Counted from the first letter of the stretch, positions 1-64,000 are shown. The stretch is 64,000 bases of DNA from Candidatus Bathyarchaeota archaeon (GCA_963806535.1 CAWDYC010000004.1:416001-480000), one strand, 5' to 3'. A program made the numbers and translations. Notes: a model not told the origin generated them from the sequence alone.

Positions 1-1
1 T

Positions 2-1645
2 GTGAACAGTAGTGCTGTTTCGGGAGCTACAACAACTTCTTGGGTCTTCACGCCAGCAACAAGCGGAACCTTCAATGTATCTCTCAATGTTACAGACTCA
101 ACTGGAAACACCGTACAATCTGATAATGCACGCATACAAGCAGACTATTTCACCAAATACAATATCACATTCGACAAGACAGGAATAGGCACAGACTATA
201 ATGGTACAGTTGTCACCATAGACGGATCAAACTATACTGCGAATGATCTTCCCTTGGTTTTTTCTTGGAGTAGTTTCTCAACCCACACATTTGCCTTCCA
301 ATCATCGCTCCTACTTGATGGAAATACAACTGGACAATATGACTGGGCTTCAACAAGTGGCCTGTCGACAAGTCAATCGGACACATTCAATGTAACTCGT
401 TATGGAAGCGTGATTGGCAATTACAATAGCCAGAAAGCTGTTCCCATAAATCGTGTTCAAGGATGCTTTCACGCATCGACTTTGGGAAATAGTTTGATAG
501 TCAACCTTGCACACACACCTACAAGCGGCGATGTGCTAGTCGCAATTATAAGTACAGTTACAAACACGGGGTCCCCTGCAATTCCTATTAGCATCACAGA
601 GGCAGGTGTCGATAATTCTACAGGTGGCACTTATTGGAGCGGAGTAGCGGGAGGAGGCGGTGGAGGTACCGCCCCTGGAGAGCATGGGCTAGACATGGAG
701 ATTTGGGTTGGAAAAGTGGGTCAGAATCAAGCAAGCCGTACCATAAATGTCACATTGAATGCTGTTGCCAATCTTGGAGCTACGGTCGACGTTTGCGAAT
801 ATAGTGGTATATCCAAGATTGATTCGACATGGACAAATGGCACTCAGTCAAACACAGCAAATCTCTCAACTGGCTCGGTTATAAGCTCAATGAACGGTGA
901 ACTTGCAGTTGGCGGAATTTTTGATGAAGGATATAATTTAACAAATGCAAGCAATGGATTCACACTCTCAGATGGTATCTATTCCAATAATCAAGCGTTA
1001 GCTTATCTTGAAAAAACAAATTGCCCAATAGGGGAGGAAAGTTCTACAATAGCCGTTTCAGGGAGTACTGACGGATATGGTTGTATAGCGGTCTTTCAAC
1101 CCACTCTAGTAAAGAGCAATGTAACTGTAACCGACCAGGAGGCAGCGAACGGAGTTCTGACTTTTACCGCTTCTGGGCCAAACGGACAGTTAGGATACGT
1201 TAACGTCACAATCCCATTTGGATTCAACGCAACAGACATCACAGCATTCATCGATAACCAACCGGTCCAGCAACCAACTATAATCACGGATGGCTCTAAC
1301 TACTTTGTCTACTTCGAATTTCATCTAAGCACTCACAACATCATAATTCAATATGCTGCTTCTCCAACGCTTTCGGTTTCTTCCCCATCTCCATCGCCAG
1401 ATTCAACAGCAACTCCGACTTCAACAGCAATTCCAACGCAAACACCCGATTCATCGCAAAGTTCATCAAGTCCAACTCCAACTGATTCATCGAACCCAAC
1501 AATTCCAGAGTTTTCTGCTAAATTAGTGATAATTACTTTACTTGTCTTTATGATCGCAATTTTGTCCACAGTTGTTGCAAAGAAAATAATGGCCACTAAA
1601 ATCCAAGTCATCGAGCCCCGATCACGTAGAAACCTATCGAATTAG
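2..1645 (+). CDS. C-terminal part of a large cell-surface glycoprotein with S/T/P linker and PEF-CTERM-like sorting signal (5' truncated by window)
   Basis: Beta-rich Ig/PKD-like segments, many N-x-S/T sequons, Ser/Thr/Pro linker, then IPEF + hydrophobic helix + basic residues. Confidence 0.75.
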   Translation: MNSSAVSGATTTSWVFTPATSGTFNVSLNVTDSTGNTVQSDNARIQADYFTKYNITFDKTGIGTDYNGTVVTIDGSNYTANDLPLVFSWSSFSTHTFAFQSSLLLDGNTTGQYDWASTSGLSTSQSDTFNVTRYGSVIGNYNSQKAVPINRVQGCFHASTLGNSLIVNLAHTPTSGDVLVAIISTVTNTGSPAIPISITEAGVDNSTGGTYWSGVAGGGGGGTAPGEHGLDMEIWVGKVGQNQASRTINVTLNAVANLGATVDVCEYSGISKIDSTWTNGTQSNTANLSTGSVISSMNGELAVGGIFDEGYNLTNASNGFTLSDGIYSNNQALAYLEKTNCPIGEESSTIAVSGSTDGYGCIAVFQPTLVKSNVTVTDQEAANGVLTFTASGPNGQLGYVNVTIPFGFNATDITAFIDNQPVQQPTIITDGSNYFVYFEFHLSTHNIIIQYAASPTLSVSSPSPSPDSTATPTSTAIPTQTPDSSQSSSSPTPTDSSNPTIPEFSAKLVIITLLVFMIAILSTVVAKKIMATKIQVIEPRSRRNLSN

Positions 1646-1681
1646 AAAATAACCCATTTTGGGCACACCGATCATTGGCAG

Positions 1682-2076
1682 TCACCATTGAATCAGATCA
1701 ATTCCTTTGATGGATTTAAAGTGCTGATCCCGAGTCAGGATGGCATTCGCCTTTTGTTTTAGCTATTGCAGCAATTAGAATGTCAAACTCGCTGATCATT
1801 TTGCCCGATTTTTTCAGTTCGCAAAATATGGTTGATGCCTCCTCGCATGCTTCTACAGATAAATCAAGAACTTGCATGTTGGAAATTGCTTCTGTAACAT
1901 GTTTTAGGTTGTCTTCTGGTTTCGACGAGAGGCGCGCTCCTTTCAGCAATTCGTAGGCAGTGATTATCGTAATTACAACTTGGCCATTTATGTTTGACAC
2001 TTCGTGTACCTTATTTACTTCTTCAGGCGATCCATTCAGAAAAGGGATCATCACGTTTGTGTCGATAATGGTCAAG
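1682..2076 (-). CDS. vapC: VapC PIN-domain toxin (one frameshift near 1745)
   Basis: IIDTNV...ITAYEL...FDILIAAIA. Shifting frame at ~1745 restores AILTRDQHFKSIKGIDLIQW*. Confidence 0.85.
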
Positions 2077-2301
2077 CTAAATCTCAAACTCTCTTGGCTT
2101 TACGTGTTCTCTATCTTTCATTATTTGTGCAAGAACTTCGTCTGCATCGTCACCCTTCCAAGTTCCCGCAAATTCAAATATTGATTTTTTCTTTTCGTTG
2201 CTTGCTACACGAATGACAACATCTGAAAATGATTCTCCAGACTTTTTCATGCCTTTTAGAGTTTCATACGCTTTTTCAGAGAGAGAGATAACTTTAGTCA
2301 T
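2077..2301 (-). CDS. vapB: VapB-type antitoxin (DUF217-like)
   Basis: MTKVISLSEKAYETLKGMKKSGESFSDVVIR; abuts the PIN gene. Confidence 0.85.
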   Translation of the reverse strand: MTKVISLSEKAYETLKGMKKSGESFSDVVIRVASNEKKKSIFEFAGTWKGDDADEVLAQIMKDREHVKPREFEI

Positions 2302-2352
2302 ATCAAATACTATGTGCATATGCATATATATGCATTCTTGTCTTAGCGTTTG

Positions 2353-2632
2353 CTACCTATATTTTTCTAAAACTTGTTTTCCAAACTCTTTTATTTGAAC
2401 AGAGTAAAAATCATACAGCGGCGACTTTCGCGCAATATCCGGATTATCTACAAGCAGCGATTTTTCCAATTCTCTGACCGCATCGTTTAAGCCCGCAGGA
2501 GTTAAGACTGTTTTCTTAGTATTTGCTCTCCCCCTCGCAAACTCGCCATCCTTGAATTCAGAAAAGCACTTCAAAAACCTTCTTGGCATTCATATCCAAA
2601 ATATTAAAATCATCAAGGTCAAAATCTTGCAT
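2353..2632 (-). CDS. Small winged-helix-like protein, frameshifted paralog of 21497-21775
   Basis: Near-identical DNA to 21497-21775 including ATG context (MQDFDLDDFNILDMNAKK); net +1 nt. Confidence 0.7.
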
Positions 2633-2820
2633 TCCTGAAAACCTCAATTAGGGAAATCTTTAAGATAAAAACTATTTGAATAAATCCTTTATAGAACATT
2701 TAGTTGCTTGTTAGAAAATCCGTGTGCAGTATGAGCTTTCAAAACCTTAGGCTTCAATTCTGTTGAAGCATTAAAAAGTATAAATCAATGTTCTACTTTT
2801 GTATAACTTAAGGTGAGACA

Positions 2821-3066
2821 TTGATAGAGGAGGAGATGAAAGTCGGTCCAAAAGGACAAGTTGTCATACCAAGAACAATGCGAAAAGCGCTTAAGATTAC
2901 TCCAGGCTCCAAAGTGTTATTCAAACTAGAAGACGGAAAGCTAATTTTGGAAAAACCAAGTTTCGATGCAGTAGCAGTTTTCAGAAAAATAGCTAAACAA
3001 ATCAACTACAACAAAGAAATAGATCCCCATCAATACGAAGAAGAACTCAAAGCGAGAAATCCATAA
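2821..3066 (+). CDS. AbrB/MazE/SpoVT-family antitoxin
   Basis: KVGPKGQVVIPRTMRKALKITPGSKVLF motif; overlaps the PIN gene start. Confidence 0.9.
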   Translation: MIEEEMKVGPKGQVVIPRTMRKALKITPGSKVLFKLEDGKLILEKPSFDAVAVFRKIAKQINYNKEIDPHQYEEELKARNP

Positions 3067-3461
3067 TGATTTATCTTGACTCCAACGTCTTTATTTACGC
3101 GACTGTAAACACAGAAGAGCTTGGAGAAAAAGCAAGATCTTTGCTTCAAAGAATACAACAGGGCGAAGAAAAGGCAGAAACCTCAGCGTTGACTTTCGAT
3201 GAAGTATTTTGGGCCATAAAAAAACTGGACTTTGAAGCGGCGCTCGAAGCCTCCCAAGCACTATTAAATTTTCCCAACTTGGAAATCATTTCTGCAGACA
3301 GAGACATAGCCTTATTTGCTCTTCAAATAATCAAGGAGTATCATCTGGCTCCGAGGGACGCAATTCATGCTGCGACGGCGATTGCAGCAAAGGCAGAAGC
3401 TGTAGTTTCGACAGATACACATTTTGATAAGATAAAAGAACTCAAACGAAGGCCACTATAG
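3066..3461 (+). CDS. vapC: VapC PIN-domain toxin
   Basis: IYLDSNVF...TFDEV...PRDAIHAATA...STDTHFD. Confidence 0.92.
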   Translation: MIYLDSNVFIYATVNTEELGEKARSLLQRIQQGEEKAETSALTFDEVFWAIKKLDFEAALEASQALLNFPNLEIISADRDIALFALQIIKEYHLAPRDAIHAATAIAAKAEAVVSTDTHFDKIKELKRRPL

Positions 3462-3485
3462 CCTTTAAACCCTCAAATAAAACTT

Positions 3486-3552
3486 TTTTCCGATAATATT
3501 TAGTACTGACGCATTAATGGAGATTGCTTTTTTGATTAAACATAGGTCCTCG
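3486..3552 (-). repeat. Dispersed vapC 3'-end remnant (repeat V, copy 1)
   Basis: Aligns by eye with 12031-12111, 15691-15791 and the vapC 3' end at 19987-20089. Confidence 0.7.
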
Positions 3553-3720
3553 ACTCAGTATTGGCGGTTTTTGTGGAAGTTTTGTTCTTTGTGTTTTGGG
3601 TTGCTTTTTTGTTTTGGAGCTTAAGTCTTTTGCAGGTTGCGTCTTTATTCGTCACTACGCGTCCCAGACGTCACATCACTACGCGTCATAAAACGTCACA
3701 GAACGTCACAATCCGTCTAA
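3553..3720. repeat. Intergenic repeat W ending in 10-bp-phased CGTC motifs
   Basis: Similar to 22562-22690 (TATTG.CGGTTTTT...GGAAG...TTTGCAGGTTGCGTC). GTC occurs at 3641, 3651, 3661, 3670, 3685, 3695, 3705 and 3715. Confidence 0.65.
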
Positions 3721-4432
3721 AGTGATAATTCCACGCGATTAACTCAAAAAATCCCTTTTAAAACAGCAGTTCAGCGAGGAAACCGCCTGCAAACTCCAAA
3801 AAATATCAAATGGCAGTTTAAGATAGAACCTGATCAGCTTCTAAAGTTGGAATAAAAGTCTTAAACCAGGGAGAAGCCTGGCAGTTTTTTTAGGCAAAAA
3901 TGGCGAAAGGTGGACGAATAAATATTAAAAGGTGACAATGGGGCTTTTGCATGCGAAGGAGAAAATCTTGAAGTGCACGTCTTTGAAGTAAAACTTGAAC
4001 CCTCTAAGATAGATTCCAATAGAATAGTCCAAGAACACACCGCCCGTTAACTAATCAAAAAGACGTCTGAACCAACATCCTAACTCACCAAACTCAGAAA
4101 AATTGGAAAAACCAACAGCAAACATTTTCTAACCCGGAAGTGGGTCAAGAGAGATTTGACTAAAATAGACTCAGTCCCTTATCATGCGGTACACAACCCT
4201 TAAACAATTTTTGTGCAGCTAAGGTTAAGGCAAAAAGTGGAAAATATACGCAAAATACACTTCAACTTGAAAAATGAGTTGATAGAGACTTTACCATTTA
4301 CGGCAAAGACATGCATAAGCCAATCGAAACATAGTCAAGAAAGCTTAAGTGTTAAACCATCCATACAAATGCCGAACGCCCATGAAGTTGAAAGGCTCGC
4401 CCATCAATCTGAATACATATGAAGTTTCTGAA

Positions 4433-5552
4433 ATGCTGACAAACAGGCATTTTCAAGAATTCAAAATGGATGAATTCGAAAAAATTCACCTTCCTCAGAG
4501 TATGAAGCCTTTCACAGATCTCAACCCCTTGGCTACCAAAGAGTTTGTTGTGGATGATAATAGAGGAGCAGTTTCCCCTTTGCCCTCTTTGAAGATGGAC
4601 GGCACTGACTTTTACCTTTCAGTTAAAGGAATCGGTTCAACAACCAATCCTTTTTCTCATCAGCTTCTCGGGAAAGATGAAATATGTAGCCTACTGAAAG
4701 ATTCCACACTAAAAGAAAGGATTGTTAATTCGGCGGAAACAGCTCCACGATACTTAACAGGGGAATTATGGCTAAGAGGTTCCCCATATGGGGGACAGGG
4801 ACTTGAGCACGCAACCACTTCGATGAGAGTGTCAGAAATGGCCGACCTTACCTCCATTCATGGATTTCGAATTGCACCCCTTGTGAAAATTGTTTTCCTT
4901 CCTGATGATCTAGAGAATGAAATCAAAAAAATATACTGGTACCGCAAATTCAGGGGACGGATGGTTCAGGAAACAAGATTGGTTCCGTCTAATGTGAGGA
5001 TTTATTTTCATTCAGGAAGCACAATCGGCAGTAACATACGATCAATCTTTAACATGTTTGAATTAGACAAGAACGATAAAGCATTAGAGTTTCTGAGAAA
5101 TTTCGTTAAGAGTGGAATTGCATACCTTACTCTTTTCGTGAGGACATTAAAAAGTAACGAGGATGGAACTTTCAGTGGATTGGATTTCTATGATGTCTGG
5201 CTAGACAAGGATGCAGTTCTCGCTCCTGACGGCACCATTTACTTTGTTGACCTTGAAGGCTTGGAATGGATAACTGTTGAGGAAAAGAAAATCTCGGAAA
5301 AGATAGACGACCAGATATACAGATCTCTGTACGAATTCATGTATGCTTATGAGCAGATAGAACGAGAACGATCCGCAAGGTTCGGAGACTTGACGGACAG
5401 GCAAGTGCAGTTTGAATATCTTCTCAAAGAGGCTCTCAAGGATGATGAGGTTGTTGACCTTGCAAGTGAGGGACAAAGCCTTAAACTGGTAATAGGTAAC
5501 ATATTAGGAGAACAAGCGTTTAACAAAAGAATTTCCAATCTTGGATCGGTGA
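4433..5552 (+). CDS. Uncharacterised protein with SelO/YdiU-like (pseudo)kinase-fold motifs; extra T at ~5520
   Basis: DDNRGA / LSVKGIGSTTNPFS / TRLVPSNVRIY / LDKDAVLAPDGTIYFVDLEG. Removing one T gives ...EQALTKEFPILDR* (TGA 5550-5552). Start codon uncertain. Confidence 0.6.
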
Positions 5553-5557
5553 TTGAA

Positions 5558-7117
5558 ATGAAATGCAACGACGTAAGAACATTCTTCACCCAAATAGCTG
5601 AAAAATCCGTTTCGATGCAAATTCAACCGTCCGATATGGATTTTCTCAGCAGCAACGGCTACCTTTCAGTGATGCAAAAAGAAGATTATGATCAGGCAGT
5701 AGCCGAAGTTTCAAACTTGACACAGATGAATACAGACTTGGTGAATGCAGAGAATGCTGACAGGAGCGCAAAGATCAGCTCTGGAAGAAGAGGAGAAGAA
5801 AACTCATTCAATCACATTTCTTTTTGAAGACAAAGAGAATAAAGAAGCTGAACGCGAAAAAGTAGAAAGCGAAAAAGACCATTGTCTCAAAAATGGAAGC
5901 TGACGTAACTGAAAGGGAAGCCACGATTAACGAGCTAATTCACAAGAAATCCAAAATCGACAGGATGGTGCCATATGACGGAAAATATTTGTCACTTACT
6001 GGTGTTGGAGTAATGATGCTAAACGATCTTATCGTAAGAAATTACAGGGTCTCTGATGAGGAATTTCCCGATTTTATAGAAGAAATCCAAACTACGTTCA
6101 GCGAATTGCGATCCATAGCAGAGAGAGGTAGCTATCACGTATCTAATCTGAAAATTAGTTTCCCAGAAATGGACCTCTCTCAACTCTGGAGCATATCGAT
6201 AGGTTTGGCCAAGCTTCAAGGCGACCCTAACCAAATTGGTCAAAGATTTCTTTTTGCACTTGATCTCCTCAAGCATTTCGATTGCACTCTTGAAAATAAG
6301 ATGATGGCAGGGGAAATTATGGCTGCCTCTAGGGCAGATCCCTCTCAAACAACAACAAATTCTGATCTTCAGAACTTGTCGGAAACTTTAGCTAAACTCG
6401 ATCACCAACTCAGGCATGACGCGCACGTTCCTAATCCGCTTTCAGCGGGCGTTGCTGCCACTATCCTGTTTGGGCGGAGATATGACGGCACTTTTCCAAC
6501 TGACCGATTTGTGGAATTTTCCAAAATGACTTCTTCGTATGAGTCAGCTGCAATACTCTCAATATTTAATGTGCCTTCAGACCAACTGGCTAGGCAAGTT
6601 CCAATCGTTCAGATTGCTTTTTAATTCCTGGGGATTTGAGGTATCAGAGGATACCGAGCTTGCTTCGGCTTATTTAGCGATTTCCGATTTGGGACCAGAA
6701 GACGTGAGATCGAAGTTAACAATAATTGAGAATGGGCTTAGAAATTATCTGGAGTATCCACTTGTGGCTTCTGCAATACTTGCTTCAATATCAACCCTTG
6801 AAGCTAATGAGACTCTTGACCTGATGGAAAAGGCATCTTTTTTGCTTGGATCTTACGTTAAAGATCTTGAACGATCTGAAGTGATAAGTCTTGCAGTTAG
6901 GATGATTCATGGAATCAAAAATGAACTTGTCAAGGAACTTGATCCAACCGCAACTATTGTGAAGACTCCAGTGCAGTTCACTTATGTACCAACAAACGTT
7001 TTCTTCATCTACTATGCGCCTCTGATTATTGCACACTCATCTTACCATTCAACATTCAGCGGCATTGGCGGCTATCATCCTGCCCATGTGCATGGTGTAG
7101 GAGGTTTCATGGGATGA
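5558..7117 (+). CDS. Uncharacterised helical protein (coiled coil, helical repeats, His/Gly-rich C-terminal tail); frameshifted
   Basis: ATG preceded by GGTGA. ORF pieces 5558-5827, 5893-6624 and 6539-7117 join across single-base shifts. Ends HSSYHSTFSGIGGYHPAHVHGVGGFMG. Confidence 0.7.
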
Positions 7118-8192
7118 ACTCAAAGTCCTTTGTTATCATACTTTCACTTTTCATAGCTCTCTTCGTGGCTCCTGTCGCCGCAGCTTACGTTCCCCATGTT
7201 GGAGACCACTTCAGCTATTACGAGGTTACAGATCTTGGAAGCGGCACCGGCGATTACACTGGATACACCGAACATGCAACATATAACGGAGCAGAAACAA
7301 TGAATGGCGTCAATACTGACGGAACTGTATCCGCTCACTATAGTTACTCCTATACCTGGAGCAACAGCACAGGCACAACAGAAACTGGGAATCCGTCTGG
7401 AGATTTCACGTTCTCACCAGTCACTTTTCTCTATGTTAATGGAACTGACGATCAGACAGGATATGTTAACCCGACTGTCTGGTTCGTTATGGATAACTCA
7501 ATCCCAGTGGGCGGTACCTTTTCTCTTCTGAACACAGAGATGACAGTCATATCCAAAAACTACAGCTACTATCTTCCGTCCCAGAACGAGAAATGTGAAC
7601 GTGATCTTTGCTCAAGGACAGTCGAGTTACGAGCGAAACGACGTATACGGACAATTCAGTGCCACCTATACATGGAAAGCCTACTTTGACCCATCCACAG
7701 GATACATCGTAGGATATAGCTATAATGAACACGATACCAATACTTCAGGAACAGGGTTCACCTACACCGAAAATCTGTATGTGACTTCAACTAGCTATCC
7801 ACTAACTGCTGCAGCCCCAAACAATACAAATGGAGGAACACCAACCCCGGTCCGCCAGCATCCCCGGCGGAACAACTCCAATCCAATCCCCATATTTTGG
7901 TTTCATTGCAGGAATAACCTTATTCATCGTAGTCATTGTTATCATTATAATTCTGATTTATGCATTTTCAAGAAGAAGCAGAAAAACTCTTCCCCAACAT
8001 TCATACCAACAGCCATATCAGCAACAGCCTCCGCCAGGTCCCCCTCCAGAGAATATCGATTTGACTCCAAAGCAACCGCCAGTACAGCAGATTGTGATTA
8101 AGGAGGTTGTGAAGGTTAAGTGCCGCTACTGCGGAGCACTAATAGACTCCACAGCTGAGACCTGTCCTATATGCGGAGCACCCAGAACATAG
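7114..8192 (+). CDS. Single-pass membrane protein: signal peptide, Y/T-rich ectodomain, TM, P/Q-rich linker, C-terminal zinc ribbon; frameshifted
   Basis: ATGA overlap with the upstream gene; three overlapping ORF pieces; CRYCG...CPICG at the C-terminus. Confidence 0.75.
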
Positions 8193-8207
8193 ATATCTAC
8201 TGATTTT

Positions 8208-8969
8208 TCAATTCCTTCTTTTTGTTTCTAAGTCCTTCTTAAAATACTGAAAAACCTGTCCAGACACCTTCATTTGCGCTTTCATGACATTATTTGAAGA
8301 TGGGATGTTATAGCGTGAAATTTCAGTGAATACTGAACGGGCATGGTTTGACTTGAGCCAGAGAAGTCGTGCATTGAGGATATCTTCACCTATGCCTATT
8401 CTTCTGTATTGAGGTTTCACGTAAAGAGAGTGCAGTCTTCCAATACCGTTGACAAGTGAGACCCAACCCAACCCAGCAATTTCGTTGTTTAACCTGACAA
8501 TATAGCATCTTTCTCCGTTTTTGAGTGCAACTTTTACCCACTTCTTGTTTATGCCTGGATGGGTTGAAGACATGAATTGTTCTATCTCACCTACGTTTTC
8601 CTTGTCTACTGTTGAAATTTCATAGCTGAATCTATGAGCAAGGGCAAGATGTTCAATGTCTATGGTGTAAATGTCATAGATTTCATTTTCAAGCTCAGTT
8701 TTCATCTCTGAGAAGAGAAAATTAAACTGTTTTAATCCATAAAAGTAGTCAAAAACTTCTCTTGATCTTGTGTAAATTGTTCCTCCTTTCTCAAAGTCGT
8801 CGTATATGAAAATACCTGAAATAGTGCCTTCAGAGGTTCTGGATACATAGGCTTCGCCGCCTATTTCAAGAATCTCTTTGATATGATAATTAAGATAAGG
8901 TTCAAAGAACGAAAAGCCAACAGGGAACACGAAATCGATATCTGAGGTATTCCTGTATTTGGGAAACAT
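8208..8969 (-). CDS. GNAT-family N-acetyltransferase (C-terminal GNAT domain)
   Basis: LHSLYVKPQYRRIGIG acetyl-CoA motif A; N..S motif B. Confidence 0.85.
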   Translation of the reverse strand: MFPKYRNTSDIDFVFPVGFSFFEPYLNYHIKEILEIGGEAYVSRTSEGTISGIFIYDDFEKGGTIYTRSREVFDYFYGLKQFNFLFSEMKTELENEIYDIYTIDIEHLALAHRFSYEISTVDKENVGEIEQFMSSTHPGINKKWVKVALKNGERCYIVRLNNEIAGLGWVSLVNGIGRLHSLYVKPQYRRIGIGEDILNARLLWLKSNHARSVFTEISRYNIPSSNNVMKAQMKVSGQVFQYFKKDLETKRRN

Positions 8970-9137
8970 GCATTTTTCTTTATCAACCCAATTTTTTACT
9001 GGTTAAATTATGGTTAGTATGAATTTCAATCTGATAAGCGTAGAGTTCTCATCTGGTTAAAGTGTACGCCCCTTGGTAGAATGCACTTTTAACCAAAAAA
9101 ATTCTTATCTCTCAATTACAAAGTGTTATTGATAATT

Positions 9138-10279
9138 TTGAACTTAATCGAGTTTGAAGCTAAGCAAGTGTTGCTGAAGTACGGTATTCCGATTCCAAAG
9201 GGAATTTTAATCTCTGACTCAAAACAGACCGTTTCTGCCTTGAGGTAACTTAAAGCCTCCTTACATGGTTAAGGCTCAGGTTCCCGTCAGCGGAAGAGGG
9301 AAAGCGGGCGGGATAATACCTGCCAACTCGATACTTGAGGCGCAAGATGCCGTAACCCGACTTCTAGGAGCAGAAATAAAGAGTTTTCCCGTTAAGCAAG
9401 TGCTAATAGAAGAAAAACTTGCAACCAAAAAAGAATTGTACTTAGGTTTTACGGTTGATAGATTCAACCGTTGCTATGTTATGTTAGCCTCCAAAATGGG
9501 AGGCATGGACATTGAGGAAGTGGCAGAAAAAACTCCGCAAGCCATCGTCCGAACACCAGTTGATGCTCAGTCAGGATTCCGTTCTGTTGATGCATTATCG
9601 ATTGCGAAAAAACTTGGTTATAGCGGTGATCAACTTGTGGAATTATCAAGTGTCATTTAGAAATTATATCGAGCTTCCGTTGAAAACGACGCTGAAATGA
9701 CTGAAATTAATCCCTTAATAGAAACAGACGTCCGGGGGTTTTGTGGCTGCCGATGCTCGAATGGTAATTGATGATAATGCTCTCTTTAGGCATCCTGAAT
9801 ATGAGGCAAAACAAACTCAAACGCTCTCGTCGATGGAGACTTTGGCTTTAAAGAACAACTTGGCTTATGTGAAGCTTGACGGTGACATAGGCGTAGTTGG
9901 CAATGGCGCTGGATTGGTAATGGCTACTGTTGATTTGCTAAATTATTATGGAGGCAAACCAGCAGACTTTTTAGATATCGGCGGCGGCGCAAGCGTGGAA
10001 GCTATTAGAGTTGCCCTACAAATTGTCCTTGAAGATCCAGATGTCAAGTCTGTACTTGTTAATGTGCTAGGTGGAATAACTCGCTGTGATGAGGTTGCAA
10101 GAGGCATAATTGAAGCCGTCAAAGACGTCAAGGTCAAAAAGCCATTGGCTGTAAGGCTTGTTGGCACAAACGAAAAGGAAGGTCAAAAAATTCTCGCCGA
10201 CGCAGGAATAAGCGTCTTGGATAGCATGGAAGAAGCCGCTAAACAGGCAGTAAAGTTTGCAGCAGGAGAGAAACAGTAA
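9138..10279 (+). CDS. sucC: Succinyl-CoA synthetase beta subunit (frameshifted)
   Basis: TTG start MNLIEFEAKQ, VKAQV..GRGKAGGI, EINPL, DDNALFRH, GNGAGLVMAT, DFLDIGGGA, GGITRCDEVA. Confidence 0.9.
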
Positions 10280-11157
10280 TGGGAATCTTAATTGATGCTG
10301 GCACAAGAGCGATTGTTCAAGGAGTAACTGGAAAACAAGGCAGTTACCAAACTAAACTAATGCTTGATTATGGCACGAAAATATTAGCAGGCGTCTCTCC
10401 CGGAAAGGGAGGAAATACAATTGATGGACTGCCAGTTTTCGATACTGTAGAAGAGGCTGTTGATTCATATTCGCCTGATGCTTCGATAGTTTTTGTTCCT
10501 GCAAAGTATGCTCAAGATGCAGTCCTAGAAGCTATTGCAAGCAAAATCAAAACAATAGTTGTGATCACTGAGCATATTCCAATAAAAGACTCAATAAACA
10601 TGATTGCCAACGCGGCTCAATCGCAAATTTCTATTATTGGTCCAAACACGCCTGGAATAATCACGCCCGGAGAGTGTAAACTTGGAATAATGCCTGCCAA
10701 CATTTTTAGTCCAGGCACTGTTGGTTTGGTCTCCAGAAGCGGTACCTTAGCCTATGAAGTAGCTGCTGGCCTAAGAGCCAAAGGTTTGGGAGAGTCAACC
10801 TGCTTTGGTGTAGGCGGCGACCCAGTTGTTGGCTTGAATTTTATTGATGCGTTGAAACTTTTCAAAGAAGATGCAAAAACAAAAGCTGTGGTTTTAATTG
10901 GCGAAATCGGCGGCAATATGGAAGAGCAAACAGCAGAATACTTAACTAGACATCGGTATCCTAAGCCTGTTATAGCTTATGTGGCTGGCCGCTTTGCGCC
11001 AACTGGCAAGCGAATGGGCCATGCAGGAGCAATAATTACGGGTAAGCAAGGTACTGCACAAAGCAAAATTGAGGCATTTTCAAGCGCTGGAGTTAAGATT
11101 GCTGAGAAGCCAAATGATATTGCCAGATTAGTCAGTGAATCGCTATTTAAAAACTAA
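10279..11157 (+). CDS. sucD: Succinyl-CoA synthetase alpha subunit
   Basis: VQGVTGKQG, IGPNTPG, SRSGTL, GEIGG, RMGHAGA phospho-His motif. Confidence 0.95.
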   Translation: MGILIDAGTRAIVQGVTGKQGSYQTKLMLDYGTKILAGVSPGKGGNTIDGLPVFDTVEEAVDSYSPDASIVFVPAKYAQDAVLEAIASKIKTIVVITEHIPIKDSINMIANAAQSQISIIGPNTPGIITPGECKLGIMPANIFSPGTVGLVSRSGTLAYEVAAGLRAKGLGESTCFGVGGDPVVGLNFIDALKLFKEDAKTKAVVLIGEIGGNMEEQTAEYLTRHRYPKPVIAYVAGRFAPTGKRMGHAGAIITGKQGTAQSKIEAFSSAGVKIAEKPNDIARLVSESLFKN

Positions 11158-11324
11158 TTTGCCAACCTGCAAAGAATCATGGTTTTCATCATTCAAAACC
11201 GTTTGTCGCGGGTCTCAAAGGTCTCCATTGAAAAAATTCGCTTTAAAATTCAGGCACATCCTCCGAAACTGAAGCTTGCTTGGCATAAATCTCTATTGGA
11301 TTTGAACCCTGACTTTCAGGGAGG

Positions 11325-11705
11325 TTAAACTACAAATTCAACGTTTTCCAATTCCTTAAACCACTTATCGCCAGTAAGAAATTTTACGTTAGACTTTAGT
11401 GCAAGATAATACCCAAGAGCATCTGCGTAAGATATATCGCAGCCTTTTTTCTTTAGATTCAACCGCAGCTTCATTGAATCTTCAATATCAGCTAATCCAA
11501 AATCGATTACATATTTGGCAAATACTTTCACAACCTGCGAAGCTGCTTGTGCCCCATGAAGTTCAAGAGTGCGGTAAGATATTTCCATTAAATTCAGCTT
11601 GGTTAAGAAGCCATCATTTTCTTCAAAATAAGTCCTGTAGTTTGGGTTGTCAGAAAGATAAGCCATAACGGCATAGCTGTCATAGAAGAATCTTGCTTTC
11701 TGCAA
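11325..11705 (-). CDS. vapC: VapC PIN-domain toxin
   Basis: FFYDSYA...ISYADALGY...FLTGDKWF. Confidence 0.88.
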   Translation of the reverse strand: MQKARFFYDSYAVMAYLSDNPNYRTYFEENDGFLTKLNLMEISYRTLELHGAQAASQVVKVFAKYVIDFGLADIEDSMKLRLNLKKKGCDISYADALGYYLALKSNVKFLTGDKWFKELENVEFVV

Positions 11706-11706
11706 T

Positions 11707-11913
11707 TTATTCCCAGCCGCGTTTCATTTTGTTCTTTTCATCTTGCAAATCTTTGAAGGGGTACTTGCCGCGAAGAGAACTCACATCAGATACTTTTCTG
11801 ACAGTGACTTCTACCTCTTCGCCTTCCTTGAGTTCCTCTTCATCTACTAGCGCTTTGGGAAGTATTATGCCTAACGAATTTCCCCAACACTTAATTTTCG
11901 TCTTAGTATTCAT
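11707..11913 (-). CDS. AbrB/MazE-family antitoxin
   Basis: KCWGNSLGIILPKALVDEEELKEGEEVEV. Confidence 0.9.
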   Translation of the reverse strand: MNTKTKIKCWGNSLGIILPKALVDEEELKEGEEVEVTVRKVSDVSSLRGKYPFKDLQDEKNKMKRGWE

Positions 11914-11970
11914 AATTATACACGTATAACTTATAGCTTAAAGCTTTTGTGTTTCAGATTAAAAATCAAA

Positions 11971-12033
11971 TTGATGGCACCACGGGCGGATACCGAATTG
12001 CTGCTTATCCTAGGGAAATTGTCAGGAAATTTA
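11971..12033. repeat. Repeat X (second copy 26837-26896)
   Basis: TTGATG..CCAC.GGC.GATACCG.ATTG.T.CT.ATC.TAGGG.AATT shared between the two sites. Confidence 0.65.
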
Positions 12034-12130
12034 TGATTTTAATTTCCAACATCATTTAGTACCGATGCTTTAACGGCAGGTATTGATTTTTTGATAAGAC
12101 GTAGGTACTCGACTCAGTATTGACGTTTTT
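12031..12130 (-). repeat. vapC 3' remnant (repeat V copy 2) plus start of repeat W
   Basis: Matches 3486-3570 and 15691-15771. Confidence 0.7.
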
Positions 12131-12244
12131 TCTAAACGTGAGTTATCTTCTTATTCCTGCGATAACTGATATGTCACATAATTTGGCTAATTCCGTAAAA
12201 ATTGTGCGTGATTATAGCAAAAGCGTCGTTAGAATTTTGGAGTC

Positions 12245-15200
12245 TATTTCATCAATCTTTCTCGTGTCTATTCAGACTTTGGATTTTGTTTTTTAATCAC
12301 CCAACACGATATTTTTCCTAATATGGCTGATGGTTATGTGTAAAAACCTGTGTTGGATTTTATGAAATCTTGAATTTTTTAAACACTTATCTTACTATAA
12401 TGTTTATTTTTTTTCAAATTAAGACCAATTTATGCTAAGTGTTAAATATAGAATATATAGACTAAGGAATTAGCGAAATAAAAGGAGTAAGAAAAAAACA
12501 TGAAAATTACAAAAAACAAAATTGCAACTTTTGCTATTGCTATATTCTTAATGCTTTCAATGACCGCTTCAATGATGCTATTGCCAACAACTGACGCACA
12601 CACGCCCGCATGGCAAATACCAACATATGCCTACATACAGGCTATGCCTAACCCAGTGGGCGTGGGTCAGCAGGTAAACATTTTCTTGTGGCTTACCAAC
12701 TATTTTTACGGTAATTCGGTAACTAACGGTCTCAATTTCCACAACTTTAAGCTAACTATCACAGCGCCTAATGGTGCCGTAACAACACAGACTTTTGCCA
12801 ATATTAACCCAACGTCAGCCCAGGATTTCTTATATAATCCTGATCAAGTCGGCACGTACAATTTGACCTTCACTTATCCAGGAGAAACATACCCCCCAGC
12901 AGGGCTAACCAACGTTGTGCCAGCTAACTGTGTGAATTACATAAATGATACTTTTATGCCATCTTCTGCATCAGGAACCCTTACTGTGCAGCAAGAACCG
13001 CTTCCTGGGGCTACAACTTCGGAACCCATGCCGACCTGTTACTGGACACGACCGATATATGGTTTGAACACTAATTGGTACTCGATTTCGTCAAATTGGT
13101 TAGGCGAAGGTGCACCTAACTACGGCGGCTGGACCAATGTAGTCCAAGCACAAAGCTTCGAACTCAATGGCATGGCAGTGTTTCCAGGGGACGCTATAGG
13201 CTCTCTAACCAGCCACGTTATGTGGACTTCACCTATGCAAAGTGGAGGAGTTGTTGGAGGAAGCGTTTACAATCCACAAGGACAAACATTCTTCGACGGC
13301 TCTGCTTACTTAGTAAGATACGTCAATCCGATAATACTTGGTGGCTTGCTATTCTACACTGAACCCATATCATTTACAAACACGGGTTACGGACCTACCA
13401 ATCCTAGTGGCCCTACTGTCTGCGTTAATCTGCAATCAGGAAAAGTTGTTTGGTCTCGAAGTGATGTGCTACCGCTATTAATGGGCTATATGCCAGACGT
13501 TCAGACTGTAAATGAGCATGGAGTTTGTGAGCCAATTCTAATTTCAGAACAGACTGTCGGTTCGACTACCCCTGGCTTTCCCACTGTTTTAGGAAATACA
13601 ACTTGGATAGGTTATGATGGAGACACAGGAGACCCAATCTTCAACGTAACTAATGTACCAGCATACGGAACAATGGGATCTCTTGGCCCTGGCAAAGCTA
13701 TGGGTCCAGACGGTGAATACTTGAACTATGTCTTTGCTAATGCAGGCAATGCTACGAATCCTGACTGGCGTCTAGGAGAGTGGAACTCATCCTTGGTGTT
13801 TCTTGCGTATGGCCAAGGTAGACCAACCTTCCAAAACCTAACTTATGTTGGCGCCAACCCGACCCCCTACATTGTCGATGGAAGCATTTCAACAGGTGCG
13901 AACAACCGTTATGATTTTAATGTTTCAGTACCATGGCTCAACACAATGCCTGCATCAACCCCGCCGCAAACTCCCTTGCAAACAAATCCAGCAGCAAACA
14001 ACACATATCCTTATGCCACGTTTTATGCAGCGAAGAACACTCCAGTAACGATTGTGTCGGCTAAGTACGGCGATGGAATACTTTGCTACAATGGTACAAT
14101 GCCTTGCAACGGCGAAAACAATGGTTTCCCATATGTAAGCTCTGCACCCTACACGTACTTCTTTGTCAACCTCAATGCCTAGTAGAGGCGCAGTCGGTTC
14201 GGTTCAGTGGTGGAGTACATTTAATGCGCCAGCAAACAATTACACAGTCGTTCCTCAGGGAGTGGATTGGGGCACTCGTATCTTCCTTCAAACAAATAAG
14301 GAAAGCGTCCAATGGGTTGGATACAACTTAGATACTGGTGCGTACCTATGGACAAGTGCGTCCGAAGTACCTCTCAACTACTACGGAAGTCCAAGCCAAG
14401 GTGTTATCGCTGGCCAAGTTGCTTATGGCCACATCTACAGCGGATCTCTCGGCGGAATAATATATTGCTACGATGATACAACGGGAAAAATATTGTGGAC
14501 TTATGGCAACGGCGGCGAAGGCAACAGCACCAACTCTGACTTCAATTGGCGCTACGGTAATATTCCAACATGCGTAGCCGCTGTTGGAAATGATGTGGTA
14601 TACCTTTGGACAACTGAGCACACTTGGACAACACCGATTTACAAAGGCGGATTAGCACGCGCTATTAACGCTACTACAGGACAAGAACTCTGGACCATTT
14701 CATCAGTCACCATGAATTTCGGTATGACAAGCTACGCTATGGCAGATGGCTTCAACACATGGTTTAACGGTTACGACAATCAAATCTACACTGTAGGCAG
14801 AGGACCAAGCGCAACCACAGTTACGGCTGGACCGAAGTTTTCAACAATCGGAAATAGCGTGGTTATAGAAGGAACAGTTACAGACATATCTACTGGCACA
14901 AAGCAAGATCAGCAAGTGGCAGACTTTCCTAACGGCGTTCCTGTCGCATCAGACGCAAGCATGGGTCAATGGATGAGCTATGTTTATCAGCAACAATCGA
15001 TGCCAACTAACTTTACTGGTGTTCCGGTGCAGTTTTACGTCCTAGACTCTAACGGGAACTATCGGCAAATAGGAAGTGCAACAACCGATGAAAGTGGTTC
15101 TTACAGTTTAACATGGACTCCTGACATTATAGGCAACTTCACTGTCTACGCCAATTTCGCGGGCACAAATGGATATTGGCCATCATCTGCTGAAACACAC

Positions 15201-15535
15201 TTCAACGTCGGTAGTCCAGCAGCAACTGCTCCAGTCGCGACAGCTCAAACAAACATAGCAACCACCGGCGACTTAATGACATATATCGTTGCGTCAGCAA
15301 TCGCCATAATTATTGTAATAGTAATAATTGGCGTTCTGATAATAGTGATGCAAAGAAAACGTGCATAAACAAATGACAAAAAAATTTCCCTTCCCTTTTT
15401 TTGGGTTTAAGAAATAATGGCGATAAATATGGGCTGAGTAGGCCTTTGATAATACTTATCTGTTCGCGGCTGAGAATGGTTTTTGCATTTCTATTCTTTT
15501 CTTCCTTTAAAGTGGTCCAGAGCCTCAGCAAACCC
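12245..15535 (+). repeat. 3.3-kb direct duplication unit, copy 1 (upstream region + PQQ-propeller gene + tail)
   Basis: Colinear with 26895-30172 from TATTTCATCAATCTTTCTCGTGTC to TCAGCAAACCC. Confidence 0.95.
12500..15368 (+). CDS. Membrane-anchored PQQ-like beta-propeller repeat protein (one frameshift ~14180)
   Basis: Signal peptide, YWTRPI..N..W..ISSNWLG, YCYD.TTGKILWTYG, AINATTGQELW, NGYDNQIYTVGRGPS, C-terminal TM + RKRA. Confidence 0.88.
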
Positions 15536-15690
15536 AATTTGCCAAAAATATTTTTCCCTCTTCAAATAGTTATGGAGGCGATTCGAACCCCCATTAGTTA
15601 GTGTCTTAGTGGATTTTGAACTTCCGGTTTCATTGTTCTCCAACGATGTGATCGCCTTCCTTCTTTAAAACCATCATTTGTACTGGTAAG

Positions 15691-15791
15691 TTATGATTTC
15701 TATTTTCCGATATCATTTAGTGTTGATGCTTTAATGGCAGGTAATGCTTTTTTGTTAAGACATAGGTCCTCGGTTATTAGTTGCAGTTCTT
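15691..15791 (-). repeat. vapC 3' remnant (repeat V copy 3)
   Basis: Reverse strand reads ELQLITEDLCLNKKALPAIKASTLNDIGK*, matching the vapC end at 19996. Confidence 0.8.
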
Positions 15792-15842
15792 AAACCTGGA
15801 TAGATGGACACGCAACAGCTACAGGTTCCTCATCGGTTTCTT

Positions 15843-18800
15843 TCACTCAGCCTTTTGCTCTATATCGTTTTCTGGTTGTTTGCGGCTGGATAGTTTATAG
15901 GGCCACCAGTTGAATTTCTGTGCCATACCCATCAGTGCAGGGCACAAAGAAGAGAATGACGACTGTGACGTCTATTAGTACAGCTGCGGCGATGGCGAGG
16001 CTGATTTCTTGAATGAGCACAATCCCGGTTAAAAGCAGAGAAGCGAACACTGCTGACAGCACAAGTCCAAGGCCAAGGATGGTTACCCAAACTTTGTCAA
16101 CAGCAGCCTTTATTGCTTCGTCGTCTGTTTTGCCGTTTAGCACTTCCTCGCGTATTCTAGTGACGAAAAATATGTCATAGTCTATTCCAACACCTAACAT
16201 AGTTACTACAACGAATAATGGTGCATAGTTAAGAATTGGCAAGTTAAGACCACTGTGGAATATGAGTGAGACTATCGCTAAGGACATAATTACGCTGCAA
16301 AGTATTGTAATTATTAGGCGAAGAGGCGTAAATGCGGATCTTAAGCTGGAAAAAGAGAATCACATAAACCGCCACCGCGAGGATTATAATAACCTCTGGA
16401 AGCAAATTATCCATGAATGTTTGGCTGTCATATGTTGATTGCGTTTGACCTCCAAAATGAATTACAATGCCATTCATAAGCGATAGATTGTTGATGTTTT
16501 TCTCCATATCCGCGTAAAGAGTTGATGGCAGCCTGACTCAAAGCTGAATCTGAAAGCCCAACGGTGATTAAAACCGTCTTATTGTCTTCCCCAATCATTG
16601 TAAACATTTCATTTTCATACTGCAAACGCAGAGATTCTGACATGCCCTCGATAGTTGAGTAATTGAATGAATCGCCATAGGGTCTTGTTGGACTAACAAC
16701 GCTTATGACGCCATTTGAACTTGCAGCGGCAGTTGTAATTTGGTCGATTTGGTTTAGCAGGGTCTGGTTAAATTGGTTATCTCCGTATGTAATCTGTGTA
16801 GGCGTTGTGACAGTGATATAGGTTGGATATATTGTTCCGCTTCCAAAGTTGTCTGCTATAACGGTTACTCCTTGGTTGCTGGAGAAGTTTGGAATGAGTT
16901 TTTGGAAGTCACTGCTAAAGGGTGTGGTAAACGTTACAAAGATGGCACCTATGGACAACACGCTGAGTATAACCACTATGGGCACTTTCTTTTTAAGCGT
17001 GCCCTCTGCCACTCTTTTCAGAATGTTCTTACGATTAGAACTTGTTTTCGAGCGCCTGTTTAGTCCTGGCCAGAAAATCTTGTCACCAAGGGCAATCTCA
17101 AGCGCAGGCAACAACGTGAGTGACGCAGCAAGCAAAATTACAACTCCTAATGCTATGGCGGTTCCGACCTGGCTAAAGATGGGTACGTTAACAACTGCCA
17201 TAATTATGTAAGCTACTATGACAGTTATTCCTGCTGTTAGCACTGCTTGTCCAGCCCATTTAATTGAGATACCTACACTTTCCTCGATGGATTTACCTTG
17301 AAGTCGTTCCTCTTTTGTGCGTTTAAGCTGCAAAACCGCATAGTCTACAGCAAGACCCAGCATCAAAAGTATTGTTAAAGTTGGAGTGAGAAAAGTCAGG
17401 CTTCCATGACCTAAATCTACAATTCCAAGGTAGATGGATGCAAGAGCAACCACAATAGAGCAGCCGCCTACCAGAATCGGAATCAAAGCAGCCAGCGGCG
17501 CCAAAAATAATAATCCAACGATTAAAATGGAAATAACAATTCCAGGTACCACTGTAATCTCAAGGGCCGGCATAAATGCAATCTCAAAATCGTTAGACAA
17601 AACAGAGCCACCAGTTACGTATACCTCTCCAAAGTTTTGCAATCCAGAGTCTTGCACATCTGATTTTACTTGGGCAATCGAGTTGGCATCTGGAATAGAT
17701 GAGAAATTAAGAATAATTAGCATTGTATCATTATTTGAATTTACAAAATTCTTAGTCAACGAGCTTAGAGGCATATACGGGTAATCCATGTATGATTGAG
17801 TTATTACCTCGTTTTCAATGGCATTGTTTATGTCGGCAATAGCTTGCATTTTGCGGAAGACCGGAAAGGAGATTGCTCAAAGATGTGCTGTTTACCGAAA
17901 AGAGTGGTGAGTCTGAAAAAGTGTTCTGAGTGGCATTTGAAATAAACTTGCAAGCAAGAGTCCATGCCTGAGCATCGCTTGGCGATGAACCAAGCAGATA
18001 AGCAGACTTGTATCAGGTCGGAAACTGAGAAGCCTGTATTTGACGTTGTGATGTTAGAGTAGCTTGTTTCTAAGAGGCTGATTGCGTAGTTTCCAAGGGT
18101 CGTGTTTGAAGGTGACGGCCCAAAACTGTATAGTTCATTAACAAGGTTCTATCGCTGAGGTTCCGAGGGACGATGATAGTTCTGAGGGGATGTTTGATGC
18201 CATGGTTGAAATCGTCAAGTTTTCTAATGCGTTAAATTGATTCCAAGTTGTAACAGTCAAACCTGACGCCACAAGACCCAGCATTTGACTTGTCTGTGTA
18301 TCAAGCTGGGGATTGTTCAGGAAAGCCGCAACTGCTTGACCTACGGCGAAAGCTTCACGGTCAGACACGGATGTGCTGTTTGGAAGCACTTGGTAACTGG
18401 CATTCCAAGCGTTAAAGAAAGCAGTGTAGTACCCGATTGATTGGGCGTTGCCTCCGAAATTAGAGGTTACGCTGAACATAGTAGCGTTAGCTTGAATATT
18501 AGCATCAATCGGATTTGTATCGCCAAAAGCACTGAGCTGTTGCGATACTCCTTGCCAAACGTTGACGTACGCTGCAGGTATACCATAAACTAGCTGAGCT
18601 GTTTGGTTAATGCCATCTTGCATTTGAAACAGGTTTGTGCTTAATACAGACAGGTTATCTTGCAGTGAATATAATCCTGAGTTGATCGTGGTTATGTTTG
18701 ATTGGAGATTTGCTGTCTGATTAATTATGGCGGGCAATGACTCGTTAAGCAGGCTTGCTTCCAGCGAGTAAAGGCTTGACTCGCCAGTGTAATTAATGAT

Positions 18801-19129
18801 CTGCTTGTCTTTAGAAAGAGTGCCATTCAACTTAAGAACAGCATCTTTTAATGAATCAGAATAAACTGGGGCACCTTGAACGGCAATAATGATGGTGTTT
18901 TTACTACTATTGCTGACTTCTGGGAATTGAGTTTGTAGTATGTTTGATACCGTTTGTGATTCACTATTTGGGGGTGATCCAACACTTCCCATGATATCAT
19001 AAGAAACTGATGAAAAGAAGCTTGGAATAAGAACAAGCGAAAGCAGTACTACGACAATCCATGCTATAATGATCGACCGATGCCGCCTCCGAATGAAAAC
19101 ATTAATGAATCGAAAATTGACTTACGCAA
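15843..19129 (-). CDS. MMPL/RND-family transporter (several frameshifts)
   Basis: Two TM blocks with GLAVDY and GVGIDYDIFFVTRIREE, VYVTGG, large ectodomain, C-terminal NWWPYK. Confidence 0.88.
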
Positions 19130-19248
19130 TTAAATCTAACTCCACGTAGCAATGTATCGATAAGCATTTGCTTGCTATCAGATTAACATTTTACCGCATA
19201 GATGCGGCTCATCGAAAAGAATAAATCAAAAGGCAACAAGTATCTTTT

Positions 19249-19901
19249 ATGCGTCGATTAATTTTAGAAATCTCGGAAAAAGAACTTTCCAAATTTGGAT
19301 TAGAAATGCAATCATTTCAAAAAATAAAATCATTAGACTTTCTGCATTTCCTAAGACAAGACCGTGAAGAATTTGCAGTAATATCGAGAATAGAATTCAA
19401 GGACGACTCATCCAAAATCGAAGACCTGCTTGTTGGAGGCTTAATGGTTGAAGCGCAGCTTCTTGAACAAGAAAATAGCAGAACCTACACCGTCTTCTTG
19501 AAAGGCGGACCAAGTTTATCCTCAATTCTAGATTATTTAGGCATAGGCGGATATTTGTTCCCTCCGCTTGAAATTAGCGGAAAAAAACTAACGTCTTTCC
19601 TTTCTTGGAAGTGAACAACAAGTGGGCGAATTTATCAAGAAAATAACCGCCTTAGGGATTCGACATAGAGTAGTTTTGTTGACTGAAGCAAACTTCTCAC
19701 CCGACTCCCCCCTCAGCAAGCTAACTGAAAAACAAAGAGAGGTCTTAATTGCAGCTTACAAGCTTGGATACTATGACATCCCACGAAGAATAAATTCAGA
19801 GAAACTTGCTAAGAAACTTAACATTGGAGGCTCAACGTTAGGGGAGCATCTTGAGGAAAGCAGAACAACGCATTCTCATCGATGTACTAACAGAAACATG
19901 A
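19249..19901 (+). CDS. Bat/HTH_10-family transcription regulator (frameshifted), divergent from the MMPL gene
   Basis: LTEKQREVLIAAYKLGYYDIPRRI..EKLAKKLNI..STL.EHL(R)KAE. Confidence 0.88.
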
Positions 19902-19995
19902 CCTTTAGCTTTGTCAAGTTTCTTTCCAAAAGCGTCATAGGCAGTCAAACATTGCCATGCCAACTGAAGGAAGATTGTCTAGAAATTTATGCTTT

Positions 19996-20390
19996 TTATT
20001 TTCCAATATCATTGAGCGCTAATGCTTTAACGGCTAGCATTGCCTTTTTGATTAGGTGTTGGTCTTCGGTTATTAGTTGCAGTTCTTTAATTCTGGCTAT
20101 GCGAACGTATGAGGCATCGTAAAACGTAGTTTTCAACTCCATTGCCCCACTCTAGTATTTCTTCCTCATTGCTCTCTATCGGTATTACTTCCATTAGGGT
20201 CAGCGCGTGCTTTATCGCCTTTAAGATCTTCTTTGCCTCGTTTTTTGAGATTTTGGCATGCAAGAAATGATCTTTCCAAACAATATTTCCCAACTCATAC
20301 CTTGCTAACTCTAACTTATAGCTTCCAAATAAAAGGTCGATTTTATTCTTTTCAATAGTTCTGAAGATGGCTGAAGATTCAAATAGGCAT
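19996..20390 (-). pseudogene. vapC: VapC PIN toxin, disrupted
   Basis: Reconstructs as LF(E)SSAIF...LARYELGNIVWK...TFYDASYV...LITEDQHL...NDIGK*. Start is out of frame, first catalytic Asp reads Glu, one further shift. Confidence 0.75.
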
Positions 20391-20391
20391 A

Positions 20392-20928
20392 TTATCTGCT
20401 GTCTCTATCTTCTCTTGTGCTTTTGACTATGTCTTCTATGCTTACTTTCTCGGGTATGGGTTTTATTTTGTCTACTTCTTCTCTAAGTAGTTCAGTTTCT
20501 TTTCTTTTTATTTCGTCTTCGATCATACTCAGGATGTTTAGCATTTCCTGAACTGTTAGGATTTTAATCCCTTTGAATTCTTTCAATGAAAGCAGGTGCT
20601 TGTCTCCTGAAACAACGTAGTCAGCTTTGCCATCATAAGCTGCTCGTAGAATAATGTCGTCATCAGGGTCTGCTTTAACAACCTTGAATCTGGATTTCAC
20701 TTGCACTATTCTTGCAGCGATTCCCAACGTCTTGAGAAAGACAGCCACATCTTGTTCGCTTGTATACTTTGCCACGTTTGGGTCTTCTATTACATCAAGG
20801 AACTCTTCCAAAATGGCTTTGGACAAAAATATCTGTTTATCTCTTGCTAATTTATTGATGAGCTCGCGCGGCTTACCAGCCTTAATTAAAGCTGAAATCA
20901 AAACGTTTGTGTCAAGGAGCGCTCTCAT
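20392..20928 (-). CDS. PIN_3-type toxin with an antitoxin-like C-terminal extension
   Basis: ALLDTNVLISAL...DPDDDIIL.AA..GKADYVVSGDKHLL, followed by ~43 aa ending KSTREDRDSR. Confidence 0.85.
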   Translation of the reverse strand: MRALLDTNVLISALIKAGKPRELINKLARDKQIFLSKAILEEFLDVIEDPNVAKYTSEQDVAVFLKTLGIAARIVQVKSRFKVVKADPDDDIILRAAYDGKADYVVSGDKHLLSLKEFKGIKILTVQEMLNILSMIEDEIKRKETELLREEVDKIKPIPEKVSIEDIVKSTREDRDSR

Positions 20929-20938
20929 TGTTCATTTG

Positions 20939-21229
20939 TCACTTTGAACTCTTTTTTCTTTGCCTATGCTCATGGATTATTTCGTTTATCTCATCGTTTG
21001 AGAGTTCGCCGTATTTTGCTATTCTTTCATCGACTCTCTTGTACATGGCTTCAATCTCTTTTGATAAGTCCGGCTCCTCAAATTTCTTTAGTATTACTGA
21101 GTCGTTGCATTCGTATACTAAGAATTTAGTTTTAGGTTTGAGGCCCATTCGTGATCTTATTTTTGCGGGTATAACAACTTGACCTTTTTCACTGAGAATC
21201 GTAAGTTCAGCCTTTTCACTTTGAGCCAT
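20939..21229 (-). CDS. AbrB/MazE/SpoVT-family antitoxin
   Basis: SEKGQVVIPAKIRSRMGLKPKTKF. Confidence 0.88.
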   Translation of the reverse strand: MAQSEKAELTILSEKGQVVIPAKIRSRMGLKPKTKFLVYECNDSVILKKFEEPDLSKEIEAMYKRVDERIAKYGELSNDEINEIIHEHRQRKKSSK

Positions 21230-21496
21230 TTACATTACCTGAGTATAATCTTACATTCTTACCTAAAATAGATATCTCTTACAAAGATAACGTCCTAGAG
21301 GCGCGATCAAGAATGCCCACAGCTAGTTATTGGAGCCAAGTGCTTTAATGTCTTTAATTCACGTGTAAGATTCTGTTTTGGTGCGGATGTATTGACTCTG
21401 TTATCGCTTTAGCATTGGCTATATGGCAATTAAAGCACAGTGCGCGTCCGGGAGTAGATGTATACTTCTTTGAACACGAGGATAATCTCGTCGTTG

Positions 21497-21775
21497 CTAC
21501 CCATATTTTTCTAAAACTTGTCTACCAAAATCTGTTATTTGAACAGCATAAAAATCATAAGGCGGCGACTTTCTCGAAATATCCGAGTTATCCACAAGCA
21601 ATGATTTTTCCAGTTCTCTGACCGCATCGTTTAGGTCCTCTGGAGTTAGACCTGTTTTCTTATGTATTTGTTCACCTTTTACAAGTTCGCCATCTTTGAA
21701 TTCGGAAAGCACTTCAAGAACCTTCTTAGCATTCATATCCAAAATATTAAAATCATCAAGGTCAAAATCTTGCAT
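21497..21775 (-). CDS. Small winged-helix-like protein
   Basis: GEQIHKKTGLTPEDLNDAVRELEKSLLV...QITDFGRQVLE; paralog at 2353-2632. Confidence 0.75.
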   Translation of the reverse strand: MQDFDLDDFNILDMNAKKVLEVLSEFKDGELVKGEQIHKKTGLTPEDLNDAVRELEKSLLVDNSDISRKSPPYDFYAVQITDFGRQVLEKYG

Positions 21776-21942
21776 CCCAAAAACCTCAATTAAACTATAG
21801 TGATCTTTACATAAAAACTATTTGCAAAAAGCCGATTATACAGATAAGCTCGGAATAATCATATTTGTCTCTCCTGGCGCGGAAACTAACCAACGATTTT
21901 GAGCGGTTTGGAAAACAGAATTTTTTAAATAAGGGAAACTAA

Positions 21943-22503
21943 TTGCAGAAAGGTGAGCGAGATGTCATGTCATATCTTGAGGCATGGAGTAGCTTTTTCA
22001 TAATTGTAGGGCCCTCTGCAGGCGCTCTGATTGGATTGCAATTCGTCATGATGACGTTAATTGCTGAGAGGTCTCCGCCACAAGCAACAGAGGCTAATCC
22101 TGCTTTTGCCACACCGACCATCGTACATTTTGGTGCCGTGCTGCTTTTGTCAGCAGTACTAAGTGCTCCATGGCCAGGAATGACGTTCGCCGCAGTTATT
22201 CTGGGTCTAATCGGTCTAATTGGAGTAGTCTACGTAATCCACGTGGCTGGACACATGAAAATGCAAACCTCATATAAACCAGAGTTCGCGGACTGGTTGT
22301 ACTATGCTCTGCTGCCCCTATTCGCATACATAATACTCGCATTATCAGCATTCATAACTCTATTTTATACAAGTGAGGCTTTGTTTGGCGTTGGAGCTGT
22401 GGCACTGTTGCTGCTTTTCATCGGCATTCATAACGCCTGGGATAGCGTCGTCTACCTTGCACTCTATAGTAAGCAGAATACGGATGGAAGGAAGGCAACC
22501 TGA
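21943..22503 (+). CDS. Multi-pass membrane protein of unknown function
   Basis: About five hydrophobic helices; W..FF...G.SAGALIGLQFV and IGIHNAWD motifs. Confidence 0.75.
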   Translation: MQKGERDVMSYLEAWSSFFIIVGPSAGALIGLQFVMMTLIAERSPPQATEANPAFATPTIVHFGAVLLLSAVLSAPWPGMTFAAVILGLIGLIGVVYVIHVAGHMKMQTSYKPEFADWLYYALLPLFAYIILALSAFITLFYTSEALFGVGAVALLLLFIGIHNAWDSVVYLALYSKQNTDGRKAT

Positions 22504-22561
22504 TTGAATGTAAACTCAATTTGGGTTGATTTTTTGTTTTAAAGTTATTGCGTCTTGAAGG

Positions 22562-22690
22562 TTATTGACGGTTTTTTTGGAAGGGTTTGTTCTTAGTGTT
22601 TTAAGTTGCTTTTTGTGTTTGCGGTTTGCTTCATTTGCAGGTTGCGTCAAAATTTGTCAAGAATCGTCAAAAAAATAAAATTAAGTCAAA
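22562..22690. repeat. Intergenic repeat W, copy with phased GTCAA motifs
   Basis: Similar to 3553-3660; GTCAA at 22646, 22656, 22666 and 22685. Confidence 0.6.
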
Positions 22691-22950
22691 GAAAGTGAAC
22701 CATTAATGTCCTATCAAGAGCTGTCGTGATCTAGTTTGGTCTAGCACTCGCTGTCGATATCGAAATTAACTTTATTTCGCGTTTTTGCTTCTCCTTTTTT
22801 TCTAGTTTTCCGAAATTTTATTCACTTAGCAAGTCTTTAATCGCTTCAATAAGATTGAAGTGGCGAAATCTCCTGCACACCCCTTTCTTAATTTTTGTAT
22901 CTAGCCAATCAACTTGCTTAAATGCATAGACCACAAGCTCAAAAAATTTG

Positions 22951-23769
22951 TTACTCTACCCTTTTCCCGTTTTTCCATTTGGTTTCAAAGAAGTCCCTTG
23001 CCAAATTTATAATAACTGGGCTGTTTGACCAAATAGCTGGGACTTCAGCAAATTCGGCATCACCGAAAATCGCCATGATTGTATCTTTCCCGTCAAATAT
23101 GCCTAATTTAACACTAGTTTTGGAGCAGAATTTGACTTCCATTTGTGGATTTTTAACCAATTCAGCACGAATTGACTCCAGTATTTTTTTGTTCATCGAT
23201 TTTTGTACTATCCATCTTATTTTTGCACCATTGTTACTCGCTCGTTCATAAGAATCAGAGCAAGAAGTTACCCATTTCATAAGTTCATCTGGTACGATGC
23301 TATCAACGCTAATTTGACATTTCCCGATAAGTTCTTGAGCTTTATGCAAAAGCGCTTGTTTCTTATTAATTATTAGAATTTGGTCCTTTTTGCCAGAATG
23401 ATGAGGTTTTCCATAGTTTCCCATAATTTTTTTGGCAAAAAACTGCGCTTTGTTGTTTAACTCACTAAAATAGACAATTTTTTCTCCAACCAATATAGAG
23501 AAGGCATCCATAGGCGGAACTGCTCGGAATCGATTTGGTTTTGCAATTACTTTTTCAACAATGCCTAATTTTTCGAGTTCTATCAATACCCGATAAACGT
23601 CCTGCCGTGAGACACCTGAAATTTGAAACAGACTCGCAGCATTTGATTCCATTCCTAATTTGAGAAGTGCAAGATAGATCTTGGTTTGGTTTTGGGTTAA
23701 GCCTAAATTCGAAAAAAAATTAAGATCATCTTCTTTGATAGAGAGGATCATGATGTTTATTCTGAGCAT
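22951..23769 (-). CDS. TrmB-family transcription regulator
   Basis: LGLTQNQTKIYLALL...SGVSRQDVYRVL.ELEKLGIVEK...P.RFRAVPP; C-terminal effector domain with IFDGK and FFETKW. Confidence 0.9.
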   Translation of the reverse strand: MLRINIMILSIKEDDLNFFSNLGLTQNQTKIYLALLKLGMESNAASLFQISGVSRQDVYRVLIELEKLGIVEKVIAKPNRFRAVPPMDAFSILVGEKIVYFSELNNKAQFFAKKIMGNYGKPHHSGKKDQILIINKKQALLHKAQELIGKCQISVDSIVPDELMKWVTSCSDSYERASNNGAKIRWIVQKSMNKKILESIRAELVKNPQMEVKFCSKTSVKLGIFDGKDTIMAIFGDAEFAEVPAIWSNSPVIINLARDFFETKWKNGKRVE

Positions 23770-23949
23770 GAATTTATTTAATTTTCGTAAAGTTCTCCTT
23801 GTCGTATGTTTGACTTACGGCTTTTTCTTAAATAGAAAATAAAAGATAGGTAGCTCGGACCTAAAAAAATTAGGTTACACAACTTTATGGAAAGAAAAAC
23901 AAAAATGAAAACGTTAATTGTAAAAACGTCAAAAAGAGGAAAATGAAAA

Positions 23950-26637
23950 ATGACTAAAAAAACAACCATATTATCACTACTGCTCATTATCGCAATGCTG
24001 ACACCCATGGCAATGTTACCATCAGCTTTTGGTCATAGCCCACCATTACAATGTAAATCGTACGCCTACATCAACGTAGCACCTAACCCTGCAGGCTCAG
24101 GGCAAACCGTCACCATCGGTTTCTGGCTAGGCATGCCCACGCCAACAGCATCCAACGTTTTCGGCGACCACTGGTCTAACATGACTATAACAGTCACAAA
24201 ACCCAACGGACAAACCGAAACCCTCGGTCCATTCACCGCAGACGATACCGGTGGTACATTCACCGTCTACACCCCTAACCAGCTTGGCAACTACACGTTC
24301 CAAATGCACTTCCCAGGACAAACCATCATAGACGCTAACCCAGTTCCAAACGAAGCCCCCGCAATCACAGCGTGGAAAGGTGACTACTTCCTACCAGCGG
24401 ACAGCCCAGTAGCTTCCTTAACAGTTCAACAAGACCCCATACCCATGTTCCCAGAAACCCCCTTGCCCAACCAATATTGGACTCGCCCAATCGAGTCAGT
24501 CAACAATTATTGGTACCAACTCGGTGGTAACTGGCTAGGTCTTGGCGGCTCAACATTCTCCAACACAGGCATGTATAACGACACTGGAAACTACAATCCG
24601 TACACCCTCGCACCCCACACATCACACATAATGTGGACTAAACCGGTTGCGTTCGGTGGACAAATCGGCGGCGAATTCGGCGGAGACCAAACAACCAACT
24701 TCTACTCAACATCACAGTACGAGCCAAAATATGATCCAGTCATAATCAACGGCATACTTTACTACGAAATGTACCCAGGTTCAACACAGGACCCAGCAGG
24801 CATCACTGCAGTTGATCTGAGAACTGGCGAAAACGTTTGGACAATAACAGACCTAAACTCTACAATACCAAACCCAATTCAGCAGCCTAAAGGCAGGGGG
24901 TCAGTTCAAGGTAACGGTGTAATCAGCTACACAACCACCTTGCGGTGTGGTCAAACGCTAGATTATGAGTCACCAAATCAATACGGTGCGCTCTCATATC
25001 TGTGGCTTCAACTAGCTGCTAACGCCCCTACAACAGCAAACTCAGGCATCTCATACGCAATGCTTGATGCAATGACAGGTAAGTATATCCTCACAATCGC
25101 AAACGGAACTTCAATGCGACTAACTGAGGATGCAGGCGGTAACCTAATCGGCTATTACGTCAACAACACTATAGGTACGATGCTCGTTAACGGTCAAACT
25201 GTAACAAGCACAGGTCCAATGCTTTACTGCTGGAACTCAACATTTAACGTCCAATTCCCCAACGGCAAAGACCCCTCATACACCGACTGGAGATGGGAAC
25301 CGATACAAGGTTCAGTTCTTGACTTCAAGCGTGGCTTAATGTGGGCCGTACCCCTACCATCAAACTATACGGGAACGCCACTTGTAGCAGGCTTAGGAAT
25401 TAGCGCAATCCAGAGCAACACTATACTCATGACCTCAACAAGCAGCCCCGGACTCAGCTTCGGTTACGGCTGGCAAATTGAAGCAGGCTACGACCAGACC
25501 ACTGGACAGCAACTCTGGATAACCAACAGAACACAGACACCCTACACCAGAATCGATATTGAAGGCGCAGGAAACGGCGTTTACACCGAAGTCTGCTATG
25601 AAACCTCTGTTTTAGAAGGCTACAGCCTACGTGACGGCAGCAAACTATGGACGACATCCCTGCCTAACCCCAACCCGTACGATAGCATCGGCGGATACAT
25701 GCATGTGGTCGCAAACAATATAGACTACATATGGTCTTTCGGCGGTAACATCTACGCTGTAAACTTTGCAGATGGCAAAATCCTCTGGACAACCGACACA
25801 AACAAAATCAGCGGTGACCCCGGCGATAACACGCCATACGGTATATGGCCACTGTGGACATTCACAGTCGGTAGCGTCGCTGACGGTATGCTGTTTGTTC
25901 CAGAAGGACACATGTACAACCCACCGCTATTCCACGGCGCACACCAATTAGCACTCAACATAACTGATGGTTCGTTGGTGTGGCAGATACTAGCCCATGA
26001 CGTTACAAGCGGACCGGCAATCTCAGACGGCATCATGACAACCCTGAGCGCATACGACAACCTAATCTACGCCTATGGGAGAGGCCCAAGCAAGACAACC
26101 GTGGCAGCACCCCAAATGGGCGTCACCACAGCAACCCCGATAACCATCACTGGCACAGTCACCGACATTTGCGCAGGTGCAAGCCAAAACGCGCAAGCGA
26201 TGAACTTCCCCAACGGTCTTCCATGTGTTTCAGATGAAAGCATGGAGCATTTCATGGAATTCGCCTACATGCAACAGCCACAAATGTACAATACAACGGG
26301 TGTAACGGTTAAATTCAGTGTTCTTGACTCAAACAACAACTTCCGAGAAATTGGACAAACAACAAGCGATGCAACAGGTGCCTATGGCTTCACCTGGACA
26401 CCGGACATTCTAGGTAACTACACCATAATCGCCAGCTTCCCAGGCACGCAATCATACTACCCATCATCCGCCCAAACTTATATCTACGCAAGCGAAGCAT
26501 CAACGCCAGTACCAACAGCAACAGTAGCGCAATCAGTCGATAACACCATGACCATAATAGGTATAGGTGTTGCCATAATCGTCGTCATAGTCATTGTTGG
26601 CGCTGTTCAAGCAATAATGATCAGAAAACGACCATAA
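23950..26637 (+). CDS. Membrane-anchored PQQ-like beta-propeller repeat protein (intact)
   Basis: Same architecture as 12500-15368: YWTRPI, HIMWTKP..FGG, AYDNLIYAYGRGPS, TM + RKRP. Confidence 0.9.
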   Translation: MTKKTTILSLLLIIAMLTPMAMLPSAFGHSPPLQCKSYAYINVAPNPAGSGQTVTIGFWLGMPTPTASNVFGDHWSNMTITVTKPNGQTETLGPFTADDTGGTFTVYTPNQLGNYTFQMHFPGQTIIDANPVPNEAPAITAWKGDYFLPADSPVASLTVQQDPIPMFPETPLPNQYWTRPIESVNNYWYQLGGNWLGLGGSTFSNTGMYNDTGNYNPYTLAPHTSHIMWTKPVAFGGQIGGEFGGDQTTNFYSTSQYEPKYDPVIINGILYYEMYPGSTQDPAGITAVDLRTGENVWTITDLNSTIPNPIQQPKGRGSVQGNGVISYTTTLRCGQTLDYESPNQYGALSYLWLQLAANAPTTANSGISYAMLDAMTGKYILTIANGTSMRLTEDAGGNLIGYYVNNTIGTMLVNGQTVTSTGPMLYCWNSTFNVQFPNGKDPSYTDWRWEPIQGSVLDFKRGLMWAVPLPSNYTGTPLVAGLGISAIQSNTILMTSTSSPGLSFGYGWQIEAGYDQTTGQQLWITNRTQTPYTRIDIEGAGNGVYTEVCYETSVLEGYSLRDGSKLWTTSLPNPNPYDSIGGYMHVVANNIDYIWSFGGNIYAVNFADGKILWTTDTNKISGDPGDNTPYGIWPLWTFTVGSVADGMLFVPEGHMYNPPLFHGAHQLALNITDGSLVWQILAHDVTSGPAISDGIMTTLSAYDNLIYAYGRGPSKTTVAAPQMGVTTATPITITGTVTDICAGASQNAQAMNFPNGLPCVSDESMEHFMEFAYMQQPQMYNTTGVTVKFSVLDSNNNFREIGQTTSDATGAYGFTWTPDILGNYTIIASFPGTQSYYPSSAQTYIYASEASTPVPTATVAQSVDNTMTIIGIGVAIIVVIVIVGAVQAIMIRKRP

Positions 26638-26652
26638 AGCAGAACCAAAACA

Positions 26653-26896
26653 TTTTCCCCTTCCTTTTTTTGTAAAGAAACGCTTTGAAAATATGGGGGC
26701 TGAGTGGGCTTTGGATAAATTAACATTTGTCGTGGTTGAGAATGGTTTTTGCATTTCCCCATTCTTTTCTTCCCTTAAAGTGGTTCAGCGCCTCAGCAAA
26801 CCCTTCGACACCGTAGCTGTCGAAAAGATGCTTTACTTGATGCCACAGGCCGATACCGGATTGTTACTCATCTTAGGGGAATTTGCCCAAAAATTA
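26653..26896. repeat. Tail repeat T joined directly to repeat X
   Basis: T matches 15385-15535 and 30022-30175; X matches 11971-12033. Confidence 0.75.
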
Positions 26897-29800
26897 TTTC
26901 ATCAATCTTTCTCGTGTCATTCAGACTTTGGATTTTGTTTTTTAATCACCCAACACGATATTTTGCCTAATTTAGCTGTCGGTGATGTGTAAAAACTTTT
27001 GTTGGATTTTATGAAATCTTGAATTTTTTAAACACTAATCTTGCAATCATGTTTATTTTTTTTCTAATTAATGACTGATCATGATAGAGTGTTAAATATA
27101 AAATACAATAGACTAAGGGATTACCGAAACAAAAAGGAGTGAGAAAAAAAATGAAATTTACGAAGAACAAAATTGCAACTTTTGTTATTGCTATATTCTT
27201 AATGCGTTCAAGACAGCTTCAATGATGCTATTGCCAACAACTGACGCACAACGCCCGCATGGCAAATACCAACATATGCCTACATACAGGCTATGCCTAA
27301 CACAGTGGGCGTCGGGCAGCAAGTAGACATTTTCTTGTGGCTTACCAACATTATTACGGTGTTACTGGATATAACGGCTCAACTTCCACAACTTTGAGCT
27401 TACCATAACAGCGGCTAATGGTGAAGTAACAACAGAAGCTTTTGCTAATATCAACCCAACGTCAGCCCAAGACTTCTGATATGTTCCTGATGAAGTCGGC
27501 ACGTACAATCTGACCTTCACCTATCCAGGAGAAGCATGCCCGACAGCAGGACTAGCCAGCCTTGTGCCAGTTGACCGATGTGCCTTATATAAATGACACT
27601 TTTACGTCATCTTCTGCATCAGGAACCTTACTGTGCAGCAGCAACCGCTCCCTGGTGCCACAACTTCTGAACCTTTGCCGACCAATTACTGGACACGACC
27701 AATATATGGTCTGAACACTAACTGGTATTCGATTTCGTCAAACTGGTTAGGCTTAGGTGCACCAAACTACGGTGGCTGGACCAATATGGTTCAAGCTCAA
27801 AGCTTTGAACTCAATGGCATGGCAGTGTTCCCAGGCGACGCTATAGGCTCTCAAACCTGCCATGTTATGTGGACTTCGCCGATGCAAAGTGGAGGAATTG
27901 TCGGAGGAGGCGCTTATGCGGTTCAAGGACAGAATATTCTTCGATGGCTCTGCATACCAGTAAGATACGTCAATCCGATAGTACTTGGTGGCCTGCTATT
28001 CGACACTGAACCCATATCATTCACAAACACGGGTTACGGACCTACCAATCCTAGTGGTCCTACAGTTCTGCGTTAATCTGCAATCGGGAAAAGTTCTTTG
28101 GTCTCGAAGCGATGTGCGACCGCTATTAATGGGCTATATGCCAGACGTCAGATGTAAACGAGCATGGAGTTTGTGAACCCATAATAATTTCAGAGCAGAC
28201 TATCGGTTCAACTACATCAGGCTTCCCCACTGTTATAGGAAATACAACTTGGATCGCTTATGATGGAGACACAGGAGACCCAATCTTCAATGTAACTAAT
28301 GTTCCAGCATATGGCTTAGAGGGATCACTTGGGCCTGGCAAAGCTATGGGTCCGGACGGTGAAGACTTGAACTATGTCTTTGCAAATGCAGGAACCGCTA
28401 CGAATCCAGACTGGCGCTTAGGCGAGTGGAACTCATCCTTGGTGAATCTTGCGTATTACCAGGGTAGACCAACATTCCAAAACCTAACCTATGTTGGCGA
28501 CAACCCAACCCCTACATAGTTATGGAGGCGATTTCAACAGGGCGAACCCCCGTTATGAGTTTAACGTTTCAGTACCATGGCTCAGCACAATGCCCGCATC
28601 AACCCCGCCGAACTCCGTTGGCAACAACAGCAGCAGCAAACAATACATATCCTTATGCCACGTTTTACGCAGCGAAGAATACTCCAGTAACGATTGTGTC
28701 GGCTAAGTACGGCGATGGAATACTTTGCTACAATGGTACAATGCCTTGCAACGGTGAAAACTTAGGTTTTCCATAGAAGCTCTGCACCGTACACGTACTT
28801 CTTTGTCAACCTCAATTCAAGTAGAGGCGCAATCGGATCGGTTGTTTGGTGGAGTACTTTTAACTCGCCAACAAACAACTACACTGTCGTACCTCAAGGA
28901 GTGGATTGGAACACTCGTATGTTCCTTCAAACATACAAGGAAAGTGTCCAATGGGTAGGATTCAACTTGGACACTGGTGAGCAAATTTGGACAGGTGCGT
29001 CGGAAGTACCCCTCAACTACTACGGCAGTCCAAGCCAAGGCGTTATCGCTGGCCAGGTTGCTTATGGTCACATCTACAGCGGTTCATCGGTGGAATAATC
29101 TATTGCTACGATGATACAACAGGGAAAGTATTGTGGACTTACGGCAACGGCGGCGCAGGCAACAGTACCAACTCTGACTTCAATTGGCCCTATGGAAATA
29201 TACCAACCTGCGTAGCCGCTATTGGCAATGGTGTAGTATACCTTTGGACAACTGAGCACACTTGGACAACACCGATTTACAAAGGTGGATTGGCACGCGC
29301 TATTAACGCTACTACAGGGCAGGAAATCTGGACATCTCATCAGTTACCATGAATTTCGGTGAGACAAGCTACGCTATGGCAGATGGCTTCAATACATGGT
29401 TTAACGGCTATGACAATCAAATCTGCACTGTAGGCAGAGGACCAAGCGCAACCACAGTTACGGCTGGACCGAAGTTTTCAACAATCGGAAATAGCGTGGT
29501 TATAGAAGGAACAGTTACAGACATATCTGCTGGCACAAAGCGAGATCAGCAAGTGGCAGACTTTCCCAACGGCGTTCCTGTCGCGTCAGACGCAAGCATG
29601 GGTCAATGGATGAGCTATGTTTATCAGCAACAATCGATGCCAACTAACTTTACTGGTGTTCCGGTGCAGTTTTACGTGCTAGACTCTAACGGGAACTATC
29701 GGCAAATAGGAAGTGCAACAACCGATGAAAGTGGTTCTTACAGTTTAACATGGACTCCTGACATTATTGGCAACTTCACTGTCTACGCCAATTTCGCGGG

Positions 29801-30172
29801 CACAAATGGATATTGGCCATCATCTGCTGAAACGCACTTCAACGTAGGCAGTCCGGCAGCAACTGCTCCAGTCGCGACAGCTCAAACAAACTTGGCAACC
29901 GCCGGTGATTTAATGACATATATAGTTGCATCAGCAATCGCCATAATTATTGTAATAGTAATAATTGGCGTTCTGATAATAGTGATGCAAAGAAAACGTG
30001 CATAAACAACTGACAAAAAAATTTCCCTTCCTTTTTTTTGGGTTTAAGAAATAATGGCGATAAATATGGGCTGAGTAGGCCTTTGATAATACTTATCTGT
30101 TCGCGTCTCAGAATGGATTTTGCGTTTCTATTCTTTTCTTCCTTTAAAGTGGTCCAGAGCATCAGCAAACCC
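26895..30172 (+). repeat. 3.3-kb direct duplication unit, copy 2
   Basis: Colinear with 12245-15535. Confidence 0.95.
27151..30005 (+). pseudogene. Degenerate paralog of the PQQ-propeller gene at 12500-15368
   Basis: Numerous 1-nt deletions and a TTA>TGA change (~27477) relative to copy 1; last ~650 nt intact and nearly identical. Confidence 0.75.
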
Positions 30173-30221
30173 TTCGTAAAAGAAAGAAAAAACTTTGGAG
30201 TTTGGGTTTCAAGTTATTTGC

Positions 30222-30689
30222 TTAAGATGGCTTTTCTCTTAAACCGAACATTACAGCAAACCCAAGCAAGAAGAATGCGGAACTGCAAATTATTAGTGGA
30301 AAAGTGTATCCCTGATATGGTGTTGTCGTTATATTGTACGAATATGGTTGGCTAACTTGATATCCTCCCACGCTTATTCCTGGAATAGTCTGAGCACTTG
30401 TCTGTTGATATGCATAAGCGAAGGCTGCAAACAAAAGCAGAAGTGTTCCGAAGATGACTATGAATAGCCCTATTTTTCGATAATTAACGCTTGACTTTTT
30501 TACTGGATTAGTTTCTGTGGAAGTATTGGAATATTGAACATCGCCTTTTGCTTCAACTGGGTTGGGGATAACTACTTTCTCTTCAATTGGCGGTTGTTTT
30601 GGATGGAAATCTTCTTTAAAAATTGGGCTATCATTTCTTTTTGTTCTTTCAAACCTCAAATAGCTTATCCATATTCCAGCTATCCCCAC
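30222..30689 (-). CDS. Hypothetical membrane protein (5' part probably frameshifted, may start ~30864)
   Basis: Hydrophobic helices at both ends of a polar linker. Confidence 0.5.
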   Translation of the reverse strand: MGIAGIWISYLRFERTKRNDSPIFKEDFHPKQPPIEEKVVIPNPVEAKGDVQYSNTSTETNPVKKSSVNYRKIGLFIVIFGTLLLLFAAFAYAYQQTSAQTIPGISVGGYQVSQPYSYNITTTPYQGYTFPLIICSSAFFLLGFAVMFGLREKPS

Positions 30690-31515
30690 GATAAGAAAAA
30701 CTAAACCTACAAAGAAGTATGGGGGCGATAAAAACAGTAGGGGTAGATTATTGTTGAACAGAAGAATCTGCTGTTTTGTAAGCCTTTGATATTACTGCAA
30801 GAATAATAAATAAAACTCCAACACTTGACGCAATATAGCTTAAGAGTTTGGCCAGCTTAATCATTTGTTTTCCTTCTTTCAGCTCATGTATTGTATATGA
30901 TGATATAATACTTATTCAAGTTTTCTCTTATATGTGAAAAAGGTCGTCTTTAACGAAGAGCATTGGCTGTGCATAATACTAGATACGTCACTTATGACAG
31001 TTTGATCACAGATACCCTTGAAGGATACGATAGTTATTTGCAAAAGGAAAAGGAAGCCGAACAAATAAGATCAATCATACAGGATCTATAATTGTTTACG
31101 CAAGAACCAAGGGTATAATTTAGTGATTGATGTTTCCGACGGTTTGTAAAAAACGCTGTTAACTCTCGAAAAATAAGGTGCTTTTGCTCGACGCAATTCT
31201 GGGTCATACCCTAAGCGTTCGGGCAAACGCGTGAGACCCCAAACTACCCTCTCTCTTCTGCAATATTTTTCCCGACTATTGTTTTACTCGTTTATTTATT
31301 TTATTAATCGGCGAGTAACTTGTTAGCGCGAGCCATTAAAAACGTGAAGAAGACGAAAGGTAACGTGGAGAAGAAGCAGTCAAAGATGTAATAAAACCTT
31401 TTTTTGTGAAAGCGTATAAAAATTTTCCCTAATGGGAGTGCCAAGTCGACCTACCACCAATCAGAAATACAAAGAATTAAAAGTTGAACAAAGTAATCTA
31501 AACTTAGTTGGTTCA

Positions 31516-32140
31516 ATGAGTAAAAAACAAGAGACAGATGAGAATTTAGACCTAATCAGGCGCGTTGACAAAGAATACAAAGATAGCGGGGTCAATTCAT
31601 TTTTTAATTATAAATTTGGGTTCTTGAATGCCTTTATGATCATCGTAATAGTGAATTTTGAGTCTTACTTCTTCTATTTCTTCCGTTCAGAACCAGCTCA
31701 AACGGTTATGGCGGACTTCCGACTATTTTGGCAATTTTCATTTCTTTTTCAGCGCTCACGATTACTCTTCAAGCATTCGCAGATAGGTCTGAAGAAAGTC
31801 TTCAAGTAGAAAGAAATTATTACTCGATATTAAGAAACTATGCACAAAAAACACGTTTTGAAAAGTTGAAAATATGGCGAGATTTATTTTATGGAGCAAA
31901 GGTTGAGAAAGCGATGAAAATCCATTGTTAAGAGCTATTATTAGAATAAAGGCGAAAAACCCTAAGTTGGGGCTTGAAGAATTGTTTCAAAGTAATAAAT
32001 TATTATTGAGCGAAAAATTTGTTAGGCTTCCCTTTTCGACCATTGATAACATATTACCTCTTTTGTTCGCAATTGCAACAGCAAAGAGAAATTCTGTTAA
32101 CAAAATTATTATAATCCACCCTTCAAATAACAGTCACTAA
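31516..32140 (+). CDS. Hypothetical membrane protein, fragmented
   Basis: Three consecutive overlapping + ORFs with hydrophobic segments. Confidence 0.35.
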
Positions 32141-32150
32141 GGCGTCAACT

Positions 32151-32927
32151 ATGAAACAATTCTTAATCACTCCAGCGGCAGGAAAACGATTAATTGCCAA
32201 AACCATAGCAAACCACCCAGCAATTAAAAGAGCCCTGAAAAACGGAACGCTTGTGATTGTTGCTGGAACAACTAATGGCTATGTGGCTGAAGAAATTTTC
32301 AGAACTAACAATATCTCAAACGATTTCTCTAGGCGCAGATTCTTTAGGGGTATAACTTTGCCGCCGACTCATTCAGTTACCGTTGAGGGGAGGCTTGCTG
32401 ACGAAAGCAAGTTTCCGGGTGATGTTGTGATAACTGAGGGTGTTTGGCAGAAAGGCAAAACGATTGCTGACGTTGTTGACACGCTCAAAGAGGGTGATGT
32501 TATCTTGAAGGGTGCAAACGCTTTAGATCTAACCCGTAAGCAGGCGGCAATTCTGATTGGTCACCCGAAAGCCGGAACCATAGGTTTAGCCTTACCCGCC
32601 ATAGTAGGGCGCCGAGTAAAACTCATAATACCCGTAGGCATTGAGAAACGAATAAACGGCGATTTAACTTCTTTAGCGGAAAAGCTCAACGAACCTGGCT
32701 TAAGCGGGTACCGTTTGCTGCCTGTTGTTGGAGAAGTATTTACCGAATTAGACGCGTTAACCGCTTTAACCGGCGCTGAAGTAGATTTGATTGCTGCTGG
32801 CGGTGTTTGTGGCGCCGAAGGCTCCTGCTGGATAGCTGTAACTGGGACTGAAGAACAGGAAGAGTTTGCCGCCGAAATTATTGCATCAATAAACTGCGAA
32901 CCACCATTTAGTCTTGATAACGAATAA
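32151..32927 (+). CDS. Conserved-looking hypothetical alpha/beta protein
   Basis: Intact 258-aa ORF; [42 protein letters not shown] motifs. Confidence 0.8.
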
Positions 32928-33047
32928 TAAAAAAATGATTTGGCTTTTAGCTATTGGCGGTAGAAGAAGCCTTTCCTCCATAAAGTTAAAGAGGTCAAAC
33001 AGTTAAGAGAATTGTTAAAGCGCTCGTATTACAGAGCTTTTCAAAAT

Positions 33048-33320
33048 TTGCAAAAGCCACTAGAAGAAGTGAAAGAACAGCTTCAATCGCTAAAACCTAC
33101 TTTAAATAAACGGTTCAAAGTGGAAACTGTAGCGATATTTGGATCATATGCTCGTGGCGAACAAAATGAAACTCATGACTAGATATTTTGGTTGCGTATT
33201 CAGAAATGGTTGATTTGCTTTTAATCGACTCGTTTACGTAGAAACCTCAAACGCAAATTGCATATGAAAGTCGATGTTATTTCTAAAGAGTTCCTTAACA
33301 AATACATCAAAAATATCGAT
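33048..33320 (+). pseudogene. Minimal nucleotidyltransferase (MNT antitoxin) remnant
   Basis: MQKPLEEVK...IFGSYARGEQ...DILV...KVDVISK; frameshifted and truncated. Confidence 0.75.
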
Positions 33321-33449
33321 ATCGCTCTTTTGGTTTTGTTCTGCTCTAGCGTAGGAGCCAAAAAAACCTATAGTTTTCACTTGGTATCGCTCTTTTAGTA
33401 TTGGTTTAAGCTTTTCTAATTTACTTTTTATATCTTGGTCTATTTTCAT
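33311..33449 (-). pseudogene. Second MNT remnant (N-terminal half)
   Basis: LKPILKERYQVKTIGFFGSYARAEQNQKSDIDI, then runs into the antisense of the first MNT. Confidence 0.75.
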
Positions 33450-33624
33450 TTGTGTTCTCTATTAATTGCAGTTCGCAAGTTTTAGGGGAACAATGCTATC
33501 GCAAAAGTTAGCAGATTTTCATTTGAAAAAGAAGTTGCCATTATTAATTTGCTTTTAAAAAACTTTAACCTCTCATTCCATAGCCTGTTACGGTAAGGTT
33601 TTTCTGTAGAGCGGTTGATTAGAT

Positions 33625-34474
33625 TTGAGCAGATTGTCGCTTCCCCTATATCACATCTACGTAGAGTACGCCGAGCCAGAAAAGTCAGGGGTCCGCTTCA
33701 ACGTTTCCCAAGAGGAACTTACCCGCACCTTCGCCACACCTTTCGCTGCCGGGCAGCCTTTCTGGTTTATGGGCAGACTCCTCAACCCTATCAAAGTCAC
33801 CAAAGTCGTACTCTTCTGGTCGCACGTAACAGCAGACAAACTAGTGCTGCCTAACCATGAAAACCTTGTATCTGCCAAAGACAAAAAATATCTCATCGAA
33901 AGCATCGTCAAAGGCAAAGTCAAAGGCGTTTACCTCTGCACAGAAAAATTTTTACCCTCAACAGAAAACAAGCCTTCCCCCAACCAATCGACAACCTCAG
34001 CTTCAGGGAATTTGAGTCGCAGAATTATCGTTGTTTCCGGCACAGATGAAGAAATGAATCAGGCTCTTAATGAGGCTTTAACTAAACTTTCGCTTATACC
34101 CCTGGTTTTGTGTGAAGAGCCAAGCCAAGGCAAGAAAATAGTAGAGAACTTTAGCAGAGACTACGCCGATGTTGCTTTTGCGGTGGTTTTGTTGTCACCG
34201 GACGATTTTGGGTATGCTAAAAATGATGCCGCTACAAAACGCAAGTTAAGACCTCGGCAAGATGTGGTTTTTGAACTTGGTTTCCTTTTGGGAAAGTCTT
34301 GGCAAGGGCAACGTACTTGTCTTTTTTAGAGAATGCGCAAACTTTGAAATCCCCACAGATTTTGAAGGCATAAAATTCACCGCGTTCGATGATCGTGATA
34401 GCTGGAAACTTGCTCTCATACGTGAACTTTCCAACTGCGGGTTGGCTGTTGACGGTGACAGAATCCTAAAATAA
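33625..34474 (+). CDS. TIR-like nucleotide-binding protein (CAP12/Pycsar-type TIR) with unknown N-terminal domain; frameshift ~34295
   Basis: FAVVLLSPDD.G...RPRQDVVFELGFLLGK(L)G...FEIPTDFEGI. Confidence 0.85.
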
Positions 34475-34530
34475 CCACTTAGGTTTGACAGTGAAGTTTC
34501 CATATCAAAATGAACTATCCCTATGCATAG

Positions 34531-35142
34531 TTAATATGCGCTAATATTACGCTTACTTAAGATGTGAACTGCAACTATTAATAGAGAAAGAGGAAGAAGC
34601 ATTAATGGGAAAATTGGAGTGCTGTTTGTATAATGACCGTAAAATGCATACCATAATACGTTATGGAAAGTAAGAAAAATAGCGATAATACCTGAAGCGA
34701 ATGCAAAAATCATGCCAACAATCGAAAAAGTCATGTATTTGACCTTAATAAGAAAAACTCCACTTGCAAGCGTAAAAAAAGATGCGCTCAGAAGCCAAAC
34801 AGCATACCAGAATCCGAAGCCTACTGCTATAGTTGTACCAACGTAGTTAGAGTTTGACGAGAAGTAAATAATCAAACCAGAGCAGAGCATTACTAGAGAC
34901 TCAAGTATCACTAGGGTTGTCATTATTTGCTTCAATTCTGAGACTTTAGATGAATTATTTATTGCTCCCCAGAGAACTAAACTTATGCCACAAAACGCAG
35001 AAAGACTACTAACAGTTGCTGTTGCCTCAGCAAGAGAATATAGTTTGTTATATTGACTTAATTCTGGGTTTGAAGCGAGTAGGCTAATAGACAAATAGCA
35101 AAATGCTGAAGCCACCGCAAGAAGGCTTAACCCACAAATCAA
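34531..35142 (-). CDS. Multi-pass membrane protein
   Basis: About six hydrophobic helices; start uncertain. Confidence 0.6.
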   Translation of the reverse strand: MICGLSLLAVASAFCYLSISLLASNPELSQYNKLYSLAEATATVSSLSAFCGISLVLWGAINNSSKVSELKQIMTTLVILESLVMLCSGLIIYFSSNSNYVGTTIAVGFGFWYAVWLLSASFFTLASGVFLIKVKYMTFSIVGMIFAFASGIIAIFLTFHNVLWYAFYGHYTNSTPIFPLMLLPLSLLIVAVHILSKRNISAY

Positions 35143-35494
35143 TGTTTTCTTGCTTATACCAACCCAACCATCTTTGGTTTTATTATTTCTAAACTAAAAA
35201 GAGTTTGCAAACAAAAATAAAATTTGAAAAAATAGGGCTTTCAATAAAATGTGACATAGCATATCCAATAGGCGGCAAAATTCCTCAAGAAGTATGAACT
35301 CACGATTTATCTCTGTTTTTATTTTTTCCTTCTATAGTTATTCCACATGCTAGCGTAAACGCCATTTTTCGGAAAACCAATCATTATCAAACTCTTTCCA
35401 TCCGTGGGGCAGTGTTTTGTGTCTTTTGTTTTCAAAATTTAAGTTTTGGATAAATAAGAACAAGCTATGGCAAAAAAGTGCATAAGAGCAAAAA

Positions 35495-35911
35495 CTAAGG
35501 TATCGTGAATGTTGGAGACGCAAAACAGCCGTCCTCAGTTGTGTCCAGAGTTACAAAATAGTTACCAGTTGGCAAAGTGCAGTTAACTCTTAAAGTTGCG
35601 GATTTACCTTGTAATATTAAAATTGATAGATTCGAGGTTGCTGCAACTGTACCATTATTTTCTTCAATGTATGCTTGAGTAAAATTGATGTCATTCCTAT
35701 TGATGTCACACTTAATTACCTTTACATCAACAAAGACGGCATTAGAAGTACCATTAGTAAAAACATTTGTTATAGCAACTTCTTCTTGAAATGTCCCACC
35801 AGGTTCATGGGTTATTACTCCTTTTGTTGACTCATCAATGCCATATACAATTACAGCAGCAATTACCGCAATCAAAACTACGCTGACAACCACCAAGATA
35901 TCTTTTTTCAT
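35495..35911 (-). CDS. Small N-terminally anchored surface protein (pilin-like)
   Basis: Hydrophobic N-terminal helix then beta-rich domain; no clear class III cleavage site. Confidence 0.6.
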   Translation of the reverse strand: MKKDILVVVSVVLIAVIAAVIVYGIDESTKGVITHEPGGTFQEEVAITNVFTNGTSNAVFVDVKVIKCDINRNDINFTQAYIEENNGTVAATSNLSILILQGKSATLRVNCTLPTGNYFVTLDTTEDGCFASPTFTIP

Positions 35912-36179
35912 TTCATTAACCTAAGTTCAAGCAACCTGTAAACACTATCTCAAAGGATTTAGGATATAACACTTATTTACGCTTGATTCATAAAATCGAT
36001 CTCAACAATCAACCAAAAAAGCGCAAAGAGCAAAAAAATAAATCGAATAACAAATTAATTAAGATAAACAAGAGAAATATGCCAGAAAACCAGCCAAAAA
36101 AACACAATGGATGGCTAACTTTATGGATTTTATTGATTGCGGGTGCAAACGTTTTAGGTAAAGCTAAACAGCATTTACA

Positions 36180-37289
36180 TTAAGAAGGTGGATTGCTTTT
36201 TGCCTTGTGACTGCTTCTTAGGACCAATAACACTACAACTATTATAACTACCGCGACGGCAATTAGGAAGGATAGTCCTGTAAGTATTGCAGAATACAGG
36301 GGATAGAACGGAAAAGCATCAATGAATGGATTAATATTCTGCTTAACATAAGGATAAACATATGAGACTGCGCCATTGTTTGCCCAAATTTGAACTCCCA
36401 AGCCCTGTAACCCTGAAGCAGGCATATTGCTAATGTTTAACATTATGTTCCAATAAGGGTAAAGTGTTGATTTTTCCTTAACGATAGTTTGTAACGTAAC
36501 TGCATAAACTCCAGTAACGTTAAGGTTAGAGACTTTGACTTGAGTCCCATTTCCAAGTGTTGTGTAATAAGAATAAGTCTTGATGTAGTTCTCAGCTATG
36601 TTTATTGCTTGTTCTTTAGAGACACTTATGCTTGTATCACCGATTTTTTGGTAAACCCTGCTGTCAGCAAAGTCCAAGTCAATTGAACTTAGAAAGATAG
36701 TTAAACCAGTGTATTCTGCTCCATTAATTGTAATATAAAAGGAAAATTGACTGTGATTAGGGTATGATGAAATTCTGAGCGTTAAGTTGCCAGATACTTC
36801 AGTGGTATTTCTTTCGGAACCAACAATCTCTAACATGTTTGCCATCTGCTGTACTTGAGGATCCTTCGTTAATGCCTGATATCGCTCAACAATGCCCAAT
36901 GTCCTATTGAAATTATCCTGCTTTGATGGCAAATATTGCAAGCCACCATCGCCTGAATTCAAGCTGCAGTGACCTAAGGTGCCATTATAGAAATTAAAGA
37001 TCGCATTTCCATCAAGTGTTGGAAAAAGATATGAGTCAGCTAAATCCATCGTGTAGAAAAGATGTTCGTTTTCAGTATATTTGGGGTTTAGCGTTAATGT
37101 ATACTTTGAAAGGTCAAGTTGGATAACATCACGAAGAAAGGACAGTGACTTATCCTGCAGATCCTGGCTAGTTGTTGTCGCTTGAACCTTTGGCATTTGT
37201 GGCAAGAGTAGAACAACGATTAACGGAATAAGTACAAAAACAGCTAGTTTCTTACGATCGAATGAGCGACTGACATGATTAGATGTCAA
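36180..37289 (-). CDS. Secreted protein with C-terminal membrane anchor
   Basis: Signal peptide, SKEQAINIA (PepSY-like) segment, C-terminal TM. Confidence 0.7.
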   Translation of the reverse strand: MTSNHVSRSFDRKKLAVFVLIPLIVVLLLPQMPKVQATTTSQDLQDKSLSFLRDVIQLDLSKYTLTLNPKYTENEHLFYTMDLADSYLFPTLDGNAIFNFYNGTLGHCSLNSGDGGLQYLPSKQDNFNRTLGIVERYQALTKDPQVQQMANMLEIVGSERNTTEVSGNLTLRISSYPNHSQFSFYITINGAEYTGLTIFLSSIDLDFADSRVYQKIGDTSISVSKEQAINIAENYIKTYSYYTTLGNGTQVKVSNLNVTGVYAVTLQTIVKEKSTLYPYWNIMLNISNMPASGLQGLGVQIWANNGAVSYVYPYVKQNINPFIDAFPFYPLYSAILTGLSFLIAVAVVIIVVVLLVLRSSHKAKSNPPS

Positions 37290-37406
37290 GTAGTCAGATC
37301 CCAGTTCTGTTATGCTCGTTTAATGATTTAAGTTTTTGAAAGAGTAAAGCGGGCGAATCTTGATCAATTTTTTTGCATTACTAATGCATAAATTTATATT
37401 TTATAA

Positions 37407-38645
37407 ATGCACAGTTTATGGTTGATGATACTCAAAGAAACCCTAAAAAGCATAGTCGAAATTCAACAAAAAGACCTCAAGTTCCTAAACTATGGTATAC
37501 CTCGAACATTAACCAGTGACATTGACCTTACATTGCCATTTGCAATTATCTTGTCTGGCATTAGGCGCTGCGGAAAAAGCACACTGTTACGCCAAGTAAT
37601 GAAAGAAACAAACGGCAAATATTACTTCAATTTTGAAGACCCCAAAGCAATCAATTTTGACCTTAACGATTTCCAGAAGCTGGATGAGCTGTTCCAAGAA
37701 GAATTCGGACATGGAGAATGTTATTATTTTGATGAAATTCAAAATGTGGAAAAATGGGAAATCTTTGTAAGAACTATGCTGGATAAAGGCAAACATTTCC
37801 TAATAACTGGTTCAAACGCTTCACTTTTAAGCAAGGAGCTTGGAACAAAGCTTACAGGCAGGCACTTAAGACAAGAGCTATTTCCATTCTCTTACCGCGA
37901 ATTTCTAGCTTTCACCTCGGGCGAAGAAGGCTCAGAAACTTTCGGAGAATATTTAAAGAAAGGTGGTTTCCCTGAATACCTTCAATTCGGCAGAAGCGAA
38001 ATTCTTCAAGAATTGCTAAATGACATAGTTATGCGAGATATTGTCGTTCGGCATAAACTTAGAAGCCCGAAGGCGATAAAAGAAATGGCGCTATTTCTAA
38101 TTTCAAACGTAGGCGTTGAATTTTCCTATAATAGTCTTGCAAAGACCTTTAGCCTCGGTTCAACTAATACCGCTATTTCGTTTATTTCATATTTAGAAGA
38201 CAGTTACCTTTTGTTTACCGTTCCTAAATTCAGTTATTCTCTAAAAAAACAGTTGGTGAACCCCAAGAAAATATATGTAATAGATAATGGATTAGCTGAC
38301 GTAAATTCAGTGTCTTTTTCATCAAACAAAGGCAGAATACTTGAAAACGCAGTATTTTTGGATCTGCGTAGAAGGGGAAAGGAAATATTTTATTTTAAGG
38401 ACAAAAAGGAATGTGACTTTGTGGTAAAGGAAGAAAGCAGGATCACGCAAGCCATCCAAGTCTGTTACACCTTGAACGAAGACAACAAAACTAGGGAGAT
38501 TGATGGCGTCATGGAAGCTTTAGAGGCATTTGATTTATCTGAAGGATTGATTTTAACCTTTGATCAACAAGATATGCTTAAAATCGACGGAAAAACTATA
38601 AGGGTAGTTCCTGCTTGGCGCTGGTTTGAAGGATTGTTTTCCTAA
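37407..38645 (+). CDS. AAA_14 ATPase with C-terminal DUF4143 domain
   Basis: GIRRCGKST, FDEIQ, TGSNASLL...LTGR, GGFPE, KKIYVIDNG, ECDFVV. Confidence 0.92.
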   Translation: MHSLWLMILKETLKSIVEIQQKDLKFLNYGIPRTLTSDIDLTLPFAIILSGIRRCGKSTLLRQVMKETNGKYYFNFEDPKAINFDLNDFQKLDELFQEEFGHGECYYFDEIQNVEKWEIFVRTMLDKGKHFLITGSNASLLSKELGTKLTGRHLRQELFPFSYREFLAFTSGEEGSETFGEYLKKGGFPEYLQFGRSEILQELLNDIVMRDIVVRHKLRSPKAIKEMALFLISNVGVEFSYNSLAKTFSLGSTNTAISFISYLEDSYLLFTVPKFSYSLKKQLVNPKKIYVIDNGLADVNSVSFSSNKGRILENAVFLDLRRRGKEIFYFKDKKECDFVVKEESRITQAIQVCYTLNEDNKTREIDGVMEALEAFDLSEGLILTFDQQDMLKIDGKTIRVVPAWRWFEGLFS

Positions 38646-38827
38646 GGAATTCTCATCTTGTTGTGCTTGTTATGGCTCGGTAGAACATCAATTTTCCAAG
38701 CTGAACATTTGGGCTAAAATCCCGATAGCCGTTTGTTTTAATCTAAATTTAAGTTTTCGTCAACAGTTAAAGAAACAAGATCCAGAAACCCACCAAAAAT
38801 TTAGGCGATGATCCAAAAAAAGCAAAG

Positions 38828-39310
38828 ATGGGAAAGATTAATTTGGTAAACGTAAAATGTATTGTTATGAGCGACAAAGATAGAGTTGCTCGGTTGCATG
38901 AACTCTTAAAAGACCCTACTCGACAAAAGATACTGCTAAAGCTGGGTGAGCATAATAAACTGAGTTTTGATGAATTAATGAAAGACGTAAAAATTGATGA
39001 CCAAATGCAACTCTACAATGAATTAAAGATTTTGCGTGACTTAGTTACAAAAGCGAAAGGTGAGAATTATCAATTTCAACAAGACGTTGGTTCGAAAGAC
39101 ATTAGCGAGAGGTACGTACTTACTGAAGAAGGACATGATGTTGTTGATTGGATGATAGCTTTTCCAGTGCTCGCTGATGGTAAACTCAAACATCGGGGCG
39201 GTTTGTTCGACGTTTTGTTAATCATGTTTGTTATGATTGTCATGACAATAGTAATTTACTTTATTTTGGTAGCGTTAGGCTTTCATTTGGACACTAGTTG
39301 GGGTGGATAG
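38828..39310 (+). CDS. Winged-helix (ArsR-like) protein with C-terminal TM helix
   Basis: LKDPTRQKILL.L...LSFDELM...YVLTEEG, then a long hydrophobic helix. Confidence 0.75.
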   Translation: MGKINLVNVKCIVMSDKDRVARLHELLKDPTRQKILLKLGEHNKLSFDELMKDVKIDDQMQLYNELKILRDLVTKAKGENYQFQQDVGSKDISERYVLTEEGHDVVDWMIAFPVLADGKLKHRGGLFDVLLIMFVMIVMTIVIYFILVALGFHLDTSWGG

Positions 39311-39394
39311 TTACTACTCATAACTACTATTTTTTAGAATTGACTGGTTTAATTTCGTAAATCCTATTCGTAAAAGTCTCTTGACTGAGGCTCG

Positions 39395-40837
39395 TTAAAG
39401 TTTGTTTACTGAACTTGTTTTTTGTTTCTTGAAGAAAACCAACAACCCAGCAACCACAACCGCTGTAACTACTGAAACAGCGGCAACAGTTACAATCGGA
39501 AAAAACTCTGACTTGGCTATGATAAAATGGATTGTTTCTGAGGCGCCCATGTTTCCATAAGTGTCATTCGCATAAACTGTGATACTGTGAGACCCGCTTG
39601 GAAGCCCAGTCAAAAATGTGTTGCCAGTTAAGGTCACGTTTTGTTGCCCATCCAGACTATAACCAGTCCAGTTAACAGCTTTGTCAGCAATGAAAAACAG
39701 CTGCACACTAGAATTATCATATGTTTGGTTTGCAGGCGATTGAATTGATATTATTGGCGGAGTATGTTCTAGAACATATGAAGGATCAGGAGTGCCATAT
39801 CCAATAGGGAAATATTGATCATTTCTTGCGCTTGGATAATATGTATCAAAAAAGCGTTGAGGATCTATTCCTCCACCGATAGCGTAGAAAGTGTCGTTGA
39901 CAACAGCCACGCCATAGCCAGCTCGATTTGAAAGCTGGGTAGTAGCAGCATACGTCCAACTGTCATTTGCTGGATTATAAACGCCAGTTTGGTTTTCACT
40001 AAATACATAGATTCGTCTTGGTGTGGAAATACCTGTTGTGGCGTCTCCTGACACTTCAAAAGTTGCATAACCTTGAAGACCCGTGGCATGATAAGGTATG
40101 GTTGAATTAAGAATACTCCATGAATCTTTCAGGGGATCGTAAACTTGGTTCAGTAGGCTCAAGCCTTCGACGTAAATTTTGCCATCAAGCACTGCCGTGA
40201 CAAGGGTATCATAGTTTTTATTTACAGAAGGTGCCTTGCTTTTTGTTACCCATGAATCATTTGCTGGGTTGTATGCATATGTTTCGCCAGAATGACTGAT
40301 TACATAGATTAATCCATTAACAACGCTTGCTTTAATGGGCCACTCTTTCGAAGGCAGAGATGCTTTAGTTTGCCATGTGTTATTTGCAGTGTTGTAAACT
40401 TCATTAATAACACTGACCACTTGAGTATTGAGTCCATAAAATGGTACGCTTGTAAGTCCTCCTATGCAGTAAATTTTGCTTTGATAAACTGCTACTGCAA
40501 AACTCTCTCTTGCCGTTGACATCGGAGCTTTGTAAATCCAACTGTCTGTAATAGGGTTGTATTCTTCGTTGGTATTTACTGTTCCACCATTAAGACCCGC
40601 GTAAAAACCTTGATCTTGATTATACAAGCCAAAAACGTCGTCTCCTCCAATTGCGTAAATCTCACCATTTACTGCAACAACCCCAAGATTGGCTCTTGCA
40701 GTATTCATTGAGGCTTTGGAAACCCATGTGTTCTCAACAGATACAATTGATGAAGCTCCAGAAACAGGCTTATCCGCAATTACCAAAGATGAAGTCAGGC
40801 ATACGAGAATAAGCATTACGGCTAATCCTTTACCCAT
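39395..40837 (-). CDS. Kelch-repeat surface protein with Ig-like domain and C-terminal TM
   Basis: Repeated IYAIGG/YNP.TDSW...M.TAR Kelch units; GYSLDGQ.NVT, H.ITVYANDTYGN. Confidence 0.9.
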   Translation of the reverse strand: MGKGLAVMLILVCLTSSLVIADKPVSGASSIVSVENTWVSKASMNTARANLGVVAVNGEIYAIGGDDVFGLYNQDQGFYAGLNGGTVNTNEEYNPITDSWIYKAPMSTARESFAVAVYQSKIYCIGGLTSVPFYGLNTQVVSVINEVYNTANNTWQTKASLPSKEWPIKASVVNGLIYVISHSGETYAYNPANDSWVTKSKAPSVNKNYDTLVTAVLDGKIYVEGLSLLNQVYDPLKDSWSILNSTIPYHATGLQGYATFEVSGDATTGISTPRRIYVFSENQTGVYNPANDSWTYAATTQLSNRAGYGVAVVNDTFYAIGGGIDPQRFFDTYYPSARNDQYFPIGYGTPDPSYVLEHTPPIISIQSPANQTYDNSSVQLFFIADKAVNWTGYSLDGQQNVTLTGNTFLTGLPSGSHSITVYANDTYGNMGASETIHFIIAKSEFFPIVTVAAVSVVTAVVVAGLLVFFKKQKTSSVNKL

Positions 40838-40884
40838 TTCTAATCAAGTTCTATTTTGGATTCGTTTGGCATAAAAGGGTTCTT

Positions 40885-40934
40885 GTCAAGGTTTCTGGAC
40901 TAAGCAGTGATTTTTTAGTCAAGGTTTGTTGACT
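40885..40934. promoter_or_regulatory. Tandem pseudo-palindromic boxes upstream of the Kelch gene
   Basis: GTCAAGGTTTCTGGACT (40885) and GTCAAGGTTTGTTGACT (40918), 33 bp apart. Confidence 0.55.
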
Positions 40935-41463
40935 TAATGGAGCTTTTTTTGAGTACCACAATTTTACTCAAGTTTGCGACGTTTTGTTTTTCTTGTGTTT
41001 GTCGTTTTATGTGTTTACCCGATTTCGATACTACATTAAACTGTATTCTATAGTATACCTTCCTTATCCATTACCAACATGATATGTATCCTAAACCGAG
41101 TAAACACCAATTGCCTTTTTCTAGAAAATCAATATCCATCTTAGCTTTTCTCCAACATACCGTAAGGTCGTTGGTTGGTTGGATTAAAATTTAATCCCAC
41201 CAATCAAAACAAATCAATGAAAGTGAGTAAGTCTTAAATTTGAATAGCTGAGAATTGAAGGGTTGATGGACTTTTATGTGTAAAAATACAGGCACGGAGA
41301 TTGTAAAACAAAATGGGAAGTAACTCAAAGAGAAATATGGTGCCGAAGTCTATCGTTTTCGGAATAATATCGAGGTTTCACAGGCGCTTAGCGAGTATTA
41401 GTGACTTAGAAACAAAAACATAAAATCGTCAATGTCTATAGTGTAAGGATGTTGTGAGAAAAC

Positions 41464-41691
41464 ATGAAACTCCATTGTGTGAAATGTGGTCGTTTGCTTC
41501 CAAAAGATGAGGGCGCAAAATCTTTGCTACCGTTTGAAGTTTACCGCTGTCAGAATTGCGGGGATGGTTTGCTTTTTAATGTGGCTACAAAAGAAGCTTA
41601 TTTGATTCCTAAAAATCTGGGACTGTTTGAGATGACGCTTGAAAAAGTTAAAGAAGCAATCAACCAAATTCCTTATGATGAAGATTACTAA
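41464..41691 (+). CDS. Small zinc-ribbon protein
   Basis: CVKCG...CQNCG. Confidence 0.65.
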   Translation: MKLHCVKCGRLLPKDEGAKSLLPFEVYRCQNCGDGLLFNVATKEAYLIPKNLGLFEMTLEKVKEAINQIPYDEDY

Positions 41692-41783
41692 CTTATATTG
41701 CAAAGTAGAAACGGGTAAGTATCAGCTCAGAGAGTATTTGGTGGGGGAAGTTTTATTTCTCGAAGTTATGAGCGGGATGAAGA

Positions 41784-41889
41784 TTGGTTAATAACGTGTC
41801 CTGAATGTCATGGTCAAGGTACAATAGGTACAGGGGACAATAGAGTGCGATGTTCAAAATGCGGTGGCTCTGGAAGAATAAAACGATAA
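41784..41889 (+). CDS. Micro-protein with DnaJ-type zinc finger (not in ORF track; needs a 1-nt correction at the start)
   Basis: ITCPECHGQGTIGTGDNRVRCSKCGGSGRIKR*: two CxxCxGxG motifs. Confidence 0.55.
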
Positions 41890-42080
41890 TACGTTTAAAC
41901 AACTGAAGACACCCACACAGATGTTCTAACTAACTATTTCTTCTTCTTTCAAAACTTACTTTAATTCTCTCTTTATCACACTATCGCCACGTATATCGCC
42001 CAAAAAAGTACAATTGCAATTCAAAACCTTTAAAGAAATAGCTATTGTTGAAACCGTATTCTTTGCTGTTTTTTCTTCGC

Positions 42081-42341
42081 TTATGGATAATGTGGAAGCT
42101 CGGTTTTTAAGGCGTCCCTTTTGAATAAAAATAGCAGCAGGAAAATTACCGCACACGCTATAGCGATTGATACAAATATGGTTCCATAAGTTATTTCAGC
42201 GCTTGTTGTTGCACCAAAATGAATAACTGCATTGTTGATTACGGTTCCGTTTGTTCCAAGCCAAATACCTATCACTCCTGGAATCATAAGGATCACCGCC
42301 GTTATTATCAGAAGAATACCTAATGGACCACCTCTGGACAT
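42081..42341 (-). CDS. Small two-TM membrane protein
   Basis: Two hydrophobic helices; TATA-like element upstream. Confidence 0.6.
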   Translation of the reverse strand: MSRGGPLGILLIITAVILMIPGVIGIWLGTNGTVINNAVIHFGATTSAEITYGTIFVSIAIACAVIFLLLFLFKRDALKTELPHYP

Positions 42342-42476
42342 AATTCAACTTTAGGTTGCTTTCCAGATTTAAGTTTTAAGCAAAAAAGCAAAGGCAAAAC
42401 AAACTCTTAAATCTGTAAAGCTTAGAAACAATTTAATAATGGAAGTCTCTGAGAACTCTCCACCCGGGTTGATAAC

Positions 42477-43223
42477 ATGGTAATGTACACGATTACGAAG
42501 AAAATAGAATCTGCCCTCGGGATTCATGACTTAGACGAACATTATATAATCGATGGTTTTGAAAACTCTCCAGTAGTCGTAGATTTAGGTGCTGGAAAGG
42601 GTGAATTCCCTGAGAGGATATTAGAAAAATATCCTTCTTCGAGAATTATTTTAGTTGAGCCCGATCCTGCTCTGATTCGTGAACTCACGAAGAAATTTGA
42701 AAAGCAAGAAAATGTGGAAATACTTGAGGGAGCCGCCGTAGGAAATGAAGAAAATAATTATCGCAAGTTTTATTTGAACAAAAATTATGGGACGAACTCA
42801 TTACACAAATCATTGTTTCCAGAAAAAGATATTCAAAGCGAAATTTCAGTAAGGATGGTCACTTTGGAAGATATTTTTTCATTGTTCCACCTTGAAAAGA
42901 TTGATTTGTTAAAGATAGACATTGAAGGAGAGGAGTGGAACATTTTGGAAAATTTTTCGAAGCACGATTTTGAAAGAATACAGCAAATATCTGTAGAATT
43001 TCATGATTTTATGGACCCTTCATTGAGACAAAGAAGCGAAAGATGCATAAAATTACTGAAAGATCTTGGGTACAGCTTTATTCACAGGGGAATAAGATAC
43101 ATGCGTGGATCACCCTACTATAACTGCCTTTTTTATGACAGAAAAAGATTGAACTCAAAAGCGATCGTTAAGTGGTTAAGCGTACCAACACAGGTATTCA
43201 TAAGCTTACAGAAACCTTACTGA
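42477..43223 (+). CDS. FkbM-family SAM methyltransferase
   Basis: VVDLGAGKG, VEPDP, IDLLKIDIEGEE, QISVEFH. Confidence 0.9.
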   Translation: MVMYTITKKIESALGIHDLDEHYIIDGFENSPVVVDLGAGKGEFPERILEKYPSSRIILVEPDPALIRELTKKFEKQENVEILEGAAVGNEENNYRKFYLNKNYGTNSLHKSLFPEKDIQSEISVRMVTLEDIFSLFHLEKIDLLKIDIEGEEWNILENFSKHDFERIQQISVEFHDFMDPSLRQRSERCIKLLKDLGYSFIHRGIRYMRGSPYYNCLFYDRKRLNSKAIVKWLSVPTQVFISLQKPY

Positions 43224-43382
43224 GATACTGGATTTGTAAGGAGGTTTCGATGACTCCACTAAGAATTACTCTGGAAATCAATTCAAAATATGAAATATCC
43301 TAAAAAATGATTTTATCTCGCTTATCAATAGTTAGAACAGCTTATTGTTTTTTAAATAAAAAAAGGATGGTTTGGTTTTGGT

Positions 43383-43583
43383 TTATTCTTGGCCGTGGTG
43401 CATCATACCCATGCCCATTCCCATGCCTTTTCCTCTTGAAGCCATGCCTTCTCTCCAATTCTGAATAATTCCTGGTAATATTTGATTCATCATTTCCATG
43501 TCTGTTTTGATTAGGTCCATGGCTGCTTGGTTTATTTCAACTTCAAAAGTTAATTTTACTTTTCCGCTTTTTTCTGCTTCCAT
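43383..43583 (-). CDS. Small Met/His-rich protein
   Basis: Strong GGAGGTGA SD; ends GKGMGMGMGMMHHGQE. Confidence 0.7.
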   Translation of the reverse strand: MEAEKSGKVKLTFEVEINQAAMDLIKTDMEMMNQILPGIIQNWREGMASRGKGMGMGMGMMHHGQE

Positions 43584-43702
43584 AAATTCACCTCCTAAAT
43601 TATGAGCTGTGATTAGTTTTAGCTACCTAGTTGGTTAATGAACTTGTTTTTTAAAGGTGCGTGACTGTGCCGAAGCAACAACAAAGGGTTTTATGGCAAC
43701 TA

Positions 43703-44531
43703 CTATGTGTTCCAATGATTGGCTAGTGCTGCTAATGCTTTTTCAAACAGGTAGTCTTCTGGCATGACATCAACTTTTACACCCATTTCTTTTAGGGCTT
43801 CAGCTGTTGTGGGACCAATAGCCACAGTCGTAACCTTCCCGTTTATTATGCTTCGAAGTTTATCCATCGGCGCCTTCTCGGTAAGCATTTGGAAAATGTT
43901 TTTTGCGCTCAAGCCGCTTCCAAAAACAATTGCATCGATTTTTCCCGAGGTTAAATCTTGAAAGAACCTGTCTTTCAATTCTGCATCAACTGGCAGTCCT
44001 GATTCGTAAACATAAATTTCCTCAACATCCGCACCCATTTCCTTGAGCTTATCACTCAAAATGGGCGTTGCATTGCTGGTACGCGGAATCCGAATTTTTT
44101 TGCCTGAAAGCTCTCTGTCTTTTAAGCACTCGATTAATCCTTCAGAACTGTATTTCGTTGGGACTAAACTTACCTTAACATGGTATTCTTCTTCCAACGC
44201 TTGAGCTGTCCGTGGACCAACAGCTATAACAAACGTTTTAGACAATCCTTTCTTGAGTGAAGCTGGTTTGTTTTAGGGTTTCAGCGGCGCCAAAAAGATG
44301 TTTGACGCCGTTGGTGCTCATCAAAATAACATAGTCAACTTGCTCTTTTTGCAGTTCTGTGATGAATTTTTTGATTGGCTCGAGATTGCTTAGTCCTTTG
44401 ATTTCGATGGCGGGAATGTAATATGGGATCCCGCCTTTTTCCTTGATAAGTTTGCCTGCTTCTTCTGCTTGACCGGCAGGACGCGTTATGGCGACTGTTT
44501 TGCCTTTTAGGCTAGGGGTTTTTTGAACCAT
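43703..44531 (-). CDS. hemD: Uroporphyrinogen-III synthase (frameshift ~44250)
   Basis: VAITRP..QA, STNGV, AVGPRTA.AL, AIGPTTAEAL. Confidence 0.9.
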
Positions 44532-45262
44532 GCGAGTTTCCTGCCTAAATTTGCTACTTCACCGATAACGATGACCGCTGGCGGTTTGATTTGTTTTTCT
44601 TCTGCCATTTTAGCTATTGTGCCGATCTTGCCAATGATGGTTCTTTGCTGTTGCATTGTGCCCGATTCAATAATAGCTGCAGGCGTTTGGGGGCTTAATC
44701 CACCGTTTATCAGCTTTTCTGTTATGGCGTGAAGAGATTCTACACCCATCAAAATAACCATCGTGTCTACTGCATCGGCTATTTTTGCCCAGTTAATCGG
44801 TTTTTCTGCGTCGCCGGCTCTGTGCCCAGTTATGATAGCCACCGAAGCCGCATAATCCCTGTGAGTCAAAGGTATGCCAGCATACATTGGCGCTGCAACT
44901 GAGGAACTAATTCCGGGCACAACTTCAAACTCGATGCCTTTTTCTACCAGGGCTTCGGCTTCTTCGCCGCCTCTGCCGAAAACAAATGGGTCGCCGCCCT
45001 TAAGCCTAACCACATTGCCGCCTGTCTGGGCTTTCTCAATTATCAACTCAGTAATCTTGTCCTGTGGAACCTCATGTATGCCCGTTCGCTTCCCCACATA
45101 AATCTTCTCAGCTTTTTCTGGGACTAAGTCTATAATTGATTCACCGACTAATCTGTCGTAAATTACAATGTCCGCTTGTTTCAGCAGTTCGACCGCTCTT
45201 ACTGTGAGCAGTTTGGGGTCGCCGGGTCCAGCGCCTACCAGGTAGACTTTACCATGTGCCAT
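44507..45262 (-). CDS. cobA: Uroporphyrinogen-III C-methyltransferase
   Basis: VYLVGAGPGDP, YDRLV, RLKGGDPFVFGRGGEE, AGIPLTHR. Confidence 0.95.
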   Translation of the reverse strand: MAHGKVYLVGAGPGDPKLLTVRAVELLKQADIVIYDRLVGESIIDLVPEKAEKIYVGKRTGIHEVPQDKITELIIEKAQTGGNVVRLKGGDPFVFGRGGEEAEALVEKGIEFEVVPGISSSVAAPMYAGIPLTHRDYAASVAIITGHRAGDAEKPINWAKIADAVDTMVILMGVESLHAITEKLINGGLSPQTPAAIIESGTMQQQRTIIGKIGTIAKMAEEKQIKPPAVIVIGEVANLGRKLAWFKKPLA

Positions 45263-46185
45263 ATTTTTGTCTCCATTCTTTTTCAAGGTCTTTGGCTCCA
45301 TGTTTGATGAGGTCTTGACCCACTATTTCGCCAAGTTTGTAAGCGTCGGCTAATGTTCCTTGGGCTGAAGCACTGATTTTTTTTCGTTCATTAAGTGAGA
45401 AAATGCATCCGAACAACGAGAGATTGTTGTCAACCACATGTCCGACGGCTCCAATTGGTACTCGGCAGCCGCCTTCCAATTCAAGCACCAAACTCCGTTC
45501 AGCGTTTATCTCAGCCCGAGTTGCGTTGTCTTCAACTGACCTCAAAAGCGAAATTACGTCTTTCGTTTCCTTCTTTGGCAACAATTGCTATAGCTCCCTG
45601 TCCCGCTGCTGAAGGAAACTCGTCGAGAGATAAGCGCTCAGTGATTTCTTTTTCTAAATTCATTCTCTCAAGCCCCGCTTCCGCGATGACGACTCCTGCA
45701 AACTCGCCTCTTCTAACTTTGTTCAATCGCGTGTCCACGTTGCCGCGGATAGGTTGAACGTCCAAGTCTGGGCGTATAAATTTGATTTCTGCCATTCTTC
45801 TGAGGCTGCCTGTACCAACAACTGAGCCTCCGGGTAAAGCGTTAAGGGTCACTTTGCTTTTTGAGATAAAAACGTCATGTTGCGAATCCCGTTTTGGAAT
45901 TGCAGCTAAAACCGTGCCACCTGTCTGTTCAACAATGGGCACATCTTTTAAACTGTGAACGGCAAAGTCGATTTCGCCATTAACGACTTGCTGATCAATT
46001 TCTTTTTCAAAAATGCCTTTGCAATCAATAGAAAACAGTGGTTTGCCATGTTCTTTGTCGCCTACGGTTTTGATGATGTTTAGTTTAAAATCAAGTTCGG
46101 GATGTGCCTGCTTGATTTGTTTGAGGACTCGGTTTGTTTGTGCAAGTGCGAGTACGCTTCCTCTGGTGCCAACGGCTAGTTTCAT
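45249..46185 (-). CDS. hemC: Hydroxymethylbilane synthase (frameshift ~45570)
   Basis: GTRGS.LA, AVHSLKD, IRGNVDTRL, GQGAIA, LEGGCRVPIG. Confidence 0.95.
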
Positions 46186-47480
46186 TTGGTTTGTTTCTCC
46201 CTTGCTTTGTTTAGTGCTTTGTCAAAAGCGTTTATTGTATGCTTTATATCTTCGTCAGTGTGAGCGGTTGAAACAAAGCAGGTTTCGAATTGTGACGGAG
46301 GAATAAACACGCCTTGCTTGAGCAATTCATTGAAGTAAGCGGCAAACATTTTGGTGTCAGAATGCTTGGCGCATGCGTAGTCTCTGACTTCTTCGTTTGT
46401 AAAGAATATCTGGTACATGGAAGCGATGTTGTAGACTTGTGCTTGCAAATCGTAGGTTTGGACAATATCCACTAAGGCTTTTGTTAATTCAGCACAGTTT
46501 TTCTCAAGCTTCGGGTAAATCTCTGCTTTCTTTTGGTTAAGCAGCTTAAGGATTGTGTAGCCTGCGGTCGCTGAAATTGGGTTGCCGCTAAAAGTGCCTG
46601 CTTGATAGACTTTACCGACTGGCGAAATGTTCTCCATAATCTCGCGTTTGCCGCCAAACGCCGCCAAAGGAAAGCCGCCACCCAAGACTTTGCCAAGCGT
46701 CGCCATGTCAGGCTTCACACCATAGTATTCCTGTGCGCCGCCCAATGCCAAACGGAAACCCGTGATTATCTCATCAAAAATTAGTACGGTGCCATATTGG
46801 CTTGTTACTTTTCTGAGGTAGCTAAGGTAATCTTCTGTTGGCAAAATTAGCCCAACATTTGCTAAAACTGGCTCAACAATAACCGCGGCTACTTCGTTGC
46901 CTTGCTGCTTCATAACTGCCTCTAAGGCTTCAACGCTGTTGTAGGGCACCACAATGGTGTTCTGGGTTGTTTCCTCAGGGATTCCAAGCGAGTTTGGTGT
47001 GCCAAAAGTTGCAGCTCCCGAGCCTGCCTTTACCAAAACGCTGTCGTGTGATCCGTGGAAGCAGCCTTCGAACTTGATGATTTTTTTTCTTCCCGTGTAG
47101 CCTCGTGCCGCTCGAATAGCATGCATCGTGGCTTCAGTGCCTGAGTTTACGAGGCGAAGCATTTCCATGCAGGGTGACGCTTTGGATATTAGTTCGGCAA
47201 ATTCAACTTCCCGCTCTGTTGGGGCGCCGTAAAGTGAGCCTTTAGGTAACTGATTTTTCACTGCTTCCATTATGTCGGGTTGGACATGTCCCAAAAGTAA
47301 TGCACCGTAAGCCATGCAGTAGTCAACATATTCGGTGCCGTCTGCGCTGGTCATTTTGCTGCCTTTGGCATGGTCTACGAAGAATGGGTATGGTTCAAAG
47401 GCTCGGACTGGACTGTTTACGCCTCCAGGCAGAACTTTTTTGGCTCTTTCAAAAAGCGTCTTTGACTTGTTTCCGCTCAA
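46182..47480 (-). CDS. hemL: Glutamate-1-semialdehyde 2,1-aminomutase
   Basis: PGGVNSPVRAF, NSGTEATM, FDEIITGFR, LGKVLGGG, YQAGTFSGNP. Confidence 0.97.
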   Translation of the reverse strand: MSGNKSKTLFERAKKVLPGGVNSPVRAFEPYPFFVDHAKGSKMTSADGTEYVDYCMAYGALLLGHVQPDIMEAVKNQLPKGSLYGAPTEREVEFAELISKASPCMEMLRLVNSGTEATMHAIRAARGYTGRKKIIKFEGCFHGSHDSVLVKAGSGAATFGTPNSLGIPEETTQNTIVVPYNSVEALEAVMKQQGNEVAAVIVEPVLANVGLILPTEDYLSYLRKVTSQYGTVLIFDEIITGFRLALGGAQEYYGVKPDMATLGKVLGGGFPLAAFGGKREIMENISPVGKVYQAGTFSGNPISATAGYTILKLLNQKKAEIYPKLEKNCAELTKALVDIVQTYDLQAQVYNIASMYQIFFTNEEVRDYACAKHSDTKMFAAYFNELLKQGVFIPPSQFETCFVSTAHTDEDIKHTINAFDKALNKAREKQTK

Positions 47481-48457
47481 GGCTGATTCAACCACGATTT
47501 GGCATCTTTAGCAAAGTAGGTTATGATTAGGTCGGCGCCTGCACGTTTTATGCCTGTTAATATTTCGCGGATAACGGTTTTTTCGTCTATCCATCCGTTT
47601 TGGGCAGCTGCTTTAACCATGCTGTATTCGCCGCTGACGTTGTAGGCGACTATGGGTACGTTAAAGTTGGCTTTTGCAATGCCGATAATGTCTAGGTAAG
47701 CTAAAGCTGGTTTAACCATGATCATGTCGGCGCCTTCGTTGAGGTCTAATTCCATTTCTCGTATGGCTTCCTCTTGGCTGCCTTGGCTCATTTGGTAGCT
47801 TCTGCGGTTTCCAAATTTCGGCGTGGACTCCGCTGCTTCCCTGAATGGACCGTAAAAGCCCGACGCGTATTTTGCTGAGTAAGCCATAATTGGTATCTGC
47901 TCAAAACCAGCGTCGTCCAGTGCTTCTCGGATGGCGCCAACTTGCCCGTCCATCATTGCTGAAGGAGCAACAATATCCGCGCCTGCTTCTGCTTGGCTAA
48001 CTGCTACTTTGCCAAGTACATCCAGTGTTTGGTCGTTTAGGACTTCGCCGTCTTTGACGAAGCCACAGTGCCCATGACTCATATACTCGCATAGGCAGAC
48101 ATCGCCGATAACGACAAGTTCTTCTCCATAAGTTTTTTTCAACTCATCAATTGCCTTTTGAACAACCCCATTTTTGGCAAAAGCGCTTGTACCCAACTCA
48201 TCTTTTTTTGCTGGAATACCAAAGAGCAGAACACTTTTTACGCCTTGAGCCAATGCCTGTTTTCCTTCATCTGCAACTTGACTAATTGGCAGTCGACTGT
48301 AACCCGGCATTGATTCTATGGCAACGGGTTTTTTGATGGTTTCGTCAACGAAAATTGGGTAAATTAGGTTGCTTGGCTGCAGATTAATTTGGTTTAGTAT
48401 GTCCCGCATCGCTGCAGTTCTGCGTAGTCTTCTCATTCTAACGGTTGGAAAACTCAA
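47477..48457 (-). CDS. hemB: Porphobilinogen synthase
   Basis: RMRRLR, DVCLCEY..HGHCG, APSAMMDG, MVKPAL, AYNVSGEY. The ORF-track N-terminus belongs to the upstream gene. Confidence 0.96.
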   Translation of the reverse strand: MSFPTVRMRRLRRTAAMRDILNQINLQPSNLIYPIFVDETIKKPVAIESMPGYSRLPISQVADEGKQALAQGVKSVLLFGIPAKKDELGTSAFAKNGVVQKAIDELKKTYGEELVVIGDVCLCEYMSHGHCGFVKDGEVLNDQTLDVLGKVAVSQAEAGADIVAPSAMMDGQVGAIREALDDAGFEQIPIMAYSAKYASGFYGPFREAAESTPKFGNRRSYQMSQGSQEEAIREMELDLNEGADMIMVKPALAYLDIIGIAKANFNVPIVAYNVSGEYSMVKAAAQNGWIDEKTVIREILTGIKRAGADLIITYFAKDAKSWLNQP

Positions 48458-48458
48458 T

Positions 48459-49114
48459 TTATTTTGTCTCCTTTTCTTTATGAGTTTCATGGCTAATTCT
48501 TGAGCCTCAAGAAGCTTTCCTTCTTTTAAAACTTGTTTAATGTTATCGTTATTAAGTATCTCGTTTAACATTTTGCTTCTAAGCTTTTGAGTCAGACAAT
48601 TTGTTCTTTGAGAATACTGCGTAAGTGGCTTTGTAACTCAATCTCAAGCAGATCTTCAGGCTGAATCAGCTTCTCAATTCTTTCTCTAAGCGCCTTAGCC
48701 ATGGCAGGGCTTTTTCCCGAAGTGGAAACCGCAATCTTGACATCGCCGATATGTGCAACTGCTGGCAAAATAAAATCGCTCAACGCAGGATTATCAACGG
48801 AGTAAACCATGCATCCAACAGACTTTAGCCGCTTTAACCAGTTCAAAGTTAAGTTTTGAATTATCTGTAACAGCCAAAAACATGTCAGGCTTAGGATTTA
48901 GACTTTCAACAAAAGCTTTGGCATCTTTAATTTCAGTTTTTACCAAAGCAACTTTTTTTTCTTCAGCCAACTTTTGGATGCCGCTTGAAAAATCTTTGCT
49001 TATAACCCAGATTTTTGCGCCAGAATCTACAAAGTTCAGGGTTTTTCGGTAGCCCTCAGAGCCTCCGCCAACTACAATTATTGTTTTTCCGTCGAGTTTA
49101 AGGTCAATTAGCAC
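48459..49114 (-). CDS. sirC: Precorrin-2 dehydrogenase (SirC/CysG N-terminal type), frameshifted
   Basis: IVVGGGSEG.RK, VDNP..SDF.LPA, IAVSTSGKSPAMA. Confidence 0.88.
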
Positions 49115-50676
49115 TTTTCTTGTTTGCCACCTTCAGAAGCGTTGAGCCTATAATTGGTGACTAAAGTTTTGAATTTTTCCATAAACGCCTCATAATCAAC
49201 TTTTGTTAGTTTTGGGGCGTCGGCAATTTTTGTTAATGCTTCGATGTTTAGGTATTGTTCTGCTACTTGGATGGCTTGGGCTCCGAATTCTTCGTATTTT
49301 ATTTCGATTTCAGGTATCATGCCTCTTCCTTCCACTTCCATTCGCGGCACAATGCCTAGCAATTCGACGCCTGCATTTTCAAAAGCACTTTTAATTGTTT
49401 GTTTGATTTCGTCACTAAGATAGCTTATGCGCGCTTTGTTTAGGATTACTCCTGTTGTGTTTACTCCAAGATTTCGAGCAGATTAACGTAGTTTAGAGTG
49501 TTCACGACTGCGCCCTCTACGCCTTCTTTGTCACAGCCAACAACAAGAACTGTTGATGCGCCAAGTGCTGCTGCAACTTCAGCCGTCGAAGTTGGCCGCA
49601 CAACTTTATCATTTAAAAGTCCAGTGAAAGCGCTCATCGCTCCTTCAACAAGAATAAAATCGTAGTTTTTGCTAGCTTCACTTATTGCTTCGGCAAGTGG
49701 TTTCCAGCCGCTTTCGCCAATTTTAATTGACGAGTAAGGTTTAATCGGCTCTTTAATGAGGTAAAGTGCTGGTACAGCGTCTCGTATGTCTCCGCCAACT
49801 TTTATGATTCCAACTTTGAAGCCTCTTTTCTTTAATGCTGCCAGCAATGCCTGCAACAAGAAAGGTTTTTCCTGAACCGCTTCCTGTCGCCGTGACCAAT
49901 AGTAGGCGTGGCGTTTTTTGTTTGGCGGTGCCTTGCTGTTGGATGTTGGTTGCGATTCCGATTTCGCATTTTATTCGCTTCAAAAGTTTGGCGTTTGCGC
50001 TTCGAATGTCTTCGAGCTCAATTGCATTTATGTTAAGTGATTTTGTGATGCTGTTGATTATGGTTGGGTTCTGGTCAAGCAGTCCGTGAACGAAAATTCC
50101 GACGACGTTGCCTTCTTTGTTGGCTACTCCTGAAACCAAATCTTGCGGGTCCTTATGGTAATTGACGCGTTGCACGTGTGAAACAAGAATTGTTTTTGCA
50201 TCTTTATGCAGCAGGATTTGGCCGTAGGTGTGGCAGTGGAATCCTGAAACTTCTTTGCCAACTTCTTGCGTGATGAAACTCTTGTCAGTTACAGTGGCCA
50301 TTACACGGTCAGTGCAGATTAAGGGCTTGAACTCTGCATCCAGCAAGCCTAAGCCTTCGCGGGTTATGGGCACTGTTGAGAGGCGTCCAACATCGGTTTC
50401 TTTTGCAAGAATTTGGAAACCTGAGCAGATTCCCAGCACAAATTTGCCGCTATCAGCCATTTTCAATATTTCATGACTTACTTTTTTGTTAACGCTTTGT
50501 GATTCAACTAGGCTTCCGCCTGGAATGATTATCATGTCTAAAACTTCAGATGCTGGCTTGCCATCTACAAGGGCATCGGAGCAAACTAGGTCGGTTGGGA
50601 GGTTTCCGAAGTCTTCAAAGCATGGAAGAGCGCCTGGAAGGTACACCAAACCTATTCTGTGATGTAATTCTGTCAC
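49108..50676 (-). CDS. CobB/CobQ-like amidotransferase with N-terminal GATase and C-terminal P-loop domain; frameshifted
   Basis: IIPGGS, LGICSGFQ, GFHCH, GIFVHGL; then TATGSGSGKT, KVGGD, ILVEGA, GVILNK. Confidence 0.8.
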
Positions 50677-50738
50677 AAATTTTGCCCTTCGCGTATTTAC
50701 GGTAAAACTTATATTTAAGACGGTCGGTTTATCCAACC

Positions 50739-52026
50739 ATGCATTCCTCGGCGAAGACAGACCATACTATCAATGTTAGGATAACGCATAAAACAGCTCA
50801 TGTGCCATTAATGGAGGCTGTAGCGTTTAAAGAAAAAGAAAAAGCTCTTGCCGAGATCTGTTCTCTTGAAAACGTTGAAGAATGCTTAATTCTTCAGACA
50901 TGCAACCGCATAGAAATCTTTGTTGTATCCGAAGAAGTCGCTAACACAATTAGTTTACTTAAGGATTATTTTTCTAAAAGAGCCAATGAGCATGCTGAGG
51001 AAGCATACAAAGCTATTGAAACTTCAGTAGATAATGATGCTTTTAATCACCTTTTAAGGGTAACTTCAGGTTTAGAATCCATGGTTATAGGCGAAGACCA
51101 AGTTCTAAATCAAGTCTGGGACGCTTATTTGCTGGCGGATAACGCTAAAACAATCGGTCCAATCCTAAAGCACCTGTTTAACCGTTCAATGACTGTTGGC
51201 AGACGTGTAAGAAACGAAACAGGCATCAACAAAGGCGCTGTTTCGGTGGGTTCAGCAGCCGTTGAATTAGCCGTTAAAGTTGCTGGGCAACTTGGAAGAT
51301 AAGAAAATTCTGGTTATGGGCGCTGGAGAAATAGGAACTCTCGTTGCCAAAGCCTTATCACACCGCTGCCTTAGCCCTATTTTTATTGCAAACAGAACTT
51401 ATGAGAGGGCAGTAAAGTTAGCTGAAGATCTGAAAGGAAAAGCGGTAAAGTTTAATCAGTTTGAAGAAGTCCTCGTTGACGCTGACGTGGTAATTTGCTC
51501 AACTGCAGCACCTCACTACTTGTTAACCAAAGAAATACTTTCAAGATTAATGACGCAGCGAACAAACAAAAATGACCTTGTAATCATTGACATTTCAAAC
51601 CCACGAAATGTCGAAAAGGCAGTTCAAGAAGTCAAAGCAACAAAACTCTACAACATCGACGATTTACAATTAATTGCCGACAAGAACAAACAACAACGCG
51701 AAAAAAGCATTGAAAAAGCAGTCAAAATCCTCGACGAAGAACTTGTTGTTCTCAATCAGGACATGAAAAGCCTCTCAGTTCGCCTAATCATTTCATCATT
51801 GCTTTCTCAGGCTGAGCAAGTTCGGCAAAAAGAACTTGCAACCGCTCTAAACATGATTGGCAATGTTGATGATAAAGAGCGGAAGATTCTTGAAGATTTA
51901 ACCTCTATTTTGCTGAAACAAACTTTTGTGCCGATTGTTGAAAACTTGCGTGTAGCCGCGAAAAACGGTGACCAACAAATAATTGATTTTGCAGCGAAGT
52001 TGTTTGAGAAAACGGGGAAAAATTAA
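50739..52026 (+). CDS. hemA: Glutamyl-tRNA reductase (frameshift ~51280)
   Basis: LQTCNRIE, SGLESMVIGEDQV, GAGEIG, ANRT, DISNPRNV. Confidence 0.95.
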
Positions 52027-52027
52027 C

Positions 52028-53102
52028 GTGGCAAATTCAGAGTTGGATAAAGTTGGTTTAATTCTTATTGGGCATGGAAGCAAACTGCCTCATAACAGAG
52101 AAAACCTCGAAAAATTAGCCGACATTACTTCGCAGCCGCAATAAATTCAAGATTGTAGAAATCGCTTTTATGATTAGAGATACACCAACCATTGCCCAAG
52201 CGATAGATGCGATGTCACAGAAGGGCGTTTCAAAAATTGTTTTGGTTCCTGCTTTTCTAGCGCCTGGTGTTCATACGACGCAAGAGATTCCTGAGTTAAT
52301 CGGGGTTAAAGAAAAAGAGCCCCAGCTAAAGGCACATGGAATCGAATTAGTCTATGGGGAACCTTTAGGTAGCGATGAGCGCATAGCCGACATCCTTGAA
52401 GAAAAAGCCTTCAAAGCCCTGGGAAGAGAGCGCAAGAAGGATACTGAAGTTGTTGACGCTTACTCTGTTGCTGAAGCCGGAAAAATAGTGGATAAAAGCA
52501 TGAAGCTTATCCGAGAAGCAATTGGCCCTGAATTAGCCAAAGCGCCAAAAGATCAAGTTCCAGTAATCGAACGTGTAGTGCACACGACAGCTGACCCAGA
52601 ATTCGCCAAACTCCTCGTAATTAGTAAAGATGCAGTGCAAGCTGGCGTAGCCGCGATTAAGGCTGGCGCAAAAGTAGTCACTGACGTTAAGATGGTGAAA
52701 GCAGGCATTAATGATGCAAGACTCAAAAAATTCGGCAGCAAAGTAACCACATACATGAATGATGAGCGAACTATGGACTTGGCGAAGGCGGAGTCGTTAA
52801 CGCGTTCCGCAGCTGCCATGAGACTCGCAATAAAAGACGGCTTAGACGGCGCTATCGTACTGATTGGTAACGCTCCAACTGCAGCCTTTGAGTTGGCGGA
52901 CCAGATAAAGAAGGGAAAAGTTAAGCCAGCCTTGATTGTTGCGGTACCTGTGGGTTTTGTGGGTGCTGCTGAATCAAAAGAAGTAATCGCAAAACTGCCT
53001 ATACCATTCGTTATTACACGGGGACGCAAAGGCGGCAGCACGATTGCAGTAGCAGTTTTCAATTCATTGCTTTCCATGGCTGAAGGCAAAGCCTACGGTT
53101 AA
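52028..53102 (+). CDS. cbiC: Sirohydrochlorin cobaltochelatase CbiX fused to precorrin-8X methylmutase CbiC (frameshift ~52128)
   Basis: LIGHGS...[11 protein letters not shown]...EPLG.D, continuing in frame to [32 protein letters not shown]. Confidence 0.9.
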
Positions 53103-53116
53103 CCGAGGCAACTTGT

Positions 53117-54218
53117 ATGGCACGGTTTTTAAAGTATGGCATAACAACTGGCGCAACCGCAGCTGCAGCATCCAAAGCCGCAGTAATAGCCATGCTTGAC
53201 AAGCCCGTTGACCGAGTAGTCATCCCAACGCCAATTGGCTTGCGTTTTGAAGTTCCTGTGAAATCCAGCAGAAAACTTTCCGCTGACACCGGCAGAAGCC
53301 ATTGCTGTTAAAGATGCTGGACAAGACATTGACGTCACAGATAAAATGGAAATAATCGCAACCGTGAAACTAACGGATGATGGCAAAGTCACCATCAAAA
53401 GCGGAGTAGGAGTTGGCAAAGTGACAAAGCTTGGTTTGCAAGTGCCCATTGGAGAAGGAGCAATTAATCCTGTTCCAAGAAGCATGATAACTGAAGCTGT
53501 GAAAGAGGTTTTGCCCGCTGGTAAGGGTGTTGAAGTAACAATTACTGCTCCTGAAGGAGCAAACATCGCCAAAAAAACCATGAATGCAAAACTAGGTATT
53601 CAAGGCGGCGTATCGATTTTGGGCACAACAGGCGTGGTAAAGCCTTTGTCATTGGAAGCATGCCGCCGTTCATTGGTTCCCCAAATTGACGTTGCCTTAG
53701 CCCGAGGCTACAAACGAATATTATTTGTACCAGGAAACATCGGCGAACGAATTGCCAAGCAACAGTTCAATGTACCTGAAGATGCGATCGTTCAAACTGG
53801 CGACTTCGTCGGTTACATGCTTGATAAAGCAGTTGAAAAAGGCGTAAAAGAAATCATTCTTCTTGGGCACTCTGGAAAACTGGTTAAGTTGGCAGCTAAA
53901 ATCTTCAACACTCACCACAAAGTCGGAGATGCACGCAACGAAGTTATCGCCTCTTACGCTGGCGCCGTGGGAGCCGACACAAAAACCATAAACGAGCTGT
54001 TAGCAGCAAACACTACTGATGAAGCCACTGAAATTCTTCGCCAAGCCAACTTGTTAGAGGCAACTTATGAGCGGATTGCCCAACGTGTTAACCAGCAGGT
54101 AAGCGATAGAGTGGAAAACAAAATTAAGATAAGTGTTGTTATTGTTGCGATGGATGGCAAAGTTCTTGGCATGGATGAGAATGCGAGGTGCAATAAACCT
54201 TGGCTAAAATTAACATAG
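53117..54218 (+). CDS. cbiD: Cobalt-precorrin-5B C1-methyltransferase (frameshift ~53295)
   Basis: [47 protein letters not shown]. Confidence 0.95.
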
Positions 54219-54874
54219 TCGGCGTTGGACCAGGTTCACCAGATTACGTTACGCCAGCCGCCAGAAAGACAGTTCAAAAAGCCAAAGTGGTCATAGGAGC
54301 ACAAAGAAGCCTAAATCTTTTCACCCAAGACATCAAAGGCGAAAAAATTGTTTTAACCGCAAAAAACCTTAACGACTCCCTCAAATATGCGGTTGAATCA
54401 GCAGAGAGAGGCCAAGAAGTAGCCTTGCTGTCTACGGGTGATCCAGGCTTTTCAGGGCTTCTCCACACATTTTTGGAAAGCGGCTTGGCCAAAGACCTCG
54501 AAGTCAACGTTATTCCAGGGGTTAGCTCAATTCAAGCTTGCGCCGCCAAACTAAACCTAAGCTGGGATAACGCATTATTACTAACTTATCATGAAGGCGA
54601 AGTTACTGAAGAAGAAAAACAGGTGTTAGATTTAGCCGTTAATGGCGGTGAGGACATTATTATTCTTCCAGACCCGAAAGCTTTCTCGCCCAAAGACATC
54701 GCCAGCTACCTCCTTAACAATGGCGCAGAAAAAGATTTACCTGTTTTTGTATGCGAAAACATAACGTTGCCCGACGAAAAGATTACTTCAACCACTTTAG
54801 AAAAGGTTTCAAAGCTAACTTTTGGGTCTTTATGCGTAATGGTTATCAAAGCAAATAGCGAAGTAAAAGGTTAA
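54200..54874 (+). CDS. cbiE: Cobalt-precorrin-7 C5-methyltransferase
   Basis: [31 protein letters not shown]. Confidence 0.92.
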   Translation: MAKINIVGVGPGSPDYVTPAARKTVQKAKVVIGAQRSLNLFTQDIKGEKIVLTAKNLNDSLKYAVESAERGQEVALLSTGDPGFSGLLHTFLESGLAKDLEVNVIPGVSSIQACAAKLNLSWDNALLLTYHEGEVTEEEKQVLDLAVNGGEDIIILPDPKAFSPKDIASYLLNNGAEKDLPVFVCENITLPDEKITSTTLEKVSKLTFGSLCVMVIKANSEVKG

Positions 54875-54875
54875 G

Positions 54876-55490
54876 TTGACTATTATGACAAGAATTTGGT
54901 CTTATAAAACACCAGGTGTACCCGACGAACTTTTTAATCAAAGTGATGCGGTGCCTGGACCGACAAAAGAGGAAATTAGAGTTATCACTATTTCTAAAGC
55001 ACGTTTAAACGAAGGCTCAATAGTAATTGATGTTGGATGTGGCACAGGCGGCTTGACTGTTGAAGCAGCGCTTCAAGTTGGAGTAAAAGGCAAGGTTTAC
55101 GCCATTGACGAGGATGAAGCAGCAATCAAGTTGACAAAGAGTAACGTTGAGAAATTCGGCAACCAAGTGAACGTTTCTGTTACACGCGGTAAAGCGCCAG
55201 AAGCGTTACTGAGCGTTCCAATGGCTGATGCCTTCTTGATTGGTGGTGGCGGCGTGTCATTGAGAGCGATATTGCAAACTGCTTTTTTTAAGTTAAAGCC
55301 GAATGGAAGAGTAGTCATAAACGCTATACTTTTGGAAACCGCAACTGTAGCTATAGCTGAACTAAAAGCGCTGGGCTTCAAAGATATCGATGTAGCACTT
55401 ATTTCTGTTGCGAAGGGAAAACAAATAAACAGCGGAACAATGATGATGGCAAGAAACCCAATAACAATAGTCTCAGCGACAAAACCTTAG
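54876..55490 (+). CDS. cbiT: Cobalt-precorrin-6B C15-methyltransferase (decarboxylating)
   Basis: GVPDELF, TKEEIR, DVGCGTG, ARNPI. Confidence 0.93.
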   Translation: MTIMTRIWSYKTPGVPDELFNQSDAVPGPTKEEIRVITISKARLNEGSIVIDVGCGTGGLTVEAALQVGVKGKVYAIDEDEAAIKLTKSNVEKFGNQVNVSVTRGKAPEALLSVPMADAFLIGGGGVSLRAILQTAFFKLKPNGRVVINAILLETATVAIAELKALGFKDIDVALISVAKGKQINSGTMMMARNPITIVSATKP

Positions 55491-55501
55491 GTGAAAATTA
55501 T

Positions 55502-56272
55502 TTGGCTGGAACATTCATAGGCATCGGCGTGGGCCCTGGCGACCCTGAACTTATCACGGTAAAAGCAGTGAAAGCCCTCAAATCAGTAGACGTTCTCTGC
55601 GTTCCTAAATCTCATGCACGTAAACCAAGCATGGCTTTAAGAATGGTTAAGCAAATCTTGGCTGAACGTGAAAAGCCAGCGGAGATTCTTGAACTAGTTT
55701 TTCCCATGACTAAGAATGAGCTAAATAACAGGAAACTTTGGGTCGAAAACGCAGCGATAGTGGCTGCAAAAGCCAAAAAAGGCAACGTTGCATTCATCAC
55801 ACTTGGCGACCCAATGTTGTATAGCACTTTTCTGTATCTTTACGAATGCGTCAAAGAAACTTACCCAGAAATTGAGCTTGAAATCATACCGGGCGTAACC
55901 TCTGTTACAGCAGCTGCGGCAAGCTCTAAATTGCCTTTGGCAGAAAAAGAGGAAGTAGTTTCAATTATTCCATCCGACCTTACGCCAGAACGCATTGAAG
56001 ATACAGCTAAACACTGTGACAACTTGGTGTTCATGAAGTGTGCCCATCACATTAAGGAATTCGTTCCGATTCTGTTGAAGGCGGGCTTTACCGAAAACTC
56101 CACCGTCGCTTTGGTTAAGCGTTGTACTTTAGACGAAGAAAAAGTTCTCGTAGGCAAACTCAGCGATGTAGAAAGCTGGGATATACATGAAGATTATTTC
56201 TCTGTAGCTATCGTCAAAAAAAGCCAGGTTCCTATTCACTGGAAACAAAATGGAAATGGTGTTAAACCATGA
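55502..56272 (+). CDS. cbiL: Cobalt-factor II C20-methyltransferase
   Basis: GVGPGDPELITVKA, LVFPM, TLGDPMLYSTF.YL. Confidence 0.93.
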   Translation: MAGTFIGIGVGPGDPELITVKAVKALKSVDVLCVPKSHARKPSMALRMVKQILAEREKPAEILELVFPMTKNELNNRKLWVENAAIVAAKAKKGNVAFITLGDPMLYSTFLYLYECVKETYPEIELEIIPGVTSVTAAAASSKLPLAEKEEVVSIIPSDLTPERIEDTAKHCDNLVFMKCAHHIKEFVPILLKAGFTENSTVALVKRCTLDEEKVLVGKLSDVESWDIHEDYFSVAIVKKSQVPIHWKQNGNGVKP

Positions 56273-57030
56273 AAAAACTTGTTTTCATAGGCGCTGGACC
56301 CGGAGACCCAGAACTAATTACACTTAAAGGCAAAAGGTATCTCGAGCAAGCTGACGTTGTAATTTACGCCGGATCACTGCTAAATCCAGAGTATCTCAAA
56401 TATGCAAAGTCAAGCGCACAGCTTTATGACAGTGCCAAAATGAGTTTGCCCGAAGTTTTAAAAGTCATGGTTGAAGCCGTCAAGGCAGATAAGCTCGTGG
56501 CAAGAGTGCATGATGGCGACCCAAGTTTTTATGGCGCTATTCAAGAACAAATGGATGCTCTGGACAAAGAAAAAATTGAGTATTTTCGAGTTCCAGGTGT
56601 AAGCTGTTTGCAGGGCGGCGCAGGAGCACTCAACCGAGAATTAACATTGCCTAACATTTCCCAAACCGTTATTATAACTCGACCCGAAGGAAGAACTCCA
56701 GTGCCAGATGCAGAAAGCATCAGTAAGCTTGCTGCTCACCAGGCCACCATGGTAATTTTCCTGGGCACACCACATATTGCCCGTGTTGTTGAGGATCTTG
56801 TGAAGGGAGGTTACCCCAAAGAAACTCCTGCCGCAGTTGTGTATAAGGCAACGTGGCCACAGCAAAAAATCGTCAAAGGCACATTAACCGACATAGTTGC
56901 CAAAGTTAAAGCTGAAGGCATAACCGAAACAGCCCTGATTTTTGTAGGAAAAGTCCTCAACCCCGAAGCCTACGATTTATCCAAGCTGTATGATCCAAAA
57001 TTCACCACTGGATTCCGCAAAGGCGAATAG
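56269..57030 (+). CDS. cbiF: Cobalt-precorrin-4 C11-methyltransferase
   Basis: YAGSL, R.H.GDPS.YGAI.EQ, ELTLP..SQTVIITR, SKLYD..F..GFR. Confidence 0.95.
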   Translation: MKKLVFIGAGPGDPELITLKGKRYLEQADVVIYAGSLLNPEYLKYAKSSAQLYDSAKMSLPEVLKVMVEAVKADKLVARVHDGDPSFYGAIQEQMDALDKEKIEYFRVPGVSCLQGGAGALNRELTLPNISQTVIITRPEGRTPVPDAESISKLAAHQATMVIFLGTPHIARVVEDLVKGGYPKETPAAVVYKATWPQQKIVKGTLTDIVAKVKAEGITETALIFVGKVLNPEAYDLSKLYDPKFTTGFRKGE

Positions 57031-57034
57031 CAAA

Positions 57035-58120
57035 ATGTATGAACGTGGAATAGCTGTCGTCGCAATCACAAGACGCGGCGTAGAAACTGGCCTAAAAATT
57101 AAAGAAACATTAGAATGTGCAGGCATAACTTCCACTGTTTATTCACCTAAGAAATACACTCAGCATGGCGTTGTTGCTTTAGACAAAAAATTAGCCGACT
57201 TCATCAAAGACACTTACAGCTTGGTGGACGGCTTAGTTGCAGTTATGGCGACAGGCATAATTATTCGTGCTGTTGCGCCTCATCTTGAAAACAAATTAAC
57301 CGACCCTGCAGTCATTGGCGTTGATGCCACGGGAAAATTTGTTATCAGCTTATTGTCTGGACATTATGGTGGCGCAAATGAATTAGCCAAAATAATTGCG
57401 AAAGGCATAGGTGGAACTGCTGTTATCACTACAGCCTCGGATTCTGTTGGCAAACAGAGCGTTGATGAACTTGCGAGAATTCTGCATTTGACTATTCAAA
57501 ACCCTGAAAGCCTTGTGTCTGTGAACGCAGCCATTGTCAACGGGGACCGATTAGTAGTTGTTCTAATTAGTGACGTTAAAATCCCAATTAACCAAATTGG
57601 CGGTTACGAGATGAAAGAGGCTGCGGATGGTGGACAAGCTTTAGAAATAATCAATAATTACGATGCTGGGGTAATAATTACAAAGGAGCCTTTGTCGATT
57701 GCAAAATTTGTTAAGCCTTTCACCATCTTGAGAGCTAAATCTGTAGTTGTGGGGTTAGGGGCAAGGAAAGATTCAAGCGAAGAGAGCATAATTGAAGCAG
57801 TCGACATTGCCCTAGAACGAGTTCACATTCCATTGGCAAGCGTTAATTGCTTCGCAACAGTTGATATTAAACGAAGTTCTGTAGCAATGGTCAAAGCAGC
57901 CGAGAATATGGGAAAGCCGCTTGAGTTTTTAAGCGTCGATGCACTTCGTTCTTTAAACCATAAGGATCTTTCACCTGATTCAAAGATGGTTCAGCAAAAA
58001 ATTGGTGTTGGAGGAGTATGCGAACGAGCAGCATTACTGGTAGCGGGAGAAAACTCGAAGTTAATACTGAAAAAAACCAAGTTAAACGGGGTAACAGTAG
58101 CCATAGCCGAGGGCGAATAA
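57035..58120 (+). CDS. cbiG: Cobalt-precorrin-5A hydrolase
   Basis: MATGI.IR, DPAV, LLSGH.GGANEL, VITTASD, GVCE.AA, VTVAIA. Confidence 0.93.
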   Translation: MYERGIAVVAITRRGVETGLKIKETLECAGITSTVYSPKKYTQHGVVALDKKLADFIKDTYSLVDGLVAVMATGIIIRAVAPHLENKLTDPAVIGVDATGKFVISLLSGHYGGANELAKIIAKGIGGTAVITTASDSVGKQSVDELARILHLTIQNPESLVSVNAAIVNGDRLVVVLISDVKIPINQIGGYEMKEAADGGQALEIINNYDAGVIITKEPLSIAKFVKPFTILRAKSVVVGLGARKDSSEESIIEAVDIALERVHIPLASVNCFATVDIKRSSVAMVKAAENMGKPLEFLSVDALRSLNHKDLSPDSKMVQQKIGVGGVCERAALLVAGENSKLILKKTKLNGVTVAIAEGE

Positions 58121-58848
58121 GCGTAGTCGGCATTGGACCCGGCAGCCTTGAACATTTGACGCCTAAGGCACGAAGCGAAATCGAAAACGCTGACGTCCTA
58201 GTCGGCTATGGCACGTACGTTAAACTAATTCAATCCATCATCAAACCTGGTGCTGAAGTTGTTTCTGGAACCATGGGCAAAGAAGTTGAACGAGCAAAAA
58301 TCGCCGTTTCAAAAGCCAAAGAAGGACACAACGTTGTTATGGTTAGCAGCGGAGATCCAGGGGTTTATGGTATGGCTGGAATTGTTTTGGAAGTTGCTGC
58401 TCAAGAAAACGCGAATTTGCCGGTTGAAATTGTTCCAGGAGTGACAGCCGCAACGGCTGCCGCATCAAAGCTCGGTGCACCCTTAGTCAGCGATTTTGCT
58501 GTAATCAGCCTAAGTGACTTGTTGACTCCTTGGGAAAAGATAGAGCGCCGACTAGAAGCCGCCTCAGCCGCTGATTTCTCGATTGTGCTATATAATCCTA
58601 AGAGTGAAGGGCGCATTGAGCCTTTAATTAAGGCCTATGAGATAATGATAAAACATATGCGACCCGAAACGCCAGTGGGCATAGTTAGGCAAGCTGGACG
58701 CGCAGGCGAAGAAGTCATCGTTATTACACTCAAGGAATTGCTAAACGCTGAAATCGACATGATTACGACCATCATCGTAGGAAACTCAGCAACTAAAGTT
58801 GTTAAGGGCAAAATGATTACAGCGCGAGGCTACGATCTATTAAGATAA
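58018..58848 (+). CDS. cbiH: Cobalt-factor III/precorrin-3B C17-methyltransferase (start ambiguous; possible fusion to cbiG)
   Basis: VVGIGPG, SSGDPGVYGMA, GAPL..DF..ISLSDLLTPW, YNP.S..R, T.RGY. Confidence 0.92.
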   Translation: MRTSSITGSGRKLEVNTEKNQVKRGNSSHSRGRISVVGIGPGSLEHLTPKARSEIENADVLVGYGTYVKLIQSIIKPGAEVVSGTMGKEVERAKIAVSKAKEGHNVVMVSSGDPGVYGMAGIVLEVAAQENANLPVEIVPGVTAATAAASKLGAPLVSDFAVISLSDLLTPWEKIERRLEAASAADFSIVLYNPKSEGRIEPLIKAYEIMIKHMRPETPVGIVRQAGRAGEEVIVITLKELLNAEIDMITTIIVGNSATKVVKGKMITARGYDLLR

Positions 58849-58866
58849 GTTAAACCTTGTTTGAGC

Positions 58867-59254
58867 TTATCTTAAGAGAACAGCTTCTTTCATATTCCTG
58901 AAGTGTTCGTCACCAGTCAGGATTTTTGATTGCAGTTTCCTTAGCTGTAGCTAGTACATAAGCGTCGGCTAGACCAAAATCTTTCAAGATTTTTCGCATT
59001 TCAAAATGTATCCGTCCAGCCTCAAAAGAAAGTTCTTCGTCCGCATGGATTATTCTTGAATTGTTGGTTAAAACTTCATAGGCGACTTTCACATATTTGC
59101 CTTTGCGTGCAGCTTTGCTTACTACTTCAGCGATTGTCAAAGCACAGGTGAATATTTCTTCGTTTCTTTCAATGAAGTCGTTGACTTTTCTTCCGAGTTC
59201 TGTTCCATCTAAATATTCGATCCACGCATAAGAATCAATGACAAGCCTACTCAT
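58867..59254 (-). CDS. vapC: VapC PIN toxin (frameshift ~58940)
   Basis: VIDSYAWIEY...GLADAYVLATA; corrected end ILTGDEHF...LLR*. Confidence 0.88.
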
Positions 59255-59447
59255 GAGCTTTCAGCTCATCTTCAACCGTGAATGGGCCAATGCCTTTTAG
59301 GGCGCCGAAGCCGTCTATTCGGCATTTTTTAACTGTTATTTCGACATATTGGTTTTCTTTTATGTTTTGTGTTTCAACAATTTCTTTTGGCAAAGTTACA
59401 ACCAATGAGCCGCCTACTTTTCTTGTTTTAGTCAAGCATTTTACCAA
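59247..59447 (-). CDS. AbrB/MazE-family antitoxin
   Basis: RKVGGSLVVTLPKEIV. Confidence 0.88.
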   Translation of the reverse strand: MVKCLTKTRKVGGSLVVTLPKEIVETQNIKENQYVEITVKKCRIDGFGALKGIGPFTVEDELKAHE

Positions 59448-59581
59448 GTGTAATCGCCACTAAATTAAATTATACACAAGTTATACTTAACAATTACTTT
59501 ACACATCCCCAAAAAACTTAAATGAAAAAAATAGGATCGGGCTGTTAAATAAAATATTTACTTATTGTTTGCTGTTTACCC

Positions 59582-60001
59582 CTAAATAGGGTATTCTATT
59601 AACCCACGATATTTAGAATTTTCAAGTTTTTTAACTAGCTTAAAGTCAAGAGTTAGTAATCGCATATCCAACTTATCTGCAAGGGAAAGAAAAGCGGCAT
59701 CATAAACAGCGATGTTAAACTCCAAAGCTAAACTCAAAGCATCAAAAATAACTTCTCCAAAACTATGAACACCAAAAAGATTCATTATTCCTGTTGCTTG
59801 CGTGAAAATCTTTTCAGCCTCTTTTTTGGTTAATGTGTTTGGTGTCTTGCATTTGATGGCGTTGGCTACTTCATAGTAGCTAAACTCTAAAATGTGACAA
59901 TATTCATGTTCAGATATTCTTTTTAGAGCCCAATTGGAATTGTCTTCGGGCATTACTAAAGCAACGATGACGGATGAATCTACAACTACTTCAGTGGCCA
60001 T
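59582..60001 (-). CDS. vapC: VapC PIN toxin
   Basis: VVDSSV...YEVANA...AVYDAAFL.LA...LLTLD.KL. Confidence 0.9.
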   Translation of the reverse strand: MATEVVVDSSVIVALVMPEDNSNWALKRISEHEYCHILEFSYYEVANAIKCKTPNTLTKKEAEKIFTQATGIMNLFGVHSFGEVIFDALSLALEFNIAVYDAAFLSLADKLDMRLLTLDFKLVKKLENSKYRGLIEYPI

Positions 60002-60224
60002 AATCGCGGTCTTCCCGGATAATATCAGCTGAAGAAGGGGTGTTGCCACTCTTTTTGTAGAGTTCATTTCTAAAACGAGTAGCCTCTGCAAGGGCTTGCT
60101 TAAGTTTTTTCTTTTTTACCATTTGTTCAAGATAAACCCTGACGTCTTCTGCATATTCTGGATTAAGCCGTTGAAGCTCCTTTTTTAGCTCTTTTGGAAC
60201 TCGGATTGCTATTACATCACTCAT
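59991..60224 (-). CDS. vapB: VapB (RHH-like) antitoxin
   Basis: VIAIRVPKELKKEL...SADIIREDRD. Confidence 0.85.
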   Translation of the reverse strand: MSDVIAIRVPKELKKELQRLNPEYAEDVRVYLEQMVKKKKLKQALAEATRFRNELYKKSGNTPSSADIIREDRDYGH

Positions 60225-60236
60225 ACAAAACAATAA

Positions 60237-60277
60237 GTAAACAAATTATAAATATTTTTTGTAAACAAATTGTAAAC
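60237..60277. promoter_or_regulatory. Direct repeats in the vapB promoter, probable autoregulatory operator
   Basis: GTAAACAAATT at 60237 and 60261, plus GTAAAC at 60272, around an AT-rich TATA-like core. Confidence 0.5.
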
Positions 60278-60300
60278 TTTACATTTCTAAACCGTTCAAA

Positions 60301-61149
60301 TCACTGTTTGTTGTTTGCTTCCAGTAGTTCCAGAATATCTTTTCTTGCTTCACCAATTGTCAAAGGAAATTGTTTGTCAGTCATAAGCTGGTTGCGTTTG
60401 CTTAAAATCTCAAACAGATGCGTAATTCTCGGCAGCCGCAAATCCACACTTCTAATCAATTCAGTATTTGCAAATACCTCTTGTGGCGGTGCCTGCATCA
60501 CAATCTGCCCCTTGTTCAGTATGCATATTTCATCGGCAAACAGTGGAACCAAATCGACGTCGTGAGTCGCTATTATCAGAGTTATGCCTAATTCTTGATT
60601 TAGCTGCATGAGTAGTTTGAGGACTTTACTTGACGTTTTAGGGTCAAGGTTGGACATCGGTTCATCCAATATTATTATTTCCGGCTTCATAGCCAATACA
60701 CCCGCGATTGAAGCGCGTCTCTTTTGCCCACCGCTCAAATTCGAAGGAGACTTATTCTCTAAACCCTTAAGCTCCGTTACTTCCAAAGCCCATTTTACCC
60801 GCTGTTCAATTTCAGCTTTAGGCAGTTTAAGATTCGTAGGTCCAAAAGCGACATCTAAGGCGACCGTTCGGGCGAAAAGCTGATCATCTGGATCTTGGAA
60901 AACCAACCCGACTTTTTGTCTTATCTCATCTAAGTTTTTCTTTGTTACTTCTTTGCCTAGAACATTGACTTTCCCGTTTGTCGGCAAGAGTAACCCGTTG
61001 AAGTGATGCAGCAGGGTTGATTTGCCTGCGCCGTTGGGTCCAAGGATAGCTATGTTTTTGCCTTTTTCCAAACTGAAGTTCATGTTTTCGATAGCTTTAG
61101 TGCCGTCTGGGTACGTGTGAGACAGATTGATTGTTTCTATTGCTTTCAT
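60301..61149 (-). CDS. cbiO: Cobalt ECF transporter ATPase
   Basis: GPNGAGKST, FQDPDDQLF, LSGGQK, LDEP, THD. Confidence 0.93.
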   Translation of the reverse strand: MKAIETINLSHTYPDGTKAIENMNFSLEKGKNIAILGPNGAGKSTLLHHFNGLLLPTNGKVNVLGKEVTKKNLDEIRQKVGLVFQDPDDQLFARTVALDVAFGPTNLKLPKAEIEQRVKWALEVTELKGLENKSPSNLSGGQKRRASIAGVLAMKPEIIILDEPMSNLDPKTSSKVLKLLMQLNQELGITLIIATHDVDLVPLFADEICILNKGQIVMQAPPQEVFANTELIRSVDLRLPRITHLFEILSKRNQLMTDKQFPLTIGEARKDILELLEANNKQ

Positions 61150-61162
61150 TCTTTTTTCTCCA

Positions 61163-62092
61163 TTAAATGATATTAAAGTTTAGCAGGACTAGCGCTATCA
61201 TGGCTCCAATTACCAAGATGCATATGGCGATGTCTTTTTTCTTTAGTGGTTTTGTACTATAGCTGAACAAGCTGGATGAGCCAGTGTAGCCTCTGGAAAC
61301 CATAGCACTACCTACTTTTAAGGCTCTGTCAAACGATTTTACAAGGAGCATTCCGCCCACTGTGCCGTAGTTTCCTAGTTTTCTAAAAATGCTAACGGAT
61401 TTCGTGTAGCCACAGCGTGACTCCTGAGCCTTGTATATTCTTGTTCTCTCTTCTGAAACAACAGAGATGTAGCGCCACATAAGCATGGTAGTGTCCAAGA
61501 GAACGGAAGGCACACGGAACCAAGCTAATCCATCAAGCAATGTCTCCATCGGCGTCGCGGTTATGACTACGTTAAGAATAGATGTTGCAGCTAACACTCG
61601 GAAGAAGATGAGTGTGCCTAGAGAAATTCCTTCTTGATAAATGTGCCATGATAGGTAAGGGACTGTTGTGATCGTATGGGTGCCCGTGAAAATCTGGACT
61701 ACAAAGAACATTGCTGCGATGGATAGAGCGGCCAATAATCTTTCTAAGTAGCCTTTCAATGGTGATCTAGAGGTTAAAGCTAGAATTGCACAAAATACTA
61801 TTATTATGCTTAGAAATTCCAAATTCGTAAGCACTATAACAATGAATACAGAAAAGATGGCGCAAATCAACTTGACCCGTGCATCAAACCTTTGAAGAGG
61901 TGACTTACCAAAAGCTTGTTCAGCATATTGGTCTTGAAAGTGAGGCTGTTCTTGGTTGTCTTGAAGTTGTTCTTTTTGCAGTTTTCTACCGATTTGCCAA
62001 AGTTTTAGTTGGCGACCTACTATAAGAAATGTAAAGAATCCAACGGTCATGAGCATGCCGTTGACTGGGTCACCCTGTAGCCACTCAAACAT
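61163..62092 (-). CDS. cbiQ: Cobalt ECF transporter T component with N-terminal extension
   Basis: DARVKL, RYI.V..EE, AQESR.G, AMVSRGY. Confidence 0.9.
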   Translation of the reverse strand: MFEWLQGDPVNGMLMTVGFFTFLIVGRQLKLWQIGRKLQKEQLQDNQEQPHFQDQYAEQAFGKSPLQRFDARVKLICAIFSVFIVIVLTNLEFLSIIIVFCAILALTSRSPLKGYLERLLAALSIAAMFFVVQIFTGTHTITTVPYLSWHIYQEGISLGTLIFFRVLAATSILNVVITATPMETLLDGLAWFRVPSVLLDTTMLMWRYISVVSEERTRIYKAQESRCGYTKSVSIFRKLGNYGTVGGMLLVKSFDRALKVGSAMVSRGYTGSSSLFSYSTKPLKKKDIAICILVIGAMIALVLLNFNII

Positions 62093-63089
62093 CCGGTTTT
62101 GCCTCCTCCTTTCGACCATTGCGACCAAAAACCGTTGGTAACAGGTAGCCTACAAAGAATCCGCCAACACAGCCCCCGATCCCAAAAACGACATATTCGT
62201 CAACCATTGTGTAATGGGTAAGGTAACTGAACCCTCCTTTCGCGACGGCAGAGTCGGTGCCCCCCATTTTGCCGCCAAAAACGTTAACGCCAACATAAGT
62301 GCTGACCAACATTATTGCTAACATAATAATCATCGTTAGGAGCGCGTACTTGGTGAATTTGTCGATTTTATGTCTTCCATGATTTGAGGGTTTAACGTCA
62401 ACAGTTTTCGGTAAGTCGCTAACCATCGGAGAGTTCGTTGGGAAGCCTCTCCACCATTTGAGGATTTCAGGACGATGAACTTGGATATACTGAACGGCGG
62501 CTGCTGTGAATGCAAACTCTAAAATTGCAAGAGGTATTTGCGTGGGCAAGTACCCCAGCATATATATTTCCCAATGTTGAGGCACAGAGGTTGGATTCAG
62601 AGATAAGGCAAGTTGAAAAGCAGTTGTGGCATAGGTTGACAGATCGCCGATGAATCCTGCCAGACCAGCTGCAAGCCATATTGAAGCTCCTAACTTTCTT
62701 AAAAGAGAATAAATTCCAATGCCTACAAAACCTCCAACGACTCCGAGAGAGATGAGGTTGGCGCCAAGCGAGGTAATTCCGCCGTGGCCTAAGAATGCTT
62801 GGAAGAAGAGGACAATGCCGCTTATTGCCGCCGTTGCAAGGGGACCAATTACGATTGCTGCTAAAGCTGTTCCATTTGGGTGTGAACTCGACCCGGTTAC
62901 TGGGACAGGGATGTGCCAAACTGATATCACAAAGACTGCAGCGCCCATTAATGCAAGTATTGACATGTAGGCCGGGTTTTCTTTTCGGGTTTTTGAGATT
63001 TTCCAAGAGCCTATGCCTACGAAGATTATTGCTAAGGCATACCAAACAATGGTCCACTGAAGTGACAATATGCCGTCGCTGATGTGCAT
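62085..63089 (-). CDS. cbiM: Cobalt ECF S component CbiM with fused CbiN-like C-terminal domain
   Basis: MHISDG N-terminus, GSSSHP.G, HGGITSLGAN, TQIPLA; C-terminal two TMs around GGTD. Confidence 0.92.
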   Translation of the reverse strand: MHISDGILSLQWTIVWYALAIIFVGIGSWKISKTRKENPAYMSILALMGAAVFVISVWHIPVPVTGSSSHPNGTALAAIVIGPLATAAISGIVLFFQAFLGHGGITSLGANLISLGVVGGFVGIGIYSLLRKLGASIWLAAGLAGFIGDLSTYATTAFQLALSLNPTSVPQHWEIYMLGYLPTQIPLAILEFAFTAAAVQYIQVHRPEILKWWRGFPTNSPMVSDLPKTVDVKPSNHGRHKIDKFTKYALLTMIIMLAIMLVSTYVGVNVFGGKMGGTDSAVAKGGFSYLTHYTMVDEYVVFGIGGCVGGFFVGYLLPTVFGRNGRKEEAKPDV

Positions 63090-63144
63090 TTATTTCCCTC
63101 TGCCCGTTGGATAATTCATCCATCCATACTCTTATTAATCTATG

Positions 63145-63160
63145 TTTAACTAAAGTTAAA
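63145..63160. promoter_or_regulatory. Perfect inverted repeat between cbiM and the divergent regulator
   Basis: TTTAAC-TAAA-GTTAAA. Confidence 0.5.
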
Positions 63161-63176
63161 GTCAGGTTGAATAACT

Positions 63177-64000
63177 TTGCCGAAGAAAACCACCCCCACT
63201 ATACTTTTGCGTGAAAAAGGCGAATTCACAAAGTTCCAAATCCTCCTCGAAATCATGCGAAACCAACCACACATAAAACAAAAAGACATCAGCGACAAAC
63301 TAGGCATAACAATCCAAGCGATATCAAAATATTTCAAAAAACTCACAAAAGAAGGTCTATTAGAAGCAGGTTCAGAACGTGCAGACTACCGCTTAACACC
63401 CAAAGCCGTCATTAAACTGCGTGAAGATATCCGCGGCCTTGAAAGTTACGTCAACGAAATAAAACATGATCTAAAAATTGAGCATGCGTGGCCAGCCATC
63501 GCAACTGAACCTGTTAGGGCAGGACAAGAAGTTGGCTTGATCATGAGAGAAGGCGTCATGTACACAACTGAATCCCATAATGCTTCTGCAGAAGCAAAAG
63601 GGATAGCGCTCTCTGACGCCGAAGCGGGTGAAGATTTAGGATTAAAAGAACTTCGTGGAAAAGTCAAAATGAAACAAGGAAAAATCCTAATCATAAAGCT
63701 ACCTAGCATCCGAAAAGGTGGCTCCAAAGCAGTAGACCTAACAAAACTCAAAGTATTTTATGACGAGTTTAACCCCGATCGGGTGGGTGTTATGGGTGCA
63801 GTTGGAAGAGCGGTCTTAAACAAGATGGGTCTTAAAGCGGATATTGAGTTTGGAATCAGCCGTTCAGCCGCCATCGCTGCTTCAAGAGGCTTAAACGTTT
63901 TCGTTCTTGTTGTCGGCCGGATGGTTAATCGGATGATTCAAGAAATTGACCAAATTAACATGAAAACAAGTGCGGAAATAATTTATGAAGTTAAGGACGC
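63177..64000 (+). CDS. Archaeal winged-HTH transcription regulator (COG1497-like), runs off the window; absent from ORF track
   Basis: Manual translation: MPKKTT...TKFQILLEIMRNQPHIKQKDISDKLGITIQAISKYFKKL.KEGL...YRLT...AIA...GQEVGL.M.EG...AA.RGL. Confidence 0.85.
   Translation, partial: MPKKTTPTILLREKGEFTKFQILLEIMRNQPHIKQKDISDKLGITIQAISKYFKKLTKEGLLEAGSERADYRLTPKAVIKLREDIRGLESYVNEIKHDLKIEHAWPAIATEPVRAGQEVGLIMREGVMYTTESHNASAEAKGIALSDAEAGEDLGLKELRGKVKMKQGKILIIKLPSIRKGGSKAVDLTKLKVFYDEFNPDRVGVMGAVGRAVLNKMGLKADIEFGISRSAAIAASRGLNVFVLVVGRMVNRMIQEIDQINMKTSAEIIYEVKD

Follow-up and report, generated by a model that had tools for sequence, protein, structure and literature searches.

A conserved four-gene archaeal cassette built around a kinase-fold protein family nearest to SelO/YdiU

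The region described here, part of a 64,000-nucleotide stretch of Candidatus Bathyarchaeota DNA (hereafter, the window), holds a self-contained cassette of four genes, which belongs to uncultured archaea living in soil, peat and wetlands. It unites an undescribed SelO relative with three partners: an acetyltransferase, a membrane protein and a glycine-terminated helical protein. The SelO relative, gene 1, represents a family that had not been described before; it lies beside SelO/YdiU and is not a SelO member; the word "pseudokinase", applied to it, describes the fold only. We put the chances at about even that gene 1 is an enzyme that transfers nucleotidyl groups as SelO does, within a module that modifies proteins at the membrane; its probable substrate is the tail of the gene 2 product.

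Gene content and boundaries

The window contains a 492-aa ORF (4349..5827) in which two genes are fused by one surplus base at 5513-5516. The first-pass annotation had called this ORF an artefactual fusion, and both the extra base relative to the four closest loci and the length of its relatives bear this out: over 1,300 sequences related to the ORF were found in the database, and the best 120 of them are mostly 389 aa long, covering 70-80% of the fused query. The C-termini of six relatives read ...GEQ[R/H/S]LT..FPI.D[RWF], and window positions 5517-5552 in the shifted frame read RLTKEFPILDR, followed by the stop TGA at 5550-5552. The N-termini of relatives set the start of gene 1 at ATG 4382 (MKLKGSPINL...) rather than at 4433. 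The junction was correctly placed from the outset: the TGA ending at 5552 and the gene 2 ATG at 5558 behind GGTGA can be read in the window, orthologues agree, and the reading from this ATG (MKCNDVRTF...) matches intact orthologues. The features are as follows.

4382..5552, + strand: gene 1, kinase-fold protein of a new family nearest SelO/YdiU (relatives' length and C-terminus, insertion mapping, model)
5548..5552, + strand: GGTGA, Shine-Dalgarno-like, overlapping the gene 1 stop TGA 5550-5552 (read directly)
5558-5560, + strand: start ATG of gene 2, behind GGTGA; orthologous gene 2 proteins open MKC.D...
5558..7117, + strand: gene 2, ~518 aa (window pieces aligned to intact orthologues)
6941..7114, + strand: C-terminal tail of gene 2, aromatic and rich in His, Ser and Tyr; predicted disordered
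7114..8192, + strand: gene 3, single-pass protein with a C-terminal zinc ribbon (ORFs, Pfam, orthologue hydropathy)
8208..8969, - strand: gene 4 (GNAT), 253 aa, convergent with gene 3 (Pfam Acetyltransf_1)
9265..9660 and 9743..10279: sucC, neighbouring housekeeping gene, split into two ORFs in the window

All three partners named by the first-pass annotation, a helical protein with a His/Gly tail, a single-pass zinc-ribbon protein and a convergent GNAT, were recovered. The gene 3 product opens with a signal or anchor at its N-terminus and continues into ~230 aa of extracytoplasmic domain bearing N-x-S/T sequons, followed by a transmembrane (TM) helix (~7896-7967), a Pro-rich linker and a zinc ribbon (~8112-8183). 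Its C-terminus matches Zn_Ribbon_1 (PF13240) at 25.5 bits (cut-off 25), and a CxxC...CxxC pattern is present in 61 of 63 orthologues. In gene 4, an N-terminal portion of ~130 aa without a family precedes the C-terminal GNAT domain (~8298-8540), which matches Acetyltransf_1 (PF00583; E 6.1e-9, 36.6 bits, cut-off 20.7). The CoA-binding motif R/Q-x-x-G-x-G/A occurs in 64 of 72 orthologues and reads RRIGIG in the window.

Conservation of the cassette

Co-occurrence of gene 1 with genes 2-4, on which the earlier reading of a single module depended, was found at 69 of 80 genome loci, distributed over Bathyarchaeia, Nitrososphaerales and their relatives, and Thermoplasmata; nine of the 11 loci short of four genes end at contig ends. 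The cassette comes in two gene orders. Gene 1 comes first in just one of them, and its description as the head of the operon therefore holds for that order and not for the other. The GNAT gene adjoins gene 1 in 74 of the 80 loci, and no fifth partner family was common to more than 11 of them. In a sample of 201 genomes, eight carry gene 1, and the gene 2 profile matched every one of these, either strongly or at a contig end; its only other match was one fragment.

More distant loci were compared through the ORF that lies upstream of gene 1: at 33 of 37 loci it matched the profile of gene 3, that of the GNAT, or both. In all eight distant loci examined, this ORF is a single open frame comprising the gene 3 outer domain, a TM helix and a GNAT module. 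These distant relatives retain a gene 2-like protein beside the gene 3-GNAT fusion, and seven distant loci are flanked by unrelated housekeeping genes. A search of five proteins against the PADLOC defence models returned no family at E up to 0.1.

Frame breaks in the window copy

The cassette carries seven frame breaks in the window, each a single-base insertion without counterpart in the four closest relatives (loci L027-L030, with 88-92% DNA identity to the window and intact cassette genes). The insertions lie at 5516 in gene 1, at 5777, 5873 and 6593 in gene 2, which is consequently read as four frame pieces, at 7588 and 7851 in gene 3, and at 8955 in the GNAT gene; none falls in a long homopolymer. 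Gene 3 also has nine additional in-frame bases at 8010. Since the extra base at 8955 lies in the fifth codon of the GNAT ORF, the true start of this gene may differ.

These breaks are most likely assembly errors. Among the matches listed, short-read contigs from relatives, rather than from the window's own strain, carry one base fewer at 5513/5514 in at least three of four runs; a search for read runs of the strain itself yielded none matching (best share of words 0.15). That the window holds a genuinely decaying pseudogene cluster, a separate question, we judge unlikely. Seven frame-breaking insertions within 4.6 kb are suggestive of decay, and the cassette is accessory and patchy, being present in 5 of 150 further genomes from its family and in 0 of 11 and 0 of 5 same-genus genomes in two overlapping samples, a distribution that implies frequent loss. 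Against decay, the adjoining housekeeping gene sucC is likewise split, every break is a single-base insertion with no stop-codon substitution or deletion among them, DNA identity to relatives remains as high as stated above, and the metagenome-assembled locus L038 shows similar fragmentation in all four genes.

Gene 1 family and predicted fold

Searches of Pfam and NCBIfam assigned gene 1 to no family, with either the window ORF (E up to 1) or an intact orthologue (E up to 0.1), and HMM searches of PDB sequences returned nothing. PF02696, the Pfam model for SelO, had no match in the whole genome, while control genomes were positive. Because gene 1 fails this model, we regard it as a neighbouring family rather than a SelO member.

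The SelO-like motifs quoted in the first-pass annotation are real and fall where an alignment of 39 family sequences is invariant: R61 (in DDNR), K82-G83-x-G85, R199/P202/S203/R206 (RLVPSNVR), K276-D277 and D290-L-E292. K82, R199, P202, S203, R206, D277 and D290 are unchanged across the 39 sequences, some of which share 20% identity; N60-R61 and K82-G83-x-G85 are invariant or almost so. The family alignment shows no evident conserved Glu in helix 141-153, at the helix-C position, and the nearly invariant E128 is located on the strand preceding this helix.

The AlphaFold2 model of gene 1 (pLDDT 93.9, pTM 0.92) has a kinase-like fold, which the earlier reading had made its test, and SelO/YdiU are its closest matches. 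In Foldseek, the best PDB matches were YdiU/SelO (E 2.4e-4 to 3.3e-3, ~400 columns, top probability 1.00). A structural search of 48,161 chains ranked SelO 6eac_A first (Z 13.7, rmsd 4.3, 268 aligned), and a second structural comparison gave Z 15.2-15.3 over ~255 residues at rmsd ~4 for YdiU/SelO entries 9jym, 6lna_A and 6eac_A. The second-best structural matches were NIS siderophore synthetases at Z 10-13.4 (AcsD 13.4, IucA 12.6, SbnC 12.3), and ordinary protein kinases gave hundreds of matches at Z 8-9.8. SidJ was absent among the best 50 matches in each of three fold searches.

An hhalign comparison with eight SelO sequences paired DGNRS...VKGxG with GDGRA...LKGxG at a score of 27.1 (E 0.016, probability 2.8%); none of 30 column shuffles exceeded 21.6, and reversing the alignment gave 16.1. 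The pairing of RLVPSNVR with RVAPSHLR was reached at a low accuracy threshold only, and the alignment stops short of the catalytic loop. The proposed likeness to SelO/YdiU is upheld for the fold, K-G-x-G and R-x-x-P-S-x-x-R, but does not extend to PF02696 membership or to the C-terminal Cys/Sec domain.

Gene 2 and its C-terminal tail

The gene 2 product begins with a small domain, has an antiparallel coiled-coil hairpin as well as alpha-helical repeats, and had no match in Pfam, NCBIfam or PADLOC. The model of the L027 orthologue (pLDDT 83.7) is confident and helical over residues 1-453, with pLDDT below 50 at residues 454-470 and 477-518 of the tail. In the window, the tail ends in HPAHVHGVGGFMG, with a terminal Gly. 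This Gly is found in all 111 complete gene 2 ORFs, and HPxHxH (H506-P507-x-H509-x-H511) is invariant or almost so among 46 sequences, some of them only 16% identical. The tail is the most conserved portion of an otherwise fast-evolving helical protein, and four loci encode it as a separate ORF. We considered gene 2 as a ubiquitin-like modifier and rejected this assignment, as the beta-grasp is missing from the model, which is helical to residue 453 and disordered thereafter. The tail also has a moderately hydrophobic stretch (Kyte-Doolittle 1.67; 1.9-2.25 in distant forms). If this stretch crosses the membrane, the His-rich end would be extracellular, beyond the reach of gene 1.

Proposed mechanism and alternative readings

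The four proteins most likely cooperate on the cytoplasmic face of the membrane in modifying a protein. By analogy with SelO, gene 1 would act in the cytoplasm and bind its NTP in a flipped orientation, the beta- and gamma-phosphates being buried and gripped by Lys82, Arg199 and Arg206, while the metal would be bound by Asp277 and by Asp290 together with Glu292. Attack on the alpha-phosphate would then transfer NMP and release pyrophosphate, in place of phosphate transfer, and the likely acceptor is the flexible His/Tyr/Ser-rich tail of gene 2. The GNAT acyltransferase probably works at the same place. In distant relatives it lies behind the gene 3 TM helix as a fusion; in the archaeal form, where the GNAT is separate, the gene 3 zinc ribbon occupies that position and probably docks a partner. 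The gene 3 outer domain may link the module to something extracellular. We infer nucleotidyl transfer by gene 1, a sensor role for gene 3 and a substrate role for gene 2.

A different chemistry, which we judge unlikely but take seriously, would make gene 1 an NIS-synthetase- or SidJ-like enzyme that adenylates a carboxylate, the candidate being the C-terminal Gly of gene 2, and passes the acyl group to an amine or thiol; if true, proteins would be ligated through a C-terminus with no E1 enzyme involved. The close second place of NIS synthetases over the whole model favours it, as do the Gly at the end of every complete gene 2 copy and the invariant D290-L-E292, since D-x-E after strand 8 is nearer to NIS synthetases than to SelO. 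According to the account of DesD in PMC9356276, NIS synthetases bury PPi deep in the active site and a carboxylate attacks the alpha-phosphate. A GNAT together with an NIS-type enzyme is a known pairing, the PDB title of DfoC reading acetyltransferase/NIS synthetase, and SidJ offers a precedent, described in 10.1101/2021.04.13.439722 as a kinase fold that places its nucleotide as SelO does and adenylates the carboxylate of a protein Glu. On the other side, SelO/YdiU exceeds every NIS synthetase in Z, R-x-x-P-S-x-x-R belongs to SelO, IucA_IucC has no Pfam match in gene 1, and a ubiquitin-like domain is lacking in the tail of gene 2. Gene 1 also lacks the NIS N-terminal domain, because the model aligns only from about residue 135 of the ~550-600-aa NIS chains.

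Ordinary phosphotransfer, with gene 1 as a protein or small-molecule kinase acting on gene 2, gene 3 or a metabolite, would account for a kinase-like fold with a beta-3 Lys and a DFG-position Asp, and for the many protein kinases among the structural matches. We consider it improbable: gene 1 has no H-R-D...N catalytic loop, a D-N-R loop replaces the glycine-rich G-x-G-x-x-G, two invariant Arg of SelO type stand where the flipped gamma-phosphate would lie, and the best structural matches are all alpha-phosphate enzymes. More improbable still is that gene 1 and the GNAT build a siderophore-like or amide-linked small molecule, with genes 2 and 3 in export, sensing or scaffolding. Hydroxamate siderophore pathways do pair an NIS-type enzyme with an acyltransferase, as PMC9356276 describes, and the His-rich gene 2 tail could bind metal; only four families recur, with no conserved hydroxylase, decarboxylase, transporter or receptor gene among them, the seven distant loci have unrelated housekeeping flanks, and distant relatives have their GNAT anchored to a membrane protein. 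That gene 1 is catalytically dead and a mere scaffold for the other three proteins, as its missing canonical kinase motifs might suggest, we regard as very improbable, because its invariant residues K82, R199, R206, K276, D277 and D290 are charged or polar, lie at presumed nucleotide- or metal-binding positions and are kept at 20% identity, the pattern expected for an active site. Nucleotidyl transfer to the gene 2 tail remains our preferred reading.

Comparison with known systems

Residue equivalences between gene 1 and known enzymes were drawn from sequence and secondary structure. E1/ubiquitin-like systems include ubiquitin, the archaeal SAMP/UbaA system, ThiS and MoaD. The cassette resembles them in that a protein with an invariant C-terminal Gly adjoins an enzyme of predicted adenylate chemistry; it differs in having no E1-like gene and in that only the last Gly of gene 2 is invariant, not a Gly-Gly pair. 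SidJ, a Legionella glutamylase set beside gene 1 by description, depends on calmodulin and possesses a second pocket, termed "migrated".

NIS synthetases, like gene 1, are often partnered by a GNAT and have an acidic residue after the Asp that binds, or in gene 1 would bind, the metal. They exceed gene 1 by ~200 residues, having an additional domain at the N-terminus, and none of the siderophore pathway genes of NIS systems lies near the cassette. The Mg/ATP ligands of DesD given in PMC9356276 are His440, Glu442, Asn443, Asp460, Glu463 and Glu464 (H-x-E-N...D-x-x-E-E), of which Asp460, Glu463 and Glu464 hold the second Mg2+; compared by sequence, the gene 1 family has D-K-D...D-L-E.

Relative to SelO, gene 1 is ~12% identical and shorter (389 aa versus ~480 aa). 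Its model spans residues 7-12 to 328-336 of the 460-478-residue SelO/YdiU chains, and the SelO C-terminal domain with its terminal Cys/Sec is not in gene 1, which ends ...FPILDR without Cys. The catalytic loop is D275-K276-D277 in gene 1 and N-T-D-N in SelO, so that the metal-binding Asn of SelO has no Asn counterpart; the spacing from this loop to the following Asp is 13 residues versus 9-10, and D-L-E-G stands where SelO has D-Y-G. The SelO metal ligands are Asn253 and the DFG-position Asp262, for the latter of which the invariant D290 is the candidate counterpart in gene 1. In SelO, helix-C Glu136 pairs with the Lys; in gene 1, the nearly invariant E128 is on the strand before the helix. 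A larger insert separates the Lys from the Arg pair in gene 1, with 117 residues versus 63 in SelO. No canonical SelO was found among the 201 Thermoproteota genomes searched, and gene 1 occurs in archaea of that phylum; unlike SelO, it is accompanied by three partner genes. The two families share the order of their motifs: first the D-G/N-R loop, then K-G-x-G behind strand 3, next R-x-x-P-S-x-x-R, and finally the DFG-position Asp, for which D290 is the gene 1 candidate. A review (PMC8097203) describes Lys113, Arg176 and Arg183 of P. syringae SelO as holding the gamma-phosphate of the flipped ATP. In E. coli SelO, R170, S174 and R177 (RVAPSHLR) are invariant in the SelO alignment, and R199 and R206 of gene 1, like R170 and R177, stand seven residues apart with P-S between them.

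Gene Boundaries and Frame Breaks of the Cassette

Four genes make up the cassette in the window:
4382-5552 (+): gene 1, SelO/YdiU-like kinase-fold protein
5558-7117 (+): gene 2, helical protein with a His-rich, Gly-terminated tail
7114-8192 (+): gene 3, single-pass membrane protein with a zinc ribbon
8208-8969 (-): gene 4, GNAT protein

The ORF call gave a single open frame of 492 aa at 4349-5827, which the first-pass annotation had read as an artefactual fusion of genes 1 and 2, and its relatives bear this out. When 5.8 billion proteins were searched by word index, 1,353 relatives emerged among the 8,000 candidates scored, several of them under the source name Candidatus Bathyarchaeia; the best 120 of the 1,353 are mostly 389 aa long, with a query coverage of only 70-80%. 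In six relatives the C-terminus reads ...GEQ[R/H/S]LT..FPI.D[RWF], and the window encodes RLTKEFPILDR followed by a stop at 5517-5552, one frame off the 492-aa ORF. Compared with its four closest loci, to which it is 88-92% identical at the DNA level, the window carries one surplus base at 5516. Gene 1 therefore stops at TGA 5550-5552 and gene 2 starts at ATG 5558, behind GGTGA, both as annotated initially. The start of gene 1, previously set at 4433, is moved to ATG 4382 by the N-termini of the relatives.

Alignment to the same four loci revealed further single-base insertions in gene 2 (5777, 5873, and 6593), gene 3 (7588 and 7851), and codon 5 of the GNAT ORF (8955); the window also has a 9-base in-frame insertion at 8010. 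We searched contigs from four public runs, which hold relatives rather than the strain of the window (best share of sampled words, 0.15). The surplus base was absent at 5513/5514 and at 6593 in at least three of the four runs, at 8955 in all four, and at 5876 in at least one, while the insertions at 5777, 7588, and 7851 were not represented among the matches listed. The adjacent sucC gene, identified as the succinyl-CoA synthetase beta subunit by reading of the translations, is likewise split (9265-9660 and 9743-10279, +), and damage to a housekeeping gene speaks for assembly errors across the contig. The frame breaks are thus very probably assembly errors, and true decay of the cassette genes is an improbable explanation.

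The alpha subunit of succinyl-CoA synthetase (10279-11157) is intact. In another MAG (locus L038, 6923-11535), the cassette is called as 10 ORF pieces covering all four genes, a pattern of breakage like that seen in the window. Upstream of the cassette lie two short, overlapping ORFs on the plus strand, 2821-3066 (81 aa) and 3066-3461 (131 aa), which, judging by eye from their translations, we take to be an AbrB/VapB-type antitoxin-like and a PIN-domain VapC toxin-like protein, respectively. The intergenic stretch between the GNAT gene and sucC (approximately 9025-9065) is nearly identical in the closest relatives and may be a shared promoter or leader; a 19-base degenerate motif taken from it occurred in 5 of 186 loci, all close relatives. 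Rfam and tRNA scans of 3000-9500 gave zero matches.

Gene 1 Is Predicted to Adopt a Kinase-like Fold Closest to SelO

No match to gene 1 was found in Pfam, NCBIfam, or PADLOC, and phmmer against PDB chains returned only hits with E above 1. A profile search of PDB sequences brought up an unrelated hydroxylase at E 0.9. An exhaustive HMMER search against 1.84 billion cluster representatives yielded just 119 matches with E at or below 0.001, which makes the family a small one. In a 39-sequence alignment with identity down to 20%, R61, G83, G85, G137, P166, Q196, R199, P202, S203, R206, D277, G284, and D290 are invariant, and K82, K276, L291, and E292 nearly so. Contigs of relatives from an RNA library (run X20) span parts of genes 1, 2, and 4, which is only a hint of expression, as such libraries can also contain DNA.

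The AlphaFold2 model of gene 1 (pLDDT 93.9, pTM 0.92) is kinase-like, in line with the first-pass proposal, and two structural searches both put SelO/YdiU on top. Foldseek against the PDB ranked YdiU/SelO first (E 2.4e-4, probability 1.00, ~400 columns), followed by NIS siderophore synthetases and then protein kinases. An independent all-against-all search of 48,161 chains was headed by Pseudomonas syringae SelO (Z 13.7, rmsd 4.3, 268 residues); SbnC and AcsD followed at 12.3, and kinases stayed at or below 9.3; a further structural comparison gave Z 15.2-15.3 for YdiU/SelO, 10-13.4 for NIS synthetases, and at most 9.8 for ordinary kinases. The match comprises only the kinase-like domain of SelO/YdiU, from residues 7-12 to 328-336 of chains of 460-478 residues.

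At the sequence level the likeness is more distant. The SelO profile PF02696 does not match gene 1, and it had zero matches in 201 Thermoproteota genomes, with four control genomes positive. The SelO/YdiU assignment of gene 1 stands for architecture and motifs, as a close neighbour, and fails for membership in SelO as defined by this profile. Comparing the gene 1 family with an alignment of E. coli selO and seven plasmid-borne homologues produced a weak profile-profile match (score 27.1, E 0.016, probability 2.8%), against scores of at most 21.6 for 30 column shuffles and 16.1 for the reversed alignment. The blocks aligned, DGNRS...VKGxG with GDGRA...LKGxG, are exactly the first two SelO motifs named in the first-pass annotation; RLVPSNVR and RVAPSHLR lie on the same path at the low accuracy threshold only. 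A C-terminal match obtained with hhalign against the single E. coli SelO sequence was spurious.

Gene 2 Carries a Conserved, Gly-Terminated Tail

Intact gene 2 orthologues measure ~520 aa. The model of one close orthologue (locus L027) is confident over residues 1-453 and disordered from 454, with a small N-terminal domain, a long antiparallel hairpin (54-134), and alpha-helical repeats. Neither Pfam, NCBIfam, nor PADLOC contains a match. Foldseek found none at E up to 0.001, its best hits being designed alpha/alpha toroids (E 0.02-0.08); the all-against-all fold search was filled by coiled-coil hairpins over residues 38-142, and in the ESM Atlas only unnamed archaeal clusters of its own were recovered.

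The tail is the most conserved portion of the protein. Among 46 sequences with identity down to 16%, two His residues (H509 and H511) never vary, and H492, H506, and P507 hardly do. A C-terminal Gly ends every complete copy, namely 90/90 main-type ORFs (45 distinct tails) and 21/21 distant ones. Four loci encode the tail as a separate ORF of ~125-148 aa (L086:8273-8662, L091:7645-8025, L095:7634-8017, and L183:4319-4762), which opens with a CxxC...CxxC zinc ribbon of its own and closes on ...HGVGGF.G, while gene 2 stops after ...IRMIYGQ or ...IRLIYGH; this arrangement marks the tail as a separable module.

The N-terminus of gene 2 reads M-K-C-x-D/E in most orthologues and in the window (5558-5570), and Cys also occupies position 3 in many distant gene 2 proteins (e.g., MRC, MNC, MDC, MKC). 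A conserved N-terminal Cys and an invariant C-terminal Gly thus coexist in one protein.

Membrane Protein, GNAT, and Distant Fused Forms

Intact gene 3 orthologues (~290-350 aa) open with a signal or anchor and an outer domain bearing N-x-S/T sequons, which a strong TM helix and a linker rich in Pro connect to a CxxC...CxxC ribbon; the outer domain had no match in Pfam, NCBIfam, or PADLOC. Gene 4 orthologues (~260 aa when intact) combine an unassigned N-terminal part with a GNAT domain, and the ESM Atlas returned GNAT clusters only.

A metagenome scan seeded with relatives of 30-50% identity gave 80 loci, 37 of which form a distant set with gene 1 scoring 168-307 bits against the main-family profile. 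The ORF upstream of distant gene 1 matched the gene 3 and/or GNAT profiles in 33/37, the other four starting at a contig end; a weakly gene 2-like ORF follows downstream in 26/37, and the other 11 end too soon. In all eight examples examined, the upstream ORF is a single open frame in which the gene 3 outer domain and a TM helix are joined to the complete GNAT module; the zinc ribbon is absent. The fusion indicates that the two proteins are physically tied, with the GNAT at the inner membrane face.

Distribution and Gene Order

We scanned one genome per species, obtaining 254 relatives, and analysed the best 80 loci, whose record titles name Bathyarchaeota/Bathyarchaeia, Nitrososphaerales, Thaumarchaeota, Gagatemarchaeum, Conexivisphaerales, and Thermoplasmata; peat, bog, or soil projects are the source of many. 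The four genes co-occur across archaea, as the initial reading had anticipated, with the complete set in 69/80 loci. In 9 of the remaining 11, a contig end adjoins the missing genes; L048 has a partial gene 3 and lacks the GNAT, and in L086 gene 3 is reduced to a TM-plus-ribbon remnant. Clustering of all ORFs placed the four families in 80, 74, 72, and 71 loci, and the next real family, SucC, in 11/80. Two gene orders occur: genes 1, 2, and 3 in line with a convergent GNAT, and gene 2, gene 3, gene 1, and GNAT in line.

Within one sample of the class, gene 1 was present in 8/201 genomes. The gene 2 profile matched the same eight (seven strongly, one by a 32-residue piece at a contig end), as well as a fragment in one additional genome (80% complete); two further matches at 18 bits were taken as chance. 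The cassette was found in 5/150 other genomes of the window's family and in 0/11 and 0/5 genomes of its genus (two overlapping samples). It is therefore accessory, and its patchy spread across phyla suggests an exchanged trait of the peat, bog, and soil habitat.

In one genome from the window's family, two matches to gene 1 lie ~1.2 kb apart on the same strand (G486:C6:845703-846431 and 847653-848813), one full length and the other covering residues 145-388. The pair may reflect a tandem duplication or a rearranged copy. In two loci of the second gene order (L012:4185-6986 and L013:4271-6970), the GNAT gene adjoins a ~900-aa protein with two AAA+ ATPase motifs and a Lon-protease-like C-terminus by eye; ORF clustering of the 80 loci did not find it conserved beside the cassette elsewhere.

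Proposed Function and Alternative Readings

Computation places the predicted kinase-like fold of gene 1 nearest two enzyme families, each of which targets the alpha-phosphate of ATP, with the SelO gamma-phosphate clamp kept, in a fixed four-gene module two members of which can be fused, and beside a gene 2 tail that is conserved, predicted disordered, His-rich, and Gly-terminated. We propose that gene 1 would transfer NMP and release PPi, that the gene 2 tail would be the acceptor, that the GNAT may act on the same complex at the membrane, and that gene 3 may couple the module to the outside. An uncontrolled co-fold of gene 1, ATP, Mg, and gene 2 scored 0.02 against a mark of 0.32, which speaks neither for nor against a complex. 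The tail also holds a moderately hydrophobic stretch that could lie in the membrane, which, if so, argues against the tail as a cytoplasmic substrate.

The main rival is that gene 1 adenylates the carboxylate of the terminal Gly of gene 2. NIS synthetases are one precedent and SidJ a second: the SidJ preprint describes adenylation of a protein Glu by a kinase-fold enzyme that holds its nucleotide in a SelO-like pose (10.1101/2021.04.13.439722). We regard this as rather unlikely, and as a long shot its extension to a conjugation system, in which gene 1 would do the job of an E1 with an unrelated fold and the glycyl end would be passed on, possibly via a CoA thioester serving the membrane-tethered GNAT as acyl donor, to a membrane amine, either a lipid head group or a gene 3 lysine. 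If true, it would amount to Atg8- or ubiquitin-like anchoring in archaea, independent of E1/E2 enzymes and with parts never before seen in a conjugation role. A defence-island or mobile-element reading was rejected on zero PADLOC matches and on the flanks of seven distant loci, which hold unrelated housekeeping genes (e.g., uvrAB, pckA, hisA, hisIE, MTAP, and, at one locus, the archaeal repair gene nreA).

For NMP transfer to the gene 2 tail, the candidate acceptor is sharply defined by its predicted disorder, the HPxHxH motif, and the invariant terminal Gly, which makes the substrate question directly testable. None of the family libraries searched contains a model for gene 1, gene 2, or the gene 3 outer domain, and we found no description of the gene 1 family in the literature, including a 2026 preprint on new kinase-like families, although supplements might list it. 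We file the cassette as an undescribed system; it offers a starting point for the function of four "hypothetical" protein families common to Bathyarchaeia, non-ammonia-oxidising relatives of Nitrososphaerales, and Thermoplasmata, with records labelled as peat, bog, and soil metagenomes.

Comparison with SelO and NIS Synthetases

SelO is among the few "pseudokinases" with a proven different chemistry, the transfer of AMP from a flipped ATP. Its Lys113 and Arg176/Arg183 are described as holding the gamma-phosphate of the flipped ATP, and Asn253 and Asp262 the metal (PMC8097203). With equivalences drawn from sequence order and secondary structure rather than coordinate superposition, the gene 1 family retains the Lys and the Arg pair, the latter with identical 7-residue spacing and P-S in between, and probably also the Asp at the DFG position. 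It differs in the putative catalytic loop (D-K-D against N-T-D-N in SelO), in D-L-E-G against D-Y-G, in having no evident helix-C Glu, and in the absence of the C-terminal domain. The additional Glu behind the Asp is reminiscent of NIS synthetases, where Asp460, Glu463, and Glu464 of DesD are reported to coordinate a second Mg2+, with PPi remaining buried (PMC9356276).

We classify gene 1 as a new family of the kinase-like superfamily, adjacent to SelO. Having kept the SelO phosphate clamp and changed the catalytic loop, and with a structure intermediate between those of SelO and the NIS synthetases, which adenylate carboxylates, it would shed light on how a kinase fold came to serve alpha-phosphate chemistry. 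The substrates of bacterial SelO are scattered, whereas the gene 1 family is accompanied by three fixed partners.
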